From contig MU056756.1 of NCBI GenBank assembly GCA_013239625.1, positions 682,001 to 746,000 of the forward strand: 64,000 nt of DNA, written 5' to 3'. This stretch comes from Lama guanicoe. Its lineage: Eukaryota. The notes beneath the pieces are model-generated. The model was not told the DNA's origin. It ran no database searches and saw only the letters and a program-made list of their open reading frames with translations. The first letter of the stretch is position 1, and each line of letters opens with the position of its first letter. Positions 1 through 64,000 of the stretch are shown here, piece by piece. A program made the translations under genes and the position numbers.

Positions 1-960
1 CGCTGAGCTGTGGTGGAAGGAATCTGGCGCCTGTTACAGACGGTGTGTGCAGGTCTGAGCCTGGCGGCGGGAGCGGCGGGCTGGGTGTGGGGCCTCCCGC
101 TCCTGCCGGGGACGTGGACGTGGCTCCTGGCTCGGCCAGCCCTCTGGCTGCAGAATGGTAGGAACTTGATCGAAGTTTTGTCCTCGAGCGCTGGACTCAG
201 CAGGCCACGCGGCCTTGCTGACGCGTGTCTGTCAGAGAAGCCGGGCTGGCCTCGCCCGCGGTTCTGTGGACTCAGCAGAAGCGCTTGGCCCAGAGCGGTG
301 CTGGAGGGTCAGTGCTCCATCTTCACCGCTTTTCAGTGGCGCTAAAATCAGACCCGTGCCGTTGGGTCCTGGGGTCTGCAGAGGACGCGGGTCTCTGTCT
401 GTGGCCCAGAGTCCAGGGCCTGGAGGGGCGGACGTGGAGCAGAGCCTGGGAGCCCGCTGGGCTGGCCGCCAGCCTCTGTTCTGGAAAAACGTTTAGACAC
501 GCTCCGCTCCGGTGACTTCACAGGAAGGAACGAGAGGGCGGCGTCCTGCCAGGCGCCGGAGATACCTGGGAGCTAGCCCGAGGGCTGCAGGGGGAGGCGG
601 AGCTGCCTCCGGAGTGTGGGTCCCTGAGCCTGTCTTTGCCCGGAGGAGAGCCAGGCCTCAGGGAGCATCTTCTGGTTGCCCTGGAGAGCGCCCCCTTCTC
701 CACCATTTGCAGGAGGAAGGGCGAGGACTCCCGGAAGGCGAGGAGGCTGTGTGCGCCTGCCGGTGATCCCGTTGGGGCTTTCTCTCCTGAGGACATTCAG
801 TGTTGTTTTGTTCTCATGCGTTTTTAAAAGCAAGTTCTTGCACTTACAAAAAGAAAACAAAACCCTGAGGAACAGGGGCTGGCCTCTTTACGAACGGGAA
901 CAGGTGCATGTGGTCACGTAACAAGCTGTGATGTGGCACCCGCCAGTCTGGAAATGACTT

Positions 961-1730
961 GTTCATTTGACGGATGTTTCGTGAGCACCTACCGGGTGGT
1001 GGGTCCTAAGCGTCCTCAGTCCCAGGACTAGGCAGTGAGCAGATGGACCAAGCGCTGTTCTGTGGGGCTGATGTTCTGGTGTTTGGGGGAGAAGAGAGAT
1101 GAGGAAAGCACACCGTACTTGAGATGAGGATAAAGGTAAAGCAGGAGGCGGGGCTGGGGTGCCGAAGGGGCGGGGCTGGGGACCCATGGCAGGGGCCAGG
1201 AGAGGCCTCGCTGGGAAGGCGGTACTGAGTGAGGATCTTAGGGTGAGTGAGTGAGCTGTGCTGACATCCACGCAAGAGCATTCGGGGTGGAAGGAACGGC
1301 AGGTGCAAAGGCTCTGTGGCAGGAATGTGTCTGGAGCAACGAGATGGCTGGGGGCTGTGGTGCTGGGACTGAGGAAGACAGAGCTTGACCTCAGGGAGGC
1401 AGCAGTGACAGAAAAGGGTGCAGGCAGATCTGACTTGTGTGTTTGTGGGCCTCCTGGCCGCTGTGTTGAGATGGTTATAGGGGAGAGAGGAGGGGGCAGG
1501 GAGGCCAGTTACGAGGCTTCTACAGTAAGTCAGGCAAGAGATGGAGGGTGGCCCTGGAGGGAGGGAGAGTGGCTTGTCAGATTCTGGTCGGTTTTGAAGG
1601 TGGAGCTGAGGAGATTTGCTGACAGATCAGACACTGCGAATGTGAGGGAGGGCGGAACTGGTTTTGTCCCGAGCGGGTGGGAGCAGGAGGCTCAGGCAGG
1701 GAGGCCGAGGTGGCCTTCACAGTGGAGCTG
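961..1730 (-). mobile_element. LINE-2 (L2a-like) 3' fragment
   Basis: Reads like antisense L2 3' end: ttcatttgacggatgtttcgtgagcacctac, gaaggaacggcaggtgcaaaggctctg, ttttgaaggtggagctgaggagatttgctga. Boundaries approximate. Confidence 0.75.
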
Positions 1731-2111
1731 GTGACACTCGTTTGTGAGAACATTTACTATCTGCTTTCTCAGCGTGTTTCAGATACGCAGTCCAGCATCA
1801 CTGACTGTAGTCACCACAAGTACATCACATCCCAGGACTTAGGAGTTTGTAACTGGAAGTTTGCACATTGTGTCCATCTTCATCCGTTTTGTACATGCCC
1901 CACCCTGCTTCTGGCAACCACCAGTCTGCTCTCTGTATCTATGAACTTGTTTTGTTTTTTAAGCTTCCACACAGAAGTGAGGCATACGTATTTGTCTGTC
2001 TCTTTTTGACTTATTGCCTTAGCTTAGTGCCTGCAGGGTCCATCCCTGTTGTTGAGAATGGCTGGATTTCCTTCTTTCTCATGGTTGAGTAATATTCCAT
2101 GGTGACTATGC

Positions 2112-2138
2112 GTGTGTGTGTGTGTGTGTGTGTGTGTG
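2112..2138. repeat. (GT)13 microsatellite inside the L1 3'UTR
   Basis: Directly visible. Confidence 0.95.
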
Positions 2139-2693
2139 AATCACATCTTTCTCCATTCATCAGTCAGTGGACACTTGGGCTGTTTCCATGTCTTGGCTGT
2201 TGTGAATGATGCTGTGATGAATGGAGGTGGTGCACATATCTTTCTGATACCCTGTTTGGATAAATATCCAGACAAGGGATGGCTGGATATGATGGCAATT
2301 CTATTTTTAATTTTTTGAGGCACCTCCATACTGTTTTCCACAGCGGCTGCACCAGTTTACCTTCCCACCAACAGTGCAGGAGGTTCCCTTTTCTCCACAT
2401 CCAACCGACACTTGTTACCTCTCGTCTCTTTGATGACTGCCATCTGACAGGTGTGAGGTGTTAGCTGATCGTGCGTTTGATTTGCATGCCTGATAATTAG
2501 ACTGAGCATCTTTTCGTGGACCAGTTGACCATTTGAATGTCTTCTTTGGAAACATGTCTATTCATCTCCTTTGCCCATTTAAAAAATCAGAGGAGCTGTT
2601 TTTTTTGGCTCTTGAGCTGTATGGATATTTTTTGTATATTTTAGACGTTATCTCCTTACTAGATGGTTTGCAGGTAGGTCCCCCTTCTGCAGG

Positions 2694-2823
2694 NNNNNNN
2701 NNNNNNNNNNNNNNNNNNNNNNNNNNNNNNNNNNNNNNNNNNNNNNNNNNNNNNNNNNNNNNNNNNNNNNNNNNNNNNNNNNNNNNNNNNNNNNNNNNNN
2801 NNNNNNNNNNNNNNNNNNNNNNN
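2694..2823. other. Assembly gap (130 N)
   Basis: N run. Confidence 0.99.
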
Positions 2824-4007
2824 CGATGTCAGGGACTTGACCACCTGTATTTTCTTCTAGGAGATGTGTGGTTTCAGGTCTTACATTCAGTCTCTAATGT
2901 TTAATCCATTTTGAGTTAATTTTTGTTTACAGTGTAAATAGTGGTCCAGTTTCTTTCTTTTGCACGTAGCTGTCCAGTGTTCTCTCCACTCTTCGGCGAA
3001 GAGACCATCCTTGTCTTATTGTGTATCCTGCCTCCTTTCTTGTAGGTTAATTGGCCATGTGAAGTGTGGGTCTGTTTCTGGTTTCTCTGTCCTGTTCCGT
3101 TGGTCTGTGTGTCTGTTTGTGCCAGTGCCACACTGTTCTGATTACCGTGGCTTTGTAACACAGTCTGAGACCAGGAAGTGTGATGCCTGCGGCTTTGTTC
3201 TTTCTCAGGATTACTTTGACTATTTGGGGTCTTTCGTGTTTCTATACACATTTTAGGGTTGTTTGTTGTATTTTGGTGAAAAAAGCCATTGAAATTTTGA
3301 TAGGTATTGCACTGAATTTTTGTACTGCTTTGGGTAGCATAGGCATTTTAACAGTATTAATTCTTCAAATCCGTGAGCACGGAAAATCTTTCCATTTACG
3401 TGTGTCTCCATTTTCTTTCATTAATGTCTTGTAGTTTTCAGCGTATAGGTCTTTTATCTCCTTATTAAAATTTTTCCCAGATTTCTTCTTTGTGATGCAG
3501 TTGTAAATGCGGTTAGTTTCTTAATTTCTCTTTCTGATCGTTCATTATTAGCGTATAGAAATGCAGAAGGTTTTTGTATATTGATTTTGTATCTTGCAAT
3601 GTTACTGACATTGTTCATTCTAACAATTTTTTGGTGGAATCTTTAGGGTTTCCTGTATGTAATATTGTGTCATCTGCAAAGAGTGACAATGTTACTTCTT
3701 CCTTTTGGTTTGGATGCTTTTTATTTCTTCTTCTTGTCTGATTGCTCTGGATAGCACTTCCAATACTATTTTGAATGAAAGTAGTGAGAGTGGGCATCCT
3801 TGTCTTGTTCCTGATCTTAGAGGAAAGGCTTTCAGCTTCCCCTTCTTGAGGACGGTGTTGTCTGTGGGTTTGTCTAGGTGGCTTTTATGTGAGGTACAGT
3901 CCCTCTGTACTCACTGTATTGAGAGTTTTTATCAGATGCTTTTCCTGAGTCTGTTGAAGCGGTCCTACGACTTTTACCTTCGTTGTTTTAATGTGGTGTA
4001 CCACACC

Positions 4008-4158
4008 NNNNNNNNNNNNNNNNNNNNNNNNNNNNNNNNNNNNNNNNNNNNNNNNNNNNNNNNNNNNNNNNNNNNNNNNNNNNNNNNNNNNNNNNNNNNN
4101 NNNNNNNNNNNNNNNNNNNNNNNNNNNNNNNNNNNNNNNNNNNNNNNNNNNNNNNNNN
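4008..4158. other. Assembly gap (151 N)
   Basis: N run. Confidence 0.99.
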
Positions 4159-4197
4159 TCTGGCATCTTTGTATTCTGCAGCTTTACTGAGCTTTAG

Positions 4198-4410
4198 TGG
4201 ATACGTGCGGAACATTCCATCCAAAAGTAGCAGAGTGGACTTTCTTGTAAAGTACACGGGGAGCATTGTCCAAGATAGATCACAAGTTTGGTGACAAAAC
4301 AAGTCTTGATAAATTTAAGAAGGTTGAAGTTGTATCAAGCACGTTTGCCTCCCACAATGGGGTGAAACCACAAGTCAAGCATAGACAGAAGACGGGGAAA
4401 TTCGTGGAAG
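4198..4410 (+). mobile_element. LINE-1 ORF2 endonuclease fragment
   Basis: SKIDHKFGDKTSLDKFKKVEVVSSTFASHNG resembles the L1 EN C-terminus SKIDH...SDHNG. Confidence 0.85.
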
Positions 4411-4781
4411 GCGCCCATCCCTGCCGCGTGGCTGCTGCCGCCGCACTCTCCATGCGTCTCTTGTGCCGCCCCCTCCCTGTTTCCACCGTCATCGGGGCCA
4501 CGAGCCTCGGCTCCTGCCCAGTATCATCCTGGGGCAGCCTCCCTCTACCTGGCCCTCCTCCCCGATGCCCTGTCCACCTGATGCCACTATGACCTTTCAA
4601 AAAGGCGACTGTGGCCACAGCAGTCCCCTGATCAGACACCTTCTGTGGATGCTCTCTGAGCCTGGACAGGCCCCCATAGCAGGCTGGCCGCCTCTCCCTG
4701 CCCTTCCCTCCATCTTCCGCAGGAAGGCGCTCTCTGCTCCTGCGCTGGGGCTGTGCTCCGGCTTGGTCCTCCTTCCTCCTG

Positions 4782-4859
4782 TCCTCGGGGTGTCTCACCC
4801 CCCCGCAGCAGGGATGGCCGTCCTCAGGGTGCCTCACTGCCCTGCAGCAGGGACGGCCG
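4782..4859. repeat. Two-copy 39-nt tandem duplication
   Basis: tcctcggggtgtctcacccccccgcagcagggatggccg followed directly by tcctcagggtgcctcactgccctgcagcagggacggccg. Confidence 0.85.
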
Positions 4860-6566
4860 TGAGGGAGAGGTGATTGCGGGTGCTGTCTGGACATGTGATG
4901 AAAAGCTCCACTGAACTTCCGGGGGACAGTGGCTTCGTCTGCAGCAACTGGTGTAATTAAGCATCGCATGGCACTCTTCGTTCTCTGTGGAACATTCAGC
5001 TCGTTTCCCATAAATGAAGGGAACTCCTGCTGGGACTGAGCCCCTGGGCGGGGCCTCATTGTGGGGCACCCTTGACTTTGCACCAGGGGTGCAGCGAATG
5101 GCCCTGCGAGGAACGCCCAGGGATGGACTTCAGCCCCAGGGGTTCTCCCAAGTTGCTTCCACTCCTGAGGCTGGTTGTCCTCATGCATGAGGATGAGTTT
5201 TGGAAGTTGGAACTTGCTTTATGCGAGAAGTTGCTGGGCGTCTGGGGCCCCGGTGGAGGGGTGTCTCCTGCTTTCTCCCCTCCTCACTGCCTCCCTCCTC
5301 TGGTTACTTGGGGTGAGGACTCTGCTCGGTGTCCTTGGTCTGGGCCAGAACCGCCCTTTGCTGGTGTGCTCTGTGCCTGTCCTTGGATGGGGCACGTGTG
5401 ATGTGGGAAGTGACAGGGAGACCTGGACAGACTGGGTGTCGGGGGGCAGGCTCTCTGGCTCTGCTGGGAGGTCCTGACGCGGAAGTGGCACCTGACGCAG
5501 TGCTGGGCAGCGTGTGCCAGGAGCAGACCACGGGACCCTGACGTCCAGGCCTGAGACCCGGAGGCAGGTCACGTGTGTCACCTTCCTGGGAAGCTCCCGT
5601 CTCAGGAACGCAGTGTCCTGGGGATGCGGATGTGGGATGGAAAGTGTCCCTGAGCCTTGTGGTCTGCTTGAAACTCTTACGGGGTCGCGCACACAGACCG
5701 AGGTGCCCAGGCCTGGGTTCCAGTCCTGACTGTGCCACGTGGGCACGAGGGGCGTGCCCGTCGTCCTGCACAGGGGGGACCACCAGGACGGCCGTGCAGC
5801 AGTCTGGGTAGCCGTCCGGGTAGCTGTCCTGGCCCCTGGGCTCTGAGGGTGAGTTCTGGTTCTTTGATGTGGACGGTGCTTCTGCAGAGCTCGCCTTTCT
5901 CAGCAAAGTTTGCTTCCCGCCCCTTTTCTGGTGCAAACACTCCTGAACAGGGCACTTGGTCCACGGGACATTTTCCACGGAGCCGGGGAACCTGCCTTCT
6001 CACGACTTAGCTAGTGTCTCACTCGCTCTCAGACCCGGGTTTTCTGATCACGTTAAGGAAACAGGAGGGCAGAGGAGAGAGGAATCAAGGCGGGCCTGCA
6101 GAGGTCTGGCCCAGGCCCGAGGGCTTAAGAAAACAGCACATCCGTAATCCTCAGAAATTCGTTCTTCACTCAAAGCTGATGAAGATTAAGCTGAAGGAAG
6201 AAGAAATGCTGGGCTTCCGTCTTCGTTCGCCGCTCCGAGCACGTGCGAGAGGAAGCGGAGAGTTGAGGGCGTCGGGGCTGGAGGGGTCTGGCCAGTGAAC
6301 CCCAGGTGCATGAGTTAACTCCTGGCGCGGGTCTGGGTGGCGTCTTGCTCTGGGAGCTCTGTGCCGCGCTCTGCCCTGAGCCTTATTTTAAGGTTTACAG
6401 CCTTTCCACTATTAGGTGGCAGTTCTTCAATTGCAGCTGTGAATGAAGTCCAGCCTCTTTCCTCAGGTGGTCGGTGGGCGTCCCCCCACTCACCCCTGAT
6501 GGCGTGTCTCATCCTCACAGGGTCCTGGCTCCTCTGAGGCCCAGGAGCCAGGTGGACGGCGGCGAC

Positions 6567-6603
6567 ATGGACCAGCCAGGACCGCCCACTCCCACGGCAG
6601 AAG
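6567..6603 (+). CDS. ARHGEF10: ARHGEF10 exon 2, coding part (exon starts 6521; 5'UTR 6521-6566): [12 protein letters not shown]
   Basis: Acceptor ctcacag|6521; strong Kozak context GACATGG; donor AAG|GTAACG, phase 1; resembles human MDQREPLPPAPAE. Confidence 0.88.
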
Positions 6604-9600
6604 GTAACGGCGGGTCACGGCGGATGGGGGCTCTTTCCTGGGACCCCAGGCTCTGGGAATCACTGAGTTGCTGCGGCTGGGTTGGGGCATGGGGTGGGCA
6701 CTCCTGGGGATGGGGGATCTGGGCAGACGCTGAGGGGGAGCCCTGGTGCCCTGTGCTCTCAGCCTGTGCCCCTCACTTTGGGGGCATCCTGGCTGAGTCC
6801 CCTCCTCCCTGCAGTGCACAGGCCAGTATCTAGAGTCCCGTATGTTTACCTCAACATCAGAAGCCCATCTGGGTTGGGGGAAGGGTGGACGACTTCCTGG
6901 TTCAGAGACTAGATTGAGGCCGGACGCAGCTCGCCAAACACGTGTGCCTGTGGCCGACCGGGCACCTGCTGGCTGAGCTGCTCGCAGGTCCNNNNNNNNN
7001 NNNNNNNNNNNNNNNNNNNNNNNNNNNNNNNNNNNNNNNNNNNNNNNNNNNNNNNNNNNNNNNNNNNNNNNNNNNNNNNNNNNNNNNNNNNNNNNNNNNN
7101 NNNNNNNNNNNNNNNNNNNNNNNNNNNNNNNNNNNNNAAAGGGGGGTGCACATTGGAGTGTCCTGTTGTCCCCTCCCTAGAGCAGAGTCATCACCGGAGA
7201 TACTAGGGGGAAGCCGCACACACAGCCCACTGGCCTCCCCCTCCAGCAGGGTTTCCCGGTTTCCGGGCACTCCAGCCTGCTCTCACGGCAGCTTCATCCA
7301 GTGTGAGTGGCTGGCTCTGGGGTCTCAGGCTAGATCCCGCTGTGATTGTTTTGACTGCAAATGAGGCAGACGGACAAGCACCGGTTTTCATCCCCATCAG
7401 AGCGCCGATGCCTGGACAGTGCCTGAAGCGTGTGTCCTCCTGTGGCCGCTGGGGGACGGGCCTGCGTCCCCTCAGCCGCTGTCTGCCTGCTGGACCCGCC
7501 TCCTGGGACAGGCTGTGCGCTTGCAGAGCGCGGGGGAGGCCGAGGGCACTGGGCCTGGGAGCGGACTCCCCCGCGGCCGCCCTCCGCCTCTTCCTTCCTG
7601 GCATTTCACTCGAACGGGCCGCTGTCGCTTTCCCGTCTCTCAGGGGCAGCAGCTGTGAGCTCGGGTGTTTCCCTCCCCTCCCCTCGGCCCTGGGCAGGAT
7701 GGGGCGGGGGGCTGCGGGGCCCTGAGGTGCTGGGGGCGTCACAGCTGCTGGGGGAGTTGTGTCCAGGACCGGATGACGTCCAAGCGGCTCAGATCTGGTG
7801 GCAGGTGTCTGCCGTCCACAGGGGCCACTCCTGCCCTTCCCTTGTTGCACGTGTCCAGGTGCGAGCTGGCCAGTGTCCACTCGGCCTTCCAGTCACGCCC
7901 CTGGTTCTGCAGAGATGCCTGTCCACCCGGCCTGCGCTCCCAGAGGCACCTCTGTGCTCAGTCTCGGCGAGGAGAGGGCGCGGCCCAGCAGCACCGAGCC
8001 CTGGCGGGTAGGCCGGCGGGCACGGGGTTCACGGCCGGACACCTGTCAGGGGAGACGGGGCCAGGCCTGTGCCAGGCTCGGGAGGCCGCGTCCCCGATCA
8101 GCTGCAGCGATGAGACCATGTGCCAGGGGCCGGGGCGCCTACCGGGGTGGAGGCCATCCGGCTGCTTGTGGTGATGGTGGCTTCACAGAGCACCCGGCCA
8201 TGCACCTGACATTTACACAGTTTCTGTGTGTCACTCACACCTCAGTAGAGACAGAAAAGAACAGGTGAACGAGGGGCCCCACAGAGGGGACTGGAGGCGC
8301 GTCGAGGGTCCGGGCAGAGTTCATCGCGTTTCCCGCAAGTGGGCTCCGTCCTCTCCGCCCTGCAGGCTGCTTGCCGACCCCCACCCTGTCCTGCTCGCAC
8401 ACCAAGTGCTCCTCTGACCCAGATTCATGAGCGAGTCTGACCAGCAGGGCCTGCCGCTCACTTCTGGGGTGCAGCCAGTCCTGCCAGGCCCTCCACAGGT
8501 GACACCCCGACCCTGTCCCCAGACAGGGCCCCTCTTCGCTGGGATCTGACTCAGGGCTGGAGGAGGTGGGACCTTCTTCCTGGACCACTGTTCATGGTCC
8601 GCCGGGAACGCTTCCCCCGGGGGCCTGGGAGGACCCTGCAGGTGTGGGGGAGCCGAGGGTGCAGGTGCAGGGCTGTCTCCGGCTCCCCGGGCCGGTGGCC
8701 GTCTCCTGGCTGAGAGCCCAGCGCACAGCTTCTGACTTTGGTGCAGAGTCCGGCCACAAGGCAAACGTGTCAGTGCCACGTCTCACGTGCGATGGCACTC
8801 GGATGCTTGCGTGGTTTTCTGGGTAATTAACGCTTGTGCCCTTAGTGGCAGGGTCACGGCCTGGCGCGTTTTTTGATGATTCAGAGGTGCTTTAATTGTA
8901 ATTTCCCTCATTATTGAACTGAAACTGTCCTCTTACAAACGCCGTGGCGAAGGGGCTGGAAGTCACCGAGGTCGCTCCTCCCAGCGCCACTGGGACATCT
9001 TGGCACTTACATTTTGATCGGTTCTCTGGGTTTTCCTCGAGTTTCTACTCTGTGTGATCGCCACCGTTTGCTGTTCGTTTTCACATTGTTGACTGTGCGT
9101 CTCCATGTCGCGTATTTTCCACGTCCCTGGGAGTTTTCCCGGCTGTCATTTCTGATGGCTGCATAGTGTTCTGTCCGCAGTGTTGTTACAGGTGTGGGTG
9201 GGCTGTCCCGTGTCCATCTGTCACCTGTGCCTGTTCTAGGAGCTTCCTGGTGACAAGTCAAACCGTCAGGGTAGAGCGGGGTCTGGGCGCAGGTTGTGCG
9301 GCAGAGGACCCTGCGGGCTTTGAGGGCTCCGCACACGCGGTGCAGGAGCTGGTGATGGGCGCAGGCATGTGTCTCTCCAGCGTCAGCCCCACCCCTGGGG
9401 ACAGCGGAGCAGGTGCAGCCCTGTCCCCGCGCTTCGGGTGGTGACTGGAGGGGTCACGTCGGGCAGGCGCGCAGAGGCATGGCCAGCGGAGGCCCTCAGC
9501 GCCTTGGCGTAGGAGGGGCTCTGGGATGTGGACGTCGGGTGGGAAGGTGCTCCCGGGTCTCTCAGGATGCACAGGCCGCAGGTTGAGGTTTTAACGTCGC

Positions 9601-12600
9601 CACCAGCTAAGCCTCCCCGTGACTGACGGCAGAACTGGACGGCGAGTCGTGCCGGAGCCTGGTGGCTTGCCGCGGGCTCAGGCGGAAGCAGAGCAGCGGG
9701 CGGTGCGAGGGGGGCAGGCCCGTGAGGGCGGTGTCGCTGGGGACCCTGCCGTTCCAGCTGCAGCCGCGGTGACGCGTGGGCCGAGCCGGCCGTGAATGGA
9801 ACCTTGTTGGTGGGGCTGTTCGCGGCCTGCGGCTCCTTGCAGTGCTTCCTTTTCGTAACAGTAAAGGGAATTGCAAAGCAAGGAGCCTCCACTTGAAACA
9901 GAGAAGCATAGCGCGGATGAAGCGTTCACGCCCTGATCCGCTGTGGTCTCACGAGCCCCCCACAGTGCGCGCTGCTTTTATCTCCAAACTTGAGAGCGAC
10001 TCTTCTTGACTCTTCTTTCATTTCTTTAATGTGTTATTTTGTGACACGTCTGTAAAGGCTGTTGATGGGTCTGTAGCCATCCTGGGGGGCTGTCTGTGCT
10101 CAGAGGAGGGATGACCTGATGGGGCAACCTCCCCTCATCCGCTTCACCCTCTGTCTTGAGCCCTGCAGCCGGCGTGCTCCCCCGGAGGACGGAGGACCAG
10201 AGCCAGGCTGTGCTCACTGCCTGTCGTCTGGGAGGGAAGAGGGGGATGGGGACAGGGAGGGAGGGGGATGTGTGTCTACAGCTCTGGGGGGCCTGGGTTT
10301 ACACTTTGTTTGGGCCTCACGTGGATGAGGACGGGCGTGGGCATGCCTGGCCCCTGGGAGAGGGTCAGGACTGGAACTGACTTTACAGGGGGTGGGCAGA
10401 GTGAAGGGGGCCCGTCAAGAGGACAGTCTGCTGTGGAGGCCGTAAGAAACACCGCGGCCAGGGGGCTTAAACCACAGACGTCTGGTCCCTCCCAGTCCCG
10501 GAGGCTGGACGACCGAGATGACGCTGTCGCAGGCTGGTTCCTGAGACCTCTCTCCTCGGTGGTAGACGGCCGTCTTGTCCCATGTCCTTACGTGGTCGTC
10601 CCCCTGGGCATGTCCGCATCCTCACCTCCTCTTCTTGTAAGGACCCCAGTCCTATGGGATCAGGACCCACCCTAAGAGCCTCATTTCACCTTTACCACCT
10701 CTTTAAAGGCCCTGCCTCCAGATACATCGTGTTCTGAGGTCCAGTGTATGAATCTGGGGACACAGTCTAGCCTCACAGGGACTGAAAGAGTCTGCCAGCC
10801 GGTGGGAGGGAGTCGCGAGCATGCTGTGATGGTGCTGCCCCAGGAGGGTGGTTCCAGGAGGGGTCGTGAGAGCTCCTGGGGCTCCCGGCCTGGGCAGGGG
10901 GCGCGTTTGCAGCCCAGATGCCAGCCGTGGCTTGCGGGGCACAGAGGTTGGTGCTTGCGGCTCTGACTCTGGGCTGCTCCGCGTGTGGCCGTTGTGTCCT
11001 GGATCCCCATCCTGGGTGGGGTCTGTCCCTCCACACCACACTCCTGGCCTGGCTCCCAGACCAAGGGGGCCTGCACCTCGTCTGTTTGGTACCCCTCGAA
11101 CCCCAGAACCCCCAGCCGTGCTTGGCCACCTCCATCTCTTCTGTGCGTGGAATTGGGAGCCAGGTGTTTCAGAGAGGTGTCCTCCTCCGAGTCGCCCAGC
11201 CTGCCGATGACTGCTGAGTCCCATGTGCGCGGAAGCTTTCCATTTGGAGTGTCATTTGTCATTACAGATGCCCGGGGGGGCTGTGTCCTTGCCTCTCCCC
11301 GGCTTGAGTGTGGAAGCCTCGTCATCTCTGCCCTGTCAACTTGTGACCCCTGTGTGTCTCCGTGTCCCCCCCCTTTCTCACAGGGACATGGTCATGCTGG
11401 ATTGGGGCCCACCTGCTCCGTCCACGATGACTTCACCTGGAGTCCCTCTGCCTGGGAGGTATTCCCGGAGGTGGTCACCTTCAGATGGTAAACAGCCAGT
11501 GTAAACCAAACACCTTGCGATTTTGTATGCTCTTTGTCTCAGGGATTCTGTCACTGAATATTCATCTTAAGGAAATAATCAGAGATCTTTACGTTAGTAG
11601 ACTGTAAGAATATTTGTGAAGAAACGTCTTACACTAGAAAAATTGCTCAGATTACGACGCTCACACAGTGCGATACTGTGAAACCATTAAAATCACTTTG
11701 TTGAAGATCAGTCAGTAACGTGGGAAAAAGTTCCTGACATGCTAAGTTAACGTAAGTCTTTTTGAAAAACTGGGGTCTCTTCATGCTCGTCTGCTGGGAG
11801 GTAACAGACGCTGGTGAGGATGTGGAGAAACTGGAACCTTGTGCACGGCTGGTGGGGATGTAAATTGGTGCAGCTACTGTGGAGAGCAGCATGGAGGTTC
11901 CTCAAAAAAAAAAACCCAACAAAACTACCATGCGATCCAGCAGCCCCACTTCTGGGAATATTACGCCCAGAAGACTTGAAAGCAGGGCCTCAAACAGACA
12001 CTCGCGCCCCTGCGTCCGCAGCAGCGTTGTTCGCAGTAGCCGAGGAGGAAGCAGCCCAGGTGTCCGTCAGCAGTGGATGTTTGAGGAACTGTGGTCTGGA
12101 CACAGTGGAACATCACGCAGCCTTGAGAAGGAGGGAGACACTCACCACAGGGGTGGCCTCGAGGACACCGTGCTCAGTGAGAGGGACCCACATGAAGGAC
12201 AAGTCCCGTCTGATCCCGCTCACGCGGGCCCCTGGAGGAGTCAAGTTCTTAGACGGAAAGTAGGTGGGGGGGTGGGGGGCGAGGGGACGGGAAGTTAGCA
12301 TGTAACGGGGCAGAGTCCCAGTCTGGGAGGCTGGGCAGGTTCCAGAGACGGACATGGTGATGGGCGCACAGCAGTGCGAATGTGTTCGTGTCACTGACCT
12401 CTGCTTCAGGATGGTCGAGACGGGGGATTTGAAGTTATGTGTATTTTACCACAGTTTAAAAAAAGACCTCGGTTTTGATCATTTCATTGCTCCCTTCACA
12501 CGCACGCACACACAAGTGCGGTCTCTGGACCTACTGCAAGGGATTGGCACTTTCTTTGTGCTTTTCTACATTTTACAGATTTTCCACAATGAGTATATTG

Positions 12601-15600
12601 TTGTCTGCTTCAGGTTGCAGGACGTGTTTCTACCTGACACTCTAATTTTTTGGAGCATATTAACCCTTTGACATTCACATCTAATTACAATATGAAACTC
12701 AGCCACTTACTAGAAGTGAGAAGAGAAATTTGTTCTGTAATCTTCGATTTCAGCCTAACCCAGCAGAGTGATCCCAACAGGGCGGAGGATGCTGGAACTG
12801 GGGAGGCTGGATCCTCTCCTGTCGACTTGGGTGCTTCCTAACCAGCTCCAACTATGTTTCAAGCAACAAGGAAGGAATATATATTTCAGAAGGTTTTTGG
12901 GGCGGGGGCTGAATCATTAAGTACTCAGTTTACTCACAGGAGTAAAGCTGGCGAACACAGCTGAGAGATAAATCTCTTTAACAGAAAAATAAAAATTTCC
13001 AGAACATTTTCTAAATGCAGTTACCATCTCCTTAAGTTCACATTTGCCAAATAAATATGACAGGGGAATAATGCTAATTTAGTGCCCTGACAGAAATGGT
13101 GGGGAAAAAGCTTACATTTTCACTTAGCAACGTGACAGAGCTTTCCCGGCACGGCCAGATTCCTGAGAGCACTGACTCAGAGCCACGAGCCAGGCTTTTC
13201 TTTGGTCAGCCCCTTGCTCGGGAACCACATCTTACAACTGCCCAGCTTCGGGCATTAGAATACACCCGGAAGTGAATTTATGAAAGTTGTTTTAAAAAAA
13301 CACTTTACAGTGTCTCGCACTAAATGGGCTATAAGACACCTGGGAGGGGACGGAGCGAAACACGAGCCCAGGACATGAGACACAGGTGCTCCCGGCACTG
13401 CCTTCACCTGTTTCTTTTTAAAACAAAATATTTGCAAGTATAGTCTATTTAGTGTTTTTATGTGTAATACACACAAAACTCAGGTAGGCATAGAGGGTTT
13501 TAATGCCATATCAGATTTTAATTCCAGCTTATGCATTTTTTTTCCCTGAAAAAAAAATTTTAAAGTCACCTAGTGATTTGAAATTACAGCTGGTACAGTG
13601 TTCTGGTCCTTTAAATTCAACTGACTTTCTTTTTCTTTTAAAATTCTGCACAAGAGATCTTATTATCTGTGATATAAAAGCCCTTCTGTAAGCAAATACT
13701 GCATCCGCTCTCTAACTCCCCCCAAAGAGCAGTCCTGGAAAGAGCTCTCACGACCACGGGGACGCAAGGCACCCACACTGTGGGGCTTACGGCAGGGATG
13801 GCACGCAGCCGGCTGGGTGACTAGAAGGGATGGAGTCTTTACACTGAGCGCAGGGCCTGCTGAGTTAAACGTCGTTGCTCTCCTGGCTGCTTTAGTTCAA
13901 GGTTTTCCGAGTCGATTTTTCCTAACGCGATTCTGGGTCCAGAGTGGAAGCATTTAAGATGTGGGAAGTGCCTTTTTTTTTCTCTTGCCCTCTGCCTTTC
14001 TGCCTTTTCTTTCCAGACTGTGAGCTGTGGGTCCTGACCCCAAGGCCTGATGCTGTGCACATTTCCCAGTAGGAAGGCTGGGTGCCGGCCTGGGGGCCTG
14101 GCCACCCGTCCTCGACGCTTCTGTGTATGTCCAGGAATATGAAAGTCATTTTACCAGTAACAGGTGGTAACACTGGTTTATGTTACCTTACACTTTAGAA
14201 AATGAAGTGAAGTACGACCGTAACAACAACGAGGAGGAGGAGGGGGATCGGCTGGATTTCGACAATGGGGATGAGGTTCCAGACGCAGACGGACAAGCAC
14301 CTGGGGCCCCCCAGGCAGATGACGCGGGAGCCGCCGCCCCCACCCCCACCACCGCCACTGACACCGTCACCGCCACCGGCCCCGCCACTGACACCACCGT
14401 CACCGCCACTGACGCCGCCACCACCACTGACACCACTGTCACCGCTGCCACCGTCTCCACTGCGGGCTCAGGTCTGTCCTCGGGCTGCCCACCTGTGGCT
14501 TGGAACATCCCGGGGGAGGTAGTGTCGGGGGCCTGAGGTCTGTGCTGTTTCTATGATGCAGTGTGAACTGGAGTGGCTTAAGTTTGGTCGAGATCCTCTT
14601 ATTGGTCCTATTTTCCATGATTTTCAGTCTTGTCCGTCTACCTTCATATTTATACATTGGAGGGAACAGGCACTGCCGTGTGTGTGCATGATTACCACGG
14701 CTCCTTTCCGTCTTCAGGAGGTGAAAACGGGAGGCCGGGCGCAGACGCGGCCGCGCCGGCAGAACCTCCTAAACTCGTGGTCCCGCCGAGGGTCAACCCC
14801 TACTCTGTCATCGACATCACGCCCTTCCAAGAGGACCCGCCCCTGCCCGCAGACGCAGACGCCCAGGAGGAGCCCACGGGCTTGCATGTGCCCAGCGGCT
14901 ACTTGGTGCCGGTGCCCTGTGGCTACGCCGTCCCCTCCAACCTGCCCCTGCTCCTGCCCGCCTACTGCAGCCCTGTGGTCACGCCCGTCGACCCCACAGG
15001 TAGTGCTGCCCCGCCAGGCCCGGCCACACCGCGTGCTCCCGGATTCTCGGGCCTTGGCCACAGGAGCACTGCCAAGGGAAGGGTCACCGTTGTGGTGTCT
15101 TGATGCAGCATGTGTTGCTGGAGTGTGTTATATGTCACGTTACCCCTGTCTCCCCAAAACTCACTTGTTGAAACCCAACCTTCAAGGTGATGGTGTCAGG
15201 AGGTGAGGTCATGAGGATGGACTCCCTCCCTGCGTGGGTTTAGTGTCCTGGTGGAAGAGCCCCAGCCCCTCCTCCAGGTGAGGACACAGGGAGAAGACGC
15301 CGTCTGTGGACCCGGAGGGGCCTCACCAGACCCTGAGCCTTCCGGCACCTTGGTCCTGGACGTCGGCCCCCAGGCTGCCAGGGCCAGACGTCTGTTGTTC
15401 TCCAGCCGCCCGGGCTGTGGTATTTTGTTGGAGCCGCCAGGGCAGACTGAGCTGAGAGTGCAGGCTGGCTGAGGCCTGTGGGCAGCCACCTTCGCCCACT
15501 GCAGTCCTGGGACCGGGAGGGCAGCCGGACCTCACGCTGAGGCAGTCCTGACCGCTGGGAGTTACACCTGAGGACAGAGGCCCCTCAGCCGCACGGTCAC

Positions 15601-18600
15601 AGTTTGTGTGAAACCTCAGTAAAGGGGCTCTTCCCTTCCCAGCTAGAAACAATTGAGAAAAAAGAACTTTGTCAGATATCACCAACTTCAGTGCTTCTCC
15701 CCTGAGCATCATTTGAGGTTGTCATATAGCCGTGATAGCAGATAGATCACAGCTGTAAATGCCCATGAAAACTTAAGAAACAGGAGATAAGTGTGGTGTT
15801 TCTTTTTAATTCTGTCTTGATTTATTTGGGCACTGTTTTATCTCTGTTTGGTTAGATCTTGGGACGCCACTCTTCCTTGTAATCCTATTTGAATATGGTT
15901 TATCTAAAAGCTAAAGACCTTGAATCTACCAGTCGACCATCTTTACAGTAAGATAAGCCTCCCGTTGATAAGGAAAACTTGAAACCGTTTTAAGGATAAA
16001 AGGCAGCTTCCTGAACACCCCTTTCAGGTGTAAATCAACAGGAACTTTCTTTGCTGAACTTTCTCTCTTTCCCGGCAGAGACACAGGAAGCAGCGGAAGA
16101 CAACCAGTTTAACTCCTTAGGTTCTGAGGATCCAGCAAACAGGTACCTTCACTGACTTTATGCAGATGTTTTGAGCCCCTGACCTTTTCCTCAGACGTTG
16201 AGTCAGGGATTCTGAGGGGCCCCCGCCCTCCCTCAGCCTCCGACTGCCGGGCCCCTCCCCGCCCCCAGCCTTGTGTCCTCCAGCCCACTGCCCTCTCGCC
16301 GGGGACCCCTGGTTGGGTCACCCTGAGCACCAGGACTCCTAAGACGTTAACATTACTCTTTGTGGATAAAGAGAACCTGTGAGTCCACGCCTGGTGGAGC
16401 TGGTTGATGCGACCCCCGTCTCCCCATTGCAGGTGCTCAGTCTGCTTAACGTGGTGATGGCTCTCAGTCTTGTCGGGGAGAAGGGGTTTTTAATTTTCTC
16501 TAGCCCGCCTTTCGTCTAGAATCCTTGAAACTGGTTTGATTGTAGGCCTTTCTTTCATGCTGCTTGCCTTCACAAGTGCTATTTCCACTGCTTGAAGTGC
16601 CCAGGAAAATCCCCTCCCCCCAGGCAGACTCCTACTTACCCTGCAAAACCCAGCTTAAATGTCTCCTCTCATAAAATTTCCTGCTCCGTGCTTCTAAAGC
16701 AGTGCACACACCTTGTTATAATTAACTGCTTTTTGCTCTCACTGTTGTCTCCTGTGTCCCTTTCTGCTACTAGACTGTGAATTCTTCAAAGACAAAGACC
16801 AGGTTTTACCAAGTCTTAGAACATCTACCACCTAGCCTGGCAGTGTTCTTGGTGCAGGGTAGGTGCATTTGTTTTTGTTTTTAAGCAGCCGTTTTGAGTC
16901 ATAATTCACACACCACACTACGTTTCACCCATTTAAAGTGTACCACCCTGTGGTTTTTGGTATATTGCATTGTTCATTGTTAAACAGTGGTTTAAAAATA
17001 TACCATACAATTTGCCACAACCATTTTTAACTGTAGAATTCAGTGACCTCAAATACATTTACGTGTTGTATAACCATCACCACCGTCTCCTTTGGAAACT
17101 TTCTCATCATCCTGAACAAAACCCTCCCCACAGTCCAGTAACCCACCGCCAACGCTGCCCACTCTGACCTCTGCTCCGCCTCTGTCTCTGAATTTGCCTG
17201 GTCGAGGGGCCTCCTGCGCCAGAGTCACAGCGTGCTTGCCCTTCATGTCTGGCTTGTTTCATTTGCATCCGTGTTGTAGCACGTGCTGGGTCTCCTTCCT
17301 TTTTAAGGCTCGATGAAACTCTGCTCTAAGTACAGACCACGTTGTGTGTGCCAGCTCATCTGTCGATGGACTCGTGGGTCATTTCCACCTTTAGGCCCCT
17401 GTGGGTGATGCTGCTGTGAGCATTGGTGTGCAGGTATCTCAGCTCCCTTGGCTGCATCTGGGAGTAGAATTGCTGGGTCACAGGTCAATCCTGTGTGTAA
17501 CTTTTTGAGCATCAGCCAGAGTGTTTCTCGGAGGCTGCACGATTTTCCGCTCCCACCAGCTGTGGACGGGTTCCAGTTCCCCTGTGAGCTCACCACACTT
17601 ACTTTCCGCCTTGGAAACCCTTGGCCTCCAGTGTGCGTGAGGTGCTCTGTGGTTTTGATTTGCATCCCCTTGCTGACTGAAGGTGGTGAACGCCTGTCTT
17701 TTCACGTGCTTCTCGGCCGCTTGAGTGTCTTTCTGGGAGAAACGTTACTCAGATCCCTTAGCCCGTTTCTGAACTGGAGTTTATGGTTGTTGTTGGGTTG
17801 TAGGCGTTCTTTATATAGTCTTGGTGTTAACCCCTCATCAGACACGCGGTTCTGGAACATTTCCTGCCGTTCTGTGGGTTGTCTTCACTCTCTTGATAGT
17901 GTCCTTGGATGCACGAAAATTCCTAGTTTTGCTCAAGTTCAGTTTTATCTGTGTTTCCATGTTGTCGCCTGTGCCTCTGGTGTCGTATCCAGGAAGTCAT
18001 TGACAAACCTCGTGTCCCGAAGCTTTTCTGCTGGTCTTTCTTCTAGGCGCTCACAGCTGTAGCTCTTAAGGCGGGGGACCGTGATCCGTAGTTCTGTTCA
18101 CGTCCTGTTTGCACGTTGAGCTCCGGCCTGGTTCTGTCCGCGGCTGCGAGTGCTGCGCCGGCGGCTCCGTGACGGCCGCGAAGCCGCCTGCCTGCCCGGT
18201 TTTGCTTCGTGTGTTTTGGGGCCCCTTTGATGGTCACGTGCACGTTGATAACTGTCACGTCTTCCTGCTGCGTTGAACCTTTCACGAGTGTCACGTCCTC
18301 CGCTGTCTTCTGTAACCTGTTTTGGTTTGGGGTCTCCCTCGTCTGATTAGGTGGTACCGGGTCTCGGTGTGGTGGTGTGTGTGGCGCAGGGGAGTGTGCT
18401 TATTGTCGCTCGCCGTTTGCCGGCGTTTCCTGAGTGCCTGTCGTGCGCTCGGCGCCAGAGTGAAAGCAGCAGGGACAGGGTTCTCGCGGTGTCGGCGGGC
18501 AGGGGATGCTCGTTGGTAATCGCGGGAGTGAGTGGCTAGTCCCACGCAGCGGTCACTGTCCTGCGAGGTGGGAGTGTGGCCTCACGAGCGCCGGTAGCAG

Positions 18601-21600
18601 CAGGGCTGCCCTGGGCTGCAGGATTAGGTCGCGTCACGGCTTCTGAGTAAGCAGGGGTCGAGGCCTTTTCCTGGAGCACAGATCCAGCCCGTTACCCTCT
18701 TTGCTTTCACCCTCCTCGGCCGAGTCCGCCGCTCCCACGGCCCCTCCCAGCAGCCCCCCCATGCTTCTCTCTCTGCCGAGACGGGCACCTCCCTGACGGC
18801 CACCTCCTCCCAGGGGGAGGTGATCTGCGCTCCACCCACGGTGTGGGGTGGGGGGCACCTGCTGGCTCCCCCGCATGCAGTGTGGCTGAGGGCTCCTGGG
18901 CTGCCTGTGTCCCCAGCACCACACACGTGGCTGCCAGGTGACCGCGACCACTGATCAGGCTCGGGCGTCCGAGGTATGCAGCCGTGAGGCCCCCGCCCTG
19001 TCTTGTTCTTACACCCACTTTGCCGGCCTTTTCACGGCACGAAGTGCACCTCGTGTGAGCGCCGAGGAGGAGCAGCTTGACCGGCGTCTTCTCCCTGGTT
19101 CCCACACAGAATTATCGCGCAAACTAGACCTGCCTCTTTTGGAGATTCCAGTTCTGTACGTAATTAAAGATGAGTAGATGGAACGTTGTCGCTGGTAATC
19201 TAAAGTTTATTGTGAAAAATATACCCATTGAAATGGTGATGTTTTTTTAGAAGAGAAAATATAAAATGAAGTGACACTGGTAACCCTCAAGCGACTTGCA
19301 AAAGTGGGAAACTTTTTAAACACATGGGAGCATTGAGGAATAATTTAAAAGACCATTCACGTTTGATTCAGATTTTCTCGTTTTTGGATAACTTTATTTT
19401 GATGTAGTTCCCCACTTGAAAAGTGCAGGAACGCTCCTTTCTCAATGTGGTAAAGCTCGGGCTAAGCTCGGGGAGCGTCTGCCCCCAGGCGCCCTCTGGC
19501 CCTCGGCTCTTGCCTCTCACCCCGAGCTCTTACAGGCATTTCGCTGCTTTTTAGAACTTCCAGCAAAAACAGTAAAGCTGCAGACAGTGGCAGCTCTGTC
19601 CCTCACCCCGGAGGTATCGCCTTGTAGTCACGAAACTCGCCGTTAGTGACTTTCCCACGTGCAGGGTTCTCAGAGCTTCTGTGTTTGTCTCCGGGTGGTG
19701 CCCTGGCCCAGTCCCTCCTCCTCCCCATCCCGCTTTCCCGCCAAGCGCCCCCGGGCCTGCACGCTCGCCAGGTCCGCACCATGCTGCCTGCATGTCCGCA
19801 GCATCGTGCTGCTCACAGGCGCCGTGTGGCTGGTGGTCCTACTGTCTCTTCACTCTTCCCCACAAATCACCCCAGCAGCCTCCCTCCCAGGTCCCAACAG
19901 TGCGCGGTCCTGTGCCACGGCCCCGAGGCCCTCGCGGGTGAGCATTTATTCATGGCGGCCTGTGTCTCCCCTGCTGACCCGCCACTGCGCCTTGGGGCCC
20001 GGCTCTCCCTCGGGTGTCTCCGTCCACAGCCCGGTGTTGCGTGGGGCACCGCGGACCCGCCCCGAGGTCGTGGGAAGCAGGAGGGTCCAGCCTCTTGGAG
20101 CAGGGACTGCATTTCTGCCGGTCCTGCAGTGCATGTGCCCACTTGTGAACAGTCATGACCTCGAACTCGCGCTCCCGTGAGGCCCCCGGAGGGTGCCTGA
20201 GCCGGGTGCAGTGGGCTGGGGGCCTCGATGACGCTGGGGGAGTCTCAGTGTCTGACACTTGTTTGCTGTGTTTCCTTGAAGCGGAGATCCGGCCCACAGG
20301 GAGGAGAGCGCGCTCGCCCGCTGGGTTGCAGACCCAGACAACACAGCCTGGATGGAGAGTGAGTACCCGGGCCAGCGTGTGCCGGGCTCTGCGGTGATTC
20401 TCTGCCGCACATCAGGGCCGAGACCTGCGGGCTGCGCCGTTTGCCTGCCGGACTGAGCGTGCCTGTGAGGGTGCCCCCGGGCCCCGCGGAGCCCCCGGCT
20501 CGTCTCCGGACGTGCCCCTCCCTGACGGCTTCCTCTGGCCCAGGTGCCGGGGCCCGTCAGACATGCGGAGGCTGGGGCAGTAGCAGCTCGCCTCCCCGGG
20601 GCCCCCAGTGAGGCGCTTTCTCGTGGTGCCACGTTGCGGGGTGGGGGGCGTTAAACCAGCCGACCGACCAGATGGCTCAGCCGGCCTGCTGCACGTGTGG
20701 TTTAGAGAGCAGAACTATTTTTAGCTAGGTTTGTTTGTTTTTAAAAAAAAATACTGCTTTTTAAATTACCCCCTTCATTATCCACTGGCTCACTGATTCC
20801 TGTGAGGTTGTTTTGAATGATTGGCTTACAAGGTGGAACCGCCCTCACTGTCTGCTAATTATTAAACTCTCTCCTGGAACGTTTCCTTCTGGCTTTAATT
20901 GTGACATCGTCAGAATGAAGAACTTAGCATCAGTGACGCCTGCTGGGGGCCGTTGGCCCTGGATCGTTGCAGGGTTAAAGCTCCCTCCCACCGGCCCCTC
21001 CAGGTTTATTTCCCGAGTGGAATCTGCCAGCTTTCGCCCGTGACTCGGCCTTGCTCTCGGGGTGGCTTACTGGAAGGTGCCCCCTGTGCACCAGCAGCCC
21101 CTCACGTGCTCACGGGAGCAGGGACGCTTCCTGGGGTGCAGTTAACACACATTATTGCAGGACGGCGTCTGTGACACGGGAGCTTGGCAGCAGCAGAGTT
21201 AGGCTGCTCACCCGGGGAGCGTGGGGACAGGGACGGTGTCTCCACTTCCGGGGAGAGGGAGGCTGTGTGAGCCTCGTTCTGTCTCGTGTTGCTTTGTCAC
21301 CGGTTCCCTCTGTGGTTTCAGGGTGGGGGGCCTGTGGTTGGGTTGGTTTCCCTGTGAAGCCCGGGGAAAGTGTCTAAATGAATCACAAACCCTGCTGCTC
21401 TCCCGCGGGACCGTCTAATGCAGGCACACGGAGCACCCACCCAGGGAGGAGCCCTACTTTTTTTTTTTTTTAAAAAAAGAAAACACATTACAGTTTCCTT
21501 GGACACTAATGTCCCGCATAATAGAGTTTGAGAGATTTTGTCCTAAAAGTTCAACGTTTTTCTGCTCGCGCGTGGCTGCCTCTCATCCACGTTGTGCGGC

Positions 21601-24600
21601 TGGGCACCCGTGTCCCCTCTCAGCCAGACGTGATGTCCCTGGTTAATCCCCGGGCCAGAGCTTGTCCGGTGAGGACTGGTGGTCACGGAGGGCGCTTTGC
21701 GGGGAGAGGGGAGGTGAGGCGGCCCCGGGGACAGAGGAGGCGACCTGCTGTTGGGATGTGCGCGGAGGGGCCAGGGTGGGGCGGGCTGGCTGGCTGGCTG
21801 TGCTCTCGGACTTGACTGCGGAAATCGTTCCCCATAAGGAAGAGGATAAACATGTTATTCACGTGGGATCACCGATAGCAAACTGGGGAGAGAAACCAAC
21901 GCGAGGGGAGGCCTTTGGTCTGTTTCCACGGGCGGCTGTGAAGCCGTCCCTCTTTTTCGGGCACGCCACCTTTGCATTGTTTGTGTGCGTTCACTTCACT
22001 GGCTTAACAATGTTTATAAAGAGCCATGTGGGGATTTGTGGTTGAACGCGAAACAGTGAAAGAGCTTGGCCTGGAAAGCGGGAAACTCCCTGCTGGTGAC
22101 GTTTCACAAGTGCTCCGCTCACAGTGCGGAGCTTCCGTCCCAAGAAAAAGTTCTGCCCTAAAAATCTTTCTTCCCCTCTGGTGGGCACCGCCAGCCACCA
22201 GCCACCCTTACAGACTGACTTCCTGACCAGCGCCGTGCCGCGTGGCCATGGGCCCGTCTGACGCGGGGCTCGGCCAGTGCTTGAAGTCTCCTTCCTTTCG
22301 TTCCAGATCCGGAAGAAGCCATCTACGATGACGTGCCCAGAGAAAACTCAGACTCGGAGCCAGGTTTGCTTTTGTCCAGATCTGAGTCTTACGAGACTCG
22401 GTTCGGCAGCCTTTCCCTCTGGGTGTGGACGTGCGCGCGTCTGCGCCCGGCGCCCGCGTGTCGTGCAGGCACGTCTCGTGCGTGTGCAGTGTCTCGTGAC
22501 TAGACTCCTCTGGAGTTAAAGGCGCGAGTTTTTGGACTGTAGGAGCAGGAATTCACAGCAGGCTGAGGTGCCCGTCGGCGCCGAGGCTCGGGCAGTTCGG
22601 ACGGCCGGGCACAGCCCACGTGGACATCTCAGGAGGAACAGGGGAGAGCGTGGTCAGCGCGGTTCGAAGGGACAGCCGACTTCTCGACGGAGCAGGGCCA
22701 CGTGCTGAGGGGGACAGTGCCCCGGCCTAGACTCCCGCACGCAGCTGAAGTGCTGTCCTTCACGGAGAGGGAGTCAGGGGCAGCGACAGATGGGCTGGAG
22801 AGACTGACCTCTCCCTGGCCGTGTTCCATGGGGAAGGACGCTGAGCATGGTGATCAGGCGAGAGCGGTGAGCAGGGACACCGCGCCCTCTGGCCCAGCCT
22901 GCATGGAGCCCTTTCGCCCCAGAGGTGTGAAGCTAAGCACCCCGAGAGACGTGTTAGCAGTCACATCCCATAATGTCCCAGCAGACAAGCCGAGGCCCAC
23001 CCTCACCCCCGAGACCGTCTGTGGGGTCCAGGGCTCCTTAAACGTTGGCTGGGTCGCAGCTGTCGTTTCTGGCAGGACCAGGCCTTAGTCTGCACGTGCC
23101 TGGAAGGCCCGTGGCAGGGTTCGGTGGCCTTCCACGTTGGAAGCCCCTGGCAGAAGGAAGCTTCCTCAGCGGTTGGAGCGCACGTCCCTAAGATCCACAG
23201 GTGACCCACACGGCTTCCTTGAGTCCTTCCACGAGTGCTCTGGATGCTGCCACGAGCCCAGCGCTGTTCCAGCCTCAGCTGGCGAGTCCTCCCCTCGAGG
23301 GCCTCCCGTGGGGACCAGCCCGTGCGTCTGGGTCTCTTTACAGACAAACCTCCGAGGTCCTTAGATGAGGACGCTCCTGGAGGACATTTAAATACATGTT
23401 GCGTGTAAGGTGGGGCCCCGGGCTGGTCTGCATGACCAGGCCTGAGGAGCGTGTTCCAGCAATTCATCCTCCCAGGTCGGCCTTTCCCGGCACAGAAGGG
23501 GAGGTCTGGGGTCTCAGAACCAGACGCCACCGGGAGTGGTGCCCCTGCCACAGGTGAGGGCTGCTCTGGGGAGACGCAGCATGTCCCCTGCGCGGGCAGG
23601 GCCTTCGTCACAGTGTTTGGTGACAGAAACAGGAGTGCTCGTCACTGACCCTAGAGGACCGAGGTGACCGCACGTCTGAACACAGTCGCAGGCTGTAAGC
23701 GCATTAGGCTCTTTTTAGCACAGAAGAGAATTCCCGGGCATCTGCCACGAGCTTCTCATATTCAGACTTCACCGTCTGTCCCTCTGTCCGTCTGTCTGTC
23801 CTGTTTATGTTCCATACGTTTGTCTAACTCTTCCCTCGTTGGAAGTTCCCTGTGTGCGGGAGTTTGGTGGCGCTGTGGTGGGTTCTCATGGACCGGGGGT
23901 CCTCGGGCTCCGTCGGGCCCGTGGCCCCACTCCCACGGCTCCTGCGGTGCAGGGACGGGCGTGCGCGAGGTGAGAGCTGCAGGGCTGCCTTCTCAGCGGC
24001 ATCTTGGCGTTTGTGCCCCCAGACGAGATGATTTACGATGACGTGGAGGACGGAGCCGAGGGCGGGGACAGCTCCCTGGAGTGCGGCTGGAGCTCCAGCG
24101 AGTTCGAGAGCTACGGGGAGCAGAGCGACTGCGAGAGCAGAGACGGGCCACCCCGCCCCTTCCTGCGCGGTGGCCACAGGAAGCAGGTGCGTGCGCCGCG
24201 TGCGTGCCCCGGTCTGGCGCTCCAGGAAGCGTGGCTTTGGCCCACGGGGTGTTGAGCTGCGTTTAAGAGGGTGTACGTGGTCTGAGGGGAGCGCGGGACA
24301 CTGGCAGAGGAGAAGACGCTTCTCTTTCATACAGTGTAAGCCTGGCAGGACGGGAGAGCTAAGTTTTACAAACCAAGTTACTCAAGGTCCTAAGCGCTCG
24401 CCGTCTTGAATAACCTAAGGCAGTGGCCGTCCCTGAGGGTCTGTCTCGTGCACACAGGACACCCTGGCCCTGCACGCCATGTGCATGGGCCCCACTGCGT
24501 TAGCGGGTGCTTTGAACCTCAGCCTTCACACAAATAGGAAGATAGAAAATAGAATATGTCACAAAAGGATGTTTTAGGACAAAAGCTGCCGGGCTGTCCC

Positions 24601-27600
24601 AGGTTATCCTTCCTTGAAGGGTGAGGGAGAGAACCTCCTGAGGCGAGGGTCCGGAAGGAGTGTTCCCAGGGCTGCTGGTGTCGGCTGGGGCCATGAGAGC
24701 GGCTTTGCCGAGGGCTGTCTTCCCAGGGGCCTGGGCTCGGGGGCGCTCGGCCGTCTGTGAAAGGTGGTCTCTGCTGCGGCCCGCAGTCCTGTTGGCTTCG
24801 TGTGCCTGGCGTGGGGCTGAGGTGCAGGCCCCACGTGGATGGAGGCCGCCAGCCTGACAGGGTCAGCGGGCACCACCCCTCCACCTGCCCGTAGCCCAGG
24901 CCGGGCTCCGTGTTCCCGGACGCCGTTTCCACGTCGGTGGCTGACAGGTTGTTACAGGTGCTCAGTGTCCTCTCTTCTGGAATCTTGTTTCATGAAACTC
25001 AAGGAGAACCTGCCAGTTCAGGGTAGCCAGCCCAGAGCACCCGTGTTATTAACAAGCTTCCTCCAGGAACTCAGCTCTCTTCTGTCACCAGAGCTACTGC
25101 CACTGGGACGTGAGCAGCCAGCGAAGCTACAGGCGACATGTGTGGCTGAGCCAACAGCCAGGGAGGCAGCTGCGCCAGCGCTCCAGGTTGAAACTGAGAC
25201 TTTCACTGTGGCGCTGGGGTCTCATTTCAGCAGGATGCGTCCCTGGTGGTGTACTGGGGAGAGGGTGAAACCCCCCTGACCTTCGTCCTTGGTGAGCCTG
25301 GTGGATCACACAGAGGCTGGGCTGCGTCGGGCGATAGTCCCGAGCCGCAGGCGCCGTGACTGAGCAGAGACTCTGCCCTCCTGGCCGCCCACCGGGACCC
25401 GAGTCCCCAGACGCACCACCAGCAGGGCCGAGGGGACAGGGCAGGGGTGGCAGGTGCGGGAGGGCCTGCCCAGAGCGGCGCGAGCACAGAGGACCCCCCA
25501 GGGCAGCCTCTGGTCCCTCCTTGTGGGGCAGGTCCTGGGGCCAGGGACCCAAGTGTCCTAGTGTAAAAGCCCCTTTCCAAAACCTGCTGAAACAGCACTC
25601 TGCCTAGTTGAAGAGTCGCCTCACCAGCAGCCCCAGATTTTTGTCAAGAGTTGCCGAGCTGTCCTTGTCGGGGCGGAGGCGGGAGCGTGCCCTGGGGAGC
25701 GGTGGGGCCTCGGTTCGCATCCTTGAGACGGTGGCAGTGATCTAGGGAGGGAGCAGCGCAAGGATTTCCCCCCCCGGGGGGGCTGCAGGAAAGTAGGCCA
25801 GTCTGGAGACTTCAGGATCTTCAGCCCCTGCTTATGCCCCCGTCAGCGCAGCCTGGAACTCAGGTTTCTTTTGCTCTGGTGCTGACTTAAAGGAGTAATT
25901 TTATGCATATCTTGTGCATTTGATCTTTAATGTCCCTGAAGTCTGAAGGCACGGCGGTGCACAGATTGCTCCTGCATTTCTCACTCTTGCTTGGCGTGGG
26001 AGTCTCCAGTCTGGCCAACTGGAGCCGCGTCCGCCTGTCGATGATTCGTGTGACTTACCTCTGCGTTTGTTCTCGAGGGCTGGTGGGCTGGATGCGGGGT
26101 CTCTGTGGCGCGTGGCTCCCAGGGCCCTGGGCGGAGGCCTGGGGTCTGAGCACCGCTCCCCAGACGCTGCTGGAGCCCCTGCGATGTAAGACCGTCTGGA
26201 AGTGCCTGCTGGGAAGAGCGTGTTTGTGAAAGACCGTGTCTCTCTGTAGCTCTCCTGTGACCTAACCCGCTTAAAGGAGCACTATGAGAGAAAGATGCGA
26301 GCCTTGATGGCAAACACGGTGGGAGCGGTAGAGATGCAGCAGCTAAAGCAGAGGCAGGAGCGGAAGGTAGCGTGGCCCCCTCCTCCCGGGCGGTGGTTCT
26401 CACGGCGCGGCCCAGGGAACCCTGGGGCCCCCGGCCGGGCGGCGGGTCCCCCTCCACCCCGGGGCACCCTTGGCCTCTGTCTCTCCCGTCCTCCCGCGTG
26501 TGGCGACACCACATCTGCTGGGCACAGGGTCTGCCGTCTGCGCAGATCCCTCCCAAATGCAAAATGATGCACTTTTTTGTTGTTTTGGAAAATACAGTGA
26601 TTTTTCGTAAGTTTTTTACCTGAGGTAAAATGCAATAGGTTTATTACTTTTTAAATGAGTATTAATAAAAATGCTCAGTATTTTTCTCAGTTTTAGCTCC
26701 TTACACAGTGAACAGAGAGGAGTAAACCAGGGCAACCAAGCCGCTGGGCGTCTCGGTAGTTTCTCTGGGCTTTTGAGGGGCTCCCGAGACCAGAGCTGAG
26801 AGCTGCTGGCGCCCGGTGTCTGAGGTGTGTTTTAAAAGGACACTGTCAAGTAACTTGTGCTTCAGTTGCTCTTCCGTCCTGCTGCTGTTTGAATTTGCTC
26901 ACACGTCGAAGGGCACGCAGCTGAAGTGGTGTTCACTCGGGGGCGTCCTCTGTGCCGTCACCTGCCTTGTTCCACGCTTCTCAGCGCAGGAGCGAGACCC
27001 CGGGAGGCACGGTACCTCCCGCAGCTCAGCGTCGGCCCGTTCCCGTCAGGAGTGGTGCCAGGGAGGCGGCAGGTCACTGGTGTCACCTGGAGCCCAGAGC
27101 TGGGTCGTCGGGGGAGGCGTGTGCAGGAGGCCAGCTCAGCAGAAGGGGTCGGATATTCGCACAGATTGGACGGTGGGAGGAGGCATGGGCCCGTGTGGGA
27201 GGCGGTGAGGACTGGGCAGAAATAGGGCTGCAGGAGGAGTGTGTCCCTGGCCGCTGTGTGGTCCGGGCAGCTGCTCCCACTCCCTGGAAGCCGGCATCTT
27301 TATGGCTTCACCTGGAGGCTCCCTGGCCGTTCCTCTGTCCCTAATCTCTGACTCCCCTTGGAGGAGCCTGGACGGGGTCAGGCTGCAGAGCGAGGCCTTG
27401 GAGTCCAGGTCTGGGGTGAGGAGGAGGGGGGTCTGGGTGACTGTGTGGAAGGAAATGACAGGGGGGTGCCTGGTGGCCAAACAGGCAGGGCACACGGGCA
27501 GAGCGAGGGGATGGCTGTGGCTGTGGAGACGGGGAAATGCAGGCTGCGGTCTGAGTGGTCAGCAGGGCAGCCACTTCTGGTTGGAGGGATACAGGAGTCG

Positions 27601-30600
27601 GGATCCAAAGGCAGCTTTGCCGAGTGTAACCTGGAGAAGTTGAGGTGGATCTTCCCTGTGCTGAGTGGTAGCCTCGGTGCACGTGCTTGGGAAGGCCGCC
27701 CGAGGCTCGGGGTCATCCAGGACTTGCAGAAACACTTGGGCTGGAGGTTCCTGGAGGGGCTGCCTGCGCCCGGGGAGTGCTGAGCGCGGCCAAGGGCTCG
27801 GCCCCTGCGTCCACCGGTCACACACTCAGGCTGGACGGCTTGGCTGGCCAAGCACGGTCTGAACCTCGGCCCCCCAGGTTCCCCTCACCTGGTGCCGCTT
27901 TGCACAAATGCACAACCACGTGGTGGGTTCTTCCCGGGTGAGAAGCACCGGTCAAGAGGCCGGTGGAGGGAGGCCAGGCTGAGGGCAAGGTGAGCGCGCA
28001 GCCAGGTGTCGAGAGCCCTCGTCTGGCGGGTGGGGAAGCGCTGCAGACGACAGAAAGGTGCTGGTTTGTCTTTGAGTGGCCATATGGGTTTTCTGTAAAC
28101 GATCCGTTGCTCAGTGGCTAGCACCTCAGGTGTCAGACTTACGAAGGGTGAGAAACGAGGATAAAATTCCAAGCACGTCATCGGAAGCTCTGGGCACAGC
28201 GGCCAGTCTGAGTGTCACCAGCTTAACGGGACCAGGCTGAGTCAGCTCCACGGTGGGCAGTGGTCTTTCTAGTCTCTAGCCTCCGCTGGGCAGGGCGGGG
28301 CGGGGGTCTGCCGCTTCCTCTGCGGGCCGTCCCCCCATCCGAGTCGTGGGACTGGCTCATCAGGTCCGTTCAGTGGGCACGGCCTCTCCGTGTCCTGGGC
28401 AGGCTCCCCGTGGCCCTCAGGACGGACGGCCTGTGAGCCCCTGGGCTGGCCTCCCGGGGGAACTGAGGAGGGCCGGTGGGGAGGGTCCGGGGCCAAGCTG
28501 GGTGGGCGGGGTCTCCAGTGGGTGGTTCTGCTATTCCCTGCGATCTGCCTGCTAACCCCGGGCAGACTGTTTACTTTGCAAACGTGGCTTCTCCAGACTC
28601 GGCTTCTGCAGAGCTCTCGGCAGGTGTTTATAATAAAAGCGAGGACTGACTTTTAAATGCAGCAAGAGACTCCTTTATGTCAAGGAAGGGCTCCGATTTT
28701 AAAGTTTGTTTTTCTTCCTTTTTTTTAACCAGCAAAACCAAACCAAACAGCCCTCCCCCCCTCCCCCAGCACACGTGCACACTCGAAACAGCCAGCAAAG
28801 CTCTGCCAGATCAAAGAGCCAATTTCAGATGGCGTTTCAAGACCAAACTACTTGACAGTATTCTTTTAAAAAATTCGTGGAGAGCAAGGAGATGCTGGTC
28901 GCCGCCCCCCCATCACCTGTCTCCCTTTCCGCAGATGCAGAAGCTCATGAGGGCGGCGAGGGAAGGCACCAAGGACGGGCTGGAGCGGACCAAGGCTGCG
29001 GTGAAGCGGGGCCGCTCCTTCATCAGGACCAAGTCCTTCGTCTCTGCAGGTCCGCAGGCTCGCGCACGGGGTCCCCTGGGTGTCGCCCCCTCCTCAGTCC
29101 TGCATGTGCTGGCGGCGCACGGCCTCCTCCCAGCACATGGGGCAGGGTCTGTGGCCTCGGCTGCAGGTACCTGTGGGCACCAGGCATCTGGGACTTCCTC
29201 CGGGGGGTCCACCAGCTGCAGGAAGTTCACCGACTTCTCGCGGGCGGGGATCCACTTCCCTTTTACCGTCTCCCTCAGCAGCTGGATGCATGGTGCTCCT
29301 TGGGGGACGGGTCCTCCCACCCTCGTCCCCTTGGGTCCCCAGAGACCCCAATCAGGCGTGGATTCTTCGCAGTCTTGTTCATGATGATCATGACGATGCT
29401 GTGTTTACCGCCCGGGGAGGCTGAGGAGGGCAGGCTCAAAGCAGGACTGCAGGGACTTGTTCTGGTGAGAGGCGCCCGGAGTGAGGTCAGAATTGTCAGG
29501 GTTTGTGAAATTTCAGTAAGGGCAGCAGCCCGAGCTGTGTGCGTGTCAGAGGACGGGCCGTCTGGGCCGCGGCTCCGGGCCAAGGATCGCTGGCGTGTGA
29601 GGGCGTTTCGGTGGGCGCCTCGCTAGGCGGTAGGGGAGGCTCTGTGTCACACGGAGGCGCTGTGACTCCGACTGAGTCCTCTAATGGCGCGTTCCTGTGT
29701 TGTTCCTACGAGCTTCTGAGGTGCAAATCCGGTGCCGGCTCAGAGCGGCATTTGCTAATCACGGTGCTTGGAGAGGACTCTGAGACCCTGTGCTTCCTCG
29801 GGGAATGGCCCAGGGAGACCATCTGTAATCGCAGCTGGAACTACCAAGGCCTTTAAAGAAGTGCTAATCCTTGTGCAGTTGTGAGCCTCTTAACACAAGA
29901 CAAGGTTTGTCCGGGGAGCGAGATGGCAGTGAGGTGGCTGCAGCCCGTGTGTTCCGGAGGGGACCCTTTGTGGGGGGGACACAGGCAGAGCCCGAGAAGG
30001 GCAGAGGCTGGGGTTTGGGGCCCTGGTTCCGGGGTCTAGTCACAAGTGCCGACATGGGTCCACCCTAGACCCCTGGAGCAGGATCTGCAGGCGAACGAGG
30101 TCCCTGGGACAGGACGAGGGGCGGGCCTGGGGAGAGTGGGGGAGCGGGAAGGGTCATCCCTGGTTGGCAGCGCGATACACACACCCCAAACCCCGTGGCC
30201 CTGGTTCCCTGAGCTGCGAAACGGGGAGACTGGGCTAACTCGTGGTTCTGGGCCCTGGAGGTGCCCAGGCAGGAACCAGGCGCGCAGGCCCACCGCCGCT
30301 CAGGCCGTCTGCGAGTCTCGAGCGGGGTCTGGACACTGGGACGTTCTGGGTTTTTTTAAAGAGCATAATTTAGAGCAATTTTAGGTTCACAGCAAAACTG
30401 AGTGAGGAGTCCAGAGATGCCCCGTGTCCCCGTCCTCCCCGCACAGCCTCCCCCGCCATCAGCACCCCCTAGACGGTCCACTTGTCACAGCTGTGAGCTT
30501 GTGGACACGTCCCCGTCACCCCGAGCCCGTGGTTTACGCTGGGGGCACTCCTGGTGGTGTCCGTTCTGTGGGTTTGGACAGATGGCACAATGACTTGTGT

Positions 30601-33600
30601 CCACCACGTGGCGTCACAGCGAAAACGCTCTGTGCTCCACTGCTCATCCGTCGCGAACCCCAGCCCCTGACAGCCGCTGATCTTACGTCTCCAGGGTTTT
30701 AGCTTCTCCAGGATGTTCTCACAGTTGGAGTCACACGTGTGGCCTTTTCAGATTGGATTCTTCCGATGAGTCGTGTGCCTTTAAAGTTCTTCCTCGTCTT
30801 TCCATGGCTGGACAGCTCATTTCTCTTGAGCTGAATAGTGTCGCATCGTCTGGATGGTCCTGGTCCGCAGCTTATTTATCCGTTCACCTGCTGAGGGGCG
30901 TCCTGGTTGCATCCACGTTTTGGCAGTTACGGGTAAAAGCACTGGAAACGTGCGTGTGCAGGTTTTCGAGTGGACGTAAGGTTTCAGCTCCTTCGGGAAA
31001 ATCCCCAGGAGCATGACTGCTGGGTCACAGGGTGAGAGCGTGTTTGGTTGTGCAGGGCCCCCCGGACGGTCTCCCAGAGTGGCCGCGCCATCCTGCGCCC
31101 CACGTCCTCAGCAGCACGTGGCGCCGTCGGGGTCCTGAGTCCCAGCCGTTCTCCTTGGTGTGGAGGCGCGGTGGGTTTTGAAAGCTCCCAGGCAGCTTTC
31201 TTCTCTAGGGTTTTGTGTCTTCGAGTGGGGCGGCCTCAGGGTTCTTGTCACCTGAGGACCGCTGTGCGTTTCTGGTTCTCCAGCCTTTTCGTGGATGCTT
31301 TGGATTGTTTAGCTGCATCTAAGTCTTTAGAAATGAGGTTCGCTTTGGCCAGAAGTTTTGACTCTGGGAGAGTGGTTCCTTTTCAGATTTCTGGTGAGGA
31401 GGGCCGACAGCCAGAAAGGTCTCGCTGACCGAGGGTCGGCGCTCAGTCGTTCCTGGCTGCCTGTCTTTGTTCCTGGCTGGCGTTCTGCAGATGAAAAGGC
31501 TGAAATGCGTATTCCTGCTTTACCGTCTAGGTACTCGAATGACGCATCTATCTGGAAGTTACACGCCGAGCATTGAGAATTTCAAACACCGACAGATGCT
31601 GCGCCGCTCTTGCGGGAAGGGAGTTTTCTTGGCTTTGTCTGCCCGAGGCGTCGGCGGCGACCTTGGCTGTGCTGTTAGAAAGGTGCTGTTTCCACGTCCA
31701 ACGAGCACGTTCTGTCTGTCTTTAAGATCACAGGTCCTGTCTGGAGGAGGAGGAGCAGAACGTCTTTATCGACGTGGACTGCAGGCACCCGGAAGCCGTC
31801 CTGACCCCGATGCCTGAAGGCTTATCTCAGCAGCAGGTGGGCGAGCTGGGCTGCTGCTCCGCTTTGTGACTTATTTTTAGCCAGAGCAGCTGGGCTGGCT
31901 GTTCACGTGCCGCTGGGGATCACCTGCTGTCACAAACTCCTGGTCGCTCCATCCACCTGGGCCCCTCCATGGGCCTCTCCTGGTCCAGCAAGGAAGGGGC
32001 TAACCGTGCAGCTGTGGCCTCCGGGGCCTGGTCAGGAGCTGTGTTCTGGGCTCCAGCATCCGGGCCGTAGATTTCGAGTACCACCCCCAGTGTAACCGTG
32101 GAAATGAGTGGAAGGCAGGGGACACCTCAGATAGCCTGTGAGCCCCCCCCCACTTCACCTCGTGTAATCCTTGCACGTCCTCCGGGGAGAGGGGGACGCC
32201 GGGCCCAGAGGAGGTCATGGTCGGGGTGGCCCGTGTGGTGGGGTGGCCCATGAGATGGCGTGGCTGCGTCCAGCTCCTTCCGCATCCTGCGTCCTCCGCC
32301 TCCCGCACGCTCCCGGGTCTGAAATGTGGCCCCCATGCCGGCGGGGACGGGGCTCTGCTGGCCCCGCTCGTGGTTCTGCTTCGTGGCTCATGCACCTGGT
32401 TGAGCCTCACAAGTTTGAAAAGGGAGCTGACTGCTGGAAAATGCCCTCGACCTCGCCGGGGGGCCTCTGGCTGGGACGTGCCCACCTTTGGGGCCCCTGC
32501 AGCCAGGCCCTGTTCTTGGATGACATGGTGTCGTGTGGCACGATGTGCAGCAGAGCCCCCGGGCCGGGAGCACCACGAGGGGGGCCAGCTGTGTGGAGAT
32601 GGGCTCGGATGGGCCGGGAGCACCACGGGGAGGGCCGTGGACGGGGCAGCTGGCCGTGCAGAGATGGGGGCTCGGGTGGGCCAGAGGCACAGTGACCACT
32701 TGGAGTCACTGTCCGAGCCTGGACTTGGGGGCAGTGAGGGGTGGTGAGGGTCGGTCAGGAGACAGTGTTTCGAGCCTGGAGGGCCCTAACAGACACTCAC
32801 GCCTGCTGGTCTGTGGTCTCCCCCAGAGGGCTGGGTGGTAACAGCTAGGACGGGTGTGTCCAGGTCGGGAAAGGTCGCCCCGGAAGGCGTCCACAGACCT
32901 GTTCCGACCCCGGCACTGCGGCACCGGGAGACTCTGGTGGGGCGGGTGGCTCTGTCTGTGTGCTGTCCTCCTCTGTGAAGCGGGGACGCTGTACCCCCTG
33001 CGTCTCCCTTGTGGCGTATCAGGACTCTGACGTGGTGCGGGCCGGGCTCTTCCAGGCACCTCGCAGGCGCCCTCCGCGCGGAGCAGGCGGCAGCTGGGCT
33101 CTGACTTGTGCTTCGGCTTCTGTGCTTGCCCCCCCCAGCTCGCTTCCTCCACCGCGCGGCTCACAGAGGCCACGTCTTTCCCGCTGGTAACTGCCGGTTC
33201 TCACAGGAGTTTCTCTTAAAAGATTAAACCAGGATGTTGACGCTCTTTTTAATTTCTTCCAAAGTTGAAATAAGGCCCCATAACTGTCAGGAAAAGTGCA
33301 GGGTATCTAGCAGTCTTCACGCGCCTATCCAGACAGCCCCCTTTACTTCCTGCGTGGGTGTTCATTTTGAAGCAGCCTTGATGCTGAAGGGCCTCCGGTC
33401 CGGGGACAGGCGGGCTGCTCCCTCCTCCTCCAGCCCCGAGACCCGAGACCTCCACGCTGATGGCTTTGCAGGAGAGCCTGTCCCGGGGCTGAGTTCTCCC
33501 CACAACCTTCGGGTGGGGGTCTCGGAAGACTGAGCCTGGGAACCTGCACTGGGCGCGCTGTCCACCTGCTGACCTGCCTGCAGCGGCCGTGAGATCCCGG

Positions 33601-36600
33601 TAGCTGGCTGGTTTCACTTTGTGTTTTCCAGTTGTCTTCATAGCAGTTCCAGGTCCTTCGACCTAACACATTGGTGTCATCTCAGGACTTTAAATACATT
33701 TAATTCCTAGGTTGGATCCCCCAGCCCCCCAGATACCCTGAGTCCAGACTTGGGGTGGTGTCTGGGACTCTGGGTTTGGGGAGGAGGCGGCCCGGATTTG
33801 ACCGTCTGCAGTGTGGGGCGCATCCCGGTCGTGGGGTCTCACCCTCGTTTCAGAGCGCGGGCCTGTGGGCCGACCGTGCTGGGAGTCAGCCGCAGGAGGG
33901 CGGTGTGTGTGCGCTTGTGTTTTAGTCTTGACAACCCTTTATGTCACTTTCTTCCTCAAGGACCCCAGAAGGGTTGATTTTTGCCTTAATTCTGTGAATG
34001 AAACAGCCTTTCTTGTAAAGAAAGGAGTCGGTCCCTCGGTGTCCGAGCCTGGAGTGGGGACTGGAGGCGTCTCCCGTGGAAGGGGCACCCTCTGCCGCCA
34101 GGGGGCATCGTGGTTCTGAAATGAGTCTCCCCGCCGCGGACTGCGGCCGGGGTGCCTGTGGGTGTGGGTTGGGTTAGGAATTTGTGCCTGCGTGTGCTTC
34201 AGTAACGAGAAGTAAACCCAGTGTTGTCACCATTTGCAATCAAGGATCCCAGACGGTAGAGGACCTTTTGCAGCTGGAAATGGCACGGGTAACTCACTCA
34301 CATGTCCTCAGCCTCGGAGGTGAGCTGTGCCTCCACCTTCCAAAGGCTTTTTTTTTTTTAAAGTAACTTTGGAATGATTTTAGATTAGTGTTACTGACAT
34401 CATTCTCTGAGTCAAGACTGGAACTGTGTATTTTAATACTTAGTGCATCCGCGAAATACTGCGTAACTCCATGCTGGACACTTAAAATGCTATCAATTAA
34501 TTCGGTTCATTGTCACTGGATAAGTGAGTAAAACCGTTATTAATGCTACAACTTAATTCTCCTGCTGTGGTTACAGTTTATAATTTGAGGGTTAAAAATA
34601 CACAACAAAATTGAGGTGATGGGGGAAGTGCATTTGTGCCCAGCGTGGGAGTTAGTTAACACATCATCTAAAATACTTTAAGGCCTTGGGAGGTTTCGCT
34701 GACCTACTGTTTTGAAAACAAAAACTTCTTTATCAACTTGCGTCAACATAGAAGTAAAATTGATCTGTTGTCTTCTGAGGCCGTTTTCAACCATCGTGCT
34801 TTCAAATCCCGACAGGTGGTGAGAAGGTACATTCTGGGCTCCGTGGTCGACAGTGAGAAGAACTATGTGGATGCTCTAAAGAGGATCCTGGAGGTACGGA
34901 AGTGCCTCGCTATGCAGTGCGTTTGTTTTGTTACGTATGTACGTTGACATGTGTGAACCGTAAAGTACTCGTTTGCAGAATTCTCAAAACGGTCTAAGAG
35001 CCGCATGTGTGCTGACCTCAGTGGTGGGGGGACTTGCTTTGCCGTAAGTGTGACTCGCACGGGGGCCTGTCTGCGGCTCTTGGGGGCCGTGCGAGCACCC
35101 GTGCCGTCCCTGCCCCCTCCCAGCAATATGAGAGGCCGCTGTCCGAGATGGAGCCCAAGATGCTGAGCGAGAGGAAGCTGCGGACCGTGTTCTACCGGGT
35201 CAAGGAGGTCCTGCAGTGCCACTGCCTGTTCCAGATGGCGCTGGCCAGCCGCGTGGCCGAGTGGGACTCCGTGGAGATGATCGGAGACGTCTTCGTGGCC
35301 TCGGTAAGCCGGCCCCTTCCATCCCTCCCTGCTGCCTCTCACCTGGAGGTGAGATCGGAGTGCCCACTGTTGGCAGGAAGTTAAGGAAAGATGTCGGTAG
35401 CCGTGTCTTTAGACGTCCGTCGTCAGGACAAGTCCTTAACTGAGACCCGCGGCGCCATGGTTTGGAGCAGGGATGCCAAAGTGCCCTGGGGGCGGCACAG
35501 TGAGAGAACCAGCCATTTAACAACTCCTAGCAAGTTTGTTCAAAGCAAAAAGCGATCACACAGCCTAACAAAGTTTATCCTGTGAGAACGTCGGTGGCTG
35601 AGGGTCGTCGCTGGTGCGGGATTCAGTATTTTGTGACAAGCTCGGGAAGGGGGCGTTTGGACTCTGCGTTGTTTATGCTTCTCAATTTCCTCCTGTATTT
35701 CAGTTTTCCAAGTCCATGGTGCTGGATGCTTACAGTGAATATGTGAATAATTTTAGCACAGCGGTGGCAATCCTTAAGAAAACGTGTGCTACAAAACCTG
35801 CTTTTCTTGAATTTTTAAAGGTAAGCACTTAAAAAAAGTTGGGGGATTTTAATACCTTCTGATAAGAGGTCCCATGTCAGAGTGCTTCCTAATGAAAATT
35901 TCCCAAACCTTTTGCCTCTACAAGTAGAATGTTGTTTATTGTAAAGATTTTAGCACCATCAGGACCCCAGGTCTTGGATCAGTGCTAGAAATAAAGGTGA
36001 ATTTCTAGTGGTAACGTAGCTTTTTGAAAATAACCGTTATTTGCACGTCCTTGGAAGTGTGTGGGTGGCCTTTTGCTTCCGGCCTTCAGCACAGCGCTGG
36101 GGGGAGCAGGGCGTGGCGTTCGGGGTCTGGGTTGGAGGGCTCCGCGGTGCTCTGGGCGTCGGGCAGCGAGGCCGAGCCCCACATGGCTGGTGAGGCTCCT
36201 GGGCTTGGGGCCTCCTCTGATGTTGGGAGCGGGGCGGGGCTGCCCACCCTCTGCACGGCTGAGCGAAGCCTCCGATGGGGAGGTCTGGCCCAGCGCAGGA
36301 TGAGCCCCGGCAGCAGGGAGGGTTCGCCCCCGACATGTGGGGCCCGCTGCTTTCAAGGGCCCTTGCAGCTCTGATTCAGGATTCTGTGACTTTTTGGGGG
36401 GAGAACTGCACTTTTCCTGTGGGTGTAGAACCTCAGAAGCTTACTTAGCCCTCAGAGGGCTGAGATCAGATCCCAAGTGCGAGCACTGTCCAGCAGTCAG
36501 AGGTGGCTCTCAAACCCAGAGTGAAGACCGGGGAAGGCTGTGGCCAGGAGGCCAGGCAGGGCGCCCTGTGGACGCAGGTGCACCCGTGTGCGTGTGAGGT

Positions 36601-39600
36601 GCGAGGTGCGGAGGCTGTTTTGGAGCAGGCCTGCAGCGCAGGCAGGCGTGGGTGCCCCCGGCCGGCCATGTCCGCGCACGAGTGAGCGCCCGTCTCCCGC
36701 AGCAGTGCCAGGAGTCCAGCCCCGACCGCGTCACGCTCTACAGCCTGATGATGAAGCCCATACAGAGGTTCCCGCAGTTCATCCTGCTGCTCCAGGTACG
36801 CCCCTCTGCGCGCCCGTCCGCGCTCCTCACCGGCTCGGAGGTGGGCCGGCCTGGCCTGACTGAGCGTCTCCTCTTGCCGACAGCAGGCTCTCGGCCCCTC
36901 CTCTCCTCTGAGCAGTGACATGAGGTGACTGCCGGGGGGTGGGGTGGGCTCTGGGGACCCCAACCTGCCGAACAAGGTCAAAACGCCCCCAGAAGAATGT
37001 TGGACCCCGCAGGGAGGGGCTCCGTCCCAGGAGATGGCCCCCACTTCAGACACCAGTGGGGGGCGGGCTGCACACGGTCACCAGGCGGGGGGGGGGTGCC
37101 GGAAGGTCCAGGGTCTCGCTCTGGGGTCAGGCGTGTGCCTGGGGTTGGGGTATCAGGCCTGTGCCTGGGGTTGGGGTGGGGGGTGGCTCAGGAACCTGTG
37201 CCAGGACTTACGCGAACTGACCGTGGTTGACGGAGCCCGTACGCGGCCCGAGTGGGGGAGGTCTGTGAAGGAGGGTTTCCCGATTTCCCCGCCCAGCGGC
37301 TTTTTAGGCTGCCTTCTCAGCTAGATGCAGGTGCTGGTTTACAGAGGAGGCTGGTTTGAGTGCAGATACAAGACGTCACACCAGGAAGGCCCTCCCCTGC
37401 TGGGTGCAGCTCGGTCTCCCGGGGCCCGGGGCCCAGACACCGGGCAGGGTCAGCGCTAACCTGGCTGCGTAGGTGGACGTGGGGCATCGGGAGTGCTGAT
37501 GTCCTGGGAGGGTCCCCCGTGGCCTCTGCCCACGCAGGTTTCTCAGTGACCACTCAGCTCCCATCTCTCATTAAATCAAGCGACTTTGCTTAGCTGCCTG
37601 GCCATTGATACTGGTTGAAGATGGACAGTGAACGTCCCCAGCCACGGGGACGACTTGCGGACACACTGCCCACCCATCGCGTGGTTCCAGATTTTAGAAG
37701 GTGGTTTTTGGGAGAGTCCTGCTCGCTTTCCCCGTATCCTTGTTTTTGCTTATTCCCAAATGATTCGATTTGCTGGGCAGGAGTAGATGGAAAGTCAGGA
37801 TCAGAACTCGGTTTGGCTGAAGGCCGCGTCCTCTTGAGCAGATGCGTCTGCTCGCCCTGGTCCTCTCTGGGCTCCCCAGTGCTTCCCACGTGGCCCGTCC
37901 CCTCTGCCCGCTCCCGCCCCACCTGGGCGCCTGCCCAGCTCTCCCGGCAGAGAACAGTCTTCACGATGACTTGACGGCAGGGCAGCATCCAGGCTGCTGG
38001 TCCCAGGTCAGCCTGAGCAGGTGCCCCGCGGGGCTGGCCCTCCGGCCTTTCTGCTTCCTGAGCATGCGCACTCATGGGGGCGGGGCTCAGACAGGTTACC
38101 TAAGAGATGGTTGTGGGGATGTGCCCGGGGTCCCCGCCTCGCAGGACCCACTGGAAGACGGGGCAGGTGCCCTCCGTCCCTGAGCTCTGAGTGTGCGGTG
38201 GAGGGGCTGGAGGGGGTGGCGGCAGGGGACAGTGCACCCTTCCTCCACTTCTCAGCCCCGCCAGCCGCTCCCCTGCCTCTTGTGCCTCTGTTCTCTGGTC
38301 CTCACCACACCTGAACCTCCTTAGCTCAGGGGCCCATTACCTGTGGTCACTGTGACCCTACGGCCATGTCCCTGGCCCCTCGGTGCCTGCCGGACTCTAA
38401 CACGTGGCCCCAGAAGGCTTTGTCTTTATCCCAGGCCCTTCCCTCCCGCATGTGCCAGAACAAGCGGCGGTCTGGGAGCGCCAGCACACGGCCCGGTTCT
38501 GTGCGGTGCTCATGCTGCTGACGGCCCCAGGGCCTGGCCGGCACTGCCTGTGGGCTATGATGGTACAGGGCTTCCTTTGACGATACTTCACGTCGCCTTG
38601 ATGGGGTTTGACATGATTCACAGGGAAACAGTCGCCTGGAACAGGAGATACTGTTCACTGCAACAGGAAACGAGTGATCATGATGCAAGTTCTTTTCAGA
38701 CTGGAAAGAACAAGAGGTTTAAAGGGATGAGGGCATGGCACAGATCCCGGGGGGCGGACGGGTGGAAGCACGCGGAGGGAGGCCCAGTCTCGCCTGCCCT
38801 CCTTCTGCGAAGTCGGCAGGTGACGTGGCCTGGCACTTGGCTGTCTCTCTGGAGAGCTGACTCCGAATTTGACCCATGCGGTGCCGTTGCTCGGTGGCCG
38901 AGCTGTGCTCTGTGCGCTGCCCGGGCCACGTGGCCCGCAGAGCCGTGAGGCCCAGGACGCAGGCCCGCCGTGTGAGCCGAGGCCGGTGCGGTGGGGGCCA
39001 GCGGTGCTCCCGTGTCCCACCTGGACCGCCTGGGGCCTGGCGCCCCTGGTCTGACTCAAGCTGGGGCAGCAGTCCGACTGTCAGCAGAGAGCAGAGATTT
39101 CTGGGGCCGGGGAACGCGCGCTTCGGGGGTGTCCTCTGCTGGGACATGCGTGCGGCTCTGGCTCTGTCTGCATCACCGTTTAATCAGTCGCTGCTGTTTT
39201 CACACAGGGAGCTTCAGGTGTCGGCCAGGCCAGGTCACCGTGCTTGCTGTCCCTCCCCCGGGGCTCGTTCCACTCTTCCCCGGAAGGGGCCGGCGCTGCC
39301 CCCACGCTGGCCGTTTGCGGCCGTGGCCGGGGTGCAAGGACCACCCGCTGCCCCCACGCCTGTCACACGGCCCCTCCACCCTGTCTCTCTGAAAGGACAT
39401 GTTGAAGAACACGTCCCGAGGCCACCCCGACCGGCTGCCCCTGCAGATGGCGCTGACGGAGCTCGAGACACTGGCAGAGAAGCTGAACGAGAGGAAGAGG
39501 GACGCTGACCGGCGCTGCGAGATCAGGCAGATAGCCAAGGCTGCCAACGAGCGCTACGTGAGCAAGGTGCGGCCGTGCCGGGCGCGCGTTGTCCCCTCCG

Positions 39601-42600
39601 TGCTGGCGGCCCTGCCTGGTGCCCGCTCCGCTCTGTGCTGGTGCGCGCTGCCCGCTCTGTGCCGGTGGCCACGCCTGGTGCGTGCTGTCCCCTTCATGCT
39701 GGTGGCCGTCGCCCTCTCGCTGCTTGTTTCTTGTCTCCTGGAACCTCTGCCAGGAGGCCCTTGACGGAGGGTCGGTGGGGAGGCATGGGGGTCGCGAGCG
39801 CTAGACGATGTGCACCTTCTTAGGAAAGGGGCTCCCAGGTGGACTAGGTCCTCGTGGACCCAGGACCCCAAAAGGACACGAGCCACTCTTCAGCAGGCTT
39901 TTACCTCCAGAATGTGGTGTTCCACCGTAGACAGCCCTATTTAAAGCGCAGGTGTCCGCATGCACTGTTATCTGTGCCCATCCACACACGGCCTGTGCGT
40001 CCGTTGTCATGAAGAAGTGACGTGGAAAACAGCATGAAGGCGGTTTTTGCAGAACTGCGTGTCAGCTTCGTGTTCACGAAGCCGTTTCCCTGCCGCGGTG
40101 ACCTCATGCCAGGCCCCAGGAGGAGGTTTGTGCTGTGAGCCATGTGAAGCTGGGCCTTGTGGCTGAAGTCACCTTTGTTTTTGTTGGCGGGGGTGACTTC
40201 CTGCTACAGAGGGACATCCAGTAGTTTAACTGCAGGAACCTGGTTGTCATACATCGCAAGCTGAGGTTTCCCTGATTCCCTAAATGATTTGTGTGGGAAT
40301 TTAACACATGGAAACTCGCGCTCGCTGATGAGTGGCTTCTGTTGTGTCAGATCCGCTCCCCGTGTTGCCCGAGTGTTTGGGAACCCGGGATGTGCTTCGG
40401 GGACGAGGGAAGTGGTGTTTCCTTGCTGTCACCTCAGTGTGCACGTGGCCCCACCCCTGCCACCGTGCAGGCGGAGTGCCCTGGCGAGGCCAGCCGGCCA
40501 GTGTGGACGTTTGCGCTAAGGATTCCGGGTTTCCTACTGGGCAAAATTGCTAAAAATAAGTCTGACTTATGTACAGGTTTGTCATTTTACTAATTCACAC
40601 GAAGCATCTTTACAAAGAGCCAAGCGTATTTTGTTTGGTGAAGGTTTTAGTGGCGGACCGTAAGCCCTGAGGGTGATTTCTTAATTATGCTATCCTTTGG
40701 GAAAACAAAATTACGAAATAGTTACTTTCACTCACAGACATTCCTGGTGGTTGATACGGTGACATGAGTAACACGGGGTGGGGTGACAGCCTGTCGGGGA
40801 CGGAGCGAGTCTTCTGGGGGGGAAGACACTGAGTGATGCTGGAAGGGGCCAAGCCCTCCTTGGCTAGACCGGTGCCTCTGACGTGGACGTCGTGCTTCCA
40901 GAGGAAGTTACAGTCCTGTCCCTGTGCGGTTTGCTCAGAAAAGACCACGTGGTGTGGGCCACGCGTGAAGTGCAGTCAGGAGTACACGGATTCTCTTTAA
41001 GGGAAGAAGTCTATAAAACTTTGACATCATCTGCTCCTGTGTTTTGCGAGCTTTTTTTCTCATCCTTTTTTCTTTTTGGGGGGCTGGGGGTGTAATTAGG
41101 TTTATTTATTTACTTTAGTGGAGGTGCTGGGGGGGAGCCCAGGACCTCGTGCACACTGGGCATGCGCTCCACCCTGCGCTGCACCCCCACCCCTGTGTCC
41201 TTCCTTGATGAGCCGGGTTGTGGTAACTGTGTCCTGTGAATTCTCAGCTTCTCAGCAGCGGGAGTAGGTACCTCGTGCGCTCCGACGACATGATTGAAAC
41301 CGTCTACAACGACCGCGGCGAGGTGGTGAAGACCAAAGAGCGCCGGCTCTTCATGCTGAGCGACGTGCTGATGTGCGCCACGGTCAGCACGCGGTAAGGA
41401 CATGTCACGCCGGCGAGCCTCCCGGTCACCGGTGTCCAGCGTCTGCATCTCACTCAGACTGGATGGTCTGTGTGCAGAGCCCCGGCCCCAGGTCCTGTGA
41501 TCTATATGGTCACCAGTGTTCTGTGATTTGTGTGGTCCCGTCTGAGTCTCCAGGTCACTGCGGGTGGAGGCTGGGACGTGTGTCTGTGTTTTCTCTTTAA
41601 ACAAAGGCTGATGTTGGAGCTGGAAACTCAGCTGAATTTCCCTGTGGCCCCACTCCATCCTCTGCGGTTCCTGATTTTATCACCATCCAAATTCTTTCTC
41701 ATTAGTTGCTTCCCTGTAAATGCATTTCTGATGATTTTTTTCTTAATAAACTTGGGTGTGTTTGTGGTCTGGGAAAACCCTTTGTGGAACCCAGTGGTCA
41801 CTCCGGTGAGAGGGTCAGGACTACGATCGCACAGCCCAAGCGTTTCTTGCTCGAGTGGGGAGAAAAGTGCAGTGACGCTCGTGCGACTGTTGGTAAGCGG
41901 AGGGTTTTGGTCGTTGCAGCACCTCGCACGACAGCAGCGCGCTGACGTCCACCAGCCAGCGGTACCTGCTGAAGTGGAGCGTCCCTCTTGGGCACGTGGA
42001 AGTCGTAGAATATGGTGGCAGCGACGGCGCCGGGGAGAGCAGCCGGTGTCCCCTGGTGCACGTGCCCGAGAGCCTGGCAGTGGTGGCCAGCACCAAGCCA
42101 AGTAAGCGACCCCTCCGTGCACGTGCTCGCAGGGCTGGGACCGGTGTAGCTCCGGCGTCGGGACCCCTTCCTCAGCCTCTGGCGGCACCGAGGGGGAGAG
42201 CTGTGGGGTGACGCGGTCCCTGGAGCCTGTTCACCGGGGTCTGGCTGTGGATGCAAGCACCCCTGTCGCCCTGTCGCTGTCTTCTGAGCCCATCCCCCGG
42301 GTGTCGTGTGCGTCCTGGGTTTACTGCGGGACCCGGCCCTGGGCTGCGTTTCCCGTCAGCGGCCGGGGTGTAGATATGTCTTTAAAATGCCTTCTAGATT
42401 GAACAGGTTTTTTAACAAAGTAGAGCTTGCTAGTTGTGTGCCTGCCGGACGATGGGCGCAGGGCAGGCTCTCCTGGGCTGCTGCTGGCTCTGGAGTGAGG
42501 CTCGGAGGCCGTCCAGCGCTCAGAGATGCCGGGAGGCGCAGCCGCTCCGCCCCTGGGGCTGCACCAGCTCCGTCCAGGTTTGTCCAGGAGAGAGGGACCG

Positions 42601-45600
42601 TCTTGCTGGGGCAGTGAGCCGTCTGTGTGGCCTGAGCCCGTCCTGGTGACCCCAGCGCCGCCCGAGCCCCGGGTGCCTCGGGTGGGTTTGTGCACATGAG
42701 ACCTGGCCTGGCCGGAGTCCCGGGAGCCCCAGTTCGGCTGGGCGTCCCCGGCGTCCCAGGGCTTTTGTGGAACAGATTTGCCCCACCACCACCGTTGCCG
42801 TCGCTGCCTTGGCTTCCCGTGCTCCCCCTGCTTGTCGTCCCTAAATTATTTTGAGAAGCTAAGTTCAAGTCCCTCGTTCCTGGGCGATGGTCACGCGACT
42901 CTCCAGCCTGAGGGACTCTCCTCCGACACGCAGAGCTGGAGGGCCTGGCCTGTGTTCAGGGATGAAGGCGCATGGCAGCCGCGTGGGGCCTGCGTCCCGG
43001 GGAGCAGCAGGTGGGCTGCACTCTGCTTCGCCCCTCGGCGCCCTCGACCTGACCTGGGGTCGCGTTAGACCCTCCCTCCAGGGTGGGGCCTCGGAGTGGG
43101 TCCTCGGGTTAGTTTACGCTTCCCGGCCCCCTGGCCTCGTTTTGCAAAGTTCTGTGCATTTTTCTGGGGGGGGGGTGATAGAGGTTTCACTGACTCCTCG
43201 AGTCGGGGCCGGCGTGGGGAGGGCGGACCCGGACCCTCCGTTGCTGGTCTTGCTGACGTTTCTGTATCTAATCACGAAATCGAACACTAAGTACATACAG
43301 TTCATAACCGTTGATTCTGCCTCAATTTAAAAAAGTCTTTGATTTTTAAGATATCAGACTTCCCTGAGTTAAAACGGAAGTTGTGGAAAGGAGCGTTTAG
43401 CCCAGGGCCAGAGGTGCTGGGCGGGGAAGGCCTGCCCTTCTCGTCCTGCCCGGATTGTTCCTTGGCCGCAGCCCTGGTCCCGCCCACCGCCCCGGGACTG
43501 CTCACTCTTGTCCAGCTGGATTCCGTCCGCGGCGCCCCCCCTTCCCCGCCCTCCTCCCTCCTGCCCAGAGACACCGGCTCTGAAATCTCCTGCCACCCAG
43601 GTCGCGGGTGTGACGGAGGGGCCTGGCCACGCAGGGCAGCACGTCGTGCCCGCCCGGGGTCCTGCATCCACGCCCCTGGGAGTCTCTGGGCTGAGTTGCT
43701 GTTGCCTTGGCCACAGCGATCCGCTTAGCTTTCAACCCTGGATTTTTAGGCCAGTTGCCGGGTTTCCGTGGAGACAGCGGGTGTGTGTGAGAAGCCTGCC
43801 GCCCCCGACCCGGGTGCTGGGCCTGGAGACCAGACGGCGGGGAAGCCAACTGACAGGAACCCTGATTTGTTTGTTGTTTCTGTAAGTTTAGCCAGAAAAA
43901 AAGATTCCACCCCCAGCCGAAGGCAGCCTCTGCGGAAGCAGTGCCTGCTCTGTGCTCCGCCCCGGTGAGTGGAGCGGGCCCTCTGGTGCTGGTGTGCGTC
44001 TGTGATCACCGCGCCGCGCCGTTCGCTGCTGTGTCCCCGCTGTGCCCTTCTGCCGAGCGTCCCTGGGGCTCCCCCAGTGTGGCCCTCGTCAGGTTTTCAG
44101 ATGTGGGGTGAAGACTGAGAAACCCCCTTCAGCCCCATAAAGGAGGGTTCCCTGGTGCCCTGGGAACAGTCCTCCCTCTTGTGATGGGGCGATGGGGGCA
44201 GGGCTGCCGGACCCTCGTGTGGCAGCCGGGAGCGGCCCCACGCCGCAGTCCTGATGCCGCCGTGCGTTCCCCGCCATTCTCTCTGTCTCTGGAGCCTGCC
44301 TCGGGTCCCAGGCTGCCCAGCAGCCCGAGTCCTCTCTGCTCTGACCAGCGTGACTTCCCTCCATCACGCCGGGCCCTTGTCCTGCCCGGTTCCCTCCCAC
44401 CCTCCCCCTGCTGAGACAGGTTGGGCCGGCAGGTGCTGGTCCGGGTCGTCCCAGCTGCCTGGCTGGCGGGCAGCATCCGTCCTGGTGACCAGGCGCCCCT
44501 CTTGTCCTCGTGTCGAGGACCGTCCGCACCACCTCCCGTGGCCCCCACCAGCTGGAAGGCTCGAGAGGAGCCCCTCTTTTCTTTCTTCCCGGTTCTGCCG
44601 CCCCTGGGTGAGCTTCCTGCCTCTCCTCCTCCCGGCAGAGAGCAGGTGCCCATTCACTTTAGAGCCTCTTGGTCACAGAAGCAGAAGTCGGATTCTGAAC
44701 TGGTTCCCAGTCTCTGAGCCGTTCTCCAGGTTGGGATGGTCTCAGAGGGCTTGCCAGTGACTCCACTGGTCAGGCGCGTGTTAACCTGACGAGCCTTTAA
44801 ATTCACCGCGTGTCCACTTCACTCCTGGAAACGCTCCAGCAGCTTCAGAACTTTGTGTGCTGCCCTTTTGCTGATTCCCCCTGAAGCGTAGCTCATTCGG
44901 TGGAGACCAGAACGGCTGGAATCCATTAATGGGTAACTCTTCAGTGAAGGCGGGCAGGCTGCCGAGGGCCTGGCTGGTTTGGGTGATGCCGTGGGAGTGC
45001 GTGGCCTTCGTGGGACCCCCCGCATGGGGCAGCCACCTGTCGAGGGCCACATGTATCTGAGATTTAGGGAGCCCCCAGTGTCCCCCAGGTTTAACCGTCA
45101 CCCACCTTGCCACTCCTCCGAGGAAGCACGTTCTTGCTGAACTCAGGAGGGTGGGTTGTAGGGGGGTGTCTTAATGGAAAAAAGATACAAATAGGACCTG
45201 CTGGCCGGGCTGCAGTGTTCCACGTGCAGGGGCAGGGCCCTGGGGGCGCGGCAGGTGTTGGAGTGAACAGACCCTCGTCTGAGTGTGGACCCTTAAGACA
45301 AGTTACACAAGTTTCTGTAACACACGTGGCATTTACCTTAGCTCACAGAGTTCTTTTCTGTGGCTCCGCTGGACACTGCTGTGAGGTGGCAGGACAGTGC
45401 CGGCCACACTGTCCCTGTTGACAGACTAGGCGACAGAGATGGGAGAGGTTTTGGGGTGTCCTTTCGGTGCTCCCAGGGGCTTCCTGGGTCCCGGAGGTGG
45501 ATCCGGCCGGGGAGGTAGAGCATCGCCACTGGTCCTCCCCAGCGTGACTCCCGGCGTGGGCTTCTGTCTCCGAGGCTCTTGCTTAGGTGGAAAAGCGTCT

Positions 45601-48600
45601 TCTCTCCTAGGGCCTTAGGGTGGCTGGGTTGGCAGAGGAGGAAGGGTGTGCGTTCCACCATCAAGCACAGATGTCGGACTCTTGGTGCTCCCAGTTGAGG
45701 ATCAGCTGCCAGTGTCCCTTCTGTCTGGTTCACGCGGAATCTCAGGGATGGACCGCGAGACGGGGTGCAGACCGTGCCGGGCTTTGCTTATGGTTCACAG
45801 CTGAAGGGGTGTAACTGTTTGGATCCAAGTTAGATACTTGTCCTCCAAAACCAAGGGATTTCTTCTAACAAAGGGCACATTAGTTAGTTAGACGTGCAAA
45901 TATAAGTACACTGTTTATGTGTTAAAAATTGGTGTGGGCACCATGTGAGCACTTTTATACAGCACCCTGAAGACGGCAAAACTGGAACATGATGGCCAGC
46001 AGACAGGTGGTGTGGGGCGGGTGGGGCCGGGGTCTCTCCGGGCCTCTCGTGAGCCTCCCGTCCCCGCGGCCGTGATGGTTCCGTGGTTCTTTGAGGTTTT
46101 AACATCCCGGACCTGGGAAACGGTGCCTACGAGGGAGGCCTGTGCTACTGCAGCTTCTCTGCAAGTCCAACATTATTCCAAAATAAAAAGTCAGAGAAGG
46201 AAAAGCATCTCATTATCTGAAAACACCGACTCTTTAAAAATGCTGGACGAGCTAGACTGTGTTTCCGTGTTTCCTTCCTCAAGCGCCGGCGTGAACAGCT
46301 GTAGGTCTGTGCTGTTTTCTGTCGTCTTGTTTTGCAGACAGGGTTTACATGGGGCCAGGACAGCTGTATCAGGATCTACAGAACTTGCTGCATGACTTAA
46401 ATGTCATTGGTCAGATCACTCAACTGATTGGAAACCTCAAAGGGAACTATCAGGTAATAGTCGAAGCCATCGGATTTAAAGTCCTCCTTTTATTTCTGAA
46501 TCAGTGTCGGCATGAGAGCGCGTCTCCCAGTTCTGTTAGAAGCGAGAACTGACCTTAACGGTCAGAACTGATCCGATCGTCTGTTTTCTCCCGTTTTGGA
46601 GAAGGCGAAGCTCTTCCAGCGTAACTTCCCTTCGTTCTGGGGCAGACTCGCGTGTCAGTGCTCTCTGAGGGTGGTCCCAGCCAAACCACCGCGTGACCCC
46701 ACTCCCAAAGCGGGGTCTTTGTCGCCGTCAGATGAGTGTTGCTGGTCCCCCTGAGGTTTTCAGGTGACGGCCTCGGTTTTCTCCTCCCCAGGATGGATGA
46801 CCGAAACGTCCATCGGCCCCTCTCAGTGTGCCTGTGCGTTTCCTTCGTAGAACTTGAACCAGTCAGTGGCCCACGACTGGACCTCGGGGTTACAGAGACT
46901 CGTCTTGAAGAAGGAAGAGGAGATCAGGGCGGCCGACTGCTGCCGGATTCAGCTGCAGCTCCCGGGGAAGCAGGACAAGTCAGTGGGGACCCGGGCAGGG
47001 CACCCTCTCCACCGGGGCCGAGGACGTGGCTCTCGCCTCGCGTGTCTCCGTGGTGGGGGCTCCGTCCCACGGGGAGACACGTAGCGTTCCCAGGGTGAAG
47101 GCTCCCCTCTCGGCAGGTCCGGCCGGCCCACCTTCTTCACCGCCGTGTTCAACACCTTCACCCCTGCCATCAAGGAGTCTTGGACCCACAACCTGCAGAT
47201 GGCCAAGCTCGCGCTCGGTAAGAGCCTGCTGATTTCAGCTGGCTAGGCCAGTCCCTGCCCTGTGGTGAAGTGTGCACCCAGGAGGGCAGGGTCACGGCTG
47301 AGAAGTTGGCTTGGCGGACGGTTCAGCCGGTCACCTGAAAGGCTCTTTCCAGGCAGGAAAAGTTAAAAAAAACCCAGCATAAGTGATTTTTTTAAGACAT
47401 TTATATTATAATTTAAGTGTTGTAGGAGAAAAAAAGCCTCATTTCCATTAGAAGGCCCTGTGAGTCTGTGGCCTGTGAGTCGGGGGTCCCAGCCCCAGGT
47501 CTGCCCCGCGGGGTGAGCAGATGAGGGCTCCTCTCAGCCTTTTCCTTCCCTGCACCTGCGGGGTCAGACACAGGACTGGATGGCGTTGTCCCTAAAGACC
47601 CCCCCGCAAGCCCCCGGCAGGTTCTGTCAGAGACAAGAGTGACTCAGAGATGTTCTGGTCCCCGTCCCCGTGGCCTCACCCTCTGTGACCCGCGTACCAG
47701 ACAGACGGGTGGGTGTGACGCACTGACCGCGCAGATGGGTGATATACGCACACAGGTCTGCTGTGCGAAGCACGGGGCTGTCCTGCGTCTGTGCGTAAAC
47801 TCCTCATTCAGGTGCAAACACCCTGAAGTGTTAACTGGAAATAAGATGAAGAAGAGAAGTAGGCAGAGGGACGCCCGCTGACCCCCCGGCAAGGGAGGTC
47901 AGTGAGAGAAGGCCTTTGTCACGGGGTCGGCTGTCTGGAGTGGCCCGAGCCCCAGGGAGTGGGCAGAGCGCGGCCCCTTTCTCTCTGCCCGCGTCAGCTG
48001 GTGGTTTATCAGGCCGGCTTCCAGGCGGCCTCGTGAGCGAGGAGATGGCCCAGTCTCTGCCGAGTGAGTGGAACGTGGCAATGAGCTCATTTCGTCTTCA
48101 GATGCTCACGTTCAGAGCGAGACTGGCGACCACTTAGCAGACCTGCTGCTTCCTTTCTGTGTACGTCTTATCCCGTGGCCTCGTGCCACTTAAAGCCTCC
48201 TCCTCAGTTCCTAGCGCCTGAGTCTTAACAGGTCAGTTTCTTGGAAGGAGAGGTAAGGGAGAACAGGTGGTCTGCGCAGTGATGGTTCCCAGGCTGCCGG
48301 TGGGCTGGGCCCCGAGGTGGGAGCCGGGCACGCCCGTGCTCAGATGCGGCCAGAGCGTCGCTGGGTAAACCAGCCAGAGAGCGGCCCCTCCTGTGAGAAA
48401 GGGCCGTTTCCCGAAGTAAAAGGCGCAGTTCTCCAGTCTCGCCAGAGTAGGGAGCAGGCTCCCCCACCGCTCCGGGCGCCCCTGGAAGGTGCCAACCCCT
48501 CTGTTCCCTCCCCACCCCCGACCCCGCGGCCGCAGAGGAGGAGAACCACCTGGGCTGGCTCTGCGCGGAGGATGACGGGAACCAGATTAAGAAGGAGAGA

Positions 48601-51600
48601 CACCCCCTCCTCGTGGGACACATGCCGGTGACGGTGGCCAAGCAGCAGGAGTTCAAGGTGACGGTGGGCGGGCCCGGGGCTGCATGTCCCGCGTGGGCAG
48701 TTACCAGCAGGGAAGGGGCTCGGCGCGGCCCTGGGCGCCGCCTCTCCAGGCGGCTCGGGGAGGGCCTGGTGGTATGAGACCAAAGCCCACTTTCTGGAGC
48801 CACAGCTGGGCCCCCCCACCTGGCACTTGTGATCCAGGCCCACATGTCTCGGCCCCAGGGGCTCCCGGCCTCTCACTCGGGGATGCTCAGCCTCCCCGCG
48901 GGTCACCGCCGGCAGCCTCGTGGTCGCGTGAGGTGCAGTGCCTACTGTGCTGGAGCAGACCCCGTCTCGGGGGACGTTGCATCCCTGTTCCTCTGCTGTC
49001 GGTCCCAGCACTGCCGCTGGTGCCTGCAGGGGCTTCAGGACGTGGCTGTGTCTCCCTAAGAAGCACGACAGCCATGGCCATTTCTCACGTCTGGTCTCCG
49101 GCCGACACTCAGACCTGGAGCCCGCATGTCCCTGGGGCTCCCTCAGCTGAGGGGGACCCTCCCAGGGAGAGACGGGGCGCCCCCCGCGGAGTTGCGCGGG
49201 CCCCCCCCCACTGGCCCCGGACGGGCTCCCTGCCGCTTGCTCCCAGCGGGCGCTGGGGTCTGAAGCCACCGCAGAGGGAGCGCTTACCTCGGTGCTCGTG
49301 TCCAAAAAGCTCGTTTCTGGGACTCCACACACTGAGCTTTCCCCTGCCTTTGGAGTTGCTGTGGTTCGTGTCAGAACCCTGTCCATTTAAGACAGGCCTG
49401 CTTGCCTCCTCCGAGTCGTGCTTTAAACTCGGGCCTCTGATTTTACCTGCTTATAGATCGAATGTGCGGTTTATAACCCCGAGCCGTACCTGAATGACGA
49501 GGCCCGGCCAGACTCCTGTTCCACGGCTCACGGCTTCCTGTGGGTAAGATGCCTTTGTCTGTTTGAACGCACATCTGCGAAGAATCCGTAGTAATGGGAT
49601 GGGAAATTGCAGTTTGGAGCGGTTCAACAGGACGCTGTTAGGTGCCAGCGTGTCCACATTGTGCCCGCAAACTCAGAAGTCACGGAGCGGGAAGGGGAGC
49701 CCGTGCCTTCTGGAGCAGATGGAGAATGCCAAGGGGTTAGAATGTCCGTCCCTTTTGTTTTCCGTCTAGAACGTTGCCAGATTAAATTCAGTCCAAAGAC
49801 AGCTAGCTCAAGTGCCAGCATCACTGACGTGCTTTGTCGGTTTGGGCGGTGATGCTGCGTGGGCAGGGATCTGCGAGGAAGGCGTGGCTCGCAGGCGGAG
49901 CCAGCCCGGGGTCCGTCTGGCGCTGGAGCAGCCGCCCTCCCGCTGCGCGAGGTGCCGAGGGTGCACCCTGCCCTCGGCTCTCTTTCTGGGGACCTGTCTT
50001 CTCACGTGAGGCCTGTTACGCAATAAGTGTTACAGTGGAAACGTTGGCATCAGTCTGCTTTTTCAGACTTCGAATTATGTGTGGATCAGCCTTGACCACC
50101 GTGTGGTGCTGGGTGCGCGACTTTTAAAAGGTGAAAATGTGCCTTTGAAAAAACAAAACCCGAGTCTGTGTTATTAAAATTGAAAGGAAAAGGAATTTAA
50201 TTAGCGTGCTGCAGGGGGAACGAGGTCTGTTTGCAGACTGTTTAGACGTCACCTGGTTCTCGTGAGCGCAGTGGGTCCACCTGGGCGCCGACTGTCTCCG
50301 AGGCCGTGGGTGGGGTCCTGGTGGCCCTGGAGCGCCCTCATGCACAGCCCCCCGCCCCCCATTCAGATCGGAAGCTGTGCCGCTCAGATGGGCCAGATCG
50401 CCATTGTCTCCTTTCAAAGTCCCGGCCCCAAAGTCATCGAGTGCTTCAACGTCGAGTCCCGCATCCTGTGCATGGCGTACGTGCCCGCGGAGGAGAAGCC
50501 CCGGGGGCCCGGCGCCCCCCCGGAGCCCGAGGCTACGGCAGGGCACGCACTGGGCGTCCCCACCGTCTGCTTAGGGACGGAGGAGGGGAGGTGAGCCTGT
50601 TCGCTGTGCCACACGGGCCTCTGGGCTTCGTCAGCGGCAGGGCGGTGGGGCCCTGGTGGACAGTCCCCGTGGCCCTCTGCTGGGAGGGACCTGATGCAAG
50701 TGGACGTGGGCGGGTCTCACACTTGGAAGCGGCCGGTGACTGAGGCTGTGGATGTCACCCTAGGAAACCCCAGGGAGAAACGGTGACTCTTCGCAGGGAC
50801 TGTCTTAGGTGCACCTGCCGTTTGCACGGGCGTGCTTCGTTCTTACTCGTGCTTTCCCTGTGCAGCACTGATACTTTGGAGTAAAGCAGGGCTGTGTTCT
50901 GTGTCCTCGTTGACCTGAATGTCCGCAGGGTTTAAAGGAAAGTTAAAACGATTTTTCTGATGCGACATTCCAGGATCTGTAGGAAGAACTAAGATTGATT
51001 GATTGATTGATTTTTGAATAACTGGGAACTTGTCTCTTGAAGGAGAGATCACTGTGGGAGTGGCCGAGATTCCGGAAGGAGTTGGGGGGACGGGGAGGCA
51101 GTGCTGGGCGTGGCCGTGGGACAGACGGCCTGGCTCCCCCCACCGTGAGCGGCCCGTGTCAGCTCCCCTTCTCTCGCGCAGCATCTCCGTCTACAAGAGC
51201 AGCCAGGGCTCCAAGAAGGTGCAGCTGCAGCATTTCTTCACCCCCGAGAAGTGCGCGGTCCTGAGCTTGGCCTGCTCGCCGCGCAGCCTGTACGCCGGCC
51301 TGGTCAGCGGGGCCGTGGCCGTCTACGCCAGAGCAGAAGGTGACCGTCCCGCGGGCGTGGCTGTCCTGGGAAGGGGGTCGCTCTGGGCTGAGTGTCGCGT
51401 CCTGTCAGCGTCGATCACCCCTTGTCCCCGCCACGTGGAGGGTGTGAGATAGGTCGGCGCCTGCGGAGCACGCGGGAGGTTGCTCGGAGTCCGCCCCTGC
51501 CGACACCCGTGTTCCCGGAGCAGAGGCTTCAGTCTGGACCTTCATCCGCCCTCGCTCAGGGCCCCCGGGGTTTCCCTTCCTGGATGGAGCGAGGTGAGGC

Positions 51601-54600
51601 TGTCACCGGTCCGCACAGCCCTGCTCCACGGGACCCCCAGGCTAGCGCCGGGTCGGCACCTCCGCAGGGAACCCTGACGGTCAGCTTGGTACCCGCAACC
51701 CCGGTCTGGTCACCTGTGGCCACAGATTTGAGCGAATCCTACTTGGCCCTGAGGGGTGCATGATAAACAGGCTAAGACTGGGCTGGGCCGGCTGGGAGGG
51801 AGGTGGGGTGCTCTGGGCCCTGGGAGCAGCGCCTGCAGGCGCTGGGGGTCCAGGTCTCAGCAGGAGGGCGGAGCCCTGGGGGATGAGCGCCCCCCCGCCC
51901 CCCATGGGGAGTCCGCAGGCTGGGGCAGCCGCAGTCCCGGGACACGAGCGGCTGGAGGGCCGAGGCTGTTCCTCCTGAAGGCGGGTTGCGGGGTGAGGGG
52001 CACCTCAGAGCCTGATGACTCTGCGGAGCGCACGTCGTTCCTCCCCTGCTGGACGTGACATGTTGGAGTGAAGGCCACGCTTGTTCAGACTTAGGCGGAT
52101 TGATCGTGGGATTCTGTCTGCTGCTCTTCCCTGCGGCTCTGCCCGGCCCTGGTGGCACCACATGCTCACTCGAGCTGCTGCTTCCGCTGCCCTGGCAGAG
52201 GGGAGTCTCAGGGGATTATCAGCTGTTTGAAGGTTTGCAGCTGCCGTAATTCCGATCTGGGCTGGCAAGCCCCCAGCTTGGTGTGGGTCTCCACGGTCGC
52301 TAGCTACCTCCCCCGTCACACCACGTAGTGACCTTGCTTTTCTGGTGTGAGGACGCTTTAAGATCCACTCTTCTAACAACTCTCGACCGTGTGACACAGT
52401 GTCGCTAACTGTGACCGGGACGCTGTGCGCCAGATCCCAGGACCTACTCACCTGACAACGGAGGTTTGTGCCCTTTGACGGACGCCTCCCCGGCCCCCAC
52501 CCCCGGTCCCTGGAAAGCACCGCTCTGCGCTCTTGCCGAGTTCAGCCTTTGCAGATTCCGCATGTAGGTGAGAGCACACCGTCTGGCTCATTTCCTCAGC
52601 ATCACAGCCTCAGGTCCCACTGGCGTCGTCACAGGCGGCAGGATTTCATTCTCGTCACAGCCGACACGCCATCGTGTGTCTACCTGTCACATTTTCTGTC
52701 ACCGTTCATCCATCGACAGCTCAGGTCACGTGCGTGCTCGGCCATGTGAATGGTGCCGCCGTGAACGTGGGGCACAGATAGGCTTTCCAGTTAGTGTTTT
52801 CGTTTTCTTCACATAAATACCCAGAAGCAGGGTTGCTGGGTTACATGGTGGTTCTACTTTTAATTTTTTGAGGAGCCTCTGTACTGTTCTCCACAGTGGC
52901 TGCACCGATTTACATTCCCATCAGCTGTGCGCGGGGTCCCTTCCCTCCACGTCCGCACCACACTTGTTCTCTCCTGTCTCTGGCGGCGGCCGTTCTCACA
53001 GGTGTGACGCGACAGCTCACTGTCGGTTGGGTTTGCGTCCCCGGTGACTGTGACCATCTGTGGGCGTCTGTGCGTCTTGTGTGGAGACAAGTCTTCTTTG
53101 CTCTCGTTTTGTTGTTGAAGGCGGGAGGACTTGGCAGGCCAGAGGCCTGGGGAAAAGGGCCGCTTGCCAGCCACATTCTGATGCCAGTCTTTGACTTTTT
53201 AGGGAGTTGGCAATGTGGAATTCTGTGGGAAATTTCCAGACTTTAAAGTGGTGGCTCCAAGCATAATTAGCAGTTATGGGCCCAGCCGTGGTGTGGGCAG
53301 CCTGTTTGAGGACTCGGGCCTGCAGTGAAAACCTTTGAGGAAAGTGGCCATATCGCCCCCATTTTACAGATGAGGAAACTGAGACTAGGGTGAATAGTTT
53401 GCCCAGCACATGCACCAGGCGGCTGGGCTGGGACCAGAGCAGAGGCCTGCTGACTACGTACGGGAGCTCCATGCTCCGCCGCTTGGCCAGATCGCCCTGG
53501 GGAAGGGGGCTGATTCTTGGAGCTGTGGACACACCGCGAATCGGGCCCGCGTGTGAGAACATCACAGATGACTTTCGTTTGTCTGTCACTTAAGTGACCA
53601 GTGCTCCTGTTCCGGTCCCCGTGTGCGGATAACTGAATTTGAATGAAACTAAGAGAAGTGTTTTCTTTTCAGATGGATCCTGGAATTCAGAACCTCAGAA
53701 AGTGCTGAAGCTGGGTGTCCTACCAGTTCGAAGTCTCCTGATGACGGAAGACAGCCTGTGGGCCGCGTCCGGGGGCCAGGTGTTCATCATCAGTGCGGGG
53801 GCTCAGGCTGTGGAGGTGAGTCGCTCTGTGTGAGCACGGCGGGAGAGGAGGCACTTCAGAACTAGAGGTCGGGGGTGCCTCTCGCACGTGGGAAGCTCAG
53901 GCGGCCTCTTGGCTGTGGCTCCAGCTTTATCCTGCTCAGCGTTCCTGAGGGAGGGATGTTTAAACGCAGGCAAAGCCGGGCTTCCAGGATGCAGACAGCA
54001 GAGTGGGGGCGGGCGTACCTGGAAGTGGCCATACGGAAGAACGTGATAGATTTAGTCAAGCTATAGAACACTTTCTTACATTGAATGTGTGTTGTTTGTA
54101 TAGAAACTTTTATAAATGAGAAATTGGGAAAATATCGCTCCATCTACGATCGAGTGTGAATGTTCTTAATACAGAGAGAATTCTTACTAAGTTAAAAAAG
54201 ACACCAAGCTGATAGAAAGTGTTCAAAGGACAGGAAGAGGCGTCTCAGAGACAAGGAAGCACAAGTAGGCTCGTCGTGTCCACGCCCAAGCGTCCTCGTG
54301 GTGTGTGTATAAATGTATGTGTTTGCAGAGTCGTGTGCACGTGTGTAACCGTGTCCATGCGTGTGCACCATGCACATGCACATTAGCATCCTTAGCAACT
54401 AGAAATGGCTGTTGAACAAGGACCGTCCACGGGTGGGCAGAGGGTAGGCCGTGCACGCCGTCCAGCGATGGTGCTTGGGGGCACATGACTGGGGAAGCGC
54501 CCTCAGCGCGGCGTCTCCAGACGGTGGCCCTGTGTCACCTGCTGTGGCTCCCCGTGCCCGCGATGCCGCAGTGACCTTGCTCTGCAGAGAAGCTCGTGGC

Positions 54601-57600
54601 CCATCTCTCCCTAAGTGCTTGGGAGTCCCCACGAGAGCACCGGGGGCAACTGGTTCATCGTATGCCCGTCTGAAAGGAGAACCTCACCGTCCTTACTCTT
54701 GATCGTCTGCAACATCCAGTGGTCGTGACTGAAGACGTACAGGTGGACGGAAGGGAAGGAAGAAAAGAGGAAGGCGTCCCTCGAGCCCCACCCCCAACGT
54801 CGGGGAGAAGCAGGACGAGGGGACGTCAGGGATCAGGTGTTAAAGGTGACCTGGTGGCGGAGCGTCTTCTGAGTCGATGAGTTGAATTCCTGACGTTCTG
54901 TAGAAAGACAGGAATGCAGGGCCCAGCGGACCAGGCCCGAGCCCACAGGCCCTGCTCTTCTCCAGAGACCTTTAGGGTCACACGACTTCTAGGTGGCAGG
55001 AGGCGTGGAGACACTGTTGCCCAAAAAGTCCCTTTTCAAACAGAAAACCGAGTCTGAGGCCGTGGGAGACCCTGCCTGCATCACAGGGGTGGGTTATTGC
55101 CCGCGTCATTTGTCGCCCAGCAGAAACGGGTTGCGTGCTTGCCTGGGACAGGGGCTGCCCCGGGGAAGCCCCCAGGCCAGGCGGGGGCCGGGAGAGGCCC
55201 GGCCGGGGTCAGGACTGGCCCCGAAGCCTGTGGGGCCTGGAAGCGTCACCACAGGTCTCAAGACAGCAGCCGCATAGCAGCAGAGCGGGTGTGGGGCACC
55301 TGTCAGACGTCCACGAAGCCGGCCCCGTCGGGGTGAGGAGGGGCTTACCAGGGGGAGACGCACAGCATCTCGGAGAAGAGGAGTGACGTGTGTCAGGACG
55401 GGAGAAAGTTCCTTGAGGGGCTTTGCCTGGAAACGGGGTGAGTCCGCGCATGGTGGGTCGGAGGGACCTGAGACTGTGTTCAGAGGAGCTTGGGGTTCCT
55501 GTCCTCAGATCCCTGGGTTTCAGGCTCTGTTCCTTTAAGCGCTCGGGGTGGTCGGTGGGCCGCCTCCCCGTCCAAAGCGGGGCCCGTCCGGGCAGCGGGC
55601 GAGGCCTGCGACTGCAACCTTGGAGGCAGCTGGTTTGGCTCCGTCTTGGAGCTGATTTGTGTGTGAGTCCCTTCTGGACACCAGCGCGCAGGTGCGGCCG
55701 TGAGCCATTGAGGGGGAGATGCGGAACCAGCCGTGATGCAGGCTGTGCTGACACTTCCCCCCAGAGACACGGGATCGCAGGCCGAGTGTCACATGTCACG
55801 CGTTTACTCAGGCTGCAAGATCAGTACACGGAAATCAAGTTGATTTCTGCACGTTAGCAGCAAACGATCTGAAAAAGAGATTTTTTAAAAATTCGTTTAC
55901 AATGACATCAAAAAGAGCAAAATAGAAATAAATTTAACAACAGAAGTGTACAATGTATACGCTGAAAACTACAAAGCGTAACTGAAGGCAATCAGGAGGA
56001 CCTAGATAAATGGCAAGGCAGCCCACGTGCATGGCTTGGAAGACGCAGTATCATTAACACGGAAATCGTCCCCAGGTTGATCTGCAGACTCAGCACAACC
56101 CTGTCCAAGTCCCAGCTGCCTGCTTTTCTTTTTCTTTTAAACAAAACTTGACAAGCAGATCCTAAAATTTATATGGAAACCCCAGGGACCCACAGTGGCC
56201 AAAACAATCTTGGAAAAGTACAAAGCTGGAGGCTTTGTACCCACGCTTCCCAGGTTCACATTTACTACACAGCATAGTGACCAAGTCAGCGAGGCCCAGG
56301 GACAGACATCCGGTCAGTAGAACGGAGCAGAGTCCACAAATAAAATCGCCTGTCTGGGGTCAGCTGGTTTTCAGCAGACGTGCCAGAGCAGTTCACTGGA
56401 GAAAGAGTCACCTTTTCAGCAAGTGGCCCTGGGACAGCCGGACGTCCACGCGCAGAAGAATGAGGGTGGACCCTGACCTAGCACCACAGACGAAAGCAAG
56501 GGGAAAAATGGATTAAACCCCAGTGTGGAGCTAAGCCTGTAGACGCCGTAGGGAAGAACGCAGGAGCAGATCTTTGTGGCCTTGGACCAGGCGGTGGTTT
56601 CTCAGGTGTGACTCCTGAGGCACAGGAAACCGAGGGAAAAATAGATGCATTCGACTTTATGAAAATCAGAACCTTATGGGCCTCGAAGGAAACTGTCAGG
56701 AAAGTGCAAAGACAAGCCCAGGAGGGAGAGGATGTTTACGAGCCGTGTGTCTGCCAAGAACGCGTAGCAAGCAGCTTGTGTAACGTAGCGCTCAGCGTCC
56801 GGTTAAAGCTGGATGAGGGATCTGGAGAGACGCTTCTACAGAGAAGACACACAGCTGGCCGCTGCCTGCGTGGAAGGGTTTGCGGCGGCGGCGTTCCCAG
56901 GGGAGTGCAGATCAAACCAGCCTTGAAACGCCACCTCGCTCACCTGCACTAGGATGGCAGCGGCGAGAAGGACGTGAGCTGCACCAGAGGGGACACTGGG
57001 GGATGCGGGGGATGCAAGCCTCGCTCGCTGCTGGTGGGAATGTGAAATGTGGCAGCTGCTGGAAACCTGTGTGTCCCTCAGAAAGCGAACCACGGGATCA
57101 CCACGTGGCCCAGCATTTCCAGCCATCAGCGCACACTCAAGAGGACGGATGTAGGCGTTCACACAGAGGCTGGTCCGAGAGTTCGCAGCAGCTTTATTTA
57201 CACGGGACATGTTGTATATACTTGCGACAGAAGGGACAGGAGCAACCCGGTGTCTGTCAGCTGGCGCCTCCTCACAGGGGGCCCGTTCATCATGAAAGGA
57301 GAGACGCGTCGGCATGGGGACCGTGTGGATGAGCCGGGAACGCCTGTGCTGCGTGGGCGAGGCCAGACCCCGATGCCGCCCGGCACCCCGTGCTGCTCAC
57401 CGGCTCTGCAGCCCCTGAGCGTGGGCCCAGGATGCCCGCCTGTCCCCGTGCAGTCTTCCATTGAGACAAGGTGGTACCCTTGGGCGGGGAGCCTCCCGTC
57501 CGACTGAAATTGGAGATTCACGTCCATTCCTCAGTCCAGCTCATCGAGTGCCGCATGGTCTGAGGTACAACGTGGAGATTTGACTACGCGACCCCTCTCC

Positions 57601-58477
57601 GTGCAGTGGGCGAGCAGGACGGTAACCTGGCCACCGAGCAGCACAAGGGCACAGTGTCCCCCATTTGCGGCCCCAGGACAGATTCGCAGGCGTAGGGCCC
57701 TGGGCTGCATCGTTCCAAGCAAGGGAGTTGGCGGGCCTGTCACCTGCTGTGGCTGAGGGGACTTCTCTGAGGACGCTGTTTGCTCTCACCCCCTCGTCCC
57801 ACCTCCACTTCCCCAGAGGCACAGGCTGTCCATCGTCCGTCGTGGGGACACGTTGCCAGAGCTCCTTCCCGTGGGTCCCCTAGAGCCGGGCTGTCAGGAT
57901 AGAGGTGGAGACGTGGGGGCAGAGCTCAGCCCGGAGGCTCGGGAAGGACCTGGTCAGATGGAGAAGCAGCAGGCCCCCCAGGGCCGGGCAGGGGCCGAGC
58001 AGCTCGGACCCGAGGGTTGGGGGGTGTGAGCCCCGCTGGGGACGCCGCCTCTACTGGTCCCGCCTGCGGGCAGGTGTGGGAGGGGGCCGATGGGTCCACA
58101 CGAGTCCTGTCATCAGTGCGGGTGGGGTTGGGGTGACAGTGCCTTTGCTGCAGGTGGTTGAAGGCGGTTGAGGACCAGGGCGCCAGCCGGGCGCCTTGCA
58201 GTGGGACGACGGCGCTCCCCATCTGAACCGCCGTCCACAGGGCGGGCCGTGGGCAGCACTGTGAGGGTGCAGCCCTGAGCCTGCCCTCCTCGGCCTCTGC
58301 AGGGTCAGCTTGAGGCCCACCAGGAGGAGGGCATGGTGGTCTCACACTTGGCCGTTGCCGGCGTGGGGATCTGGGTGGCCTTCACCTCGGGGTCCACCCT
58401 CCGCCTGTTCCACACAGAGACCCTCAAGCATCTCCAGGACATCAACATAGCCACCCCCGTCCACCACATGCTGCCAG
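6567..58477 (+). CDS. ARHGEF10: Rho guanine nucleotide exchange factor 10; spliced CDS of 26 exons, 3'-incomplete. join(6567..6603,14199..14471,14718..14999,16079..16142,20282..20358,22307..22363,24023..24186,26250..26366,28935..29049,31727..31836,34816..34893,35124..35303,35704..35820,36703..36795,39396..39566,41248..41393,41920..42101,46338..46453,46851..46978,47117..47217,48536..48657,49457..49543,50367..50590,51182..51339,53673..53815,58303..58477)
   Basis: Recognisable ARHGEF10 peptides occur in colinear order ([114 protein letters not shown]). Every junction is GT-AG and phase-compatible; total 3517 nt. Confidence 0.97.
6992..7137. other. Assembly gap (146 N)
   Basis: N run. Confidence 0.99.
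10425..10777 (-). mobile_element. MaLR solo LTR (MLT1B-like)
   Basis: ggcttaaaccacagac, ctcctcttcttgtaaggaccccagtc, acctctttaaaggccctgcctccagatac, ggggacacagtctagcctcaca all resemble the antisense MLT1 LTR. Confidence 0.8.
11280..11490 (-). mobile_element. Degraded MLT1C/D-like LTR fragment
   Basis: ccttgcctctcccc, tggattggggcccacc, gatgacttcacct, tattccc...ggtcaccttcaga. Confidence 0.55.
11800..12465 (+). mobile_element. LINE-1 3' end (L1MB-like)
   Basis: gctggtgaggatgtggagaaactggaacc; translates [20 protein letters not shown]; ends gttatgtgtattttaccacagtttaaaaaa. Confidence 0.9.
12950..13340. promoter_or_regulatory. Candidate intronic enhancer (GATA, AP-1, RUNX, ETS motif cluster)
   Basis: AGATAA 12966, TGACTCA 13173, AACCACA 13223, CCGGAAGTG 13266 in a non-repeat, relatively AT-rich island. 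Motif evidence only. Confidence 0.4.
14199..14471 (+). CDS. ARHGEF10: ARHGEF10 exon 3: [16 protein letters not shown]...; carries a Thr/Ala repeat expansion
   Basis: Acceptor ctttag|AA. The first phase-1 donor is CAG|GTCTGT at 14472. Length 273 nt, symmetric phase 1-1. Confidence 0.85.
14330..14462 (+). repeat. Coding imperfect tandem repeat GCC ACT GAC ACC (ACC) GTC ACC, encoding ATDT(T)VT
   Basis: About four imperfect A/T-T-D units within an ACC/GCC triplet-rich tract in exon 3. Confidence 0.9.
14718..14999 (+). CDS. ARHGEF10: ARHGEF10 exon 4: GGENG...[15 protein letters not shown]...[17 protein letters not shown]
   Basis: tcttcag|GA acceptor; CAG|GTAGTG donor; 282 nt. Confidence 0.93.
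15123..15455 (+). mobile_element. MaLR solo LTR (MLT1A0-like)
   Basis: ccccaaaactcacttgttgaaacc, gtgaggacacagggagaagacgccgtctgtg, cctcaccagac, tggtattttgtt. Confidence 0.85.
16079..16142 (+). CDS. ARHGEF10: ARHGEF10 exon 5: [21 protein letters not shown]
   Basis: Polypyrimidine tract then cag|AG; CAG|GTACCT donor; 64 nt, bridges phase 1 to phase 2. Confidence 0.87.
16560..16870 (+). mobile_element. LINE-2 3' fragment
   Basis: cagcttaaatgtctcctc, ctactagactgtgaattcttcaaagacaaagacc, gtaggtgc. Confidence 0.7.
16880..18100 (-). mobile_element. LINE-1 3' end(s) (L1MB-like)
   Basis: ttcacccatttaaagtgtac, tataaccatcaccacc, gggagtagaattgctgggtca, tgtggttttgatttgcat. There are possibly two overlapping 3' ends. 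Confidence 0.88.
18150..18510 (-). mobile_element. Highly GC-shifted LINE-1 ORF2 endonuclease fragment
   Basis: Minus-strand translation [30 protein letters not shown] resembles L1 IMIKGSIQQEDITIVNIYAPNxGAPKYIKQ. Confidence 0.8.
20282..20358 (+). CDS. ARHGEF10: ARHGEF10 exon 6: [25 protein letters not shown]
   Basis: ttccttgaag|C acceptor; GA|GTGAGT donor; 77 nt. Confidence 0.93.
22307..22363 (+). CDS. ARHGEF10: ARHGEF10 exon 7: [18 protein letters not shown]
   Basis: ttccag|AT acceptor; CAG|GTTTGC donor; 57 nt. Confidence 0.95.
24023..24186 (+). CDS. ARHGEF10: ARHGEF10 exon 8: [10 protein letters not shown]...[10 protein letters not shown]...HRKQ
   Basis: ccccag|AC acceptor; CAG|GTGCGT donor; 164 nt. 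Confidence 0.95.
26250..26366 (+). CDS. ARHGEF10: ARHGEF10 exon 9: [39 protein letters not shown] (coiled-coil-like)
   Basis: ctctgtag|CTC acceptor; AAG|GTAGCG donor; 117 nt, phase 0-0. Confidence 0.94.
28560..28870. promoter_or_regulatory. Candidate enhancer or internal promoter upstream of exon 10
   Basis: FOXA-type TGTTTACTTTG 28568, TGTTTATAATAAAA 28625, TCF/LEF AGATCAAAG 28808, CCAAT 28819. Motif evidence only. Confidence 0.35.
28935..29049 (+). CDS. ARHGEF10: ARHGEF10 exon 10: [38 protein letters not shown]
   Basis: ttccgcag|ATG acceptor; CAG|GTCCGC donor; 115 nt. Confidence 0.95.
30353..31150 (-). mobile_element. LINE-1 3' end (L1MC/MD-like)
   Basis: tttagagcaattttaggttcacagcaaaactgag; tgtggccttttcagattgg; minus-strand [22 protein letters not shown]. 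Confidence 0.88.
31727..31836 (+). CDS. ARHGEF10: ARHGEF10 exon 11: [36 protein letters not shown]
   Basis: ctttaag|AT acceptor; CAG|GTGGGC donor; 110 nt. Confidence 0.95.
32561..32682. repeat. Imperfect tandem duplication, period about 50 nt
   Basis: gggccgggagcaccacg is exact at 32561 and 32611; each copy is followed by cagct...gagatggg...ctcgg.tgggcc. Confidence 0.75.
34816..34893 (+). CDS. ARHGEF10: ARHGEF10 exon 12, start of DH domain: [26 protein letters not shown]
   Basis: gacag|GTG acceptor; GAG|GTACGG donor; 78 nt; DH CR1-type motif. Confidence 0.96.
35124..35303 (+). CDS. ARHGEF10: ARHGEF10 exon 13 (DH): [12 protein letters not shown]...IGDVFVAS
   Basis: cccag|CAA acceptor; TCG|GTAAGC donor; 180 nt. 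Confidence 0.96.
35704..35820 (+). CDS. ARHGEF10: ARHGEF10 exon 14 (DH): [39 protein letters not shown]
   Basis: tttcag|TTT acceptor; AAG|GTAAGC donor; 117 nt. Confidence 0.96.
36703..36795 (+). CDS. ARHGEF10: ARHGEF10 exon 15 (DH CR3): [31 protein letters not shown]
   Basis: cccgcag|CAG acceptor (NAGNAG); CAG|GTACGC donor; 93 nt. Confidence 0.95.
39396..39566 (+). CDS. ARHGEF10: ARHGEF10 exon 16, end of DH domain: [35 protein letters not shown]...YVSK
   Basis: ctgaaag|GAC acceptor; AAG|GTGCGG donor; 171 nt. Confidence 0.96.
41052..41193 (-). mobile_element. tRNA-Ala-derived SINE, resembling the camelid vic-1 family
   Basis: The reverse complement ggggtgggggtgcagcgcagggtggagcgcatgcccagtgtgcacgaggtcctgggctcccccccagcacctcca aligns by eye to tRNA-Ala(AGC). 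It is followed by aaataaataaacctaattac...cccc and an A-rich tail. Confidence 0.8.
41248..41393 (+). CDS. ARHGEF10: ARHGEF10 exon 17 (PH-like): [48 protein letters not shown]
   Basis: ttctcag|CTT acceptor; CG|GTAAGG donor; 146 nt. Confidence 0.96.
41920..42101 (+). CDS. ARHGEF10: ARHGEF10 exon 18: [26 protein letters not shown]...VVASTKP
   Basis: ttgcag|C acceptor; AA|GTAAGC donor; 182 nt. Confidence 0.94.
46338..46453 (+). CDS. ARHGEF10: ARHGEF10 exon 19: [38 protein letters not shown]
   Basis: tttgcag|AC acceptor; CAG|GTAATA donor; 116 nt. Confidence 0.96.
46851..46978 (+). CDS. ARHGEF10: ARHGEF10 exon 20: [42 protein letters not shown]
   Basis: ttcgtag|AAC acceptor; AA|GTCAGT donor; 128 nt. 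Confidence 0.95.
47117..47217 (+). CDS. ARHGEF10: ARHGEF10 exon 21: [33 protein letters not shown]
   Basis: cggcag|G acceptor; CG|GTAAGA donor; 101 nt. Confidence 0.95.
48536..48657 (+). CDS. ARHGEF10: ARHGEF10 exon 22: [40 protein letters not shown]
   Basis: cgcag|AG acceptor; AAG|GTGACG donor; 122 nt. Confidence 0.95.
49457..49543 (+). CDS. ARHGEF10: ARHGEF10 exon 23: [29 protein letters not shown]
   Basis: ttatag|ATC acceptor; TGG|GTAAGA donor; 87 nt. Confidence 0.95.
50367..50590 (+). CDS. ARHGEF10: ARHGEF10 exon 24 (WD40-like beta-propeller region): [17 protein letters not shown]...[11 protein letters not shown]
   Basis: attcag|ATC acceptor; GAG|GTGAGC donor; 224 nt. Confidence 0.95.
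50993..51012. repeat. (GATT)5 microsatellite
   Basis: Directly visible. Confidence 0.9.
51182..51339 (+). CDS. ARHGEF10: ARHGEF10 exon 25: [23 protein letters not shown]...AVYARAE
   Basis: gcgcag|C acceptor; AAG|GTGACC donor; 158 nt. Confidence 0.95.
52290..53100 (-). mobile_element. LINE-1 3' end (L1MA9-like)
   Basis: ttaagatccactcttctaacaac; ataaatacccagaagcagggttgctgggttacatggtggttctacttttaattttttgaggagcctc. Confidence 0.88.
53330..53460 (-). mobile_element. MIR SINE core
   Basis: ccccattttacagatgaggaaactgag is the MIR core, in antisense orientation. Confidence 0.85.
53673..53815 (+). CDS. ARHGEF10: ARHGEF10 exon 26: [47 protein letters not shown]
   Basis: ttttcag|AT acceptor; GAG|GTGAGT donor; 143 nt. 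Confidence 0.95.
55770..57385 (+). mobile_element. LINE-1 ORF2 3' half and 3'UTR, degraded (more eroded L1-like sequence probably flanks it at 54850-55100 and 57500-57630)
   Basis: gaaataaatttaacaacagaagtg, gctgaaaactacaaa, atcctaaaatttatatggaaac, gccaaaacaatcttggaaaag, gctggtgggaatgtgaaatg. Confidence 0.9.
58303..58477 (+). CDS. ARHGEF10: ARHGEF10 exon 27: [58 protein letters not shown]
   Basis: ctgcag|GGT acceptor; CAG|GTAAGA donor; 175 nt. The expected next exon (GHQRLSVTSLL-like) is not found before the window end. Confidence 0.96.
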
Positions 58478-58844
58478 GTAAGAGCGGAGCCGGCGGGTGG
58501 GGCGGGCCTGGCAGTCTCTGTCCTGTGTGTCCCCCCACCCCCGCCCTGGGAGAGGTGCTCAGGATGCCTCTGTGACTCCCACCTTTGCCTGGAGCCCAGC
58601 GAGAGTGCCGCCCAGTTTATAGATCGGAAGCTGAGACCACACAAGCCTTCCCATTGTTCTCAAGGCGCTGGGGCAGGAGTGGGGGTGGGGCAAGGACTGC
58701 AGTGGAAGAGCCGGGGGTCCTCAGGGTGGGGGTCACAGGGCAGCCTTGGCTGGGGTCCGCTGGCCCCGAGAGGGCAGGGTGTCCATCAGCAGGGGTGAAA
58801 CCAACCAACGTGCAGAAGTGGGGGTATGGGACCTGCAGAGCTAG

Positions 58845-59105
58845 TGTGTGCCTGTGCGTGCCTGGTGTGCATGAGCACGTGGCTGGTGTGCACACGCATG
58901 TGCTGGTTGCGTGTAAGCGTGCAGCTAGGTCTGTATAAGCAGGTAGCTGGCATTTGTGTGGTCACGTGGCTGGTGTGTGTAAGCGTGTGGCTGGTGTTGC
59001 CACTTGTGGACCCTCCGTGTGTGCCTGTGCATCCATTATGTACGAGTGTGTGGCTGGTGTTTCAGCGCGTGCCCGGCACACGTACGCTTTAGCTGGCGTG
59101 TGGAC
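58845..59105. repeat. Degenerate minisatellite with core gtggctggtgt
   Basis: Four exact copies of gtggctggtgt, plus degenerate copies, in a TG-rich tract. Confidence 0.65.
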
Positions 59106-62100
59106 ATGCAGGTCGCGTGCGGGAGCCTGACTGGCAGTGGCAGAAGCGGCTGGGAGGGTGAGCTGGCCCGGCTGAGGCGGGCTGGGAGTCAGGGGCAGGT
59201 GGGACACACTCTCGGCTCCCGCGGGAGGAGAGACAGATGAGACGCAGAGCACGGGGCTCCCACCCACCCACCGTGGACACCTTGCAGGAACCCCCCCTCC
59301 TGGGGTGCCCGTGTCCCCAGTTCCTGTTAAATCAAAACTCAGGGGTCACAGGTCACAGAGTTGCGACCCCACGACTGCTGTTGGCCCTGAGCCGCAGGAT
59401 GGACTGATCTCCCTGTCTTTCCTTGACTCTTGCACTTCTGGTAACGACGCCCTTGATTCTTACCGCCCCGCGTGGCCTTTGACGTTCGGATGCGGTGCTT
59501 CTGGGCTCCTGCAGAACCAGGGACCGTACCGTCAGGCGGGGCACCTGCGGCCCCGGTGTCCCGAGAGCCCTCCTCCAGTCTGCGGTCGCCGTCACCCGCA
59601 CGCTCCCCCTGCCCGTCCTGGGCCCCGCTGCCCCCTCGCTCACCCCGGGCCTGTCCTCGGGGCTCTTCCTCGGCAGCGTCCTGTCCACGGGGAGCGTGCT
59701 GCTTGTGTGGCGTGCTCCCCCGCACCTGCGTGCTGTGTGTGAGGTGGTTCCTAGCTCACCGTGCTGCGGTGCTTCGTGCTTTGTCTGCATCTCACACCTG
59801 CTCCCGGGTGTGCGGCCCTGGGCCTGGTGGGCTGCGAGGGAGGTGGGCCCTTTAGAGCGGTGTTCAGGGACGCTCGGAGCGAGGGTCCTCTTGTGACACC
59901 TGGTGCTTGAGTCCTGTCCTCTGAAAGGTGTCTGAAATCCATCAGATTCTCATTGCGTTTTGTGAGCTGGAGACCAGGGAGGCTGAAGACCCACGTCTTT
60001 CCCCTCCTCCTTCCAGCCGTCTCACCCCCGAGCCAGTGTTTCACAGCGGGAAGCGCCATCGAGGCCTGCCTCGCCCTTAGGTGCTTGAGTGCGTGTGTGC
60101 ACACCCATGTGAACACGTGGAATTGCGGTCGCTGGGCCACCGTCCTCCCGGACGGACGGACACACAGGGTAAAACCTCGTCTAGTACGTGCTCCTGGGTG
60201 GGGCTCGTTGCACACGTGTGACAGTGACCGTGAGGTGGTCCTCTCATGCACTCACTGGAGTATAAACTTCTCAAGCCAGAAAGAACAAAATTTGAAAGAA
60301 AAAAAAAGACTGTACTGTAAGTCACGGCTTTTTTATAGCTTAGCAAAACTGGTAAAATCTATCTAGTTCCCTGGAGGCGTGGGCTCAGCGCGCCTTCCCC
60401 GTGACTGTGACTGTGAGTGTGACGAGCTGGCCTCTCCCCTTCCGTTGGGGCTCAGTTCTCAACACCGCTAGCTTGAGGTCTTGGCGGAAACCGCAGCGGG
60501 CCGACACCGCCCCGGGGGGGACGCACTTTGGGGGCCAGCTCGCAGGTTTCTGGGGGCGGCGGCCACGCCTCTCGGCTGCGGGGCTGCTCCGAGGGGCCGC
60601 GGCTCCGGCAGGTCACGAGAAGCTGGAGTGACGTCGGCGCAGCTGCTTCCTGCTGCGTCTGGGACGCTCCAGGGAGGATATTTGCATGTTCTAGGGCAGG
60701 GCCTCCCGCCAGAGTGGCCTTTCCACGTCCCCGCTGACTGAGCCCGCGGCCTGCCAGGGTGACGTAGCCCAGTGAACAGGCCAAGTGTTCATTTCAGAAA
60801 AATCAGTGTGACTCTTCTAAACGCCATCGACCACGTCGTAAGGGGATTCAGCAAATTAAACCAGACTCAGGACTGTTTATGAATTAGGGGACAAACTGAG
60901 GCCCAGGTTTCCTGTCCCTGGGCTCCTGGTGCCACCCCGGGCTGACCAGCAGCTGCTTGACCAGGAGCCGACGGTGCCCGCTGCCTCGGTTTCTGTGCTC
61001 GCGAGCTTGCGTCGCCGCAGCTGGTGGGCCGGCCCCTCCAGGTGTCTGTAACCCACTCAGACCCCGTGCAGCCGTCATCAGCATCCCAACCCCCCCCCCC
61101 CCGCCCCCGCCGTGGTGCCGAGTGGGGGCCCCTCAGCCCGCAGAGTGGACACCGCTGCTGTGTGCGCAGCCCCCCACCGAATGGGGGACCCCCACGCCCC
61201 CCAGGTCCTCTTGCAGGTAAACTTTTCGTGTGTGAGGCGACTCTGGAAACGGAACAGACCATCATGCCTGGAGCTCGGGCTCTTGGCGAGCGTCTGGCTG
61301 CTTTCAGGCTGTGAGGACGCACAAGGGACAGCCCAGCTTTACCTGCTTCTGCCTTTTCATGGTGAAATCGGAGTTTGGGGGGCACTTCCAGGGCTCCCCC
61401 CAGGAGCCCCGTGGTCACTTCACTTGGTCTTTCCACCTGCCGGGCAGAGAGATCTTCCCTCTCCTCGTGCTCATGACCTTTTTCCCACCTGGTGACGCCT
61501 CCCCGTCCCGACGCCACACAGGGACCCTCTGTGCATCTGAATTGCTTTGACCTTTTTCCTTAGAGAGACGCATGCACGTCTGGAGAGAGGAGTTTCCTTG
61601 CAAAGACCAGGGAAAGGTTCCCAGATTCTCACTGCCTGTGACACAGCACAGATGCAGACAGACTAAAAGTCAGATGTTCCTAATTTGCTGTTTATTACGG
61701 CAGAGGCGGAAAAATTCCTGAGGAGGAGAAGAGATCACTTTCAAGATGCATTTCTGAATGAAAACAAATAGCAAAGCTTTATGCTTTGTAATTTTAAAGC
61801 AAAATCCTTTCAGTGTTTTTATTAGCAGTTAGAACTGTTCCGCATCACATTTCACGAGGCTCTGTTTGCAATATGAAAGGGTAACCCGCACGTGGAGACG
61901 GGCTGTTTGCGAGCCCCATGTTGCTCGCTAGTTTTCTTTAAAGCCAAGTGCCAGAATAAGCGTATTTCAGATGCCTTCAGTAGCCCTAAGCCAGTCCTAA
62001 GAAATTATAAATTCTCTGTGAAAGAAAACTTAACTCATAAACTCCCTTTTTGGAACTCAGTTTCCCAAACCAAAGCATTTCAGGATGATCCGGGAAATCA

Positions 62101-64000
62101 CACAACGGCTTACTCGCGCAGTTTCACTTACCTGCAGGACCTGGCTACCAAAACGAGGGTGTGAGGAGCTGTATGATGCGACACGGCTCGCTGAGAGCGT
62201 GCGGCCAGGGTCTGCGTGTTTGCACTGTTCCCAGAGCTGCCGTGTGTTGAAAGGGAGTTTACCTACACTCAGGACCACAGGACTGCAGCATTGTCCGACT
62301 AATGTGACGGTGGCTCAGCAAGTGGCTGCAGCGGGGGGTAATGGCGCTCCCTCTGTCCACCCCGTCGTCACAGTGGTCTCCACTCACACCAGGTCTGCTG
62401 TAGGCCGTTCACGGCAGTGTTGGGAAGCAGTGTCCATGTGGGAAGACTGGTGGCAGGAGCCTGCTGCCATGTGCACCGGGGTCGTGGGGGAAGCTGGCTG
62501 GGTTCCACTGAAACAGGGCGGAGTTCAGCGCAGCGAGCTCTGACATTGTCTTGAATGTCACCTCCACCAGCTGCTTCCAAAACTCCGCCGACCGGCTCCA
62601 GGAGGGTCGGGGAGGGTGGTCTCAGATCCGTTCTCTGTCTCACGGGTAGTCGAGTGAGACTGGTGCTCTGGAAAGGTGCACCTGCATTTACTGCGCGTCC
62701 TCGGCTGTCCGGGCTCACCTCCTGGTGTGACCGCCTGGCCATCGTTGAGAACTGTGCCCAGCCTCGCATTCCTGAACGACTTTCTCACTAGCTTTTGGAA
62801 ATGACCGCTCTGGCCCCCCCGTAGACGGACGTGAAGCTCCAGTGAGTCTCTAAAGCTGAGCCCCTCCCACCGCTGCTGTGGGAACTTAATTCCAGGGAAT
62901 TAATACATTAATTCCTGGGAACTTAATACATTAGCTTTTTAGAAACAATATGAAGTCTCCATTCAGAGATAAAACCAGATCTTTGGTTTTTGTGGTGCTT
63001 GTTTTATTTTGGGTTGGGTTGTTTAAAGTGACTTCTGTAGACACGCCCACCTGCCTTTGGCTCTGGCGTCCAGACCGCGTGTCTTCGTGCTTCTTATCTA
63101 AGGCAAGCTCCAGGTCAGGTGCAGAGATGTTGGAAGCGATGAATTTGCAGGGAATGGGAGTCAGGTTGTTTCTGTGCCCCTGTTCTCAGGAGCAGACTGG
63201 ATTGCCTGTCTCTGCCCTTGAGCGCTGGAGCTGAGCGGACAGACGCCAGGAGGGGTTTAAAGCCACTCTGAGAGCCGAGGTGCTGCGGGCAGAGTCAGAG
63301 CGGCAAGGGTTCCAGACTCACTCCGAGATGAGAGCAGTGGGAGACGGTCCCGTGCGTGGGGTGCAGCTCTGCCCCGTTCTTCGCCCCCACTTCCCACCTT
63401 GCCAGACTGCTCAGCCTCCTTGGGCCTCCGGGCTGGAAAACAGAACAAACTGTGGCAACCAGCCAAAAGCTCTGCAGGCCCGGACCCGTGTTTGACATTG
63501 CACTTCCCAGACTTCCCCAGAGCCCGCGAGACGGTCTCCCTTCTGAAAGAACACTTGGGAAGTGCTCGTGTCTCTTCTCTGTGTTGCGGAGCTCGGCGGC
63601 ACTAGGAGCCCGTCCCACCCGTGGGGTCTGGACTTACCTGTCCAGGTGGGCTCCTCCTCGCAGGGGGCTGTGGTCTTATGTGCCTGCATGTCCGTGTGCG
63701 CGTGGCTCCAGGGCCCTGGCACTGCTCTCACTGGAAGTGGATGGCGTTTGTGGACAGTTGTGGGGTTTGATGGGCTCTGGAAGCAGGGGGGATGCACGTG
63801 TCCCTCAGGTGGCCGTGTGTCCTGCTGGGGGCAGCCAGGAGGGCACCTGGAGATTGCTCCCTCGTCCAGCTGAAGCAAACACAGTGTCACTCCGGGGCTC
63901 CTGGGAGGGCTCGGCGTCGGCGCGGGGAGCGCTCTGGTAGGTCTGCAGTGTTTTGGGCCGTCCTTGGAGCCCCTGTCCCCAGTGTGTGCTGCTGCAGAGG

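Follow-up and report, generated by a model that had tools for sequence, protein, structure and literature searches.

A camelid coding repeat in ARHGEF10 belongs to a hotspot of recurrent repeat expansion in mammals

Coding repeats acting as "tuning knobs" are exemplified by the Gln/Ala repeat of RUNX2. A Thr/Ala-rich tract encoded by ARHGEF10 in the window (the whole stretch of 64,000 nucleotides of Lama guanicoe DNA analyzed here) is, like the RUNX2 repeat, variable in length between related mammals, but no effect on a trait or an activity is known for it and its unit is not conserved between lineages. Homma et al., 2025 (PMC12457776) found that most fixed indels encode disordered regions and that tandem repeats are the source of about half of them. 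The ARHGEF10 insert is likewise a frame-keeping tandem-repeat change in an internal exon with no predicted structure; it differs in being long (39 codons) and in that several mammalian lineages have expansions of the same site, each built from other units. According to Schaper et al., 2014 (PMC3995336), most human protein tandem repeats are ancient and fixed in unit number. The ARHGEF10 tract is also a mammalian tandem repeat, but humans lack it and it varies between sister species. Further, it is contained in RefSeq gene models of the alpaca V. pacos (XP_072806665.1), C. ferus (XP_032324248.1), C. bactrianus (XP_074209496.1) and C. dromedarius (XP_064333678.1), which resemble the window in exon, tract and donor; compared with the window, alpaca has the same length, Bactrian and wild camel have 2 residues more and the dromedary has 4 fewer. 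These models are automatic and no description or function of the tract was found for them. Thus, the camelid tract is not new, and its rating as a novelty candidate in a first-pass annotation of the window is weakened. No published account of the tract or of a hotspot was found in the searched literature, whose scope ended at subscription journals and supplements; supplementary tables of indel or repeat surveys could list the tract.

The window gene is the ARHGEF10 orthologue, based on collinear exons and a DH, PH_19 and WD40_2 architecture. A query with the coding exon following the tract returned ARHGEF10 proteins, with Camelus on top at 96%, and the C. ferus protein is collinear with the window exon by exon from 6567 to 58479, most segments being 90–100% identical. 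The closest model is that of V. pacos (P0133), which differs at 3 of 90 residues in the tract-bearing exon and at none of 93 in the next one, a closeness that points to a South American camelid as the source of the window. In P0133, Pfam detected RhoGEF (442–619), PH (PH_19, 644–804) and WD40 (WD40_2, 912–1393) domains and had no match over the tract at 57–103, which accordingly lies outside the DH domain, as the first-pass annotation had stated. An AlphaFold model of the exon alone showed no secondary structure, with a pLDDT of 42–53 over the tract and a pTM of 0.15, which is weak evidence as a 91-residue fragment and 24 sequences were used; a beta-solenoid fold, considered for the Thr-x-Thr pattern, did not appear in this fragment model. 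FoldIndex gave +0.16 for the tract (not disordered by that index) and −0.16 for residues 1–130.

The exon with the tract is preceded by a TTTAG acceptor ending at 14198 and continues in phase 1 into the next coding exon (Table 1). Translation and splice-site coordinates confirmed its annotated length and the in-frame 47-residue tract, which includes 2 Ser besides the residues listed in Table 1. All four GT dinucleotides within the tract (14366, 14399, 14438, 14453) are starts of Val codons and hence in phase 0, as had been claimed. The additional claim that 14472 is the first compatible donor holds from the repeat onward only, since another phase-1 GT precedes the tract, at 14220. The top TRF score, 119 at period 39 (2.3 copies, 80% matches), was reached by none of 200 base shuffles (maximum 66) and by none of 200 codon shuffles (maximum 117, mean 65). 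As this score beats all shuffles, the order within the tract is non-random; the array is old and degenerate. The periodicity is above chance, with codon composition making up a large share of the signal. C accounts for 78 of 142 nt. When a 571-base stretch was compared with the source genome, one full match was obtained, and the other 12 of 13 matches were partial, of low complexity and 71–81% identical. An unrelated 39-nt tandem repeat (2.1 copies) was reported by TRF at 4781–4860, upstream of the first coding exon.

Table 1. Positions of the ARHGEF10 features discussed, in window coordinates.
Feature	Position	Strand	Remarks
First coding exon, approximate tblastn limits	6567..6608	+	loose end of X2 before 14197 has identical residues
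Second coding exon of ARHGEF10 ("exon 3")	14199..14471	+	273 nt; 3′ end in phase 1; whole exon covered by X1 and X2 RNA contigs
Phase-1 GT site	14319..14320	+	G at 14319 in Camelus, A in the window; the old dromedary model splices there, without the tract
C-rich degenerate coding repeat	14330..14470	+	47 codons, among them 20 for Thr, 12 for Ala and 4 for Asp; TRF periods of 6, 18, 21 and 39 nt
GT..AG intron	14472..14717	+	246 nt; donor CAG/GTCTGT; 246-nt skip in X1 and X2
Downstream GAG/GTAGTG site	14519..14524	+	out of frame in the window; probable orthologue of the donor in ruminant models
Next coding exon, end approximate	14718..14999	+	conserved motifs of 11 and 10 residues

RNA contigs were examined over positions 14100–15100, so that joints to neighboring exons appear as loose ends. 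The analysis covered four of 24 listed runs; four further runs with raw reads were excluded, as their libraries are targeted or PCR-based. Two RNA runs from two studies, X1 and X2, share one allele, which is of the Camelus type (6-nt insertion relative to the window, G at 14319) and not that of the window species. In both runs, the sole joint leads from 14471 to 14718, and the loose ends correspond to the preceding and following coding exons. A single contig of 563 letters crosses both exons in X1, with 255 letters on the shorter side and a depth of 204.5 compared to about 2 for an intron contig; in X2, the joint has just 25 letters on one side. Based on this joint, the tract is part of the mRNA in a Camelus-type animal, which bears out the first-pass reading of the tract as coding and spliced in. 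Two other runs, X15 and X18, have the species label in common, with 0.92 and 0.89 of words shared; they gave no usable cover, yielding 3 short pieces of less than 90% identity with unrelated flanks. Alternatively, the tract could belong to an intron, be skipped in splicing or stem from an assembly artefact: the old dromedary model (P0003/P0004) drops it via the phase-1 GT, it is missing from two donkey models and from that of white rhino, and the RNA represents a Camelus-type allele in contigs, which drop rare isoforms. Nevertheless, we regard this as highly improbable, as no joint at the 14319 GT was present in the X1 and X2 contigs although both carry it, the window is devoid of that GT, and the tract appears in four independent camelid RefSeq annotations. 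Judging from the sequence, a minor tract-free isoform using the 14319 GT could exist in Camelus.

The length of the linker, measured as the number of residues between two conserved anchors, is 86 in wild and Bactrian camel, 84 in alpaca and the window, and 80 in the dromedary; the number of units therefore varies between related camelids. With regard to the possibly length-polymorphic VNTR of the first-pass annotation, the variation seen in camelids is that between species. The tract was found in 14 of the 15 listed members of the camelid RefSeq cluster, the remaining member having no N-terminus. Old and New World camelids separated about 16–17 million years ago. The occurrence of the tract in Camelus and V. 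pacos, together with the different lengths, indicates that the expansion predates this split and that blocks have been gained or lost since. Relative to the human linker of 44 residues (P0270), 1 of the 40 extra residues in the window belongs to the next exon and 39 codons, i.e., 117 nt, to exon 3, in agreement with the shorter human exon given in the first-pass annotation.

To place these values among mammals, linker lengths were compared in 110 models (72 non-ungulates, 38 ungulates; one per species except goat, with two). Not counted, as suspect or incomplete, were the models of white rhino (45), donkey (two, with 46 and 38), Apodemus and the old dromedary annotation (33), as well as a peccary model in which the exon is missing. 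The median is 44 in non-ungulates (range 34–80) and 64 in ungulates (48–93), and every one of the 38 ungulate models exceeds the non-ungulate median. Most non-ungulates are close to this median, with 42–44 residues in 47 and 42–45 residues in 55 of 72 models; the elephant has 44, and values below the median occur in seals (35) and rabbit (34). A set measured separately comprised bear and pangolin (both 43), canids (41), two pinnipeds (35) and the bat Hipposideros (70). Among ungulates, linkers reach 85 residues in horse, 93 in black rhino, 64 in pigs and 64–74 in ruminants, while the hippo has 59, whales 48–55 (blue whale 55) and dolphins 55–69. The excess in horse (+41) and black rhino (+49) consists of Ala/Thr tracts as long as the camelid tract. 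Outside ungulates, the Norway rat has 80 residues with three 17-residue units (63 in a second model; black rat 46), and Hipposideros has about three 10-residue units. The deposited Apodemus speciosus protein GAB1293018.1 (P0018) turned out to be an off-frame reading of an array of ~7-codon units, some 120 codons long, at the same site; in the shifted frame, 35 of 36 positions are compatible with mouse, compared to at most 18 in shuffles. Two goat models (P0180, P0185) differ by 3 residues, and the rat-cluster models P0335, P0339, P0111 and P0342 contain 3, 2 or 1 copies of the 17-residue unit; in both cases, within-species polymorphism or assembly differences are possible. In the white rhino and donkey models (P0161, P0044, P0059), unrelated residues replace the tract, which suggests mis-prediction or assembly gaps; should they prove correct, expansion would be more scattered among perissodactyls than described here.

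These data divide the claim of lineage specificity. The type of repeat unit is specific for camelids, and the tract is absent from human and most non-ungulates. On the other hand, the site itself is also long in all ungulates counted, in rat, in Apodemus and in Hipposideros. A lineage-unique insertion would have left the site unexpanded elsewhere, but other mammals are expanded at the same site. Broad presence in mammals, named in the first-pass annotation as evidence against its reading, is thus half the case, as the site was expanded in other lineages with other units.

Within ARHGEF10, no part varies more in length or is less conserved among mammals than this linker. We compared 19 inter-motif segments; as species are not independent, the following counts are descriptive and do not represent a probability. 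The linker has 30 distinct lengths in 110 models, but each of the 18 other segments has at most 8 (n = 42–109 per segment). Models at least 8 residues over the median number 39 of 110 for the linker and at most 4 for each of the other segments, where the long cases are probably isoform differences. Compared with 20 non-camelids, the tract is the 47-residue window of lowest identity (0.12, gaps counted as mismatches), while 50-residue blocks elsewhere range from 0.62 to 0.97. The dominant periods, given in residues, also differ: 12 in rhino, 6 and 12 in horse, 7 in dolphin, 17 in rat, about 7 in Apodemus, and 2, 6 and 13 in camel. Tracts of Equus (XP_070108903.1) and Diceros (XP_058380867.1) resemble the camelid tract in position, length (85, 93) and Ala/Thr composition, but they are built of 6- and 12-residue units whose residue order is unrelated to that of the window tract. 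A common ancestry of camelid and perissodactyl tracts at the level of units found no support for the window tract, as 248 of 500 shuffles were as good against horse and 168 of 500 against rhino, i.e., no better than chance order. Horse and rhino tracts matched each other better than all 500 shuffles. Camelid and whale tracts were weakly above shuffles (8–19 of 500, uncorrected), and C. ferus against horse gave 19 of 500, uncorrected among 45 pairs. The segment ends are conserved in cats, bats, whales, horses and camelids, down to the final residues preceding the donor; consequently, growth in camelids was internal to the exon. Ruminants appear to have taken a different path. In all 10 ruminant models counted, exon 3 ends with a peptide that corresponds to the start of the window intron (14472–14518) translated in a different frame, stopping where the window has the GT at 14519, and a frame shift with capture of intron sequence is therefore likely in this group. 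The independence of expansions within ungulates rests on such protein models.

Taken together, we consider it probable that recurrent slippage gave rise to the camelid tract, in a linker that tolerates changes in length and is likely disordered. Most likely, it is not a camelid novelty with a job of its own, but belongs to a tolerated hotspot of copying slips. Early in ungulates, C-rich Ala/Thr codons may have formed a seed for slippage, and camelids would have amplified blocks of 6, 7 and 13 codons before the Camelus and alpaca-llama lines parted. Slippage and unequal duplication would act on the C-rich Ala/Thr codons under a frame filter, by which only multiples of three survive. Single blocks would still be gained or lost, as suggested by the dromedary being 6 residues, and alpaca and window 2 residues, shorter than Bactrian and wild camel. 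The tract probably persists because extra length costs little at this place; as a passive spacer, it would separate the acidic N-terminal motif from the conserved NPYS/PCGY motifs, presumably with little effect on Rho exchange. However, length is not free everywhere, since 47 of 72 non-ungulates are found at 42–44 residues. Further, the similar length (80–93) and Thr content (16–26%) in camelids and perissodactyls could be convergence under selection.

Such selection is the core of a different explanation, in which linker length tunes N-terminal autoinhibition or the reach to partners, and selection favored longer spacers in ungulates time and again, e.g., in connection with long peripheral nerves. 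The excess length throughout the ungulates counted, with camelids and perissodactyls as the two longest groups, fits this idea. There is, however, no obvious link to body size, considering that the short or modest linkers of elephant, blue whale and hippo belong to large animals, while the small Norway and black rats have 80 and 46 residues. Rho activation is reported to increase when residues 1–332 of ARHGEF10 are deleted or T332 is exchanged for I (Chaya, 2011, cited in bioRxiv 10.64898/2025.12.18.694955; PMC4187614), the N-terminal 332 residues being inhibitory as a whole (bioRxiv 10.64898/2025.12.18.694955), and an effect of the gene on nerve conduction is described for humans as well as dogs (PMC4187614, PMC4183422). 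The tract is located within the equivalent span. Nevertheless, the mapped disease residues T332 and R338 (alpaca 369 and 375, both conserved) are about 270 residues downstream of the tract, and RefSeq contains isoform models without the entire N-terminus in camel, pig and dolphin. No function mapped to the tract region is given in the accessible parts of PMC12796746, PMC2722575, PMC4183422 and PMC4945064. Overall, tuning by length seems rather unlikely to us. In its boldest form, the exon 3 linker would be a recurrently selected length dial, for which camelids and perissodactyls independently built Thr/Ala spacers of 40–50 residues that retune or loosen autoinhibition of RhoA exchange and adjust myelination or conduction in long nerves, and ruminants would have arrived at a longer linker in a third way, through a frame shift combined with intron capture; this we judge to be clearly unlikely.

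The first-pass annotation had also proposed that the Thr residues are used for modification, in which case the 20 Thr would be O-GlcNAc or phosphorylation sites and give camelid ARHGEF10 a new regulatory input. Indeed, 22 of the 47 residues are Ser or Thr, and horse and rhino linkers likewise contain 20–22. Still, the added residues differ by lineage, with Gly, Ala, Glu and Asp used in the expansions of rat, Apodemus and Hipposideros, which argues against a specific function of this kind. ACC and GCC are simply what a C-rich slipping repeat gives, no connection between ARHGEF10 and O-GlcNAc was found in the searched literature, and sites may be incidental even if modified. We therefore see this proposal as very unlikely.

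The tract is real, coding and already annotated, and exemplifies a recurrent repeat hotspot in mammalian ARHGEF10. Its importance would increase only if Rho activity or nerve traits turned out to depend on its length. Mammals also provide a natural series of linker lengths for probing a role of the far N-terminus in the autoinhibition of ARHGEF10. As 34 to 93 residues are tolerated at this site in a neuropathy gene, in-frame indels in the linker are suggested to be likely benign. The hotspot also accounts for automatic gene models going wrong at exon 3, namely in the old dromedary and Apodemus models and probably in those of white rhino and donkey. Away from exon 3, an 11-residue insert in the PH region (window ~46305–46340) was present in 8 of 16 camelid models checked; it reads from the pyrimidine tract before the exon, suggesting use of an upstream acceptor.
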